From assembly GCF_052425735.1 (NCBI RefSeq), contig NC_135758.1, positions 7,068,001 through 7,132,000 on the forward strand: 64,000 nt of DNA, in the 5' to 3' direction. Position 1 is the first letter of the stretch. Each line of letters begins with the position of its first letter. The position numbers and the translations under genes are program-made. The notes beneath the pieces are model-generated. The model searched no databases and had not been told where the DNA came from. It saw nothing but the letters and a program-made list of their open reading frames with translations. This document shows positions 1 through 64,000 of this stretch, one piece after another. The DNA is from Oculina patagonica (taxonomy: Eukaryota).

Positions 1-492
1 CTTGAACTAAGCTTTTCATGTTGTTTCCGCGCGTCTTCAAAACATCAATATTTATAGCCGAAGTTTGATTTTCATCCGCAAATTAAGGTTATATCTTTCT
101 TTAGATGTTCAAAGACAATGTTTTTCATGGGTTAAGCTGCCTTCCACTAATTTCAGAACAGTTTACACTAAAAATGTGCGAAATCCAGTGACGTAAAACC
201 TTTTATCCCAATGCCTATTTCTTTTCAAGATCTTTTGTAGGTGGAAGGGTTTTAATACGAAGACAGGGTTATTATAAATATTCGGAGTTTGGGGCGGGGT
301 GGGGGGTTATTTTTATACACAGAAAACCGAATCAAACAAGAGCCTCGTATTTTCAGGTTTTTCTTAATATACTTAATTATTAGTATCTGCCATTTGTCAA
401 GTAAAATCAAACCATGATTTTTGGGTTTATTTAATTTTAAAGTGGTTTAAGGTTGAAACCAGACATGATATTTAGTATTCTTGTATTTTCAG

Positions 493-3400
493 GGAGTTGA
501 AAACATATACACTCAACATACGCCACTTTTGTCCGAAACACTGGACAGCCTGGCCAAAGGAAAATTAAGAGATACCCATTTTCCATACATCGGTTCGACA
601 GTGCTTCGCGACAGGTAACTTAAAACAGCGTTTAACCCTCGCAGCCCTAAGAGTGTTCTGCCTTAACTTTTTCCTAATCACAACAGTGCACATTTTTGAA
701 TACATCTTGTGAGAATTTAGGAGGTGATCGACACATCTATTGTCTTTATACATGTATGTTAGTAAATTATTTCAACTAGTCACAGCAAAAGCATGGAAAT
801 CGGACGGGAGAATTTATTTGAGATAGTGGGACTCGATTAGCTCAGTAGACAGTTGGAGTGTTTTTGCGTCAGTGCTTTCGGAAGATATCATATATTTGCT
901 TACATGAGTCTTGAACGGTGCCGCAGTAAATTTTCTAGCGCGAAATTTGAACCAACAGAGCAATTTGCTTTGCAGAGCTTTATAATGATTTAGGAAACCC
1001 GTTTAACGCCCTCCAGCCAATCAAAGAGAAGACGACGACGCCTTAGCCAATGAAATGCAGAACCCAATCTAAGGGTGGTATGGATCGCGACCACTATCGG
1101 ATTCATGTAGTACTGCACTTCACGGAAGCCATCACGATAGGCTTGGTTTGTAAAGTTTGGACCAGCAAATAACACTTAAATTCGCTTCAGTTGTATATAT
1201 AGTAGGAGTTTAAAGTATCATTGGCATGCCGTTAGGGTAAAATTTACGCTGATTCCTTTAACGTTTTGTATTTAATGTGTTTTCATTTGAAGGCCTCAAG
1301 AAATTATTGTGTTTATGGTTGGAGGCGCAACGTACGAAGAAGCGTATGCGGTTTACAACTTAAACAAGAGCCTGCCCGGAGTGAAAATTGTTCTTGGCGG
1401 CACTACAATTCATAACTGCAAGAGGTAAGCGTTGGCTTGCTTTTATCCATTTTTTTTTTATTAAACAACACTTGACAAATGTGTTTGTGTTTGTGTTTGA
1501 TTTCTTTTGTCGTGGATAGTTGTTATTTACAAGTGCAGTGTAACTTGCCAGGCTTACTGGACGTTAGAAACTTTCCCGCCATTTTGCAGCGCGCGGGGGG
1601 AGATTAACTGTGATTGGACAATTTAAAAGAAAAGTCGCACGCAGATTGGTTACATTTTGTACTGTGTTTTGAGTGGGAAAGGTTTTCTGGTTTTTTTTCA
1701 GACGGTTTTGTGACCATATCGAAAGTTCTGATTAATTCATTTACAGCTCCATGTAAAGAAATCTACAACTAAAACTGGCATATTTCTAGAAACCTCAAAG
1801 CTATTTATCTATAAATGGATTCTAACTTTAATAGGTTAGTAAGTTCGCGTCTAAAACAAATTACACAACGTATTTTTAAAAAAGTTTAAATTTTATCCTT
1901 TTCAACGGGGTTTTTAGTATAACTTGCTTTGTCAAACGTAAAACTAAAGTGAACAGACGCGTCCTTTTTTCTCCGTGTTGAGCAAAGCAAAGTTTATAAT
2001 TTCATTTATAAAGAAGCCAATTATGGAAAAAAAATTCTAATTGCCCTCAATCTGTTTTTCTGAAAATGTATACACAAGAGTGTTTGCGAGCTTTTTTTTC
2101 TTAAGATAAGGGTTATAGTTTTTTTTTCTCTTTTTTGGCACAAGGTTAGAGTTAGAAACACTTGTGAACTCTTAACAGCTGCCGAAACACTCGTGTATGG
2201 CTTTTGTGTTTGCAAAGCAACGAGCATTTCTCGTTTCTCCCGAAAATGTGTTCTCCTTCTTTTTTTGTCCCTTGTTTGTTTGGACTTTGAACTAGTTATG
2301 GTAATCTTCCATATTTTTTTTTCTTAAAGGACAGACCTACTAAACCACAAATTGTATTATGCGATGTGCAGAGTACATATTTGATCAGTTGTTTCAGAGC
2401 TTACTTGCCTGTTCATACATAAATCACCAAACCTGAATGCTTTTGAACATAAAGAAAAATATAATTTTTAAACAAAGATCTCTTTCACGTGCAGAACAAG
2501 ACGGCAACATTTTCAAAAGAACACAAAATATTAATATCAATTCAAATTTGCCTAAGCCTTCATATTTACTTCGTTAAATAAAAAGAAAATGAAAAAATTA
2601 GAAAGGCGGGGTTCCTTCAGTTAAATGTTTGGAATATATCAGGCTGGGTTTACTGAAACTTTTCGGAAAAGAAATCTTCGAAACGGATACCTTCACTCAA
2701 ATGTTCTATAAAAAAATAATAATGAAAAAAATCCAAAAATTCGGAGCAGGTCGTAGTGGACACGGTACTTCCATAATCACCGAGAAATGAGTACTTTTGC
2801 ATATGAATACTGTAATATTTGTTTGAAATGGCGCCAGATATGTGGATCGTAATGAGTGCTTCCTTTTCTTTAAAAGGTAACGTCGCTCAGTTGTTCACGT
2901 AGAGTTGATAGTTTTTGATAACTCATTCATGCGCGCACGTGCAATCATGGGACCTTAAACTGGGTTTGGTTTGAAATAGAAAGGCGAACTTGTAATGGCT
3001 TCTCGTTCAATCCCTCGTTTTCATACATTCTTCCTTGCTTACTTTAATTTATAAAAAGCCTGATATGAAGTTAGTGATGGAAATCAGAGAGGCTAACCTT
3101 GAAAAGTTGACCGTTGTACCAAAATTTTCCTCGTCTTTTTTCACTCCGACTCTCTTCATAAAATACTCGCAATGTACTAAGACAACAAAAAACAGACTGT
3201 AAATATATAGGTGACATTAGTGACGTATTTACCGCGCACATCAAAGTATTCTTTTTTGTTATCGGACCCGTCATATGCCGGAAAGCGATGGCACAACTGT
3301 CATGTGTCGTAGATTTTAAATTGTGTTTAAATCAATAGAATCTAAAAGGACTTCCATGCTCCTTCCGCTCTCTAGCTGTGTAACAATTTTTCACTTGCGT

Positions 3401-5794
3401 TCGGATCTCATAAACGAAATTGCTTTTCCTCAGACACTTAGATGCATTTAGTTTTAGAAGTGCTGAATTTGAATAAGAAAGAATAGCGAGTCACGTTTTG
3501 TGAGTGTGACTCGTGTGTTATTTCATGTTCTAGTAAATATATTTTTTCTTGATAGAGCATTTTCTAAATATGTAGATGGTGTATCTTCGTTCCTCATTCA
3601 GCCAAAAAAAAAGGAAAGAAAAACGTAATCTGAAAGGAATGCCTCTCCTCTCATTTATTTTTCAATCTAAATTGTCGTAAGGCGATTCAATTCTACCTTC
3701 ATTTGAAGAAACCATTAGGAGTTAAAAGTGGTATTGCCATTTTTGTTTAAAAAGTCTGCACGGCGAAAGATAAAGAGAACAGCCAGCTATCTTTCAAGCT
3801 AAATTGTTGCTGCGGAGACGATTATTTCTCTACTTACACCTGTGGAAGCTTTTATGAATTGAAATTGTGTATCGCGACGCCTCAAAACTCGAATTCCTCA
3901 TACTGACTACAGTATATTTCTTCTAATATCTCCTAGTTGATGAATTTCTATATTCTCATCATATATCTGCTTAGGAATATATTGCTTTTGTAATGAGAAT
4001 AGAGACATTGATGTTGGTGTCTTCTTGGTTAGCCTGCGCGCAGACGTTGCCATGTTTTTCATTTGTTTTGAGAGTTAATCTTGTAAATAAAGAGGAAATG
4101 TCAAAGTAATTTAGGTTTTAATTTGTGCCTTCCGCTAAAGCTTTGTAAGCAACGCTTTGTGCTTGTGTTTATACCACATAAATGGAGTTAATCTTCATTT
4201 TATACTTGGAAAACATGCGATTTTAAACGTGTTGAATTTGAATAAAAAACCGAGTCACAGATTTGTAAAGTGTGGTTCGTGTTCACTTGCATGTATCACA
4301 TATCTTCGTTCGTTCGAGAAAGTAAAGAGTAAAAACCAGGGTTGTTTTACGATATGACAATCAAAATATCTTTTTCCTCATTTAGCAAAAACGCTAGTGT
4401 GTAGAAAAATTAGTGAAAATGGATAAAAAAATGTTTCCCTTTAGTGGAGAAAGAAGTCTCACGGTTCTGGAAACCTTTTTGTTACTTCAATACAGTTTTC
4501 CCCAGTTGATGTTTTTCTATTTTCTCCTTACCTATGTCTGTGACAATATGTTAATATTTTTTTAGAGAACTTACGATTTGATAATTTTGAAAAATTATTA
4601 AAATGGTCAATTCTAGTTTTGTCCTTTATTTTTCTCTTCAAAGTACTCTTGCGCAGTGTTTTTCATTTGTTTTGGTAATTAACATGTAAATTTGAGGATT
4701 TATCATGTCAACAAAAAGGCCAAATGTCAAAAGAAGTTAGGACTTGATTTAGATTGTGCAAATGTTGCGAGAGAGCAATTATAAGCCTAATTAGAAAATG
4801 GATTCATTATGAGTTGTGTGTGTTTTAGACGCCGGATGAATAGAAGGGTCAAACTGTTCAATGTAAATATAAAGCGCATTTAGGAAATTGCATGAAACTT
4901 AAAATGAGGTCACGAAGGTGATATTTTTGCTTTTTGTTGATTTTTCTAGCCTTTCTTTTTGTTCGACGTTCACCTTGGCAGCGTGCACAATGGAACAAAA
5001 CCAAATAAAAATACTCAGAATGTAAACATATCTAAAATTAACGCAAATTTCCAACAGAAATTTGACTTTTTTTGTTCAAAAGAAATCATAATTCCTTGTG
5101 TCACGTGAAATTTATCACGTGATGTTGACAAATATGGAAAGCCTTTTCACTTAAAGGGACTGTGTCACGGCTGAGTTAAGTTTATTTCATAAAGTTTCGA
5201 CAAATACTCGGAATGAAACTTAATGTTTGCAAAAAAATTGCTTTTTTGGATCTATAAATGACAAAATCATAGCTTTATTGCAACCAAATATGTTTTCCGC
5301 GCGTTATAATTTCAAGTTACAAACAAACGAGATTAACTTTGAAAACTGTTCAGCCCAACAACATTAAAAACCCATATCGCAGTCCGTTTCAATTCTCGTC
5401 ACTTTTGGCCATCCGTACCTTCTTTTGTATTTATTGTATCACTGAAATGTCCCTTCATTATTTGAAGAGGTTTTTTTTTATAGTGTGCCGAATTTGATTG
5501 TCATTTCCCATGCCTCAATTTGGCTAAAACCGTGACACAGTCCCTTTAATTGACATTTAAAAAACGCAACATGTGCCTTTTCTAGCACTTTTATAACATT
5601 CTTGAAACTTACTGCCTGCTGATAAAACTGATAACTGATGATAATTTGATAAAGTCTAACAAATTTCCTTTTTATTCTTTCGCAGTTTTTTAGACGAAGT
5701 TATTCATTCCACTGGCCAAGGGGCGGTATCTAGAGCCCGGGCTTCCTCGGGCGGAGCACATTACAGATCGTCTTACACGTCATCGTTTTTCTGA
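493..5794 (+). CDS. VPS45: VPS45, last three coding exons (duplicate copy)
   Basis: Exons 493-614 ([13 protein letters not shown]...LRDR), 1293-1424 ([17 protein letters not shown]...[11 protein letters not shown]) and 5686-5794 (FLDEV...SSFF*). All are GT-AG and phase-compatible. One A/V difference from the other copy in the last exon. Confidence 0.9.
5155..5545. mobile_element. Kolobok-type non-autonomous DNA element
   Basis: TTAA-AGGGACTGTGTCACGG...CCGTGACACAGTCCCT-TTAA: 16-bp perfect TIR and TTAA TSD. The duplicate lies at 31636-32026. Confidence 0.75.
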
Positions 5795-8687
5795 GCTACA
5801 TCGATAGTAATTTACAAGGCTATTATTAGGAATTTTCTGCTTAGGAAATCAACCACGACTGCAACCAGAACGACGCCGCACAGTAGGTTTATCGAGCAGT
5901 AGAATGATAGCCGTCCTCTACAACCAAATTCTGTTTAATTTATGTTGAGCACAAAGGTACGGCCGGCAAAATTGTTGCGCTTTCTTGAGTGGCTCTAGAA
6001 GTTCTTAAGTAAAAAATAAATTCATCTCGTTTTGTTTTTTACGTCCTTGGCGTCGCTGTTGTGGTTGCTTTTATAACTCCCACCATCTCTAAAGTTAAGT
6101 ACAAAGCGTACACAACGAAATAGATCCATATGAAGAAATTCTTAATGTTTTCAGTAAGATTAAAATTTTGAACAATAATCCAATAAATAGTTTAAAGTTG
6201 TTCTTTCACGCTGGTATTTGTTAGGAGAGAGAATGGATTCCATGCAGTTGAAACTGATCGTTACCACATTCTTACAATCCAGCTTTCGAAAAAATGTGGC
6301 GGTTGTACATTTCACCACAAAACCTTGCGAACCTAACACAGCCAATAGAGCACAAAAAAAAAAAAAACATTTCTGCGAACTTCGTCCATGTACTAACAAC
6401 ATTCTTCGTGCAGGGTTTGAAGTTTTTAGTTTCTGTGCGTTTTTACGAGCGTTTTTAGCTTTTTGCGCGCTAGGAACTATAAGTAAATGTACGTTTTCGC
6501 GTTGGACCGCTGTAGCAATTAGCATTCAGTTAGTTTCCCGTACATTGAACTTTTTGCGGACGCTTTTGTCTCCTGACTGGAATAGTGACGCGCAGAAAAA
6601 TTAAAAGTTGTCGAATAAGAGCACCTCGAACACCTAAAATGAAAACACATATGCACAGTAAAACAAAGAAAGAAACTTAGCTCCAAGCCGAAAGTGTTAA
6701 TTTCTACTTACTGCTTATAAGCATACATTTCTTTTAATGTTAAGTAAAAAAAAGTTAGCGATGCAGCAATTTTAGACATCATGCGTCTCTAATTGAGGAT
6801 GTCTTAGTTGCGCCAAATGTCTGGACGAAAATGTGTTGATGTTGTATAAAAATAAACTTCAGTACTTTATACATTATGTAACTTTGAGATTAAAGATTGA
6901 AATACCATCACAAGTGTGCTTTTGTTCAATGCCATACACTGATAACTTTTACGCCGGTTATCGGAGAAGTGATATAAAATGGCTTGCACGAGACACGCGA
7001 GAGCGATGTCTTTTCGATGCCAAACATTTTCGTCTCCAGATGGATGCCAAAACTCCCACACTTATGACGTAATAACCCCCGACTGCTGTCTGATCGCTTG
7101 TTTATTTTGAGCGAAAATTCTAAGCTAAGCAACAACAACTAATACCTCGAGAGGGGGTACAATTAAACGTCCATCTCGTAAAATAATTTCTTGTCCGTCG
7201 ATTCTTGTACTTGTTAATTAATTAGTTTTGAGCGCTTTCGGGCCACTGGTTTATCGTTCACAAAAAAAAACTCATTGCCCACGCTTTATTGCAATAGAAA
7301 GCGAAATATTTCTTGAAATCGCCAAATTAAAAAGTCTTGGCGAGACCATATGCCCTTCCCACGGTTTAATTGTTTTCCATGCTACTGTGATAATTACGAT
7401 CATTTTCAGTACTTTTTATTAGAATTTTTAAAAATCCAAAAGTTTGGTAATACTGCCTTCGAGTGAAAAGATGTAAAAATAAAAGAAAAAAAAGTAAACG
7501 TGAATCACGCTTTATTGGCTTTGGTCGTATTTTGATTGGCTCTATGTGAAATGACAGCCAATAGCATTCGATAATTCATTTTAGCCCTCTCAATTATCCG
7601 GCTTTCAAGCAGTTCAAAGCTTAGAAAAAACATATTACCTTCTAGTGGAAAAAGAGCTATAGCGATGTAATGAGAAAGAGTACGCTATCTTAAGGCGGGT
7701 ATTCACCTGAAGGCCGTTTTTCACCATGGGTTTAACGGAAATATCTCGTTCGTGTCCAAGGAATCTAAAAACCCTTCACTCATATCTTTTGCGGTGTTTG
7801 TAACTTTTTTGGGAAATTTTGGGGGATGTTTTGTAGGAGATAGTTTTTCTTAAAGAATAAGTACAATTTAGAGAAATAAGAAATATTGGAGATTTAATGT
7901 GTTTTTAAAATTAGAATTTGAAGTTAAAAATTAGTAGACGGACACCAGACCGTCTCCTGACAACCTGGAGTGCTCTTGCGTGAGGTCCAACTGTCTGGTG
8001 GTGTTTCAATTTTTTTTTTATTCAATCCCTTTTTGAACCTTAAAAAATTTCATTCAAACTCAGGTAGAACCCCACCTTATATATATTTGTCACATAAACA
8101 TTGGACAATTTTCCTCGTCACACGAGCAAAAAAGAGAAAATTGTCACCAAAAAATTACTCGTGTAAACTGGCCTTTTAATTGGCCGGCTGTAAAGTGAAA
8201 TGTTGATGGTCTAACGTTGGAGATGTCAACTGTGAGGGCGGACATGTATGAAGTAGCTCAAGGCTCAAACAATTTCCCCAGTCAATATTTTGTGAGCAAA
8301 CTAAAGTTTGTGAGATAAGATGACAATTGTTTGACCGATGTGAGACAGCAGATGTCGGCATCAGTTTTTCATTTTTAAAAGTATTAAAATAGCTCACGAC
8401 AAGAGATAGTGGTCTAAGTCAAGAGTGTACAGAGCGAAAAAATAGATTATGCTGAATAGTTTGTGCAGCAAAGGGAAAGAGAAAAACAAATTTGCGAATT
8501 AAATTAATGGCCACTCACTCACAGTTATCTACACAAGATCGAAAACGGGAAAATTTGTTGTTTGGTAAATATAACGCATCAGGTTTTTACGAACAGCCTT
8601 TTGCATCTGGCAGGAAAAAGCAAAATAGTGAAAACTAAATTTATAATACTTTACTGATCTAGTCAAGTTAGATGGGCAATACTTATT

Positions 8688-10474
8688 CAAAGCCATCGAT
8701 AACAAAATCCACCTGACCATTTAACTATAATTTAAATTAAGCGGCTCAAAAGAATGGTTGAATAACTAAAGAAGACTGGATATCGGCTCGCAAATAAAAT
8801 GCACAAAAGCACCGACAAAAGAAAATTAAATGAGAAGCAAACGAAATTTTAAAGTATATAACCTACCTCAGCCAGGAGAATAGTAAATATTTTATGATTA
8901 GATATACGGACACAAACGAGTAGCACCGAGGCGAAAGCGACGGCTTGAGAAATGAACCAGGCCCGGACCAAATCTAATTTTATGTAGGCAGGGTTGCTTG
9001 GTAACACTGATAACGTCAGCCGAGTCGAACCGACGTGACTCTTCTAATGACATGAAAGGCTGTTTCGCAATATGGCCAAGCCGTAAAAGGCTTAGGATAA
9101 GCGAAATCAAAACTATCAACTGCAACAACAGATAAACAACAAGCTGAGAAAATTGTCGCAAGGCAGAGGCCAGAGTTTATTTATTCTTAAAGGTCACTAG
9201 ATCGTAGCGTGTTTGAGAGTGTTCGAGAGTCAATAATCAGTTACAGAAGAGTTCTCAGTTTTAAAGGAGAACACTAATTTAAAGTTTATTACTTTTCACA
9301 AGTTTTGCTATCCATATGCGGAAGATATGTGTTTCCAGATGCCGCAAGTACGAAGAACAAAATTTGTGCATTGTAAATTTTAATATATTGTACATGTAAA
9401 GTAGTAGAGTGTCCCCAATTAGCTTCTGTTAGCTAAATACTCACCCAGACATTTCAATGAAGTTATTATAGAATGTGAAATGAACCAGGTTTGTTTACTC
9501 GTGCAAATTTTTGCTAAAAGGAAAATATCGTAAGAACTGAAATTCAATTTAAAGAATTACTTGTTCGCTCCTGTCTGTGAGCTATAGTAACCCATTTGAA
9601 GTTCTGATGGAAGGAATTTTAGCTTTAAGTTGTAGAAATATATGAAACTTAGTAAAACGTAGTTCAATTGAGAACAAAGAACCTTGAAGGTGTCAACCCT
9701 CGCGAGCGAATTTAGTTTTTTTTTAATGAGGTAAGCGAGTCTTTAGTTATCATTTAATATGCGCGCTCGGACTAAGAAGTGCGAACAAATCTGTAACACA
9801 ATTAAATAGTTCGTCTCAGCAAAATTAGTTATCTTGCACTTTCGCAGCTGAAAACACCTCTAACAGAAAGCAATAAGTTTTAAAATATAAAACAGATTTT
9901 AAGCTACCTATACAATGAATATATTTTCTTAAATGTTCGTGTTTCCTAAGTTATAAAATATAAGTTTACAACAGTGGTTAGCCAACAGTTGTAGCGCGAG
10001 TTCACACTCACAAATACAAAGCCATCGATAAACTTAAAAAAAAGAGAGATTATAGTTTTCCTCAGCTCAAAAAAAAAATGGCTGAATAACTAACGAAGAC
10101 TGGATATCGGCTTTTAAATAAAATGCGCGAAGCACTGACAAAAGCAAAACTAAATGAAAAGCAAATGAAAATTAAAAGTATATAACCTACCTTAGCCAGG
10201 AGAATAGTAATATTTTATGTCGGTTTAGATAAACTGACACAAACGAGTAGCAACGAGGCGAAAGTGACGGCTTGAGAAATGAACCAGGACGCCCCTTTAT
10301 TCTAGTTTTATGTAGGCAGGGTTGCTTGGCAACTCTCAAAACGTAAGCAGCGACGTCGAACCGACGTGACTCTTCTAATGACATCAAAGGCTGTTTCACA
10401 ATATGGCCATGCAGAAAAAGGCGTGGGATAAGCGAAATAAAAACTATCAACTGCAACTTACAGCAGATAAACAA
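8688..10474. repeat. Local direct duplication, two ~450-bp units (8688-9140 and 10017-10474)
   Basis: Long shared tracts such as gaagactggatatcggct, gacggcttgagaaatgaaccagg and ttttatgtaggcagggttgcttgg. Repeated at about 35203-37001. Confidence 0.85.
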
Positions 10475-11896
10475 GAAGGTGACTGAAAATAGCGACCTGG
10501 GGCCATTTAAAAGGAATGGGAATAGTAAACACTCGAATTACAGGAAGTTTGCATGAGAAATAATTTCAAATAAGTTCTTTCTTGAAACGTTATAGAGAAA
10601 AATCGTACATGTTTCAAACACACAATTCGCAACAATTTGTTATACATTCATGCAGGTACTGATACAGTCGAAATTCTGTCAGTATAAAGATATTTCGTTA
10701 CTTTCTTGAAAATTCAGGGTCTAATTTCAGGAACCTTAAAAGCGTCCGGTTTTAACTGATGAAACCTTTTAAACGTGATACCAAAGAGTTTTCTTTTTAA
10801 CTTTCGTAGAATCAATTAACAAGGAAATGACTTCTGGTTGATTGCAACTTACGGAAATATCGTAATAAACCACTCTGATCGACCTAAGTTATGAACCATG
10901 AGGCCGGTAAATACTTGCGGATATTCCTAAAAAAAAAATCATTTAACTGGTACGTCTCCGAGGATGAATGAATGAATGGATAACTTTATTTTTCGATGTA
11001 CGGTATAACCGCTTTAGGTTACAGGATATTACAGTGATATTGTGCAACAGCCGGAAATTATGTTGCATAAATAGTAGTCAAGGTCACAATTAAAGTGCGA
11101 AAATAGACTAATAGAACATACACGTAAGAGTCCGAGAGCCTAGAGGCAGTTAGTACAGCCTAGAGAAAGCTAGAAAAAATTAGATAAAGCTAGAAAAATA
11201 AAAATAAAAAACTAGAAAAATAAGTCTGTAAAGAAGATGTTATTCGCGACATTTTCCCCGCCGTTTCTGAGTTTTCCTCGCCTCGGTAAGTGCCCTTACT
11301 TGGGTGTCCAAACCATTTCTCGGAGCAGAAAAGAGAGGCTGCTTTTAAAGTGTTTCTTCAAACGCGCCTTGTAACCTACTGTATCACGTTTCAAACTAGT
11401 TTGCATAACTTGCGTATAATGAAAAAAAGGTGAACATGAAATATCCTTGTTTACAGTTCATTTTCCTTGTTTTTAACTTCATGAAGATACAAGACCTATA
11501 TAGGTCCCGTAAACTAACGTGCTATTTTTCTCGTAAAAAAAGTTTTATGCAACACCCCCATTTCTTTTGCGTAAATGACACTTCAGTGCACACTTACGAA
11601 AATCGTTAGTGAAGTAACTTATGTGTACTGCGTAAGTTGACCACTTAAGTGATTTAATGCAACTCACTTAAGTTACGAGTACACCTACGTACACCCGTAA
11701 GTGTTACGGGCGTTTTATGCAACCGGGCCCTTGTTCCCCTACAGGTCGGTTCTCTTAACATCCTGAGAAACAAAAAATGATGTTCAAATCACATACAAAA
11801 ATAATGAATTACGAACACTAGGCTTTACAGTTGAAGAAGTTGGCTGAATTAAAACGAGATACCGGCCAAAGTCTATTTGTCCATCGAAGCTCGATA

Positions 11897-12017
11897 TAGC
11901 CTGCGAGCAGGCTCCCCTTGCGGCACGCGCGAATATACCTTGGGGCACTCGCAACTGGTGAGCGAAGCGGTACAGCGGGGGTGAGACTGGTGGAGAGGTG
12001 AGCCTGCACGCAGGCTA
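11897..12017. mobile_element. Small TIR element with TAG...CTA ends
   Basis: TAGCCTGCGAGCAGGCT...AGCCTGCACGCAGGCTA. No clear TSD. The duplicate lies at 38653-38773. Confidence 0.55.
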
Positions 12018-12302
12018 GGTTCTGGGACTCAGTCGTCATTCAAATGTTCTACGAACAGAGTCACAATCAAGCCTGTTATTCGCAATCTTCAAAACCTCGT
12101 CGTGAATTCAGACTCTGTTGACCTTGTATCATCAAGGAAGATTATGTTCGTTGAAAGCGGGATGGCGAAAGGTCCTGTCTTGCAATTCTGGACAACGCTT
12201 GGCAAATTCTACAGTGGCACTAGCATTTCACGATATCGATCTTGATAAATTACGAATGAAGCGTATTGTTCCTTGACGCTCAGCTCAAACACCGTTTGGA
12301 AA

Positions 12303-13562
12303 TTAAAGGTTTTCTTCCCTTGGCTTATTTTGCACGCCACGTTGAACATGGATTATTGCAGTTGTTGTCAGAATGGACGATTGATGCTTTTGGAGTATCT
12401 CCCCTTCGAAGCAGGTATTCCGCTGCGCAGGTGTGAACACTGATCTCTTCAACATATTTTTATTATTTTGACGAAAACAATCTTCAACCGTGGCTATATT
12501 GCAGGATTCCGATCTTAACAAGCGGGTGTCTTTTACCGCGCTTTCAACTTCGGGCACATTTTTCTGTGAATCTCTCTGGACCATCCGTCTGACAGATCGC
12601 ATAGCGCCAACTGCTGGCTGGATTGCTCGACGTTTTTTAAGTCCCAATAGCTCTTGCACGGCGGTTCTAAAACGGCGGTCCCTATAGCAGTAAATGATAG
12701 GGTTTATTAAAGAGTTCAAGTACACACATGTCTCCCCCGACCGGAAAACCGAACTTGTAACACTGAAGAACCACATAACAGCCCATGGAGCAAACGAGAA
12801 CAACACCACTGCGGTTACCATGAAAGTCGTCTTGGCAACTTTGGATTCGAGTTTGGCTTTAACTAAGGCGGTGACCTGGTTGTTTTTGTTTATCTTTCCT
12901 TTCCGTACTCCAAGGTATACCAAGATGTAGAAGTAAAATATCAATATTACGAAAATAATCCCCACAACAACAAGGCCGGTGTACCAGCCTTCGACAACAC
13001 TGTTGTCAACCCCAGCCCATTGCATCACATCACCTAAAACCGCTACAAAAAACATTGACAACCAGCCGGCTATGGCGAGCTTTTTGACGCGATCTGTTGT
13101 GATGATCACCTTGCAATCCATCCATTTTCGTATCGCTACATATCTTTCCCAAGCAATCACAGTTAAATGATACAAAGAACACATGCAAAGAAAATCGTTC
13201 AAGCTCACGTTGAGCGCATCTAATAGACAAATATGTGCAAACGAAGTTTGGCGATATATTATTATATCAACAGCGACAGACAACGGTATAGCTACAGCTC
13301 CAATAAGAAGATCTGTAACAGCCATGCTCGACAGCAGAATGGCCGAGGGCTTTTCAAGTACTTTCTTTTTCCCCATTGCTACAATCACTAATGCGTTCAA
13401 AACAATGGTACAAGGAGACGTAATGCATCGGATAGCGACTAAAATCCAGGCGTAGATGGTGTTATCCAAGTCCCAAGTAAAGTTTGGTGTTGATGGACAA
13501 TAAAACACTGACCTGATATTGCTGGAAGAGTTGGCGAGTGATTCTGTGGTGTTGAAGTCCAT
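12303..13562 (-). CDS. Intronless class A (rhodopsin-family) GPCR, 419 aa, copy or allele 1
   Basis: Seven hydrophobic segments, N-terminal sequons, TM1 LN, TM2 MAVTDLL, TM3 WERY, TM7 NPIIY and a long C-tail. The ligand class cannot be assigned. Confidence 0.92.
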   Translation of the reverse strand: MDFNTTESLANSSSNIRSVFYCPSTPNFTWDLDNTIYAWILVAIRCITSPCTIVLNALVIVAMGKKKVLEKPSAILLSSMAVTDLLIGAVAIPLSVAVDIIIYRQTSFAHICLLDALNVSLNDFLCMCSLYHLTVIAWERYVAIRKWMDCKVIITTDRVKKLAIAGWLSMFFVAVLGDVMQWAGVDNSVVEGWYTGLVVVGIIFVILIFYFYILVYLGVRKGKINKNNQVTALVKAKLESKVAKTTFMVTAVVLFSFAPWAVMWFFSVTSSVFRSGETCVYLNSLINPIIYCYRDRRFRTAVQELLGLKKRRAIQPAVGAMRSVRRMVQRDSQKNVPEVESAVKDTRLLRSESCNIATVEDCFRQNNKNMLKRSVFTPAQRNTCFEGEILQKHQSSILTTTAIIHVQRGVQNKPREENL

Positions 13563-16445
13563 GTTGGTAGCAAGGAAGGTACAACATACTCCCAGGTAGA
13601 AGGGTCCCGGCCTTTGGTGTTTGTCAAATCTTTAATTCACTGAGCTGTTTATCGCCAAGTGTCTTTCTATTATTTGGACGTTCTCTTTTTAAACTTGACT
13701 TTGTCTCTTCAAATGCTTTGTGCTGTAGCCACAGCGCCACTTAATCCTAATGATGGATAAGATTAAAAAGGGGTGATGCACTGAACGTCTTGTTTCTTTA
13801 AAAATGCCCAGTTAATATATATCGCCGGCACTTATGACTTAACTTAACCATGTGGCTCAATTTGGACTATTTCTCGTATTTGACGAACCAAAGCTACAAC
13901 CTTCCGTGATATTAAACACAATCACACAAATTCACAAACGTATTTAACGAGAACCATTAAATCTCTCAGATAATGATTTCATAGCAGAACACCAGAACAC
14001 CGTTCTGTCATTCTGTCTAATTTCATGGTTAATTGTCAATGACTCAAGAAAATCGCAAACAAGAAGGATATGCGTGCAAATTAAAGGCACACTATCACGA
14101 GCTTCACTTAAAACATTTTAAAGCCTCAAGACGTATAGAAATCTACGAATAGTGGTCCAGTTTTGTTCAACGTTACTATGCCAGTGAACTGAAGCTATGA
14201 ACTAGTGATATTTATGTGATGTCATCAGGAACTTTTGATCTCATTTTGAAAATGTCAGGCTGATTTTTCAAGTTATGCCCTTGTGGCCTGATTCAGCTAA
14301 AAACTTCCAACGGCTCCCATCCACAAAATTTTATTTTTTAGTATTTTAATGAGTTTTAGTATTTTATCATCCCATTGTAATTTAATATATTTTTCCTTAA
14401 TATTGTTTTTGTTATCGTTTTCTAAATTTTATATTACTTGTCAATTTTTTTCATGTCACTTTTTGTCAATTTTAACATTTTTCTTTATTTTTCCAGATTT
14501 TTTGATACAGAATCGTAAGGTTTGTTTATTTTTACATTTCATAAACATTCTGGCATGATTTTGCATCAATTTTTGTTATTTTCCTACTTTCTAAGAAAAT
14601 GGTGAAATCCATGATGGCGGATCCAAGATGGAGGCTCTTATGACGTCATAGCCAACAAAAATTATGTCATCTTGTAGAATAACCTAAGGGCTTTCTACAA
14701 AGTGTAGGAAGATTTTGCTTTGCCTTAATAGAACGAAAACCCGGGGAGGGGTTCCATCCAAAGCTTACCCCCCCCCCCTTGTACGGCGGTGGGGGTTTGA
14801 GTTTGCTTGTACGTCCGAGACTGAGTTAAAATCGTGAACTTGAAAGACAACTGATTTATTACGTTAAGTCAGAACCGAGTTTGCGACCTTTGTTTTGAGA
14901 CGATAGCCTAGCCTGTTTACGTTTCACTTTTTCAATCCAGCTATGTTCATTTAGTTATGTGCTGATTGTATCTTCATTAGTTCTCAACTACTGTATATCA
15001 GCGAAGAATCCTGACGTTTCGCGAAGAATGGTATGCCTTTTCGTTCTGACCTTAAGCTGAATGACAGCTCTTTGGAAGAATCATTCGAACTCTATGATCC
15101 TGGATAAGTTACTAGTAACAAGCTGTCCTGCAGCTGTAGTTAATTATAAACAATTATCAAACTGTCCGAAGTTGTTTTAATTTTTTTTTAAATGTTACCT
15201 AACTGGTAATACAGTCGCCTATTCGGAATACAGCATTAGTTTCCTATGGTTTCTTACCTTGCATTGAACTGGAGGGCTCGAGGACCAGTTACTCATCTTT
15301 AGAACACTCTCCATGCGCCTTATTCATTCGAAACACGTGGCTGAATGGTTTCCTTGATAATAAAGTCCCAGTTGGAGGTAGAGTATTTAGTTGTGTCTCG
15401 CTGCAGCACCGGTAAATGAAGACAATGCTTAACTGTAGCATGATTTCTTTTTTGTACTGGAGCAAACAGGTTGGGGCCAAAGTAGTTCAGTTTCTGGTTT
15501 GACCATTTTTATGTGGTTATCAGACGTCCGAAACAGAAAAAATCGCGACTCGGTAAATGTTTCAACACATTCACATTTGCAATTCAAATTTCCAAATGTT
15601 TGTGACTGCTCCGTTTTCTTATATTTTTTGCAAAATTTCTTTCATTCAAATCTAGCAATTTGAAAATATGTAGCGTGGGGGCATTGAATTACTACCTTTT
15701 TTGAGGAGAAATATAGTCAACGCGAAGAGGAATGAAGCTAAAACAAAATGCGCGGCAATCTTAATTCATGCAACATGAATTAACGTCGGAAATAAACGAT
15801 CACAAACAAATGACTAAAAGCTCGCTTAAATGTCAACATGTCAAAAGTAATTGTTTTTTAAACAATGTCTGCCTATACTAACGGTCCTATCCATGTAAAT
15901 ATCCGTTACTCTAAAGAAACTTCTAGTAGCATGTAAATATTATATTTATTTATCAATAAAAGCGAGTTCCCTTCATTTTACCGCCATCTTTAGGGCCCCT
16001 TACAGCAGTACGGTATATAAGATTTGTATTTAAAAAAAGATTGTTTAAAAAACCTATGGTAGCCGCCTATGGTCCGAGTCACCACGCAATTACATGAGAA
16101 GCATATGCGCATGCATGCTTATCTTGTCATTTACAGTGTCTGCTTTCGGGTTAGTCAACACACGTACGAACATCTATTGAGGCCAGCCACGTAAGTGTAC
16201 TCAGTAAGCCTAGGGGCCGTCAGTGCAGTCTAGACTTGTCAAAAAGTCGACTACTGCCGGAAACGGGCTTTGAGGAAGTCTACAGTCTAGAGAAAGTCGA
16301 AAATTATAATAAATGACTGGAAAAAAAAAAGCGGCAAAGAAGAGTTTAGAATTCGTCCCGTCGTTTTCCGCCGCCTGTTTTCGCTTTTTTCGCGTTCGCT
16401 AACCCTTGGATGCCATCCAAGAATGTCGAAAACGGCAATTTCTCT

Positions 16446-16945
16446 NNNNNNNNNNNNNNNNNNNNNNNNNNNNNNNNNNNNNNNNNNNNNNNNNNNNNNN
16501 NNNNNNNNNNNNNNNNNNNNNNNNNNNNNNNNNNNNNNNNNNNNNNNNNNNNNNNNNNNNNNNNNNNNNNNNNNNNNNNNNNNNNNNNNNNNNNNNNNNN
16601 NNNNNNNNNNNNNNNNNNNNNNNNNNNNNNNNNNNNNNNNNNNNNNNNNNNNNNNNNNNNNNNNNNNNNNNNNNNNNNNNNNNNNNNNNNNNNNNNNNNN
16701 NNNNNNNNNNNNNNNNNNNNNNNNNNNNNNNNNNNNNNNNNNNNNNNNNNNNNNNNNNNNNNNNNNNNNNNNNNNNNNNNNNNNNNNNNNNNNNNNNNNN
16801 NNNNNNNNNNNNNNNNNNNNNNNNNNNNNNNNNNNNNNNNNNNNNNNNNNNNNNNNNNNNNNNNNNNNNNNNNNNNNNNNNNNNNNNNNNNNNNNNNNNN
16901 NNNNNNNNNNNNNNNNNNNNNNNNNNNNNNNNNNNNNNNNNNNNN
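16446..16945. other. Assembly gap (500 N)
   Basis: Run of exactly 500 N. A round size is typical of a scaffolding join. Confidence 0.99.
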
Positions 16946-17056
16946 CTTTATTATGCTATACAAGGTGGTTCTAACTTTTAAGTCTGTGGATAAAACCCTA
17001 GTTTGTGACCATTCAAATGAAAGGTATTGAGCAGTACTTTCTTGTAGTGCTGTTTG
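16946..17056. repeat. One unit of a ~100-bp coral tandem or interspersed repeat at the contig edge
   Basis: tacaaggtggttctaacttttaagtctgtggat...tgtgaccattcaaatgaaag...gagcagtactttc. Recognised from memory as an abundant scleractinian repeat. Only one unit is visible. Confidence 0.55.
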
Positions 17057-17112
17057 TTTTCAGTATTGTGCGACATTAAATTTGGGATTTGGGATGTTTT
17101 CCTTCCTAACAG

Positions 17113-20100
17113 GCGTTCGTGGAGAATTACCCTCAGTTCAAGAAGATGTCAGGAACAGTGTCTAAACATGTTACAATTGTGGGCGAGTTGTCTCGTCTGG
17201 TCACAGAAAAATCACTCTTGGACGTGTCCGAGGTTGAACAAGATCTCGCCTGTCAGAATGACCATTCGTCTGCTCTACAGGTTAGTATTAAAATTGTCAC
17301 TGACGTCTTCCGTTTTCTTGGGAAACAACGATCGAAAATCTTTGCAGTGCAGTGAGCCAATCCGAACTTATGTAACCAGTGGAAGGCGCGCGTAAAACAA
17401 TATTGTAATTGTGATGAAATACACGGGAAAACGTGTAGCCATTGAATTGCGCGGGAAAACGTGTAACCATTGAATTGCGCGGGAAAACGTGGAATCTGTG
17501 ACGAGCGCGGGAAAACAGGAATCCGGTGAAAAACGCGGGAAAACGTGTAACTGGCAAGCACGGTCTAATGGTGGATTTCCACTGACGTGTAATTTTTTTT
17601 ACGTGCGTGAAAAAAATTAGAGTCAAGGTGGATTTCCACTGACGCGTATAGTTTTACGTGCGTTTATGTGCGTGAGACAATGTATAAACGACTCGCGTGA
17701 ACGTGTACGCAAGCCATTTATACATTGTCTCTAAATTTTTTCACCCACATAAACGCACGTAAAAAAATTACGCGTAAGTGGAAATCTAGCATAAACCACG
17801 CTTTAATTGGTCGAGTGGCATTGTCTATTTTATTGACTGGTTAGAGAACGTTTCCATGTGTTTTCATGTACCAATCACTTAGTCCAGTAAACTACCTTCC
17901 AAAATGACTGTTTTTAAAAATGTTTCTTGTGTGTATTCAAGGTTTTGTAAGCAATCGACTTTGTTAATTAAGTTGAGTTTGATAAAGATTAATTACCCAA
18001 CGTAACGAATTTGAAAAGCTTATGCTTCGGGCGTCAATTTATGGTTAGCTAAGCCTTTCACTTGCCCACCGACGAAGCACGACATTTTCTTTGCAAACAG
18101 AAATCTGTTGCAACTTATCTTTCTCGCATGGGCGAGGGGCAAAGTTTTTCGCAGGTGCTGAAAACCGCTCTTATCGCTTGTGCATCATATGGGCCTATTG
18201 CATTAGTTGCTAAGAACATTTTTAAAGGGACTATGTCCCGGGGATTTCACAGTTTTTTGGTCAAAACTGTTTTGAAATAAGTGGTAGGCAACTTAACCCA
18301 TAAAAAACATTATCTTTGAACATCTAATGCAAAAAATAACCTTAATTTACGGATATACATAGTGACAGTCCCTTTAAATTTATAAACTTCCATTTATTCA
18401 AACTTGTTCGTCCTTCAGAACATTCGTCGTCAACTGGCTAATGAGAACGTGTCTGAACTGGACATGATTAGGATGGTGTCCCTGTACGCGCTGCGGTACG
18501 AAAAACACAGCAGCAATGACGTGGGTGGCCTGTTGAACTTGTTGTCAAGAAGAGGAGTCAGTGAGCAATATAAGAAGGTGCGTAGTTTTTCAATAATGTT
18601 GTTCTCTAGTTCGTTTAGTGTGATCGTCTGGGTAAGAGTAATTCTGAAAAGAACTGTTGTTAATGACTGACATTTCGACAACCTGAGCGGAAGTCATCAT
18701 CCGAGTCAAGTGAAAAGTTGTTGTCAGTCGATGATGTTATAAGTCTGGGCCCAGTTGTTCAAAGGGTGGATAACGCTATCCACCGGATAAGTCGCTATCA
18801 AGTGGATAACTGTCATACAAAATCTTCTTCGCTATCCACTGGATAGTGATTTACTATTTACTCGAATAAGCGCCGCGGCGCTTATTAAATTTTTCGCGTC
18901 TCAAGTGCGGCGCTTATTCGAGGGGGGCGCTTATTTGAGGGCGGCGCTTATTTAAAATTTGGACGCCACAAAGAATCTTATCTTATCTTTTACAGTTATT
19001 GAAAAGAGCGTCTCTTGAAGTGGCGCTAGCTGTCCTGGCAAAAGTTGGCGGCCTTTGCAGCATTTACAGAACTACGTATTGTTAGAGTGTTGAATAGAAA
19101 AACTAATGGAAGAGCGATAAAACAATCACTCATAACTGCAAAACATCGGTTTTGATGCAAAGAAATTTTCAAGCTTGTCTTAGAGTTGCTTTGTAGTCAA
19201 GTGCCGTTTAAGTTAAACAAAATTATTCAAATAAGCGCCGCATCGAGACTGCGGCGCTTATTCAGGGGCGGCGGTTATTCGGGGGCGGCGCTTATTCGAG
19301 TAAATACGGTATCCACCCTTTGAACAGCTGGGGCCTGATCCGTTGAAGCCGATTAGTCATTTTAGCCGTAATGTTATTGGCTAAAAGACTCGCTTTTCTC
19401 CTTTACTATTTTACCTGAAAGAAACAAGCTCTGATTTTGGCAGAAAACATCGTCCTGTTATCCAATAAGGAAGATTTATAACACGAACACTTTTAATGCA
19501 CTCTGTTACAATATACATTGCATCTCTTAGAAACTCGTCATAAAGTAAGAATACTTTGCGATTAATTGCCTGATGATCTTGAAATTTCGGAGATCGGGAA
19601 CTTGAAAAAAAGGAATTTTGAATGAAAGCGTAATTGAAAAGAAAGTAAAAACACTAGTACAAATACATGTTATCATACTCGCTTTTGTTATACAAAACTT
19701 CTACTCTATCTGGCTTTTTACAAATGTGCTTTTAACTGAGAATTAAACAGATTACATGTGTCCTCAGCACTGGACACAACAAATAAGGGTGACGACTTTT
19801 CGGTATAGCGTACATCAAGTCGCAAGTGAAAAGTTTCCATCGCTTGCCATACTTATAGCGACAAAGCTGGTCGTAGCTGGGAACGCTGTAATGAACAAAG
19901 GTCAAACCAACCACGCACACACTTAACCATACGACACGATGTGAACGAAGGTCAGCGGTTCGGATGGCATCTTGAGCCAATCGGCATTACACGACCTGAC
20001 GTTCGGGTCGAGTTGGGTCCACCCGAAAACCGTCTCCATTGTCGAACATGTTCAATGGTCGTAACGACGAAACAACAAAAAAAAACTTTCTAGAAGTTGC

Positions 20101-23100
20101 AATTGCAAGACGTACCGTTCAGTTGTGCGAAAGAAAATTTGCGAGACGCTTGTGAACCGTGCGGTTGTGTTTATTCACCTTTTTCTTAAACCTGTTTGTG
20201 AAACTAGCTTTGTTTACTCAGATGGGTTTATACTGTAAATAATAGTTACTTGTCTCCTGAAAACCATTTAGTTTGCGAAAGGCTTCATTATAACGATGGT
20301 CAATAAATTAAAAAAAATATCGGTTTCTGGCCTGAAGCAAACGTGAAATAAGTTGAGTTCGATAAGCAATAATTAACTGGCTGGCGAACTAAGTGTTTCG
20401 TCATACCCCGACCAGAGGCGCAGAAAATACTGCTTGAAAATGGAAGCCTAATAATTTCTATTTCCCTAATGGGCCATGATTTGTGGTGCCATTGCCGGTA
20501 ATCTTCGTTGTAAACACTCACTGAGCCTGAATCGTAAACGACGTCAGGCGCGCTTCGCATTTTTTAGAGGTTGGGAGGGGTGGGTGGGAGATGCAGTAGC
20601 GTAATAGTTGGCGCGCTGAACTTCGGATTGAGCGGTTCGGGTTCAAGCTCTGGCTGGGGACGTTGTGTTGTGTTTTTGTGCAAGACACTTTTCTTTCAGA
20701 GTGACTTTCTCCAACTAGGTGTGTGCGATGGACTAGCATCCCATTCTGACAGGGGAAAATAGAAATACTCCTTGTCGTTTAATGCTACGGAAACCGAGAT
20801 TAGTTCGGTCCGCCGATATGAGTAACTAGAGGGGTGGGAATGTTTGATAACTGAGGTGCAATTCTGCTCTCCACCCCCTTCTCCCAGCCTAATTAAAGTT
20901 CGCCAATTTTCTTCTTTTCGAATGCTGCTTTGTTTACGAGAGCAAGCACGGAGGGCCAATGATCGAAACGCACTTTCTTTTATGAGTTTTGCTAATTGTT
21001 ACGATGCCCATTTGTAAAATTGCAGTGTTCGACTGCGTGAAGCATATCCAGGAAAAAGACTTTTGGTTGTAATTATTGAAATGTTCAAGAAATCGACGGC
21101 TCTAGAAATCAAGATTCCACTAATTCTATCTTTTTGTTTAAATTATCGTATATACATTTTGTTAAACATTTTAAAATGAAAACTAGCGATATAATACATT
21201 TTGTTGACAAATATATCCTTATAAATGTCTGTTTCCTTTTGCTATATATTTCTACCAACTCCTAAAACAACTTGACTAAATGCATAAAATTAATAGTTTT
21301 TTTTTTGTTAAATCGTCCTTTGTTTTCTTTTGACATGTCATACATTATCTCCTCTTGGAGATTTTCTTTTTATCCGGGCACGAAGAAACGACCAAGCCAC
21401 ACTTTAGACTGACTAGAAAGGTGTTTAAACTGAATTAATGTAGTCCCTTAACCAAACATGTATTTATTAATATGTACAAAAACTGAAAACCTTATTGTTC
21501 TTGTCAGTTTATATACAACGAAGTCCTCAAATCGAGAAGGAAAAGTCAAGTGCGCTGAATATCTTGCATTAAAATCCTGTAATCTAATGTTAATCTCAGC
21601 TTTAAAGTTAATCTTGATGCAGAGTAATTTGAACAAATCGAATCCCGTTTAAAGGGACTGTGTTACGGTTGAATTAAGTCTATTTTATTAAGTTTTACCA
21701 AATACTTGCTTTGAAACTTAATGTTTGCAAGGAAATTACTTCTATGGATCTGAATGACAAACTTCGTTGCAACCAAACTGATGTGTCTACCTGGTGCTAT
21801 AATTTAAAATTACAAGCAAACGAAATTAACTTTGAAAACTGTTCGGCCCAAGAATATTTCAAAAACCCATATCGCAATCCGTTTCAATCTTCTTCACTTT
21901 TAGCCATCCGTACCTTCTTTTGAATTGTTGTGTTATTAAATTGTTCCTTCGTTGTTTAAAGAGGTTATTTTCATATTTCACCGAATTTGTCGGTCATTTT
22001 CCTTGCCTACAAAATTTAGCTTAAATCCATGACACAGCCCCTTTAGACTCTTTGTGATCCACGAAGTCCGGTAGTAAAGGATTTCAATGCGTCTAAAAAG
22101 TCCTGTTTCATGAACGTGCACAGAAGTGGGTTGCATAACGCGGTCAAAAAACGAAAGAAAATGATGCTGGTCACTATTGCATTCATGGCTTTTGGCGATA
22201 TGCTGTGGAGCCCTGCCATCTCCAGATCATCCATTATAGCCCACAGAAAATAGAAAAACAGGCCAAATATGAACACTGCGATCATTGCAATGAACAGCGA
22301 AGCGATCTTCTTTTCGTTCACCTTTCGTCTGCCGGCATTGACGCGGGACGCCGAGCGTGAGCGTCGAGACAGTTCACTGTGGATTTCATTGCTTTGTCTG
22401 CGAAGGTGAATGAAAAGTTTGGTGTAGATAGCGCCCATAAAGATCAGGGGTAGTATGACGAGGGCAGCCATGTGGAAAAAATCGTAGCCAAGCTCAATGC
22501 GAATCAATGTTTCGTCGTCCAGAACTGCCAGAATCCAGATGAGTTGTATCGTCGAAGCTAGCAGTGCAAATCCCCAGGCAAAAGCGAGTGCCCATTTGAT
22601 TCTCTCCTCAGTCACGATTGAGGGATACTGTAGGAGCTTCGTTACTCTAATGTAGCGGTCGATTGATAAAAGAATGAGATGGCCCACGGACGAGAAAGCC
22701 AGGAAGCGATTCGATATATCCATGGCGATGCACACTTCGAGCTGCAACGTTGCGGAGCAAGCTATCACCATCGGCACCGCGAGCAGGCCTGTCAGAAGAT
22801 CGCTGAATGCAAGGCTTGCGAGCATTGTGTTGGACGTGGTACGAAGACGTCTCCTTCGCCAGATCAGCAGTAAAACTAAGCTGTTTGCTATGACGATGAA
22901 AAACGAAAGCAACCCATAAAGAACGAACGCTCCCGTTTGGTCGCTCGTGAACGGCTCTTCCATGTCAAATTCGTCATCTGTGGCGTTGCTATCGTTGTTG
23001 TTATCCATCTTTTAGCAATTTTCGTGGGCTTTCTGGTAACCAGTTACTTGATTTATCTATTCGTGGCTAAGTTTAGCAGAGTTATTTTCTGTCTAGGGAG

Positions 23101-26100
23101 TTCGGTTCAAAATTTGTTCCGCGGTCAGTCTTTTTAGACACACCTCGCCGTGAAAGGCAAAAAAGGCCTTGTTGTTTACGATACCAATCTATTGTTGATG
23201 AACTCCTCTCAAGAAAGAAGGCAAATACCCTGAAGTCTTCCTTTGTGTTTGTCTGTCTGTCGGCTACTGATCTCTGTTGCAGCACAAAATGAATTCGTGT
23301 CTGAAAATAATCAGGCAAAAAGCAATTAGTATATGCTAAATTAAAAGGTTACTTAACGTTTGTCATAGCTCAAGTGACTAAAGGTTTGCAGCAAAAGCGT
23401 TTTTAATATGCCACTCAATATGTAAATGGAATTTTGAAAATTGAAAACTAAAACTTGCTCGTTTTTAAAAAGGTACCGACGGTTTTGCCTGAGTGCCGCT
23501 CTTTTTTACGGCAAAATATACATCCGCCGGCTTTGCTCTGTAAAAAAATACTTACAGAAACATTAACGACCCGAAAACGTGACTATTCCTTATTTTAATT
23601 TTTAATCCAGGTACTTAAATGTAATCATTTAGTTTTTAGGTCTTTTTTCCTTCAAACGACACTTTTAATTTCGCAGTTTGCTCGCTGCAAATGCCTTCCG
23701 GAAGTTTTAGTTGAAAGTTGAAGCGTCAGAATATCCGAATGTTGTAGACAAACTGAAAATTACTCAAATCGTACGAGTATTATAATTTCCCCTTTTGAAT
23801 ACGATATAATTTCCCCTTTTTGAATGTACTTACACACGTTTCTTCTAAACAAGTCCCGCAAATGTCCTTAGTAGTCTTTCATGTACATCAAATGGTGCAA
23901 TTTTGTGCTGTTTTGAGCAAAACTATTTGTAGTTTCTTATCCGTGCGTTACATGTATTATCTTATCTTTGAAAGGATTTCAATGTAAACAGATATTTGCA
24001 TCCTGCGAGTTTCAATAAAATGTGGCATTGTTTGTTCTCGAAGAATAGAAAAAAGCTAAATTGCTTTCAATTACAAACTTCCTCAGCTTTGTCAGTAATG
24101 ACGCGCTTATAACACCCAAACAAAGCAACGGCCTTCGATCCTCAAAACATTGAATAGTGATTTTGTGAACGAAACTCTCGCCCGATTTTGCTGCCTCCAA
24201 TTGGCTTCAATGTGGATTGTACTCAAAGCAATTGTTATCTTTAACACGACTTTTATGCAAACAGAATTTTTAAGTACTCATTAGGATGTTGTTTGCTTTT
24301 CGAGAATAGAAAATGTGAAATTACCTTCTTTGAAAAAAGAGTAGAATACAGCCTTGTTCGAAAGTGTGAAATTGTTTCTGGACATCAAAGCGAAACTAGG
24401 CGACACTGTGGTTTTGAAACTAGTTAATTTTCATGCAGATTTAGAACCGTTTTTATTATTTACTTTAGGCTAAAAATTTCACGAAATATTATTGTGTTTG
24501 TTTTGTGAAGTTTAATGTTCATAACATTCACTTGCAAAGATAAGCTAGGAAAAACTTAAAACTGAAGGAGAATGAAAAAACTAGTCTTGAAAAAAGGTGT
24601 TTAAAAATTGTAGAGTTCGGAAATCATTTGAAATCACGGCTGGTTTGAACTGATAGAGCCCATTAGATTGATGTTACTACGGACATCGGAAACGAAGCGT
24701 GCGTTGTCAATCATTCTGCACTTGAATGGTTTAAATATAGCAGAACGCATTTCCCTTAAAATCCAACTTCATCCGTATCTGGCGAAACTAGCGATAAATT
24801 TTGACATTTTGGCTTGTATTACTTTACATCTTTAAAAAAAGACGACAGGTTTTGTGTAGTTTGCTTGTGTACCTCCTATTTCACAGGAAGGATAACAGAC
24901 GTCTGAACGCAGGTTAGGTTTTCTGTCAAGTGAACAGTTTGTGGATTGCAGACTGAATTATGAGTGTTCCATAAGTCGTCCAAGTGCTTAGTTTTGCCGA
25001 TAAATTATAGAAATGCATGGTATATTGCTTTTAATATAATTTTCATACGATTTGCTGGTGCAAAAATCAACACCTATTAACCAATGAGATTGCGCATATC
25101 ATCTTAAGTTATCTGTGTAAAAATATTGATATTGTTGTGTTTACAAGGCAAGCAGCAAAATGCAACCTGTCGCCTTCCCGGGTCGCCTAATCAAAAATCA
25201 TAAAAGACAAACCATTTCGCAACATGAATGTGTAGTTTTGCTATCTACGAGCCAAAAGACAAAAAGAGTAACTCAAACGGTAAACCATATCAGGCCGACC
25301 TCTGTCGTTCACTAAAGCTGTGTAATTTTTTGTACTTAAGTCAACCAGCGATAATGTCTGGAAAAATTGGCGCACGGTAGAGTTGCGTAATAAATTATAA
25401 AGGGACATAATTAGAACATGCTTATGCCTAATTATGCCCCACCCCACCCCGCTTCCACCCCCACCCCTTAGAGGAAACGAAAACACCCCTTTTATGTGGT
25501 TTATTATTAATATTATTAGGGGAGCAGGGATGGCGCAGTGGTGAGAGCGCTCGCCTCCCACCAATGTGGCCCGGGTTCGATTCCCGGACCCGGCGTCATA
25601 TGTGGGTTGAGTTTGTTGTTGGTTCTCGTCCTTGCTCCGAGGGTTTTTCTCCGGGTTCTCCGGTCTTCCTCCCTCCACAAAAACCAACATTTCCAAATTC
25701 CAATTCGATCGGGAATCCGAGGGCCACAGGTTTGTCAGTCGAAAGACTGTTATGTGCAACCCTCGTTAAACAAAGTTGATTTATTTATTATTTATTTAAT
25801 ATTATATATCCTTTTTTTTTTCCTTTGGATGCGTCAGCTGGTGACTGCTCTGGTCCAATATGGAGGCCGAAATGTCAGGAGCAGCGATCTCTTTGGACAA
25901 AACAAAACTCCACTTTCACTGACAAGAAGGTTCTTTAAGGGATTAAAGGTATGTTTAGCAAGAGTTCAGTGCTGGAAATAATTTTTCTTACTTAAAAGGA
26001 CATGTGTCCTTCCAAACTTTTATTTTGAACGGACATATTAGAAAATTGGTCGGACATCAATTCGCATTTTAAATCAAACACATTGAATTTTCCAAGACAC

Positions 26101-29100
26101 AGTCACGTAAGTTCTCGGACATCATGTCCGAAAATATTGTAAAATTGGCCGGACATTTTGGCATATTTGATCGGACAATGTCCGATGACCGACAGTAATT
26201 TCCAGCACTGAGAGTTAATTTCTAAATGCCCATATAGATTTAAACTGTTGTTATTTTTACTAGATGTAGCGCAGTTGTGTCAGTGTATTTAAGTATATCG
26301 TTAAAAGGGCCTTGTCAAGGATTTCAACAGATTTTTGAGCTGCCAAAATTTATATTCGTGTCATAGGGAAACAAAAAATAATGGTCCATTTTTATTAACA
26401 ATTGCTATATTAGAGCACTGAAACTGTTAACAAGCGTCTTTGGCTGCGGATGGCTCGGACAGAAATGGATTGCAACTTGAACTAAGATTTTCGTGTTGTT
26501 TCCGCGCGTCTTCAAAACATCAATATTTATAGCCGAAGTTTGATTTTCATCCGCAAATTAAGATTATATCTTTCTTTAGATGTTCAAAGACAATGTTTTT
26601 CGTGGGTTAAGCTGCCTTCCACTAATTTCAGAACAGTTTACACTAAAAATGTGCGAAATCCAGTGACGTAAAACCTTTTATCCCAATGCCTATTTCTTTT
26701 CAAGATCTTTTGTAGGTGGAAGGGTTTTAATACGAAGACAGGCTTATTATAAATATTCGGAGTTTGGGGCGGGGTGGGGGGGGGGGGGGGTTATTTTTAT
26801 ACACAGAAAACCGAATCAAACAAGAGCCTCGTATTTTCAGGTTTTTGTTAATATACTTAATTATTAGTATCTGCCATTTGTCAAGTAAAATCAAACCATG
26901 ATTTTTGGGTTTATTTAATTTTAAAGTGGTTTAAGGTTGAAACCAGACATGATATTTAGTATTCTTGTATTTTCAGGGAGTTGAAAACATATACACTCAA
27001 CACACGCCACTTTTGTCCGAAACACTGGACAGCCTGGCCAAAGGAAAATTAAGAGATACCCATTTTCCATACATCGGTTCGACAGTGCTTCGCGACAGGT
27101 AACTTAAAACAGCGTTTAACCCTCGCAGCCCTAAGAGTGTTCTGCCTTAACTTTTTCCTAATCACAACAGTGCACATTTTTGAATACATCTTGTGAGAAT
27201 TTAGGAGGTGATCGACACATCTATTGTCTTTATACATGTATGTTAGTAAATTATTTCAACTAGTCACAGCAAAAGCATGGAAATCGGACGGGAGAATTTA
27301 TTTGAGATAGTGGGACTCGATTAGCTCAGTAGACAGTTGGAGTGTTTTTGCGTCAGTGCTTTCGGAAGATATCATATGTTTGCTTACATGAGTCTTGAAC
27401 GGTGCCGCAGTAAATTTTCTAGCGCGAAATTTGAACCAACAGAGCAATTTGCTTTGCAGAGCTTTATAATGATTTAGGAAACCCGTTTAACGCCCTCCAG
27501 CCAATCAAAGAGAAGACGACGACGCCTTAGCCAATGAAATGCAGAACCCAATCTAAGGGTGGTATGGATCGCGACCACTATCGGATTCATGTAGTACTGC
27601 ACTTCACGGAAGCCATCACGATAGGCTTGGTTTGTAAAGTTTGGACCAGCAAATAACACTTAAATTCGCTTCAGTTGTATATATAGTAGGAGTTTAAAGT
27701 ATCATTGGCATGCCGTTAGGGTAAAATTTACGCTGATTCCTTTAACGTTTTGTATTTAATGTGTTTTCATTTGAAGGCCTCAAGAAATTATTGTGTTTAT
27801 GGTTGGAGGCGCAACGTACGAAGAAGCGTATGCGGTTTACAACTTAAACAAGAGCCTGCCCGGAGTGAAAATTGTTCTTGGCGGCACTACAATTCATAAC
27901 TGCAAGAGGTAAGCGTTGGCTTGCTTTTATCCATTTTTTTTTATTAAACAACACTTGACAAATGTGTTTGTGTTTGTGTTTGATTTCTTTTGTCGTGGAT
28001 AGTTGTTATTTACAAGTGCAGTGTAACTTGCCAGGCTTACTGGACGTTAGAAACTTTCCCGCCATTTTGCAGCGCGCGGGGGGAGATTAACTGTGATTGG
28101 ACAATTTAAAAGAAAAGTCGCACGCAGATTGGTTACATTTTGTACTGTGTTTTGAGTGGGAAAGGTTTTCTGGTTTTTTTTTAGACGGTTTTGTGACCAT
28201 ATCGAAAGTTCTGATTAATTCATTTACAGCTCCATGTAAAGAAATCTACAACTAAAACTGGCATATTTCTAGAAACCTCAAAGCTATTTATCTATAAATG
28301 GATTCTAACTTTAATAGGTTAGTAAGTTCGCGTCTAAAACAAATTACACAACGTATTTTTAAAAAAGCTTAAATTTTATCCTTTTCAACGGGGTTTTTAG
28401 TATAACTTGCTTTGTCAAACGTAAAACTAAAGTGAACAGACGCGTCCTTTTTTCTCCGTGTTGAGCAAAGCAAAGTTTATAATTTCATTTATAAAGAAGC
28501 CAATTATGGAAAAAAATTCTAATTGCCCTCAATCTGTTTTTCTGAAAATGTATACACAAGAGTGTTTGCGAGCTTTTTTTTCTTAAGATAAGGGTTATAG
28601 TTTTTTTTCTCTTTTTTGGCACAAGGTTAGAGTTAGAAACACTTGTGAACTCTTAACAGCTGCCGAAACACTCGTGTATGGCTTTTGTGTTTGCAAAGCA
28701 ACGAGCATTTCTCGTTTCTCCCGAAAATGTGTTCTCCTTCTTTTTTTGTCCCTTGTTTGTTTGGACTTTGAACTAGTTATGGTAATCTTCCATATTTTTT
28801 TTCTTAAAGGACAGACCTACTAAACCACAAATTGTATTATGCGATGTGCAGAGTACATATTTGATCAGTTGTTTCAGAGCTTACTTGCCTGTTCATACAT
28901 AAATCACCAAACCTGAATGCTTTTGAACATAAAGAAAAATATAATTTTTAAACAAAGATCTCTTTCACGTGCAGAACAAGACGGCAACATTTTCAAAAGA
29001 ACACAAAATATTAATATCAATTCAAATTTGCCTAAGCCTTCATATTTAGTTCGTTAAATAAAAAGGAAATGAAAAAATTAGAAAGGCGGGGTTCCTTCAG

Positions 29101-32100
29101 TTAAATGTTTGGAATATATCAGGCTGGGTTTACTGAAACTTTTCGGAAAAGAAATCTTCGAAACGGATACCTTCACTCAAATGTTCTATAAAAAAATAAT
29201 AATGAAAAAAATCCAAAAATTCGGAGCAGGTCTTAGTGGACACGGTACTTCCATAATCACCGAGAAATGAGTACTTTTGCATATGAATACTGTAATATTT
29301 GTTTGAAATGGCGCCAGATATGTGGATCGTAATGAGTGCTTCCTTTTCTTTAAAAGGTAACGTCGCTCAGTTGTTCACGTAGAGTTGATAGTTTTTGATA
29401 ACTCATTCATGCGCGCACGTGCAATCATGGGACCTTAAACTGGGTTTGGTTTGAAATAGAAAGGCGAACTTGTAATGGCTTCTCGTTCAATCCCTCGTTT
29501 TCATACATTCTTCCTTGCTTACTTTAATTTATAAAAAGCCTGATATGAAGTTAGTGATGGAAATCAGAGAGGCTAACCTTGAAAAGTTGACCGTTGTACC
29601 AAAATTTTCCTCGTCTTTTTTCACTCCGACTCTCTTCATAAAATACTCGCAATGTACTAAGACAACAAAAAACAGACTGTAAATATATAGGTGACATTAG
29701 TGACGTATTTACCGCGCACATCAAAGTATTCTTTTTTGTTATCGGACCCGTCATATGCCGGAAAGCGATGGCACAACTGTCATGTGTCGTAGATTTTAAA
29801 TTGTGTTTAAATCAATAGAATCTAAAAGGACTTCCATGCTCCTTCCGCTCTCTAGCTGTGTAACAATTTTTCACTTGCGTTCGGATCTCATAAACGAAAT
29901 TGCTTTTCCTCAGACACTTAGATGCATTTAGTTTTAGAAGTGCTGAATTTGAATAAGAAAGAATAGCGAGTCACGTTTTGTGAGTGTGACTCGTGTGTTA
30001 TTTCATGTTCTAGTAAATATATTTTTTCTTGATAGAGCATTTTCTAAATATGTAGATGGTGTATCTTCGTTCCTCATTCAGCCAAAAAAAAGGAAAGAAA
30101 AACGTAATCTGAAAGGAATGCCTCTCCTCTCATTTATTTTTCAATCTAAATTGTCGTAAGGCGATTCAATTCTACCTTCATTTGAAGAAACCATTAGGAG
30201 TTAAAAGTGGTATTGCCATTTTTGTTTAAAAAGTCTGCACGGCGAAAGATAAAGAGAACAGCCAGCTATCTTTCAAGCTAAATTGTTGCTGCGGAGACGA
30301 TTATTTCTCTACTTACACCTGTGGAAGCTTTTATGAATTGAAATTGTGTATCGCGACGCCTCAAAACTCGAATTCCTCATACTGACTACAGTATATTTCT
30401 TCTAATATCTCCTAGTTGATGAATTTCTATATTCTCATCATATATCTGCTTAGGAATATATTGCTTTTGTAATGAGAATAGAGACATTGATGTTGGTGTC
30501 TTCTTGGTTAGCCTGCGCGCAGACGTTGCCATGTTTTTCATTTGTTTTGAGAGTTAATCTTGTAAATAAAGAGGAAATGTCAAAGTAATTTAGGTTTTAA
30601 TTTGTGCCTTCCGCTAAAGCTTTGTAAGCAACGCTTTGTGCTTGTGTTTATACCACATAAATGGAGTTAATCTTCATTTTATACTTGGAAAACATGCGAT
30701 TTTAAACGTGTTGAATTTGAATAAAAAACCGAGTCACAGATTTGTAAAGTGTGGTTCGTGTTCACTTGCATGTATCACATATCTTCGTTCGTTCGAGAAA
30801 GTAAAGAGTAAAAACCAGGGTTGTTTTACGATATGACAATCAAAATATCTTTTTCCTCATTTAGCAAAAACGCTAGTGTGTAGAAAAATTAGTGAAAATG
30901 GATAAAAAAATGTTTCCCTTTAGTGGAGAAAGAAGTCTCACGGTTCTGGAAACCTTTTTGTTACTTCAATACAGTTTTCCCCAGTTGATGTTTTTCTATT
31001 TTCTCCTTACCTATGTCTGTGACAATATGTTAATATTTTTTTAGAGAACTTACGATTTGATAATTTTGAAAAATTATTAAAATGGTCAATTCTAGTTTTG
31101 TCCTTTATTTTTCTCTTCAAAGTACTCTTGCGCAGTGTTTTTCATTTGTTTTGGTAATTAACATGTAAATTTGAGGATTTATCATGTCAACAAAAAGGCC
31201 AAATGTCAAAAGAAGTTAGGACTTGATTTAGATTGTGCAAATGTTGCGAGAGAGCAATTATAAGCCTAATTAGAAAATGGATTCATTATGAGTTGTGTGT
31301 GTTTTAGACGCCGGATGAATAGAAGGGTCAAACTGTTCAATGTAAATATAAAGCGCATTTAGGAAATTGCATGAAACTTAAAATGAGGTCACGAAGGTGA
31401 TATTTTTGCTTTTTGTTGATTTTTTCTAGCCTTTCTTTTTGTTCGACGTTCACCTTGGCAGCGTGCACAATGGAACAAAACCAAATAAAAATACTCAGAA
31501 TGTAAACATATCTAAAATTAACGCAAATTTCCAACAGAAATTTGACTTTTTTTTGTTCAAAAGAAATCATAATTCCTTGTGTCACGTGAAATTTATCACG
31601 TGATGTTGACAAATATGGAAAGCCTTTTCACTTAAAGGGACTGTGTCACGGCTGAGTTAAGTTTATTTCATAAAGTTTCGACAAATACTCGGAATGAAAC
31701 TTAATGTTTGCAAAAAAATTGCTTTTTTGGATCTATAAATGACAAAATCATAGCTTTATTGCAACCAAATATGTTTTCCGCGCGTTATAATTTCAAGTTA
31801 CAAACAAACGAGATTAACTTTGAAAACTGTTCAGCCCAACAACATTAAAAACCCATATCGCAGTCCGTTTCAATTCTCGTCACTTTTGGCCATCCGTACC
31901 TTCTTTTGTATTTATTGTATCACTGAAATGTCCCTTCATTATTTGAAGAGGTTTTTTTTTATAGTGTGCCGAATTTGATTGTCATTTCCCATGCCTCAAT
32001 TTGGCTAAAACCGTGACACAGTCCCTTTAATTGACATTTAAAAAACGCAACATGTGCCTTTTCTAGCACTTTTATAACATTCTTGAAACTTACTGCTTGC

Positions 32101-32275
32101 TGATAAAACTGATAACTGATGATAATTTGATAAAGTCTAACAAATTTCCTTTTTATTCTTTCGCAGTTTCTTAGACGAAGTTATTCATTCCACTGGCCAA
32201 GGGGCGGCATCTAGAGCCCGGGCTTCCTCGGGCGGAGCACATTACAGATCGTCTTACACGTCATCGTTTTTCTGA
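17113..32275 (+). CDS. VPS45: Vacuolar protein sorting 45 (Sec1/Munc18 family), 3' half, six coding exons
   Basis: Exons 17113-17280 ([20 protein letters not shown]...QNDHSSALQ), 18419-18577, 25838-25948 ([10 protein letters not shown]...FFKGLK), 26977-27098 (GVENIYTQH...), 27777-27908 and 32167-32275 (stop TGA). All are GT-AG with phases 0,0,0,2,2. The translation closely resembles the vertebrate VPS45 C-terminal half. The 5' exons are not in this contig. Confidence 0.95.
17420..17560. repeat. Short tandem repeat of the (C)GCGGGAAAAC motif, about 30-bp period
   Basis: Five cgggaaaac cores in an intron of VPS45. Confidence 0.7.
17569..17791. mobile_element. PIF/Harbinger-like MITE with a duplicated left end
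   Basis: TAA-TGGTGGATTTCCACTGACG...CGTAAGTGGAAATCTAGCA-TAA, with a second left end at about 17627. Confidence 0.6.
18226..18373. mobile_element. Short Kolobok-type element
   Basis: TTAA-AGGGACT...AGTCCCT-TTAA. Confidence 0.55.
18748..19334. mobile_element. MITE with CTG TSD (PIF/Harbinger-like)
   Basis: CTG-GGCCCAGTTGTTCAAAGGGTGGATA...TATCCACCCTTTGAACAGCTGGGGC-CTG. Confidence 0.7.
18854..19309. mobile_element. Tc1/mariner (pogo-like) MITE nested in the previous element
   Basis: TA-flanked. TIR TATTTACTCGAATAAGCGCCGC, with multiple subterminal GGCGCTTATT repeats. Confidence 0.75.
20586..20830 (+). mobile_element. Diverged tRNA-derived SINE (CORE-like centre, L2-type tail)
   Basis: A- and B-box-like head (tagcgtaatagtt, gggttcaagctc), gtgttgtgtttttgtgcaagacactt core and tgcgatggactagcatccc...atgctacggaaacc tail. 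Confidence 0.65.
21653..22042. mobile_element. Kolobok-type element, same family as 5155-5545, abutting a GPCR stop codon
   Basis: TTAA-AGGGACTGTGTTACGG...CCATGACACAGCCCCT-TTAG. Internally collinear with 5155-5545. Confidence 0.75.
22043..23008 (-). CDS. Class A GPCR with an intronless CDS, 321 aa, nested antisense in a VPS45 intron
   Basis: Seven hydrophobic segments, LAFSDLL, SIDRY, a basic third intracellular loop and TM7 NPLLC. It lies within intron 18578-25837. Confidence 0.9.
   Translation of the reverse strand: MDNNNDSNATDDEFDMEEPFTSDQTGAFVLYGLLSFFIVIANSLVLLLIWRRRRLRTTSNTMLASLAFSDLLTGLLAVPMVIACSATLQLEVCIAMDISNRFLAFSSVGHLILLSIDRYIRVTKLLQYPSIVTEERIKWALAFAWGFALLASTIQLIWILAVLDDETLIRIELGYDFFHMAALVILPLIFMGAIYTKLFIHLRRQSNEIHSELSRRSRSASRVNAGRRKVNEKKIASLFIAMIAVFIFGLFFYFLWAIMDDLEMAGLHSISPKAMNAIVTSIIFFRFLTALCNPLLCTFMKQDFLDALKSFTTGLRGSQRV
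25519..25800 (+). mobile_element. tRNA-derived SINE with a V-SINE-like core, near full length
   Basis: A box tggcgcagtgg, B box ggttcgattcc, core gggtttttctccgggttctccggtcttcctccc and an (ATTT)n tail. Confidence 0.85.
25967..26210. mobile_element. hAT-like MITE with a 6-bp TSD
   Basis: AGAGTT-CAGTGCTGGAAAT...ATTTCCAGCACTG-AGAGTT: 13-bp perfect TIR, with internal CGGACA repeats. Confidence 0.75.
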
Positions 32276-35200
32276 GCTACATCGATAGTAATTTACAAGG
32301 CTATTATTAGGAATTTTCTGCTTAGGAAATCAACCACGACTGCAACCAGAACGACGCCGCACAGTAGGTTTATCGAGCAGTAGAATGATAGCCGTCCTCT
32401 ACAACCAAATTCTGTTTAATTTATGTTGAGCACAAAGGTACGGCCGGCAAAATTGTTGCGCTTTCTTGAGTGGCTCTAGAAGTTCTTAAGTAAAAAATAA
32501 ATTCATCTCGTTTTGTTTTTCACGTCCTTGGCGTCGCTGTTGTGGTTGCTTTTATAACTCCCACCATCTCTAAAGTTAAGTACAAAGCGTACACAACGAA
32601 ATAGATCCATATGAAGAAATTCTTAATGTTTTCAGTAAGATTAAAATTTTGAACAATAATCCAATAAATAGTTTAAAGTTGTTCTTTCATGCTGGTATTT
32701 GTTAGGAGAGAGAATGGATTCCATGCAGTTGAAACTGATCGTTACCACATTCTTACAATCCAGCTTTCGAAAAAATGTGGCGGTTGTACATTTCACCACA
32801 AAACCTTGCGAACCTAACACAGCCAATAGAGCACAAAAAAAAAAAAACATTTCTGCGAACTTCGTCCATGTACTAACAACATTCTTCGTGCAGGGTTTGA
32901 AGTTTTTAGTTTCTGTGCGTTTTTACGAGCGTTTTTAGCTTTTTGCGCGCTAGGAACTATAAGTAAATGTACGTTTTCGCGTTGGACCGCTGTAGCAATT
33001 AGCATTCAGTTAGTTTCCCGTACATTGAACTTTTTGCGGACGCTTTTGTCTCCTGACTGGAATAGTGACGCGCAGAAAAATTAAAAGTTGTCGAATAAGA
33101 GCACCTTGAACACCTGAAATGAAAACACATATGCACAGTAAAACAAAGAAAGAAACTTAGCTCCAAGCCGAAAGTGTTAATTTCTACTTACTGCTTATAA
33201 GCATACATTTCTTTTAATGTTAAGTAAAAAAAAGTTAGCGATGCAGCAATTTTAGACATCATGCGTCTCTAATTGAGGATGTCTTAGTTGCGCCAAATGT
33301 CTGGACGAAAATGTGTTGATGTTGTATAAAAATAAACTTCAGTACTTTATACATTATGTAACTTTGAGATTAAAGATTGAAATACCATCACAAGTGTGCT
33401 TTTGTTCAATGCCATACACTGATAACTTTTACGCCGGTTATCGGAGAAGTGATATATATAATGGAACAGAATAAAATGGCTTGCACGAGACACGCGAGAG
33501 CGATGTCTTTTCGATGCCAAACATTTTCGTCTCCAGATGGATGCCAAAACTCCCACACTTATGACGTAATAACCCCCGACTGCTGTCTGATCGCTTGTTT
33601 ATTTTGAGCGAAAATTCTAAGCTAAGCAACAACAACTAATACCTCGAGAGGGGGTACAATTAAACGTCCATCTCGTAAAATAATTTCTTGTCCGTCGATT
33701 CTTGTACTTGTTAATTAATTAGTTTTGAGCGCTTTCGGGCCACTGGTTTATCGTTCACAAAAAAAAACTCATTGCCCACGCTTTATTGCAATAGAAAGCG
33801 AAATATTTCTTGAAATCGCCAAATTAAAAAGTCTTGGCGAGACCATATGCCCTTCCCACGGTTTAATTGTTTTCCATGCTACTGTGATAATTACGATCAT
33901 TTTCAGTACTTTTTATTAGAATTTTTAAAAATCCAAAAGTTTGGTAATACTGCCTTCGAGTGAAAAGATGTAAAAATAAAAGAAAAAAAAGTAAACGTGA
34001 ATCACGCTTTATTGGCTTTGGTCGTATTTTGATTGGCTCTATGTGAAATGACAGCCAATAGCATTCGATAATTCATTTTAGCCCTCTCAATTATCCGGCT
34101 TTCAAGCAGTCCAAACCTTAGAAAAAACATATTACCTTCTAGTGGAAAAAGAGCTATACCGATGCAATGAGGAAGAGTACGCTATCTAAGGCGGGAATTC
34201 ACCTGAAGGCCGTTTTTCTCCATGGGTTTAACATGGGTTTAACGGAAATATCTCGTTCGTGTCCAAGGAATCTAAAAACCCTTCACTCATATCTTTTGCG
34301 GTGTTTGTAACTTTTTGGGGTAATGTTGGGGGATGTTTTGTAGGAGATAGTTTTTCTTAAAGAATTAGTACAATTTAGAGAAATAAGAAATATTGGAGAT
34401 TTAATGTGATTTTAAAATTAGAATTTGAAGTTAAAAATTAGTAGACGGACACCAGACAGTCTCCTGACAACCTGGAGTGCTCTTGCGTGAGGTCCAACTG
34501 TCTGGTGGTGTTTCAATTTTTTTTTTATTCAATCCCTTTTTGAACCTTAAAAAATTTCATTCAAACTCAGGTAGAACCCCACCTTATATATATTTGTCAC
34601 ATAAACATTGGACAATTTTCCTCGTCACACGAGCAAAAAAGAGAAAATTGTCACCAAAAAATTACTCGTGTAAACTGGCCTTTTAATTGGCCGGCTGTAA
34701 AGTGAAATGTTGATGGTCTAACGTTGGAGATGTCAACTGTGAGGGCGGACATGTATGAAGTAGCTCAAGGCTCAAACATTTTCCCCAGTCAATATTTTGT
34801 GAGCAAATTAAAGTTTGTGAGATAAGATGACAATTGTTTGAACGATGTGAGACAGCAGAGGTCGGCATCAGTTTTTCATTTTTAAAAGTACTAAAAATAG
34901 CTTACGACAAGAGATCATGGTCTGAGTCAAGAGTTTTTTCTTGTACAGAGCGAAAAACTAGATTATGCTGAATAGTTTGTGCAGCAAAGGGAAAGAGAAA
35001 AACAAATTTGCGAATTAAATTAATGGCACCACTCACAGTTATCTACACAAGATCGAAAACGGGAAAATTTGTTGTTTGGTAAATATAACGCATCAGGTTT
35101 TTACGAACAGCCTTTTTTCATCTGGCAGGAAAAAGCAAAATAGTGAAAACTGAATTTATAATACTTAACTGATCTAGTCAAGTTAGATGGGCAATACTTA

Positions 35201-38200
35201 TTCAAAGCCATCGATAACAAAATCCACCTGACCATTTAACTATAGTTTAAATTAAGCTTACCACGGCTCAAAAGAATGGCTGAATAACTAACGAAGACTG
35301 GATATCGGCTCGCAAATAAAATGCACAAAAGCACCGACAAAAGAAAATTAAATGAGAAGGAAACGACATTTTAAAGTATATAACCTACCTCAGCCAGGAG
35401 AATAGTAAATATTTTATGATTAGATATACGGACACAAACGAGTAGCACCGAGGCGAAAGCGACGGCTTGAGAAATGAACCAGGCCCGGACCAAATCTAAT
35501 TTTATGTAGGCAGGGTTGCTTGGTAACACTGATAACGTCAGCCGAGTCGAACCGACGTGACTTTTCTAATGACATGAAAGGCTGTTTCGCAATATGGCCA
35601 AGCAGTAAAAGGCTTAGGATAAGCGAAATCAAAACTATCAACTGCAACAACAGATAAACAACAAGCTGAGAAAATTGTCGCAAGGCAGAGGCCAGAGTTA
35701 ATTTATTCTTAAAGGTCACTAGATCGTAGCGTGTTTGAGAGTGTTCGAGAGTCGAAAATCAGTTACAGAACAGCTCTCAGTTTTAAAGGAGAACACTAAT
35801 TTAAAGTTTATTACTTTTCACAAGTTTTGCTATCCATATGCGGAAGATATGTGTTTCCAGATGCCGCAAGTACGAAGAACAAAATTTGTGCATTGTAAAT
35901 TTTAATATACAGTATTGTACATGTAAAGTAGTAGAGTGTCCCCAATTAGCTTCTGTTAGCTAAATACTCACCCAGACATTTCAATGAAGTTATTATAGAA
36001 TGTGAAATGAACCAGGTTTGTTTACTCGTGCAAATTTTTGCTAAAAGGAAAATATCGTAAGAACTGAAATTCAATTTAAAGAATTACTAGTTCGCTCCTG
36101 TCTGTGAGCTATAGTAACCCATTTCAAGTTCTGATGGAAGGAATTTTAGCTTTAAGTTGTAGAAATATATGAAACTTAGTAAAACGTAGTTCAATTGAGA
36201 ACAAAGAACCTTGAAGGTGTCAACCCTCGCGAGCGAATTTAGTTTTTTTTTAATGAGGCAAGCGAGTCTTTAGTTATCATTTAATATGCGCGCTCGGACT
36301 AAGAAGTGCGAACAAATCTGTAACACAATTAAATAGTTCGTCTCAGCAAAATTAGTTATCTCGCACTTTCGCAGCTGAAAACACCTCTAACAGAAAGCAA
36401 TAAGTTTTAAAATATAAAACAGATTTTAAGCTACCTATACAATGAATATATTTTCTTAAATGTTCGTGTTTCCTAAGTTATAAAATATAAGTTTACAACA
36501 GTGGTTAGCCAACAGTTGTAGCGCGAGTTCACACTCACAAATACAAAGCCATCGATAAACTTAAAAAAAAGAGAGATTATAGTTTTCCTCAGCTAAAAAA
36601 AAAAATGGCTGAATAACTAACGAAGACTGGATATCGGCTTTTAAATAAAATGCGCGAAGCACTGACAAAAGCAAAACTAAATGAAAAGCAAATGAAAATT
36701 AAAAGTATATAACCCACCTTAGCCAGGAGAATAGTAATATTTTATGTCGGTTTAGATAAACTGACACAAACGAGTAGCAACGAGGCGAAAGTGACGGCTT
36801 GAGAAATGAACCAGGACGCCCCTTTATTCTAGTTTTATGTAGGCAGGGTTGCTTGGCAACGCTCAAAACGTAAGCAGCGACGTCGAACCGACGTGACTCT
36901 TCTAATGACATCAAAGGCTGTTTCACAATATGGCCATGCAGAAAAAGGCGTGGGATAAGCAAAATAAAAACTATCAACTGCAACTTACAGCAGATAAACA
37001 AGAAGGTGACTGAAAATAGCGACCTGGGGCCATTTAAAAGGAATGGGAATAGTAAACACTCGAATTACAGGAAGTTTGCATGAGAAATAATTTCAAATAA
37101 GTTCTTTCTTGAAACGTTATAGAGAAAAATCGTACATGTTTCAAACGCACAATTCGCAACAATTTGTTATACATTCATGCAGTTACACATAACGGTAATT
37201 GCCGTTTGAGGAAGTACTGTTAAAAGCAACTTGTTCTAAGCCCTGTTTCCGGATGAATATAAAATAACTTGATAAAGGCCCTTTTTAGCATAAGTATAAT
37301 TTTAGGCCCTTTTAGTAGAAATTACTTAGTATATTGTTTTTAACGTAATATTCCAAGAAACATAATCGTACGTAGTGTTGTAATATCTTAAAAAATAACC
37401 TAAGTTCGTTAATGTACTGATGCAGTCGAAATTCTGTCAGTATAAAGATATTTCGTTACTTTCTTGAAAATTCAGGGTCTAATTTCAGGAACCTTAAAAG
37501 CGTCCGGTTTTAACTGATGAAACCTTTTAAACGTGATACCAAAAAGTTTTCTTTTTAACTTTCGTAGAATCAATTAACAAGGAAATGACTTCTGGTTGAT
37601 GGCAACTTACGGAAATATCGTAATAAACCACTCTGATCGACCTAAGTTATGAACCATGAGGCCGGTAAATACTTGCGAATATTCCTAAAAAAAATCATTT
37701 AACTGGTACGTCTCCGAGGATGAATGAATGAATGGATAACTTTATTTTTCGATGTACGGTATAACCGCTTTAGGTTACAGGATATTACAGTGATATTGTG
37801 CAACAGCCGGAAATTATGTTGCATAAATAGTAGTCAAGGTCACAATTAAAGTGCGAAAATAGACTAATAGAACATACACGTAAGAGTCCGAGAGCCTAGA
37901 GGCAGTTAGTACAGCCTAGAGAAAGCTAGAAAAAATTAGATAAAGCTAGAAAAATAAAAATAAAAAACTAGAAAAATAAGTCCGTAAAGAAGATGTTATT
38001 CGCGACATTTTCCCCGCCGTTTCTGAGTTTTCCTCGCCTCGGTAAGTGCCCTTACTTGGGTGTCCAAACCATTTCTCGGAGCAGAAGAGAGAGGCTGCTT
38101 TTAAAGTGTTTCTTCAAACGCGCCTTGTAACCTACTGTATCACGTTTCAAACTAGTTTGCATAACTTGCGTATAATGAAAAAAAAGGTGAACATGAAATA

Positions 38201-39058
38201 TCCTTGTTTACAGTTCATTTTCCTTGTTTTTAACTTCATGAAGATACAAGACCTATATAGGTCCGGTAAACTTACGTGCTATTTTTCTCGTAAAAAAGTT
38301 TTATGCAACACCCCCATTTCTTTTGTGTAAATGACACTTAAGTGCACACTTACGAAAATCGTTAGTGAAGTAACTTATGTGTACTGCGTAAGTGGACCAC
38401 TTAAATGATTTAATGCAACTCACTTAAGTTACGAGTACACCTACGTACACCCGTAAGTGTTACGGGTGTTTTATGCAACCGGGCCCTTGTTCCCCTACAG
38501 GTCGGTTCTCTTAACATCCTGAGAAACAAAAAATGATGTTCAAATCACATACAAAAATAATGAATTACGAACACTAGGCTTTACAGTTGAAGAAGTTGGC
38601 TGAATTAAAACGAGATACCGGCCAAAGTCTATTTGTCCATCGAAGCTCGATATAGCCTGCGAGCAGGCTCCCCTTGCGGCACGCGCGAATATACCTTGGG
38701 GCACTCGCAACTGGTGAGCGAAGCGGTACAGCGAGGGTGAGACTGGTGGAGAGGTGAGCCTGCACGCAGGCTAGGTTCTGGGACTCAGTCGTCATTCAAA
38801 TGTTCTACGAACAGAGTCACAATCAAGCCTGTTATTCGCAATCTTCAAAACCTCGTCGTGAATTCAGACTCTGTTGACCTTGTATCATCAAGGAAGATTA
38901 TGTTCGTTGAAAGCGGGATGGCGAAAGGTCCTGTCTTGCAATTCTGGACAACGCTTGGCAAATTCTACAGTGGCACTAGCATTTCACGATATCGATCTTG
39001 ATAAATTACGAATGAAGCGTACTGTTCCTTGACGCTCAGCTCAAACACCGTTTGGAAA

Positions 39059-40318
39059 TTAAAGGTTTTCTTCCCTTGGCTTATTTTGCACGCCACGTTG
39101 AACATGGATTATTGCAGTTGTTGTCAGAATGGACGATTGATGCTTTTGGAGTATCTCCCCTTCGAAGCAGGTATTCCGCAGCGCAGGTGTGAACACTGAT
39201 CTCTTCAACATATTTTTATTATTTTGACGAAAACAATCTTCAACCGTGGCTATATTGCAGGATTCCGATCTTAACAAGCGGGTGTCTTTTACCGCGCTTT
39301 CAACTTCGGGCACATTTTTCTGTGAATCTCTCGGGACCATCCGTCTGACAGATCGCATAGCGCCAACTGCTGGCTGGATTGCTCGACGTTTTTTAAGTCC
39401 CAATAGCTCTTGCACGGCGGTCCTAAAACGGCGGTCCCTATAGCAGTAAATGATAGGGTTTATTAAAGAGTTCAAGTAGACACATGTCTCCCCCGACCGG
39501 AAAACCGAACTTGTAACACTGAAGAACCACATAACAGCCCATGGAGCAAACGAGAACAACACCACTGCGGTTACCATGAAAGTCGTCTTGGCAACTTTGG
39601 ATTCGAGTTTGGCTTTAACTAAGGCGGTGACCTGGTTGTTTTTGTTTATCTTTCCTTTCCGTACTCCAAGGTATACCATGATGTAGAAGTAAAATATCAA
39701 TATTACGAAAATAATCCCCACAACAACAAGGCCGGTGTACCAGCCTTCGACAACACTGTTGTCAACCCCAGCCGATTGCATCACATCACCTAAAACCGCT
39801 ACAAAAAACATTGACAACCAGCCGGCTATGGCGAGCTTTTTGACGCGATCTGTTGTGATGATCACCTTGCAATCCATCCATTTTCGTATCGCTACATATC
39901 TTTCCCAAGCAATCACAGTTAAATGATATAAAGAACACATGCAAAGGAAATCGTTCAAGCTCACGTTGAGCGCATCTAAGAGACAAATATGTGCAAACGA
40001 AGTTTGTCGGAATATTTTTATATCAACGGCGACAGACAACGGTATAGCTACAGCGCCAATAAGAAGATCTGTAACAGCCATGCTGGACAGCAGAATGGCC
40101 GAGGGCTTTTCAAGTACTTTCTTTCTCCTCATTGCTACAATCACTAATAGGTTTAAAAGAATGGTGCAAGGAGACGCAATGCATCGGATAGCGACTAAAA
40201 CCCAGGCATAGGTGGTGTTATTCAAGTCCCAAGTAAAGTTTGGTGTTAATGGGCAATAAAACTCCGACCTGATATTGCTGGAAGAGTTGGCGAGTGATTC
40301 TGTGGTGTTGAAGTCCAT
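39059..40318 (-). CDS. Intronless class A GPCR, 419 aa, copy or allele 2
   Basis: Same motifs as 12303-13562, with 16 amino-acid differences counted by eye. Confidence 0.92.
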   Translation of the reverse strand: MDFNTTESLANSSSNIRSEFYCPLTPNFTWDLNNTTYAWVLVAIRCIASPCTILLNLLVIVAMRRKKVLEKPSAILLSSMAVTDLLIGAVAIPLSVAVDIKIFRQTSFAHICLLDALNVSLNDFLCMCSLYHLTVIAWERYVAIRKWMDCKVIITTDRVKKLAIAGWLSMFFVAVLGDVMQSAGVDNSVVEGWYTGLVVVGIIFVILIFYFYIMVYLGVRKGKINKNNQVTALVKAKLESKVAKTTFMVTAVVLFSFAPWAVMWFFSVTSSVFRSGETCVYLNSLINPIIYCYRDRRFRTAVQELLGLKKRRAIQPAVGAMRSVRRMVPRDSQKNVPEVESAVKDTRLLRSESCNIATVEDCFRQNNKNMLKRSVFTPALRNTCFEGEILQKHQSSILTTTAIIHVQRGVQNKPREENL

Positions 40319-43300
40319 GTTGGTAGCAAGGAAGGTACAACATGCTCCCAGGTAGAAGGGTCCCGGCCTTTGGTGTTTGTCAAATCTTCAATTCACTGAG
40401 CTGTTTATCGCCAAGTGTCTTTCTATTACTTGGACGTTCTCTTTTTAAACTTGACTTTGTCTCTTCAAATGCTTTGTGCTGTAGCCACAGCGCCCCTTAA
40501 TCCTAATGATGGATAAGATTAAAAAGGAGTGATGCACTAAACGTTTTGTTTCTTTAAAAATGCCCAGTTAATATATATCGCCGGCACTTATGACTTAACT
40601 TAACCATGTGGCTCAATTTGGACTATTTCTCTCATTCGACGAACCAAAGCTACAACCTTCCGTGATATTAAACACAATCACACAAATTCACAAACGTATT
40701 TAACGAGAACCATTAAATCTCTCAGATAATGATTTCATAGCAGAACACCAGAACACCATTCTGTCTTATCTAATTTCATGGTTAATTGTCAATGACTCAA
40801 GAAAATCGCAAACAAGAAGGATATGCGTGCAAATTAAAGGGACACTATCACGAGCTTCACTTAAAACATTTTAAAGCCTCAAGACGTATAGAAATCTACG
40901 AATAGTGGTCCAGTTTCGTTCAAAGTTACTACGCCAGTGTACTGAAGCCATGAACTAGTGATATTTATGTGATGTCATCAGGAACTTTTGATCTCATTTT
41001 GAAAATGTCAGGCTGATTTTTTCAAGTTATGCCCTTGTGGCCTGATTCAGCTAAAAATTTCCAACGGCTCCCATCCACAAAATTTTATTTTTTAGTATTT
41101 TAATGAGTTTTAGTATTTTATCATCCCATTGTAATTTAATATATTTTCCCTTAATATTGTTTTTGTTATCGTTTTCTAAATTTTATATTACTTGTCAATT
41201 TTTTTCATGTCACTTTTTGTCAATTTTAACATTTTTCTTTATTTTTCCAGATTTTTTGATACAGAATCGTAAGGTTTGTTTATTTTTACATTTCATAAAC
41301 ATTCTGGCATGATTTTGCATCAATTTTTGTTATTTTCCTACTTTCTAAGAAAATGGTGAAATCCATGATGGCGGATCCAAGATGGCGGCTCTTATGACGT
41401 CATAGCCAACAAAAATTATGTCATCTTGTAGAATAACCTAAGGGCTTTCTACAAAGTGTAGGAAGATTTTGCTTTGCCTTAATAGAACGAAAACCCGGGG
41501 AGGGGTTCCATCCAAAGCTTACCCCCCCCCCCCCCTTGTACGGCGGTGGGGGTTTGAGTTTGCTTGTACGTCCGAGACTGAGTTAAAATCGTGAACTTGA
41601 AAGACAACTGATTTATTACGTTAAGTCAGAACCGAGTTTGCGACCTTTGTTTTGAGACGATAGCCTAGCCTGTTTACGTTTCACTTTTTCAATCCAGCTA
41701 TGTTCATTTAGTTATGTGCTGATTGTATCTTCATTAGTTCTCAACTACTGTATATCAGCGAAGAATCCTGACGTTTCGCGAAGAATGGTATGCCTTTTCG
41801 TTCTGACCTTAAGCTGAATGACAGCTCTTTGAAAGAAACATTCGAACTCTATGATCCTGGATAAGTTACTAGTAACAAGCTGTCCTGCAGCTGTAGTTAA
41901 TTATAAACAATTATCAAACTGTCTGAAGTTGTTTTAATTTTTTTTTAAATGTTACCTAACTGGTAATACAGTCGCCTATTCGGAATACAGCATTAGTTTC
42001 CTATGGTTTCTTACCTTGCATTGAACTGGAGGGCTCGAGGACCAGTCACTATCTTTAGAACACTCTCCATGCGCCTTATTCATTCGAAACACGTGGCTGA
42101 ATGGTTTTCTTGATAATAAAGTCCCAGTTGGAGGTACAGTATTTAGTTGTGCCTCGCTGCAGCACCGGTAAATGAAGACAATGCTTAACTGTAGCATGAT
42201 TTCTTTTTTGTACTGGAGCAAACAGGTTGGGGCCAAAGTAGTTCAGTTTCTGGTTTGACCATTTTTATGTGGTTGTCAGACGTCCGAAACAGAAAAAATC
42301 GCGACTCGGTAAATGTTTCAACACATTCACATTTGCAATTCAAATTTCCAAATGTTTGTGACTGCTCCGTTTTCTTATATTTTTTGCAAAATTTCTTTCA
42401 TTCAAATCTAGCAATTTGAAAATATGTAGCGTGGGGGCATTGAATTACTACCTTTTTTGAGGAGAAATATAGTCAACGCGAAGGGGAGAAAAAGGGCAAT
42501 CGTCATCAGTGCAACATGAATTAACGTCGGTAATAAACGATCACAAACAAATGACTAAAAGCTCGCTTAAATGTCAACATGTCAAAAGTAATTGTTTTTT
42601 AAACAATGTCTGCCTATACTAACGGTCCTATATATCCATGTAAATATCCGTTACTCTAAAGAAACTTCTAGTAGCATGTAAATATTATATTTATTTATCA
42701 ATAAAAGCGAGTTCCCTTCATTTTACCGCCAAGATCCGCGCCATCTTTAGGGCCCCTTACAGCAGTACGGTATATAAGATTTGTATTTAAAAAAAGATTG
42801 TTTAAAAAACCTATGGTTGCCGCCTATGGTCCGAGTCACCACGCAATTACATGAGAAGCATATGCGCATGCATGCTTATCTTGTCATTTACAGTGTCTGC
42901 TTTCGGGTTATTAGTCAACACACGTACGAACATCTATTGAGGCCAGCCACGTAAGTGTACTCAGTAAGCCTAGGGGCCGTCAGTGCAGTCTAGACTTGTC
43001 AAAAAGTCGACTACTGCCGGAAACGGGCTTTGAGGAAGTCTACAGTCTAGAGAAAGTCGAAAATTATAATAAATGACTGGAAAAAAAAAAGCGGCAAAGA
43101 AGAGTTTAGAATTCGTCCCGTCGTTTTCCGCCGCCTGTTTTCGCTTTTTTTCGCGTTCGCTAACCCTTGGATGTCCAAGAATGTCGAAAACGGCAATTTC
43201 TCTATAGTCCAGTCAACTTAGTATTACACCCAAAACAAATTGCAACAAAAATAAAACATGCCTTATTCGACTTCGCATATATTGAGGAATAACATACTAA

Positions 43301-44132
43301 AAGTCACCGTGAATCGGAGTATTGGAACCTCGTCTTTTTTTGCGATATTTGAACTACAATGAAAGATGAGAAATTTAATTTATGCATAACTAATGTGATT
43401 TTTACAAGTAACATTGAAGGGTCCTTATCGACAGAAATAATCAAGCTAGCAAAACCAATCAACGACAAGCCAACAAATCAGTTTACAACAAATGTAGCAG
43501 TTATTACTTATCCTATTTATTGCGTGAAATGACATTACTATTCTGCCCTTTTTGGTACCTTAGAGAACGTACTACCAGCGGCCGGATTCTGGCATAGATG
43601 CAAGTATAGTAACAACGTTCGCTAATCGGATATTTCATTAAAAAAGCTGAGTTTTCTTCAAAAATTAAAGATACTGAAAACTAATAAAGAATAATTATAC
43701 CTTATTGATGAAAGAATAAACGCTGGTCAAAAAAGTTACCGTCTGATAACTAGAATTGCGGCAAACAATTATGGCGGGAGTCTTGGATGAAACCCTTAAA
43801 ATAATCTGTCAGAAAACGTAATGCGTGAATTTGCTCCCCCCAAAACCCTTTCTGCTTATTGGAAGGTGCCTATAATTCCAAGAATCAACACTGATTGATC
43901 TTTGCAAAAGTCCCCCGAGTGACTGAGCCGTCACAGACGCCGGGGACACAACCCCGGCGTAACTATGGGCACGCCTTCATCTCTGCACTTAATTCTTTTA
44001 CAAAAGGATGAACAAATTCTTTCAGGAGTAGCAGAATGATTTTGGACAAAAGAAAAAGGGTTAAAACATTTGGAAAAAGTTTGGTAACAACCTGCAAATG
44101 ACTTGATAAACATGAATTCAAACTTTAATTTC

Positions 44133-44263
44133 AAACAACAACAACAACAACTTTATTCACCCTAAATATTTACAAAAGGAAAAGACATATATATGGTATT
44201 AATAAATAATTAAGGGTCTGGTGGCCTGAAATAACTGAAGAGTTTAAAAGGGCAGGCAGCCAG
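44133..44263 (-). mobile_element. Retroposon 3' end with AATAAA and a (GTT)n tail, mirrored at 46512-46641 (+)
   Basis: gggtgaataaagttgttgttgttgttg tail is present in both arms of the inverted repeat. Confidence 0.5.
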
Positions 44264-44429
44264 TGACAAGTATGGTATCACTCTATCCACTCAATATTAG
44301 CATTTGTATACAGCCACGTCAAATGCTATACAGTTTCGTACGCCAATCGTCACATTTGTTCAGCCACTGCGGTGGAAAGCATTAACTCATCAACAGACAC
44401 GCCTTTTTCTCGCTGTTTTAAAATCCTTT

Positions 44430-44770
44430 TTAAAAAATAAAAAATAAAACAAATATTTTAACAGGATTAACCCATCAGTACTTTGGAGTACTGTTATCTT
44501 AGGGGTCCTGTAAGATATTAAAATTTAAAAAGATGACTTACAAAGTTTAAAAAAAAGTTTAGAAATGTTAAAAAGACAACGGTTAAAAACAAATAAAAAA
44601 CTTATGAATAAAAATTACAAATAAAAATGTTCTATAACTTTTTGTTTAAAAAGAAGTCTAGAGTTCAATTTTTTCATGTCCGACGGTAAACAATTAAAAA
44701 CTGACGCTCTTAAAAACGAAAAATTTCGACGGCCAAACTCTAGCTTTATTCTCGGCAGGACATAAGCCAT
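44430..44770 (-). mobile_element. 5'-truncated L2/CR1-group LINE (end of ORF2 plus 3' UTR)
   Basis: Minus frame LPRIKLEFGRRNFSFLRASVFNCLPSDMKKLNSRLLFKQKVIEHFYL* resembles the LINE ORF2 C-terminus. A stem-loop (cagtactccaaagtactg) follows. Confidence 0.7.
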
Positions 44771-44779
44771 ACCTTACTC

Positions 44780-45720
44780 ATGCCATGTGCAACTAGGACA
44801 CTGTATGTATGACGTTATTTCCAGTCGTTACTTTACATATGTTTCAAAAAATATGGCTCTGCCACTGTATTTTTCGATGGTTATCGAAGAAGACCAGCCA
44901 CCAAATATGACTCACGATGAAGGGTCAGATGTGGGATAAGCGATGCACGATGTTAGATTCACTCGGGAAAGAGTGTATGTTATAAAGAAAGATTTCCTTT
45001 CCAAAATGTGAAACAAGATAAGGTTCGTCGCGCTACTACCTTTGCATTTTAAACGGCATAGTAATGACGTATTACATGCGTAGGGTAATGCCGAAGTCCT
45101 TTTGATACAAAATACAGTTGTCACAAGATGCAACACTGTAATAGTTGGAGATTATACATTCCTCCTTTCACTCTGTTCAAGAGCAGTGGACATAATTAAC
45201 TCACAAAGTAAATATTGGCATTGGCATTCAAAATCTGTTTCCTTGAAGAAACTCGACTCTGGGGCATTTTCCAGGAAATATTCTGAAGTATTTAACTACC
45301 AACAAGCCACTAGGGTTGCCGTTATTACAGCAGGAGATTGACTCCCTGTTCTGTCTCTAAAATAATAACCCTGGAGAAAAGCTGGATGTCCTTCAAGTGA
45401 GGCACTTTCGCAGCAAAGTTTTACCCAGCATGCTACCCACACGTCGGGATATAATGCCTATTCGTAGCACAGCCTGAGGGTCTATCATCAAGTACAGCAG
45501 TGGAATGGAGTCAACAAGTGCACTGAGGACTGGGGATGCAAACCGATGGAAGGTAATTAAAGAAAGCATGGTTACTGTGCAGTTGAACACGCAGTCACTT
45601 AAAGCGTACTTGTTAAAAGCAATCGAATGCAAAAGCAACTGGGGTACCAAATGGGTGCAGTGTATAAGCTTACTTTGCTCAGGTGTTGTTGTAGAAAGTT
45701 GCACTGAGGATCTGTGAGAC
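44780..45720 (+). pseudogene. Decayed Academ transposase remnant (XPG/PIN-like nuclease and Cys-rich tail)
   Basis: Ordered fragments with stops and frameshifts: ATVFFDGY, KKDFLSKM*NKIRFV, LHA*GNAEVLLIQ, TVIVGDYTFLL, VITAGD, MLPT, HSLRVYHQVQQW, EDWG, LLKAIECK. Confidence 0.75.
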
Positions 45721-48700
45721 GTGAAAGTTCGAGGTCATTTCAGCTTATGTATTTGTTAATTAAGAAATGATCCTTTCCGTAAAAGCCACTGCAACAACGT
45801 TAGGGCGGGCGGTTATGTCTGTTCAGAACATTTCGATAATATTGGACCGAAAATATCCTACATGTTTTCGTCAGTGATCACTTTGACCATTTAACTCGAC
45901 TTGTTGCAGTACATTTTAGTGTGAAAATATTAAATCCAATTTAAAATACAGGCCAAATTTTTCTTACTTTGATATTTTAGTCACTGCAAGACAAAAATAT
46001 TCTGATTTCTTAAATATTTTTTTTATAAATCTGAATTGATCGGAACATATTTTCCCGAAAAATCAATGGCGGCTATTGGAATTAAATCTGTGACGCCATC
46101 ATTACGTCACACATGAAAACATTTGTGTTACTATATTGGTAATGAATCAATCAGTTGTTATACCAATTTTGGTTTAGCTGTCTTTATTATTCGCGGAATT
46201 ACAGACGCTAGTCATTTGTTTTATTTGGTTCCGCCATATTACATACCAGCCAATTTGGGAATTTCGAAAATGGTTTGAAAGTCATAAAAAATACAAGGTT
46301 CCAATGCTTAGATTTACGGTGACTTTCAGCAGCGTATTCTACACCAAATTTGAAGTCAAGAACAGCATGTTTAATTCCAAGTTTGTTGCAATTTGTTTTG
46401 GGTGCAATACTAATTTAACTGGACTAATTGGCGTGCAAAAACTGTATAGCATTTGACGTGGCTGTATACAAATGCTAATATTGAGTGGATAGAGTGATAC
46501 CATACTTGTCACTGGCTGCCTGCCCTTTTAAACTCTTCAGTTATTTCAGGCCACCAGACCCTTAATTATTTATTAATACCATATATATGTCTTTTCCTTT
46601 TGTAAATATTTAGGGTGAATAAAGTTGTTGTTGTTGTTGTTTGAAATTAAAGTTTGAATTCATGTTTATCAAGTCATTTGCAGGTTGTTACCAAACTTTT
46701 TCCAAATGTTTTAACCCTTTTTCTTTTGTCCAAAATCATTCTGCTACTCCTGAAAGAATTTGTTCATCCTTTTGTAAAAGAATTAAGTGCAGAGATGAAG
46801 GCGTGCCCATAGTTACGCCGGGGTTGTGTCCCCGGCGTCTGTGACGGCTCAGTCACTCGGGGGACTTTTGCAAAGATCAATCAGTGTTGATTCTTGGAAT
46901 TATAGGCACCTTCCAATAAGCAGAAAGGGTTTTGGGGGAGCAAATTCACGCATTACGTTTTCTGACAGATTATTTTAAGGGTTTCATCCAAGACTCCCGC
47001 CATAATTGTTTGCCGCAATTCTAGTTATCAGACGGTAACTTTTTTGACCAGCGTTTATTCTTTCATCAATAAGGTATAATTATTCTTTATTAGTTTTCAG
47101 TATCTTTAATTTTTGAAGAAAACTCAGCTTTTTTAATGAAATATCCGATTAGCGAACGTTGTTACTATACTTGCATCTATGCCAGAATCCGGCCGCTGGT
47201 AGTACATTCTCTAAGGTACCAAAAAGGGCAGAATAGTAATGTCATTTCACGCAATAAATAGGATAAGTAATAACTGCTACATTTGTTGTAAACTGATTTG
47301 TTGGCTTGTCGTTGTTTGGTTTTGCTAGCTTGATTATTTCTGTCGATAAGGACCCTTCAATGTTACTTGTAAAAATCACATTAGTTATGCATAAATTAAA
47401 TTTCTCATCTTTCATTGTAGTTCAAATATCGCAAAAAAAGACGAGGTTCCAATACTCCGATTCACGGTGACTTTTAGTATGTTATTCCTCAATATATGCA
47501 AAGTCGAATAAGGCATGTTTTATTTTTGTTGCAATTTGTTTTGGGTTAGACAACGAAATGGCTTATATTGACTGGACTACTAGGAGTTTGAGGACAAATT
47601 CATAGCTTCAGTGTGATAAAAATTATCCAGGAAGCAGGCGAGGAATTCGACAGTGATTTTAGCCTATAATGCAGTGAACAGTGAACAAAAATGTTAGCGC
47701 CACACTCAACACGGGAAACAAACCAAAACTGACCGTTGAAGTTCAGCTGTGCTACTTGAAAACTCTATACACGGGAGAAATATTTGACAAACACTAAAAA
47801 TGTCAAGTGATCTTGAATGAAAATTTTAAAAATATCACATTTTGTAGTCTTTGGTTTATAAATTGTGCAATTGTAGTGGAAAAAAAGTTTTTGTGCGATT
47901 TATATTAATAAAAACAAAATATTCAGCAGTCAGACAAAATAAATTAAATCGATCATTATGCTAATTTTTTAGGTAAAGCGCCACGTTCGATGTAATGCTC
48001 CAGTAACCACCAACAATTGTTTGTAATCGATAATTTATTTAAAATTTATTTATTTTCATTTCTCGCCTTATGGAATATAAATTTATCGTTAGCCTATATG
48101 AAATGATGGTTTAGTTTTTATGGAAACCTTGGGTATCATTTAATAACGAATTGCGAAATTCAGCATTGAATTTTCGCGAAGAAGAAAAAATGGCTATGGA
48201 AAGGATGAAGAGAAAGTTATTCAATAGACTTTGTGATACATAAAAAGGTACGCTAATATTCATGTCGAGTATTTTCAATTGCAATTTTCGATACGTTTGC
48301 AAGTGAAAACGAGCACTGCCAAATGCCACATAAGACTCCAAGGTGCAAACTACTATCAGGTGTAACATGCAGCCGCTTTCTTTTCCCTTTTTTTTTGGTG
48401 AAATCTCAAACAAATCCGTATTTATTGTCTTCCTGAATTCAAGTGCGTTACAGACATGCAGACTCCTTCACGTCAGCAGTCATAAAAGACACAAATTGAA
48501 GCGATTGACGGTTTTTTGGCTCTTGCCAGGAGAGGAAAAGTGGCCTCGTTAAGCAATTGCAGTATTATCTAAAAGAAAACATATTGGCTTTGAGCACATG
48601 CAGTTAACAATGTGTGAAACAACGAGGTCTATTAGCGGAGTGCGTTCGAGTCAATTTTATGTGCCTTAATGAAAACAAGTTTCGACTGTTACTATGCCTT

Positions 48701-48938
48701 TGACCATGGATTACTGAAATCTTATAGAATTCAGTATAACAATATTCAAACGCTTTGATCCTCTCAAGCACTGAAGGATAAGATTTGTCGATATACGAAA
48801 ACGAATTTCTCGAGGATACTTACAGTGACACAATGTGGAGATATATGATTGGTGTATTCAGATAAACACGCTCCTAAAATAGAATTACACACGGGAAAAA
48901 TCTTGTTTGAAAGCTCAAAGAACACATCCCTGGCATAA

Positions 48939-49843
48939 TGCATCAGTCAATTGAAACCCCGGCCCCCCGACCCCCGGGACTTAGCGGGGATTTAACGCGT
49001 CCAAAGCCGGGATTTAACGCACTTTTAACGGCGCGTTGGCTCCGGTGGTCGGTGGTTTTAACAAAATGTCAGTAGAGCGGGGCCGTGGAGCGGTGATTTA
49101 ACAGCACGCGATCACCTGATCCGGGGACGGCAGCCGGGATTTAACATAAAGGACTAAATGCTTTTCTCAAAATGTTCGTTCTGAGGAATCCGTTCTTAAA
49201 AGTCTCCACGCTTCTTCCTTGATAAAGCCTTTAGCGACGCCTGGGTTTGCATTTAATGTGTTTGCACGATAAAAATAGACTGATTGTACTTGGAATCTGC
49301 CACCTTTGTACACTATCGTCTCCAAGAAAGTAGTTTCTGTTTCTGAGATTTCAGCCGTGAATTATATCGTAGGGTGAAAGCTGTTTACCTTAAGATGAAA
49401 TTCTTCTATTTTGTCTCTTCTTGTGTCCCACATGAGTTTAAAAGACGTCGACAATAAATCGTTTCCAAAGGATAGCCTTATTCTATTTTGTTTTCTATTT
49501 TGGCCTTGACATGACAGCAGAAACTGCGCGATTGTCGTGCCCATGGCTGTTTGATGTGCTTATCAGTAAAAGATAATCTTTTCCATTGAATTAGAACGAG
49601 CTTTCTTGAAAGACCACACTGAGCATCTCTCTTAAAAACCTGTTAGTTACTGCAACGAAATCAAGATTTTTGTCCGTTTTTTTTTCCTGAAAGTCGATTC
49701 GGATGCCCCCTCTATGCGGGGCTTTTAACAGACGTCTAGGCCCCTAGGGCGGGGAAATAAGCCGGGTTTTATCACTTGGTAAATGTTAAATTCCCCGGTA
49801 AGTCCCGGGGGTCGGGGGGCCGGGGTTTCAATTGACTGATGCA
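48939..49843. mobile_element. PIF/Harbinger-like non-autonomous element
   Basis: TAA TSD, ~45-bp perfect TIR TGCATCAGTCAATTGAAACCCCGGCCCCCCGACCCCCGGGACTTA and subterminal GGGATTTAAC repeats. Confidence 0.85.
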
Positions 49844-49916
49844 TAAACCTTGTGGAGTCATCAGATCTTTGCAGCCTTTGATAAGTAATCACAAATATTG
49901 CAACCATCGATCCACG

Positions 49917-52202
49917 ATGAAGTATTTCTTCCACGCTATCCTGTTGGGTTATTTTGTAGCGGCACTTGCAAATTCAAATCTGACGACGAAACCCGCGAAA
50001 AATGACAACGAAACGAAGAAAGCTTCGCAGTGTAATGTCAATAATAACAATTATAACAGCTTCTTTGCCGGACCAAACTCCAAGAAAATCGAAAATATGT
50101 TTTCTGAAGTGAAGCAAGAGCTGGCCGAATTAAAACAAGAAATCAGGGAAATCAAAGAAAACCGAACTGGCGGCCCGGGTGCAAAAGGTTTGTGAGAAGA
50201 CTTTTAAAAACGCAAGCAAATACAATACTTTCAATTGTCGAGAGTGATACTGTTGTTTCAGGACTGTTTCGGTGCTCGGTAGCCTCGATAATTTCCGTTA
50301 AAAATAACGTAAAAATCCATAAAGATTGAAGCAGAACAAGTGCATTTTGGTGTATAAACATACTGTAGCTTGTTAACTGAACATTTATTTCTTGATAGTT
50401 GACAACAGTACGACGAAATCTTCACAGTGTAATGCCATTGATAAACTTCAACAGCTCTTTGCAGAACCAAACCACACCAAGAAAATCGAAAAAATGATTT
50501 CTGGAGTGAAACATCAACTGGCTGAACTTAAAGAAGACATCAAATACATAAAAGAAAACCAAACTGGCGGCCTGAATGGAAAAGGTACGGTTCGTTACAG
50601 GGACTCGAGCTCGGTACTTGTTCGATAGCTCTGCTCGAATTTAGTTTATCTCGATTGTCATACCCTTGTTTTTTATTGTTTCAGTGTCCAGTTTCCTCAA
50701 AATTTAGCCTACAAAATAATGCTTAAATATGGGTCAAATAAATAAATTGATTCAGTTTCCGCTAGCAGACCAAGTGCATCTCAATTTATATGAATATACT
50801 ATACCACCAAACTAACTGAAACTTTTTCTTTAAAGCTGACAACGACAACAGTACAATGAAAGTTACCAAGTGCAATGCGGCCGGAATAAACCACACCAAC
50901 AAACTGATCGAAAATATGTTTTCTGAAGTGAAACAACAGCTGGCCGAACTTAAACAGCAAATCACGAATAAGTGTGGAAAAGGTTTGTTAAGAAGAAACT
51001 CGTTTTGAGCCTACAAAATCATAAGAAAAAGTGAAAATTTTGAAGCTAGTTCACTTGCAGTTTGACTTACTTGCATGCCCACCACTAAATTAACTGAACT
51101 GAAAATCTGTTTCTTGAAAGCGTTTTTTAAAGATGACTGCGCGAAGAAGGCAAAGATACGTGTTTGAAAGTTTATGTATTAAGAATTTTATGTATGAAAA
51201 GAAGGTAAAGTTGATTGTATTGTACAATTTGCAGTTTACAAGAACTGTGCCCATGCTTACCACTCAGGTGAAAAAGTTAGTGGCGTGTACGTTATTGATC
51301 CTGATGGTTTGGGTGCATTTGAAGTCTTCTGTGATCAGAATACAACCGGTGGAGGATGGACGGTGTTTCAGAAGAGATTTGACGGCTCTGTAGACTTCTA
51401 CCGTGGATGGGATGACTACAAGCGAGGCTTTGGCAATCTGAATCGAACGGCGAGTTTTGGCTCGGACTGGACAAGATTCACCGCCTGACTGTAAACAGCA
51501 GTAGCAAGCTTCGCGTTGACTTGGAAGACATCCATAATAATAAAGCATTTGCAGAGTACAGCTCGTTTTCCGTGGCAAGTGAGAGGGTGAAGTACCAGCT
51601 GAATTTGGGAAGTTATTCAGGTGAGCCTATAGCTATATTTCTTGACTTAAATATAGTCTGAATCGGGTTTTATAGTCGAGTTTCCTGAAACTTTGCATTA
51701 ATATAGAGCTCGTCCTCTGTGCCTACCGTGAATAAAATCGATACTAGACGGCGTTAGCGGTCATTCAAACATGTTTTGTAAAAAGAAAAAGAAAAAAGAA
51801 AACTATTAAGTGTGATTTTGATAACCGGATGCTTTAGTCCTCTCTAGTGCTTTTATAAAAAGCAATATTAACCTTGACTTTTTTCTACTCTTTGTATGTT
51901 CTTGTTGTTCTCATTGTTTACATGTTCTTTTATTTTTTTTTTCAGGTACCGCTGGCGATTCTCTCTACCGTCACCGTGGCTCACCGTTTACCACCAAAGA
52001 TCGCGATAATGACAGTTATGGGAACAATTGCGCTGTGACTTGGAAGGGCGCCTGGTGGTACTACAGTTGCCATAACTCAAACCTCAATGGGTTACAGTAT
52101 TTCAGTGGTAAGAACAGCCCTAAAGGAATATGGTGGTATACCTGGAAATTATATGGAGCTGTAAGGAGGTCCGAGATGAAGATTCGTCCAAATAACTTCT
52201 AA
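49917..52202 (+). pseudogene. Secreted fibrinogen-related protein (signal peptide, three coiled-coil exons, FReD domain), frameshifted in this assembly
   Basis: Exons 49917-50187, 50399-50584, 50836-50982, 51235-51620 and 51946-52202, with all introns phase 1 and GT-AG. FReD motifs: GGGWTVFQKRFDGSVDF, GEFWLGLDKIHRLT, FTTKDRDND, GAWWY, SNLNG, EMKIRP. A 5-nt extra AATCG at 51441-51445 breaks the frame. Confidence 0.88.
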
Positions 52203-55200
52203 GATTCAATGTAGTTACACTTGACTAAGTATACTTTTAGATGTAAAAAAAAAAATAACAAGGGTGCTACTGCTATAGTTGGACTGTAGTAACAACTAGT
52301 AAATATTCGTATTTACACTTGTGAACTTTTAAGGGAAGATTATTTAAGAAACACAAATGCGCGATGAAGAAGAGGAAAACTGTTCGATCACAAATTTACC
52401 TTTTTCTTCTTCGCATTGCTCAGTTTAAAAGTTACTATTGTCTTGTAAGGGTCCATGACAAAAACAATGTGATTCTCATTATTTACAGACCTCTACTAAT
52501 GAAGCAAATATAATGGAGAAAAATAGTTAAAAGGTTATAACTGTAGGTAAGCATGAGGTGCTATTAAAAAATTAATTGGGAAAAATGTTTTCTTTGTCTG
52601 CTGTCGTTTTTGAACAGTTTAATTCTCACAGAAACCCATAAGGGCTGAAACGTATAACTCCCTATGATTCGTATTGTACAAATCACAAGAAAGAACTTAG
52701 CCAATCAAAATTGCAATATTCTGGATTAAATTCACAGCGCGCGCCAGCTCGTGCTAAATGGCGCAATCTGTGTTTTTGAACAAGCTTGGTTGAATAAAGT
52801 TAAATTTGGTCAAATTCTTTCAATTCTATTACATCGTCATTTAGTGGGCTGGCAAAACTGAATACACGAACGAGCGTTTTTCAACCCCTTATGAGTTTCT
52901 GATTCCCATGAATAATCACCTTGTATCTTCTCTCTCCTTAGAATGTTGATTCTCTCTCAAACAATCTTTTGATGCGACTAAGAAACAAAAATTATCCACT
53001 ACACTCTGCAAAGGGAAGCGTGAAACTCGAGTAAGAGATTACTAGTAAGGATAGTTGATTTGTCAAGCTAAGGAATGAAAGGATATGAGTCAAAACTAAA
53101 CAGTAAAAACGAACACCAACGAGCTTCTATGTATGAACTAATCATAACTAATTAAATTCTCGATTGTGATTGGTTTTTAGCACACCATGCCAAATTGGCG
53201 TGCGCGCAGTGTCCAGTAACAACGTGTCTAATTACAAGGTGTCCAATAACAAGGTTCGCGTGCTGCACATGGGCGCGCTATTTATTGGGTTCCTTATTGT
53301 GACTGAATACTCCATGGTATTCCTGAAACCTTCAGTTTTTAAAATGGCTTTTTTTGTTATGGGAAGGATAAATCCTCAACAGGATTTGCAATTTTTCCTC
53401 GAATTTTGCTATATTTATGATTAATTGGTAACATGACTTAATGTCGTCCAATCCTTTCTGTAATCGCATTCGTGATTAAACAACGGTCGTACGATTTTGT
53501 TAATTACTCGCATGATTACAGTCCAAATTGGACTTCACTCAGTTCTTATTACCATTATTTGTACGTTTTTTTTTTCTTTTCAGCACTTGTGCCAATACTA
53601 CCTACAAGGGGTCCAGAATGAAAAATGCTAGCATCACATTCACCAAACTTCTTTTACTGCTACACGTATTTGCCAAACTTAAACCAAGCTCCTACAAATG
53701 CCAAGCAACACTCTCTCGATAGTTGCAAATTTTGATTTTGTTTTACCAATCTTTCTGTCATTTTTTGCCCCTTGTGACCATCTCTCACTTTTTTCTTTTC
53801 CTTTTTTATATCTACTCTACTCCCTTTCGGCCAGGAAATGTTTTAAGCTTAAGATTCAGTCTGCATACGCAGTTCAGAGTAAGGACAATAGTCCTTACTC
53901 ATTATTTACTTTAACTAATAAGTTATGTTAGCCCAAGGATGAGGGTGAATAAGCCCCTTCTCTAATACCCGCCCCCACCCCCACTCAAAGTTATTTTTAT
54001 ACTGAAGTCTTCCGCTCTATAGTTTTTTTTGTCGGTAAATCACTCTCCAGCCTGCACATGGTTTCTTTCGTTTTATTCCTCTTGCCTTAGGAGCCAAGTT
54101 TGAACTTTCATGTTTCATAACTTGCCTTGTCATCGGGGTAATGGAGTTAGATAGAGAAATTAAAACAATCCAGTTACGAAAAAGGATCAGTATGAAGTGG
54201 TTTGTCAGTGACAGTAAACTGAATAAACTTAAACTTTCTTTCTAACAGGCTTAGTAATCTTGTTTTAAGAAATTTAACGTCGAGGCCAAGCATGAACATT
54301 TAGCACCAGATAAGAGCTTTAAAAATAGTCGAACGTCTCCTCAAAGTTGCAGTAACAGATCGTATATTTACTCCTCCTCCTCCCCCCCCCCCACCCCTCC
54401 CACCCTAGTCCAGCATCAACTCCTTCCCAGGGTTTTTCAGGCGTATCAGAAATGCCCTAACTGTCTGTTGAGTACTGTTTTATGGTTATCTTGCGAGCAT
54501 TTGGCAGTTTGGCGAGAATTTTACCTGAGTTCACAAGTCGACTCAGCGTCCAACGCAGACGATTTTTGGGCTCGCCAAACACTTTTTCCCCCAGTTAATA
54601 GGAAGTTTAAGCAACCACTACCGCGACGCCGAGGATCGCCGAGCACAACGTCGATTTAAAAGTGAATTAATATTTTACTGAAAATTTTCGCGATTATCGA
54701 AGTCAAATAAGTCTTTCTTTCGGTGTCAGTTGTAACCTCAGCTCATCATGTTGAGACAATTTTCGAGTACAAACTTAAAAAAAAAAATCCGAAATCGTTT
54801 TGCAGAGTTGTAGAATTTGTACTTTTGGTCTCATCTACATGGGATCGTCTGGAATTTAGGTCTTAAATTGCTGCTATGACGCCGCGCCTCGGAAACAACA
54901 GAGGCAACCAGACACAAGGACGCATGGAAAGACAGACAGACAGACAGACACTGAAAGCAAGCGGGCAGACTCGAAACCCACCTACTGACCGAACAAAATA
55001 CGCATACGTAAGCCCATGTAATATTTTTAATGGTGTTTATTGTGAAAACTACTTTATAGTGCAATGCAAAATACAACCAAAAGAAAGAAGAAATAGATCT
55101 GTCCATGGTTTTTGGGAGCCGCCATCTTGCTTCGCTTCGCCTCTACAGTTTATAAACGTAAAGAAAACTTGGAAAGGAAAAACCCTCTGGGACCAGGGTA

Positions 55201-55711
55201 TGTAAGGCTGGATCAATCCTTTGTACTTGTTGCGTTGGCCTGTCTGACCTGTTTGAGTTCAACGAACTTGAGCGGTGTCAAAATTTGTAAAATCTCCCAT
55301 CAATTTTAGGAATCAGCCTGGCCAGTTGGTATCAAAAATAAAGACCTCTGGGAGTTGACGAGTCAAGAAATGATGGAAACGCAATTCAAAGGAAAATGCG
55401 GAAGTAGATAGAACATACATCACAAAAACCTCAAGAGAATTTGCTTAAGCAACGCCTCTTCAGAAATCCGTTTTAAAGTCGGCCAAAATTAGATTTTGTC
55501 GAGATAACCTCCCTATCAAGATGGCGCCCAAAATACGTGGAAAGATCTTTTTCAACGCTCTCAAGAAAAGAAGAAAAACACGAAACATTTCGTGATAAGA
55601 TGTGCAGAGTACAAAATACTCTTTCATGAACACCACTTAAAATCGTCAGTCCGGTTTGAAACTTGTTTTCGTCAAATCCATGTTTTGTCGTCACTGCTCC
55701 TCCTGGCAACC

Positions 55712-56063
55712 TCACTTGGGAACAATTGGCTTTCCCTTAGCATCATGGCTAAATGGGCAGACATGCGCGTTAAAAGGGCATTTTCCCTTTTCCTCCTGCT
55801 CTCTCTCGTTGACTTTGAGAAGCTTTTCGAAGAACTGCCCGTAAGCTTTTTTTCCCTTGCAGTTATCTCGCATCTGAGTCATCTTCTCCACGAAATCGCC
55901 AACGCTCAAGATTGCAGTTTTTGAATGGGCAGCCTCCCCTGAAAGCAGGGCACTTGGCAGCCAGACCTTTGCACTCGGTAACAAGGCCAGCGTATGGACA
56001 GACGCCTTTGCCAAAAGCTGGACACTTCATCATCACGTCGTCTAAGGTGACGCCCATGGGGGT
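55712..56063 (-). CDS. Cys-Pro-rich module 2 (terminal exon; frameshift at about 55910-55913)
   Basis: Acceptor ttttttcccaag, then TPMGVTLDDVMMKCPAF...GCPFKNC, a shift, then LSVGDFVEKMTQMRDNCKG...KCPFNAHVCPFSHDAKGKPIVPK*. Collinear with module 1. Confidence 0.75.
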
Positions 56064-56565
56064 CTTGGGAAAAAATGAAATAAATTCTTTAAATCAAAGA
56101 AAGTTAGAAATAGACCACCAATTTACAGTTTGTACCGAACATAAATCAAACTCAAGCCTTGTAAATTGTTTCTAGTAGGTTGAATTCTTCCGAGAAAATT
56201 ACCTACAGTTGCCTTTAACCTTCGCTATTTCTTTTTTGTAATATAAAGATTGAAGCACATATTCTAGCCCACTCTCGCTGTCAAATTTTACGCATAATCA
56301 TATATATAAATATAATTATCCCATTTTCAAAACGCTTCCACATTCTTTATACACTTCACATTGATGCATTAATTTTGATCTGCTCTTCATACTTCTAAAA
56401 AACAAGAAATCGGTAATGCAAATCATTTTAGGTCATTCCTGCAATGAGCCTGCACTGAAAATGTTTGTTATACTGTCATTGATTATCTTATAGGAATTTC
56501 AATTTTAAAATAAAAATTGGGGTCCTCGTCCTAACTGGTTTTAATTAGAAGCAATAGCACCTTGT

Positions 56566-56849
56566 ATAGAACAGTCTTCCCTTGGGTGCCAAAAGTGATT
56601 CGCGTTCGCTTTGGTTTTGCATTACTATGCTTACTGATTGGTCAAAAAACACCGCGCCACTTTCTCAACCAATCAGAAGTAAAACTAAAACTTAATGTGA
56701 CTCGCTCACACACGTTTCCCACGCTTCGTGCCAGCTACATGTATTTACTTTGAGTTTTGATTGGTTCTTTGAATTGTCTGTGTCCTTTGTGATTGGCCAA
56801 AGTGATTACTTTGGTTTTGGTTTTACGAGAGTCAATCAAAACTGCTCTA
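56566..56849. mobile_element. Diverged common MITE
   Basis: TAGAACAGTCTTC...AAAACTGCTCTA ends, with internal CCAATC/GATTGG motifs. Confidence 0.5.
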
Positions 56850-57384
56850 TACCCAAAAATTTCTTATTATAATGTCATCAAACCATCTACACGATTACTC
56901 GCAAAATTCACGTTTCTGGCGATTGTTTCTTATTCTACATATTTTACAGAAATACATATTTTACAGTTAAATATTCTACATATTTTACAGAAAGAAATTT
57001 AAACGAAGAGAAAAAAAGATGGGTCATTATTAATATCATTTACGAGAAAATGACGATTTTCCTCTCTGGTGCATAAAGAAAAAGCCACCATTCTTTAATG
57101 TGCGCGCGCTAAACACGCGTGATCGAAATTTTGCACAGTGCGGATGCGCAATGCAATACTAAGGAGTGACCTAAACCGTTTGTCACGCGCAACTGACCAA
57201 CCTCTTACTTCCTTATACTTCATCAAAATCAAAACAGTTACAAAAGTCATGAGAACTATGCAAATGATCACCATTGGGAAATTGGTATGATAGTTTATGA
57301 TATTTCCAACTGATACAGCGAGAAATATATGGAAACCGTGGGGCTTACATGTACAAGGTTAAAGAAGTAATAAATAAAGCATAC

Positions 57385-59487
57385 CAAGTATGGGCTTTCC
57401 ACTGGTATCTTTGGCAAACGGGCAGCCACCCTTAGTTTGAAAGAATGGACAAGCCGATCCAACGTCAACCTCCTTCTCTTTGGCAGTGTGGTGGATATCT
57501 CGGAGAAACTGCACGTAAGCAGCGTCACCCTTGCACTGGTCGCGCATCTGACCCAGCTTGTCTTCAAACTCTCCAACAGTTTGGCACCCTTTAAACGGAC
57601 AACCATTCTTGAATTCAGGACACTTGGCAGCCACGCCTTTCTTTTCATCCGGCAGATTGGAAAATGGGCAAACTTTCACGTTGTCTGCGAAGACGGGACA
57701 TTGTCGCTTGATGTCATCACGGGTCACAGAGCCTGGGTACTAAGGGAGAACAATATAGTTTAGTACTTAGTTCCACAGCGAAAACGGGATTGGGGCAACC
57801 TTATAAAGGGTCGAATTCATTGAAAGTTGTTAAGAGATTGATTGGTAACCAGTAAATGAATTGAATGAACAGTTTGTGGAGAAGAAAAGAAAGTAAACGC
57901 TAAATTAGTATTTTATTGCCATGTTATTTGGAATTTATTGTATTATTATTAAATCAAGCTTTTGTATATATATTTTGGATCGTTTAATTCCGAGATATGT
58001 ATCAATCAATCAATCAATATTAATGTCGTGTCTCTTGAGGCAGTCTTAATTGTTCGCTTCCATTGCCCCGTAGCAATCTCAGCTGCATGCTGGTTTGAAA
58101 TATTGTGGGGGGCCTTCTGTCTTAAACAATGGACTCACAGAAGGCCAGTCTTTAACAAAAAGATGTTTTGTGTGTGAATAGAGTTTGGTTTCGTGTTGAA
58201 GCTATTTATGATTTCATTGTTTTTTTAGATATCTGAATCAATCTACGCCATTCCAGAAATCAGTCTTTCAACCTTGGTGCATATTTCAACAACTTTTTTT
58301 TTCTGACGCGTGATATTAACGTAGCTTCCGACCAGCGTTAAGTCCGACTTTGACGAATCTCATTATAAAACGTGAATCAAAGTTACTTAACAACTATTAT
58401 TTTAACCGGAACATGAGAAACAGCTTTATCGACAACTTGTTTTAATTTTTAATAACTGGTACCTGCGTTATTTTACAAACAGTGTACAAATGGCGAATCG
58501 AAGCTTGCTTAACACTGCAAATTTCTCTCCTCTGAGTACACTCTTTTTTTTTATAAGAATACAGTTTTTCCGACCCAGGCTGAATATTCTTATTTTTCTG
58601 CCGATTTTAGGCTGAAAATATTCTTATGAACATTCTTAAAAAATACCGTTTGACATTATCCTTTTAGCAAGTATTGGGTAATCAATTACAAGTGTTTGGT
58701 GTCCAGATCTGTATCGTGTTACATTGTGCACATGTACCATTGCTTTTCGTTGCAGCCTCAGTGGCCGTTTTGGGTTTAAACAAAGCATTCCTCACAGAGA
58801 TAACGTGACGGAAATGAAAATACCTGATTTTCTTTTAGCTAATAACTGTCTTTTTTTCAAAATCTCAGCCTCGGGTTTATTCTTAAAATATTCTTAAAAA
58901 TTCGCAAATTTCATCCTCGATATTCTTATAAACTAGATTCTTATAAAATAAAAAGAGTGTAAGTTAGAAGGCAGGATTTCGAAGAGTGAGACAAATATAG
59001 AATATCGAAAATATGTGCTGTCCTCACAGCTGAAAGTTTAAGTAATAGTCCGTATTAAACCAGAATAACAAAACAACAAAATAAAAGAAATTAAAAGTAT
59101 TATTAATTACGAAGTTCAATTCCGCCCACCGTGCAAGTGGCGGCATTAACTTCGACAAGCCTTTGACAATTTCATATCGGTGTGCCTTTCGAAACTCAAT
59201 ACTTCATTTGCAGAGAAAAGAAGGCGGTACACTTTTACGCGACAGTGTAATAAAACTAGAAAAGGGCTAATGCCTCAAACTGACCATTGAGAAAAAAGCT
59301 GTTAAATTGCGCGGCAAAGTACCGCGAAAGCGTTTATTTTTGTTTGGCGTTAAAAAGGCGTTTCAAGATATTTATAAAGTATGCCAAAGTATTGTTACTG
59401 TCGCATTGAGTGCGCCCTTTCTTATTCCGGTTTTGCGCCTTATAAATGTGCCGGATGAAATTCACTTACTTGCTTTGAACAAGACAT
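57385..59487 (-). CDS. Uncharacterised Cys-Pro (CPxF/CPF) repeat protein: exon 1 and module 1
   Basis: Exon 59487-59470 is ATG TCT TGT TCA AAG CAA|gtaagt (MSCSKQ, phase 0). Acceptor ttctcccttag opens exon 57739-57385, YPGSVTRDDIKRQCPVF...CPF...CPEF..GCPF...CPFF...GCPFAKDTSGKPIL, ending at donor G|gtatgc. Without that donor the frame reads to a stop at 57359. Confidence 0.8.
58539..58959. mobile_element. Tc1/mariner-type MITE
   Basis: TA-CACTCTTTTTTTTTATAAGAAT...ATTCTTATAAAATAAAAAGAGTG-TA. An empty site is visible in the paralogous region at about 62975. Confidence 0.8.
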
Positions 59488-60236
59488 GTCGAGTATTAAA
59501 ACCTCTTCAAAATGTTACCGGGAAGTGGAACTCTCTCGTTGAGCAGTTGTAGTTCACTCTGTCACTGATCAACTAACACTGATGCTTCAATGCAACGGGA
59601 CAACTAAAATGTCAAGAAAATGACAGATCGTGATTGATAGATTTTTATCCTCGCAAATTAGGTAAGTGATACCAAGCCGTGAATAGAATATATGAAAACA
59701 AGATTTAATGGGGGGTCTGGATAGTCCTAGTCAAAACACAGCTTAATAATTAAAGCTTAATATACTGCAAAAAAAAAAAGGGAGTCACAATTTACAAACA
59801 CTTTCGCAGAAAAATGTGTTTAAATGTATCGTTATGTACGTATAAATTACACCACAAATTCTTGAAGTCTTTCTGTGACTGCAATTTTGGTATTTTTCGT
59901 ATAAGAACACTTCAGATATACATTAAAAATCGTCGTTAAAGTATAAAAACAATAAAATTGTTCCGTTGGGATGGAATGAAGGGTCCGTAAATCCACCATA
60001 GCGAGAGTCCATAAGTAGAGGAATTTGTTTCTGTAATCACCTTTGAAAGGACTAAGCTTCTTCCTGCTGTAACTGAGTGGGGTGTAAGTAAGGCGAAGGT
60101 GACTGTAATTTTACTTTGGAATCTATCTCTGACGGAACTAAGTTTATGGTCATTTGAGATGTAAAAAGAGATTCATACATTGAACATGTCTTCCCCAGAT
60201 TGACGTGTCGCCTCCAGTTTTCAAAAATAACGCCAA

Positions 60237-60506
60237 ATAACGCCTTTGCAATGACATCTGCAAATGGTTAGTTATTCTCGACTTCTCTGATAAGGACGAT
60301 AAGCCGTAGGCCCCGTCTCCTGCATCTTCAGTCAGTGTTATGGTTAGCAGGGGACGTAATAGAACCCATGCACACACTTATCGTAAAGAGTAAGGCATGG
60401 AGTTCCCGGTGCTGTGGTCTGGTCTTTGCCGATCGTGCTGTGTACTGATACTATATTAGCTGTACAAGCTACTCTGAAATCCGAGGGTAAAAAACATGAA
60501 GAAGAA

Positions 60507-60552
<46 letters not shown>

Positions 60553-60558
60553 ATGATG
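60237..60558 (+). mobile_element. 5'-truncated Deu/Nin-domain-like SINE ending in a (GAT)n microsatellite
   Basis: gataaggacgataagccgtaggccccgtct...ggacgtaatagaacccatgcac...aagagtaaggcatggagttcccggtg, then (GAT)n at about 60506-60558. Confidence 0.65.
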
Positions 60559-61693
60559 AACGGTAATAATCCGAAACCTATATAGAGTTTTCTCTATGTT
60601 ATTTCGCCAGTAATTTCTCAACTAGACAAAAACCGTCTACCACCAGTTGCAAGAAACTATTTTTAAAGTGTCGGCATAACAAAACTATGCATACACAGCC
60701 GCAACACAGCAGGCACATTTTTTTGGACAGAACACTCAGTCAGTGACTACAATAAAAGTGTCGAACTGTTTTCATTGATCAATTAAAAATCTCGGATAGG
60801 GGAGATATTTTAGTGCATTCATTCAAGGTTGTTTTCGTTTCTAAATACTGTGATATGTCATGTGAAATCCACATCTGAACAATCGCACAAAACCACTGAG
60901 TACAAGGTTCAAAGTTAAAAATATCGTTATATGATTAAGCATGTGCTTATTAGATTTTTGAGTCGCCTCCAATTTTGGGAAATCACTATTAAAAAATTCT
61001 TAATCCAGAACTGATGTAGAGTTTTCATAATCATATTTATCGTAAAGAGTAAGGCATGGAGTTCCCGGTGCTGTGGTCTGGTCTTTGCCGATCGTGCTGT
61101 GTACTGATACTATATTATACTGATACTATACTGATATCATGGTATATTTAGCACTATTTAGCTCAAAATAACTATTTTTAAAATGCTGGCAAAACAACAC
61201 AAATATTGTATTAGGTTATTATCATTATTTTTTATTATTATTATTATTATTTTTTTTTAACTAATTTAGGTGGAATACCTGTAAACTAGCTGGTGTGACA
61301 TTTCTGCAATGTCACACCTTATTGCTAAGCGTATGACACATTAAACGACTATTGTATTGTATTGTATTGTGATGAAAGCAAATAATAGTTAAAAGTTGAA
61401 GTTGAAAGTTATCACAAATAAAACAGAAGAAACAATAGGCCATTTTATTTTTTGAGAGGACACCCAGTCAATAAGTACAATAAATGTGTTACACTGTTTC
61501 ATGAACAATTACAAATATCGAAAAGGGGGCATATTTGAATGCATTTATTGAATATTGTTTTTGTTACCAAATACTGTGAAAAGAAGTTTTGTTACGATAT
61601 TAAAAACTGTCTTTAAACCGAAGAAAATCGCCGAAAGATATATAACTTACTGTACAACGATATTTAAATATCAAAGCTAATAAAGAAGGGAAC

Positions 61694-61911
61694 NNNNNNN
61701 NNNNNNNNNNNNNNNNNNNNNNNNNNNNNNNNNNNNNNNNNNNNNNNNNNNNNNNNNNNNNNNNNNNNNNNNNNNNNNNNNNNNNNNNNNNNNNNNNNNN
61801 NNNNNNNNNNNNNNNNNNNNNNNNNNNNNNNNNNNNNNNNNNNNNNNNNNNNNNNNNNNNNNNNNNNNNNNNNNNNNNNNNNNNNNNNNNNNNNNNNNNN
61901 NNNNNNNNNNN
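61694..61911. other. Assembly gap (218 N)
   Basis: Run of N. Confidence 0.99.
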
Positions 61912-63150
61912 CTGTTTTAAAGCAAATACATGCTTGAGGGCAGAGAGAAGACAAATTTTACCGCACAGGTTGTAGCTTAAAATATTAACCCCGTCGGCAT
62001 TAACCCTTCCTGCTCTTGTGAATTCATGGGTTGGTTTCATCTTAATCAAACTGAATGGTGCATCAAATGTCATTCTCTCCACTGAAATTCTTTATATAAA
62101 GCTTGCAAAGATCGTCCTGATAATAGAATAATATCAGGCTGGCTCCATTAATTCCCTTCAATTTTTGTGCTTATCAGAACTAATTAATTCTATAACGTGT
62201 GGCTCATGCTGTATTTCAAGTGTACTTATCGTAGGTGAATCTGGTTACAAAATTTGAATCAGGATTAGATGATATGATAAGGGAAAAAAGAAACCTCACT
62301 GCATGTTCGCCTATATTGTACCGGCATTAGACAGTTGGGTGTTCTGCCACTAGTAAAATTCTGAAGGGGTTTTGGGCTTAAATTATACATCGTAGTTCCG
62401 CAAAGATCACTTTCCGAATCCCTTAAAATTTCGTGTTCGTTTTTCAAATGCCAGGCACTGAAAAAAGTGACAAAGCTATTGAACTCAAATAGCTCTTTAT
62501 GAGTCTTTTAATGTGAGCATGCCGTACGGCACAAACACTGAAAGTTTAAACAACGTGCATGCAGACATAGCTGTATATGCTTACCGTTAAATTGAATGTA
62601 AAACCTGTCACAACTTTGCGGCCTTCAGTATTTAGGCTTCAATACAACTGATTTTTCTGATTTCCTACTGAACAACTTAAGCTGCTCTCAGTAACTCCAA
62701 GTGGGCTTTTGTCGTGTCCTTCCAACTTACCCGCTAGGCGGACGTGCATTCGCATTTCGACGCACTCTAAGCACGGGCAAATTACTATTTAGTAATAGAA
62801 ACGATTGAAAAGGTGTATAGGTTTTTACACCTAAAAAGTAAATTTTAATAACCAGAATTGGGACAAAATAAAATAACTCAAAATTCAATTCATAAGAAGA
62901 AGCTATATCAAGAACCATTCTTTTCACCAAACGGCGTCCACGATTTAAAGGAGTGTAAATTTTTCAGTCTCCCTAGAGTAAGCTAAAAAAGAGGATTTCG
63001 CGAAGTGTATATAACGAACAATAAAACTTAAATATCGAAAATATCTACAGTGAACAGACCTCACAGCTTAAAGCTTAGATCATTGTCCTTATAACTTACT
63101 GACCAGAATAAATTTGAAACAAATTGCAGTAAAAAAAGTAATATTAATTA

Positions 63151-63815
63151 TAAAGATCGATTCTACCTACCGTGAAAGTGGCGTGGTTAACTTCGACAAG
63201 CCGTTGACGATTTCATATGAGTGTGGTTCATTGCCTTTCGAACTCGATACTTCGTTTATAGAGAAAAGCAGACAATGCAATAAAGATAAATTCTGCCAGC
63301 CGTGAAAATGGCGTCGTTAACTTCGACAAGCCGTTGACGATTTCATATGAGAGTCGTTTATTGCCTTTCGAACTCAATACTCCGTTTATAGAGAAAAGCA
63401 GACAATGCAATAAAGATACATTCTACCTACCGTGAAAGTGGTGCCGTTTACTCCGACAACTTCGACAAGCCGTTGACGATTTCAGATGAGAGTCGTTCAT
63501 TGCCTTTCGCACCCAATACCTCGTTTATAGAGAAAAGCAAACAATGCAATAAAGATAAATTCTGCCTACCGTGAAAGTGGCGTGGTTAACTTCGACAAGC
63601 CGTTGACGATTTCATAATTATGAGAGTCGTTCATTGCCTTTCGAACTCAATACTTCGTTTATAGAGAAAAGCAGACAATGCAATAAAGATACATTCTACC
63701 TACCGTGAAAGTGGCGTCGTTAACTTCGTCGACAAGCCGTTGACGATTTCATATGAGTGTGGTTCATTGCTTTCGAACTCAATACTTCGTTTATCAAGAA
63801 AAGCAAACAGTGCAT
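63151..63815. repeat. Tandem array, five units of ~130 bp
   Basis: Unit aaagat..ttct.cc..ccgtgaaagtggcgt.gttaacttcgacaagccgttgacgatttc...gagaaaagcagacaatgcaat starts at about 63151, 63281, 63411, 63550 and 63684. A single-copy homolog lies at about 59105-59220. Confidence 0.92.
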
Positions 63816-63974
63816 TTTTACGGGAGTTTCGGCGTTTCGTTTAACGTTGAAAAGGCATTTCAAGATAAAGTATGGCCAACTATTGCTATTGTCTTATCAA
63901 ATGTGCCCTTTTATACACATGCCTTTAATTCCGAGTTTTGCGCCTTCTAAGTGTGCCAGATGAAATTCGCTTAC

Positions 63975-63992
63975 TTGCTTTGAACAAGACAT
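63975..63992 (-). CDS. Second copy of the MSCSKQ first exon of the Cys-Pro gene
   Basis: Identical 18 nt ATGTCTTGTTCAAAGCAA followed by gtaagc. The flanking intron 62950-63974 is homologous to about 58515-59469. Confidence 0.65.
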
Positions 63993-64000
63993 GTCGAGTG

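Follow-up and report, generated by a model that had tools for sequence, protein, structure and literature searches.

The Cys-rich gene on the minus strand at positions 55712-59487 of a 64,000-nucleotide stretch of Oculina patagonica DNA (the window) consists of two modules that are, judged by sequence, copies of an N-terminal accessory domain of eukaryotic heme oxygenases. We think it somewhat probable that this heme-oxygenase-linked Cys-Pro domain binds heme and that the window copy is a disabled member of its family, still transcribed. The best reading, by analogy with the Cys-Pro motifs of mammalian HO-2, is that of a heme-capturing, redox-sensitive accessory domain that was expanded in anthozoans as soluble proteins, with heme as its putative ligand.

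Two Cys-Pro modules in the window

The first coding exon (59470..59487, minus strand, as are all window features below) holds six codons, ATG TCT TGT TCA AAG CAA (MSCSKQ), followed by the donor GTAAGT, and the 5' UTR runs upstream from it to at least 59550. Because the ATG, the donor and the core of the UTR are kept about 2 kb upstream of four paralogs, we take this exon to be real. Intron 1 (57740..59469, GT...AG) contains a high-copy repeat at about 58504-59031, and intron 2 (56064..57384) a very high-copy repeat at about 56524-56919. Between them, exon 2 (57385..57739) encodes module 1 in an intact frame of 118 codons (57739-57386). Exon 3 (55712..56063, acceptor cccaag) carries module 2 (56063-55715), in a split frame, up to the stop codon of the family, a TGA at 55714-55712; the 3' UTR extends below 55600. 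The start of a further exon-1-like copy, cut by the window end, lies at 63945..64000 (87% identical over 201 nt), and more such copies are found just past the window end, at G000:C1:7131945-7132144, 7135322-7135529 and 7140312-7140453. Two other gene models were rejected. Module 2 is not a gene of its own starting from an ATG at 56057, as most paralogs have no ATG there (TPLEVTL) and an RNA-like contig joins exon 2 to exon 3. Nor are the modules the N-terminal part of a 5-aminolevulinate synthase: there are no catalytic exons or large minus-strand frames below 55712, Pfam gives no Preseq_ALAS match, and the paralogs stop at the same codon.

Both modules keep all six motifs of three CPxF...CP(F/Y) pairs at conserved positions. 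Module 1 has eight cysteines, six of them in CP dipeptides (CPVF, CPF, CPEF, CPF, CPFF, CPF) that form three CPxF...CPF pairs with a central helical hairpin, and differs from the paralogs by a 2-codon in-frame insertion (ADNVKVCPF vs. ADKVCPF). Module 2 has nine cysteines, again with six in CP dipeptides, all retained despite the split frame. The first-pass annotation had described two ~118-aa modules with six CP each, 12 CP and 17 Cys in total, a shared core, (T/S)VG(E/D)F..K..QMRD.CKG..AY.QF, and a GKPI end; the minus-strand DNA contains all of these, the core and the GKPI end in both modules. Every one of the 12 CP dipeptides is followed by V, F, A, E plus F, or Y, and fits a pattern of Cys-Pro plus a hydrophobic residue. 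A scan of open frames across the window found no frame with more than two CP outside the two modules, and a Pfam search with the module exons gave no domain match, heme oxygenase (PF01126) included.

The module precedes the catalytic domain of heme oxygenases

A phmmer search against 1.84 billion representative sequences returned 111 relatives, 42 of them at E ≤ 1e-10. Twenty-three of the 111 also contain a heme oxygenase domain (Pfam PF01126, E 1e-40 to 1e-65), and every near-full module called in them is N-terminal to that domain. Homology to the region before PF01126 has phmmer E-values of 1e-10 to 1e-36 and extends over the full length of the module (query residues ~8-117). Fusions were found in Aphanomyces astaci, A. 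invadans, Perkinsus chesapeaki, Gymnodinium smaydae and Balamuthia mandrillaris as well as in this coral, that is, in oomycetes, a perkinsid, a dinoflagellate, an amoebozoan and a cnidarian, covering SAR protists, Amoebozoa and Cnidaria. Present once in the protist heme oxygenases, the module occurs three times in the coral's own enzyme, which combines the three copies with the catalytic domain, a C-terminal CPF motif and a tail anchor, and is encoded on contig C7, the sole place of heme oxygenase matches in the coral genome. Such enzymes are annotated merely as "heme oxygenase" or "hypothetical protein" (e.g. Aphanomyces astaci XP_009827403.1).

With E-values down to 1e-36, three CPxF...CPF pairs and equal length, the N-terminal domains of these protist and cnidarian enzymes are true homologs of the window modules. 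Unlike them, the window gene and its paralogs lack both a heme oxygenase domain and a tail anchor, and each of their modules has two extra cysteines (KGC, QCKG), which are specific to the coral and anemone modules and not conserved outside these proteins. Heme oxygenases had been named as possible fusion partners in the first-pass annotation, and that expectation is borne out in several eukaryotic supergroups and in the coral itself; the heme link proposed there gains support from the location of the module before the catalytic domain. The fusions tie the modules strongly to heme handling.

The module also occurs free of heme oxygenase in a choanoflagellate, and as stand-alone multi-module proteins in corals and a sea anemone. 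Actinia tenebrosa LOC116294377 (328 aa, uncharacterized) consists solely of three modules with the GEMRD.CKG core, and A0A2B4RE17 from AlphaFold DB (245 aa, uncharacterized, stand-alone) matches the module over its first 116 residues (Foldseek E 2e-9, TM 0.76). The length of the latter is that expected of an intact two-module coral protein, the match being seen in the first half. Both proteins are intact, in contrast to the frame-broken window copy. Across 56 domain instances, the six CP cysteines are 91-100% conserved, the Pro and Phe that follow them similarly so, and the domain can be described as three CP(A/V/E)F-x2-5-CP(F/Y)(K/A) pairs around a helical hairpin. Our searches of Pfam, the PDB and the literature found no family, solved structure or publication for this Cys-Pro domain.

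Predicted fold and putative ligand

AlphaFold2 predicts module 1 to be compact (pLDDT 78.8, pTM 0.71), with pLDDT values of 69-73 around the first pairs and 82-90 in the helices. No known family or fold was returned by a PDB sequence search with the 56-sequence profile or by Foldseek against the PDB, and VIA-align over 48,161 chains gave no known fold, with a best Z of 4.5. Searches of AlphaFold DB clusters and of the ESM Atlas (fold and features) returned nothing beyond the domain's own relatives. A predicted complex of the module with the heme oxygenase core and heme scored 0.00, a value that speaks neither for nor against contact, the partner having folded poorly without an alignment.

The predicted compactness may weigh against heme, as classical heme-regulatory motifs sit in flexible segments; the invariant Pro and Phe may have a structural role alone, and six paired invariant cysteines would also fit a site for a metal or an iron-sulfur cluster. 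In that last case the cysteines would hold zinc or an iron-sulfur cluster, the fused domain would accept released iron or relay electrons, and the free proteins would be iron or metal buffers. A fold predicted to be compact, not disordered, and invariant cysteines paired at C-x6-9-C spacing are in keeping with such a site, as is the reaction itself, since heme oxygenase releases iron and requires an electron donor. Pfam also gives weak matches to CCCH zinc fingers (zf-CCCH_DUS3L, zf_CCCH_5), which share a short local C-P-F/Y ... C-P-F resemblance. However, these matches fall below the curated cut-offs (E 0.005-0.03, 15-17 bits vs. a cut-off of 30), and the module has a different spacing and no conserved third Cys or His. 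More generally, the module lacks CxxC spacing and a conserved His or fourth ligand, and structure searches gave no fold match to any metal-binding domain. The Pro and aromatic residue after each Cys are the signature of heme-regulatory motifs and not of known zinc or iron-sulfur sites. We consider a metal site unlikely.

The reading that we prefer, heme ligation by the CP cysteines, is modeled on mammalian HO-2, in which paired CPF-type motifs are likewise attached to a tail-anchored heme oxygenase; like HO-2, the coral and protist enzymes also have one or two C-terminal CPF motifs before the tail anchor. In HO-2 two motifs lie in a flexible C-terminal linker, whereas the Cys-Pro domain has six motifs in an N-terminal domain of ~115 aa with a helical hairpin, is repeated one to three times and is also found free. 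Since the domain profile detects no HO-2 chains in the PDB, the likeness is one of analogy and not of demonstrated homology. The HO-2 motifs have been reported to bind heme via Cys and to help load the catalytic centre; as a point against the heme reading, they were not needed for heme buffering in HEK293 cells (PMC8808069). By this analogy, the CP cysteines would ligate ferric heme as thiolates. Each CP pair might also close into a disulfide, and heme binding would then be redox-dependent. When fused to heme oxygenase, the domain may gather heme and hand it to the catalytic pocket, while the free anthozoan proteins may serve as cytosolic heme buffers or carriers.

Pairing of this kind could also mean that there is no ligand at all, and that the module is a thiol-disulfide redox sensor or a structural disulfide module, tuning heme oxygenase activity or localization to the redox state. 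The cysteines do occur strictly in pairs, and the HO-2 motifs are described as a thiol/disulfide switch in references listed in PMC8808069. A Planoprotostelium relative has what looks by eye like a hydrophobic, signal-peptide-like N-terminus, and may be secreted, where disulfides would be expected. In the coral module proteins, by contrast, inspection by eye shows no obvious signal peptide or membrane segment, and these proteins are expected in the cytosol, a reducing compartment. Moreover, the HO-2 switch gates heme binding, so this explanation overlaps with heme ligation. We regard a purely redox-based or structural role as quite improbable.

The window copy carries two frame-breaking lesions

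A six-frame search of the coral's own genome gave 27 matches, among them six loci at which both modules are intact, module 2 following module 1 (84-88% identical for module 1); an intact paralog lies, for instance, at G000:C1:7144470-7146254. The family to which the window locus belongs has at least seven two-module loci in this coral genome. The junction between modules is in phase in the paralogs (GKPILSPDYIV / TP...), and intact copies should encode soluble proteins of ~245 aa, made up of a first exon of 4-6 residues and two ~115-aa Cys-Pro-rich domains. Pairwise dN/dS values within the family range from 0.15 to 0.35 in the deeper comparisons, suggesting purifying selection. For module 1 of the window against the paralogs the range is 0.15-0.25. 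Changes specific to the window copy, nonsynonymous to synonymous, number 3 to 3 in module 1 and 13 to 13 in module 2, ratios that sit between constrained and neutral with too few changes for a judgement of neutrality. The earlier argument that retention of the CP positions points to selection holds for the history of the family, and not clearly for the window copy today.

Alignment to the six paralogs places a 17-nt deletion at 57383..57386, so that exon 2 ends 17 nt earlier in the window copy than in 6/6 paralogs. At this point all six read CTT TCTCCnGACTAyATyGT G/GTAyGT (phase 0; the slash marks the exon end) and the window reads CTT G/GTATGC (phase 1). The only GT donor of the window exon 2, at 57384-57383, is in phase 1, whereas the start of exon 3 is in phase 0; the donor is out of phase because the 17 nt are missing. 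DNA alignment reveals a second lesion in module 2, a 4-nt insertion (sense TCTT, 55908..55911) between TGCAA and GAGCGTT, where the paralogs read ...TGC AAG AsC GTT... (C-K-S/T-V). This insertion splits module 2 into two frames. An mRNA of the window copy with canonical junctions encodes 176 aa, with a 52-aa out-of-frame tail after exon 1 and module 1; the frame read after splicing of exon 2 (phase 1) to exon 3 ends at a TGA at 55906..55908. With intron 2 retained, translation would continue past exon 2 for only GMLYLLLL before a stop. As the frames read, a two-module protein cannot be translated from the window copy, though it can be from the paralogs.

Assembly errors were ruled out as the source of these frameshifts. 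Across the deletion, contigs from DNA runs of two studies, X1 contig 3 (56815-57432) and X2 contig 18 (56799-57432), have zero differences from the window. The insertion is carried by X1 DNA contig 1 (55600-55977, no differences) and by an RNA-like contig, X7 contig 24 (55600-56019, no gaps); a much deeper X7 contig departs from the window exactly at the insertion and goes on with the intact paralog reading. Both lesions are therefore real in the DNA, and set against intact paralogs they disrupt the frame, as expected of an unprocessed, duplicated pseudogene. Of the two-module gene described in the first-pass annotation, both modules and exon 1 stand, and the continuous frame does not, as that of module 2 is split and the exon 2 donor is out of phase. 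Its description as a stand-alone protein with no other domain suits the family (~245-aa paralogs, no Pfam domain) and fails for the window copy, which cannot make a two-module product. The likeliest reading of the window copy is a paralog that was disabled recently.

Transcription and the one-module product

The window locus has not lost transcription: RNA-like contigs cover exons 1, 2 and 3 and leave the introns uncovered. Outside its repeat, intron 1 has zero depth in the RNA-like runs X7 and X18 and is covered by DNA runs. X7 contig 27 appears to join exon 1 to 57739, as deduced from depths and not from a listed join: the contig has a depth of 12.9 over 81 nt, which explains the 8.5 in bin 59428-59550, and a variant at 59509 is equally deep. 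In a related organism, the RNA-like X18 contig 12 joins 57389 to 56064, carries 20 extra letters and shows 4 gaps in exon 3; it is without the 4-nt insertion and shows the in-phase, paralog-type exon 2-exon 3 join. The module gene family appears to be well represented in the RNA-like runs.

Because module 1 is intact and transcribed and the window-specific changes are not clearly neutral, the one-module product may still be used, which argues against calling the copy disabled. The 176-aa protein would then be a working variant, module 1 with a new tail. The low dN/dS of module 1 and the apparent splicing of exon 1 to exon 2 agree with such a protein, and with the stop in the last exon, nonsense-mediated decay would not be expected. 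On the other hand, the copy has two independent indels that break the frame, its tail is read out of frame, and window-specific changes are four times as many in module 2 as in module 1. Contig k-mer depth in one run, a poor measure, is 13-20 for the window locus vs. about 4300-5000 for the paralogs, and a close relative in another organism is intact. We find a working one-module variant rather doubtful, and retain the reading of a disabled paralog.

Implications

It is still an open question how labile heme is kept and moved within the cell, and to our knowledge few dedicated cytosolic heme carriers are known. A compact domain with six motifs, in both fused and free forms, is a directly testable heme-carrier candidate. 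It is plausible, if slightly short of probable, that this is an ancient, undescribed eukaryotic heme-handling domain that passes labile ferric heme to heme oxygenase, that anthozoans released and amplified it as abundant soluble heme buffers or chaperones, and that the window locus is a recently broken copy. It would point to an ancestral eukaryotic heme oxygenase already equipped with a domain for collecting heme, and vertebrate HO-2 would have acquired its analogous C-terminal motifs later. The window copy itself is of less weight because it is a damaged member of the family. The multi-copy family of this coral may be relevant to iron and oxidative stress, and possibly to bleaching.

A two-module gene rich in Cys-Pro motifs

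The gene lies on the minus strand at 55712–59487 and has three exons. The coding part of exon 1 (ATG TCT TGT TCA AAG CAA, 59487–59470; MSCSKQ) is followed by a GTAAGT donor and a 1.7 kb intron that runs to just upstream of 57739. Exon 2, which encodes module 1, starts there behind the acceptor ccttag and holds 118 open codons, while exon 3, which encodes module 2, starts at 56063 behind cccaag and is closed by a TGA at 55714–55712. Both introns contain very high-copy repeats (56524–56919 and 58504–59031), with summed k-mer depths of 1e5 or more in DNA runs and abundant representation in RNA-like runs as well; these are probably transposable-element fragments.

Six of the module 1 cysteines are in Cys-Pro (CP) dipeptides and two are not. 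Module 2 has the same architecture, with six CP dipeptides, three more cysteines, the core VG(E/D)F...QMRD.CKG and the GKPI ending. A recount on the sequence agreed with the totals of 12 CP dipeptides and 17 cysteines over both modules reported in the first-pass annotation. Nowhere else in the 64 kb window does an open stretch carry more than two CP dipeptides.

In an alignment of 56 domain instances, the six CP cysteines are 91–100% conserved, the prolines that follow them 86–100%, and the aromatic residue hardly varies. The motifs form three pairs, each reading CP(A/V/E)F, 2–5 residues, then CP(F/Y)(K/A). The coral and anemone proteins have two further cysteines (KGC, QCKG) that are not conserved in the rest of the family. 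Deeper pairwise comparisons within the family gave dN/dS of 0.15–0.35, indicating purifying selection. From this alignment, AlphaFold2 predicted a compact model of moderate confidence (pLDDT 78.8, pTM 0.71), in which the CP loops pack round a helical hairpin (residues 55–93). Foldseek returned no match to the model in the PDB at E ≤ 0.001, an ESM Atlas fold search gave only TM < 0.45, the best VIA-align score among 48,161 chains was Z 4.5 with no known fold matched, and no PDB sequence was matched by a profile search. Among AlphaFold DB clusters only the module's own family was returned. The best fold match there was A0A2B4RE17, an uncharacterized protein aligned over its first 116 residues; its 245 aa length is that expected of an intact two-module coral protein.

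The module is an accessory domain of heme oxygenases

No Pfam family matched the module at significant scores. A phmmer search over 1.84 billion representative proteins returned 111 relatives, of which 42 reached E ≤ 1e-10, named in the databases as "heme oxygenase", "hypothetical" or "uncharacterized". The long relatives (398–596 aa) have one N-terminal module ahead of a Pfam Heme_oxygenase domain (E 1e-40 to 1e-65). This domain is present in 23 of the 111, and the module precedes it in every near-full module call, so the fusion partner that the first-pass annotation had suggested looking for proved to be heme oxygenase. Fusions of named origin come from the oomycetes Aphanomyces astaci and A. 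invadans, the perkinsid Perkinsus chesapeaki, the dinoflagellate Gymnodinium smaydae and the amoebozoan Balamuthia mandrillaris.

In the coral genome a single heme oxygenase gene was found, outside the window and on another contig (G000:C7:297858–302498; loci L013 and L014). It encodes three N-terminal modules in one 496-codon frame and then a catalytic domain, with one CPF motif and a tail anchor at the C-terminus. Module-only frames are found near it at C7:268713–269417 and C7:293692–295005. Proteins without the enzyme domain also occur in other organisms: a choanoflagellate protein (Salpingoeca urceolata) combines three modules with a hydrophobic tail, and LOC116294377 of the sea anemone Actinia tenebrosa (328 aa) is a stand-alone protein of three modules and nothing else. 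Heme-regulatory motifs, and their presence on mammalian heme oxygenase-2 (HO-2), are already known. The new elements are a folded, repeated and widely conserved six-motif domain and proteins made solely of such domains; full-text literature searches found no description of the module domain or of module-only coral proteins.

The window copy is a transcribed paralog with two lesions

Searching the window's own genome in six frames with module 1 returned 27 matches. Six of these are an intact module 1 (84–88% identical) with an intact module 2 located 0.5–1.4 kb further on. A conserved exon 1, with the ATG, the GTAAGT donor and a UTR core, lies some 2 kb upstream of four paralogs. Aligning the window copy with all six revealed two lesions specific to it. 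In every paralog exon 2 ends GKPIL-SPDYIV in phase 0 at GTG/GTAyGT (slash, splice site), whereas in the window copy 17 nt (TCTCCnGACTAyATyGT) are deleted, leaving CTT G/GTATGC. The sole GT donor ahead of an in-frame stop is now in phase 1, while exon 3 starts in phase 0. In module 2, TCTT (sense strand, 55911–55908) is inserted between TGCAA and GAGCGTT, where the paralogs read C-K-(S/T)-V. The two frameshifts do not compensate each other, and the mRNA predicted from canonical splice sites encodes 176 aa, in which exon 1 and module 1 are followed by an out-of-frame tail of 52 residues up to a TGA at 55908–55906. The window copy is therefore broken: module 1 remains intact, but module 2 cannot be made.

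Contigs from four public runs were aligned to 55600–59550. DNA contigs of X1 (organism A) covering 55600–55977 and 56815–57432 are identical to the window across both lesions, and a contig of X2, from an independent coral metagenome study, matches 56799–57432 exactly, spanning the deletion. X7 and X18 are RNA-like by coverage, their RNA label being a guess: exons and transposon-like repeats are covered, and unique intron sequence has zero depth. The window copy is transcribed. A gap-free X7 contig over 55600–56019 shows that the transcript carries the insertion. In another (depth 12.9) the match stops at 57739, with 203 further letters; the same depth across 81 nt (59470–59550) explains that bin's value of 8.5, and the variant at 59509 is equally deep. 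From these depths, no join being listed directly, we infer the exon 1–exon 2 splice of the window locus. A deeper X7 contig departs from the window sequence exactly at 55912, continuing as an intact paralog that reads K-T-V-G-E-F. Its k-mer depth is about 4300, vs. 13–20 for the window locus's own contigs; because k-mer depth measures expression poorly, we read this gap as no more than an indication that intact paralogs are well represented. In X18 (organism B), a single 752-nt contig connects 57389 with 56064 through 20 additional letters and shows four gaps in exon 3. This corresponds to a phase-0 junction that retains the 17 nt and lacks the 4 nt. Exon 2 of this contig is 97% identical to that of the window, closer than any paralog in the window's genome, so organism B has an intact close relative, probably the ortholog in another species.

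Against the paralogs, the window copy has dS of about 0.3 with dN/dS of 0.15–0.33, and was therefore constrained for most of its history. Window-specific changes number three nonsynonymous and three synonymous in module 1, and 13 and 13 in module 2; compared with the intact relative in organism B, exon 3 has three times the differences of exon 2. Though the counts are small, this pattern fits a recent disabling event after which constraint on module 2 relaxed. Transcription and an intact module 1 would also suit a working one-module variant, which we rate below a recently disabled paralog. Some otherwise intact paralogs show single changes at conserved motif positions (CRAF in L004, CTFF in L007, CPL in L002, Cys to Ser in L003, Cys to Tyr in L005), so the family may tolerate the loss of individual motifs or include other decaying members.

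Other features in and near the window

Extra copies of the exon 1/5′-UTR segment, 84–93% identical, are found at window positions 63945–64000 and beyond (G000:C1:7131945–7132144, 7135322–7135529, 7140312–7140453, 7152129–7152169 and 7155314–7155354). Several lie in the interval of about 20 kb that separates the window gene from the next intact paralog, and others past that paralog. No module exons were found beside the three inter-gene copies. The extra copies may serve as alternative first exons or be left over from deleted duplicates. A long ATC/GAT trinucleotide microsatellite (60469–60621; poly-His on one strand, poly-Asp on the other) lies some 1 kb upstream of exon 1.

An intronless 419-aa open frame on the minus strand (39059–40318) matches the rhodopsin-family 7TM receptors (Pfam 7tm_1, E 3.9e-22). 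On the plus strand, two identical 66-aa open stretches 26.5 kb apart (7222–7419 and 33719–33916), with an assembly gap (16446–16945) between them, point to either a repeated element or a segmental duplication of recent date. Two similar tandem plus-strand frames (49839–50195 and 50392–50628) share the ending ...AELK.(E/D)I..IKEN.TGG... and had no significant Pfam match; they may belong, as exons, to a duplicated gene for a secreted protein.

A proposed role in heme handling

When a domain recurs in fusion with one enzyme, its role usually concerns the substrate or the regulation of that enzyme. Sequence comparison shows homology to heme oxygenase accessory domains, motif conservation and purifying selection, and we infer the steps beyond these. 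The module motifs, like those of HO-2, are of the C-P-hydrophobic type. In HO-2 such motifs bind heme through cysteine and contribute to heme loading into the catalytic centre (PMC8808069), and a thiol/disulfide switch for them is described in work cited there. Because of the fusion to heme oxygenase and this HO-2 precedent, we propose that each CP pair would bind ferric heme when reduced and release it upon oxidation to a disulfide. Two alternatives remain, a zinc, iron or Fe-S site serving iron release or electron supply, and a ligand-free redox sensor. If the CP pairs do bind heme, the module of the fused enzymes would collect it for degradation, and the free anthozoan module proteins would act as soluble heme buffers or carriers.
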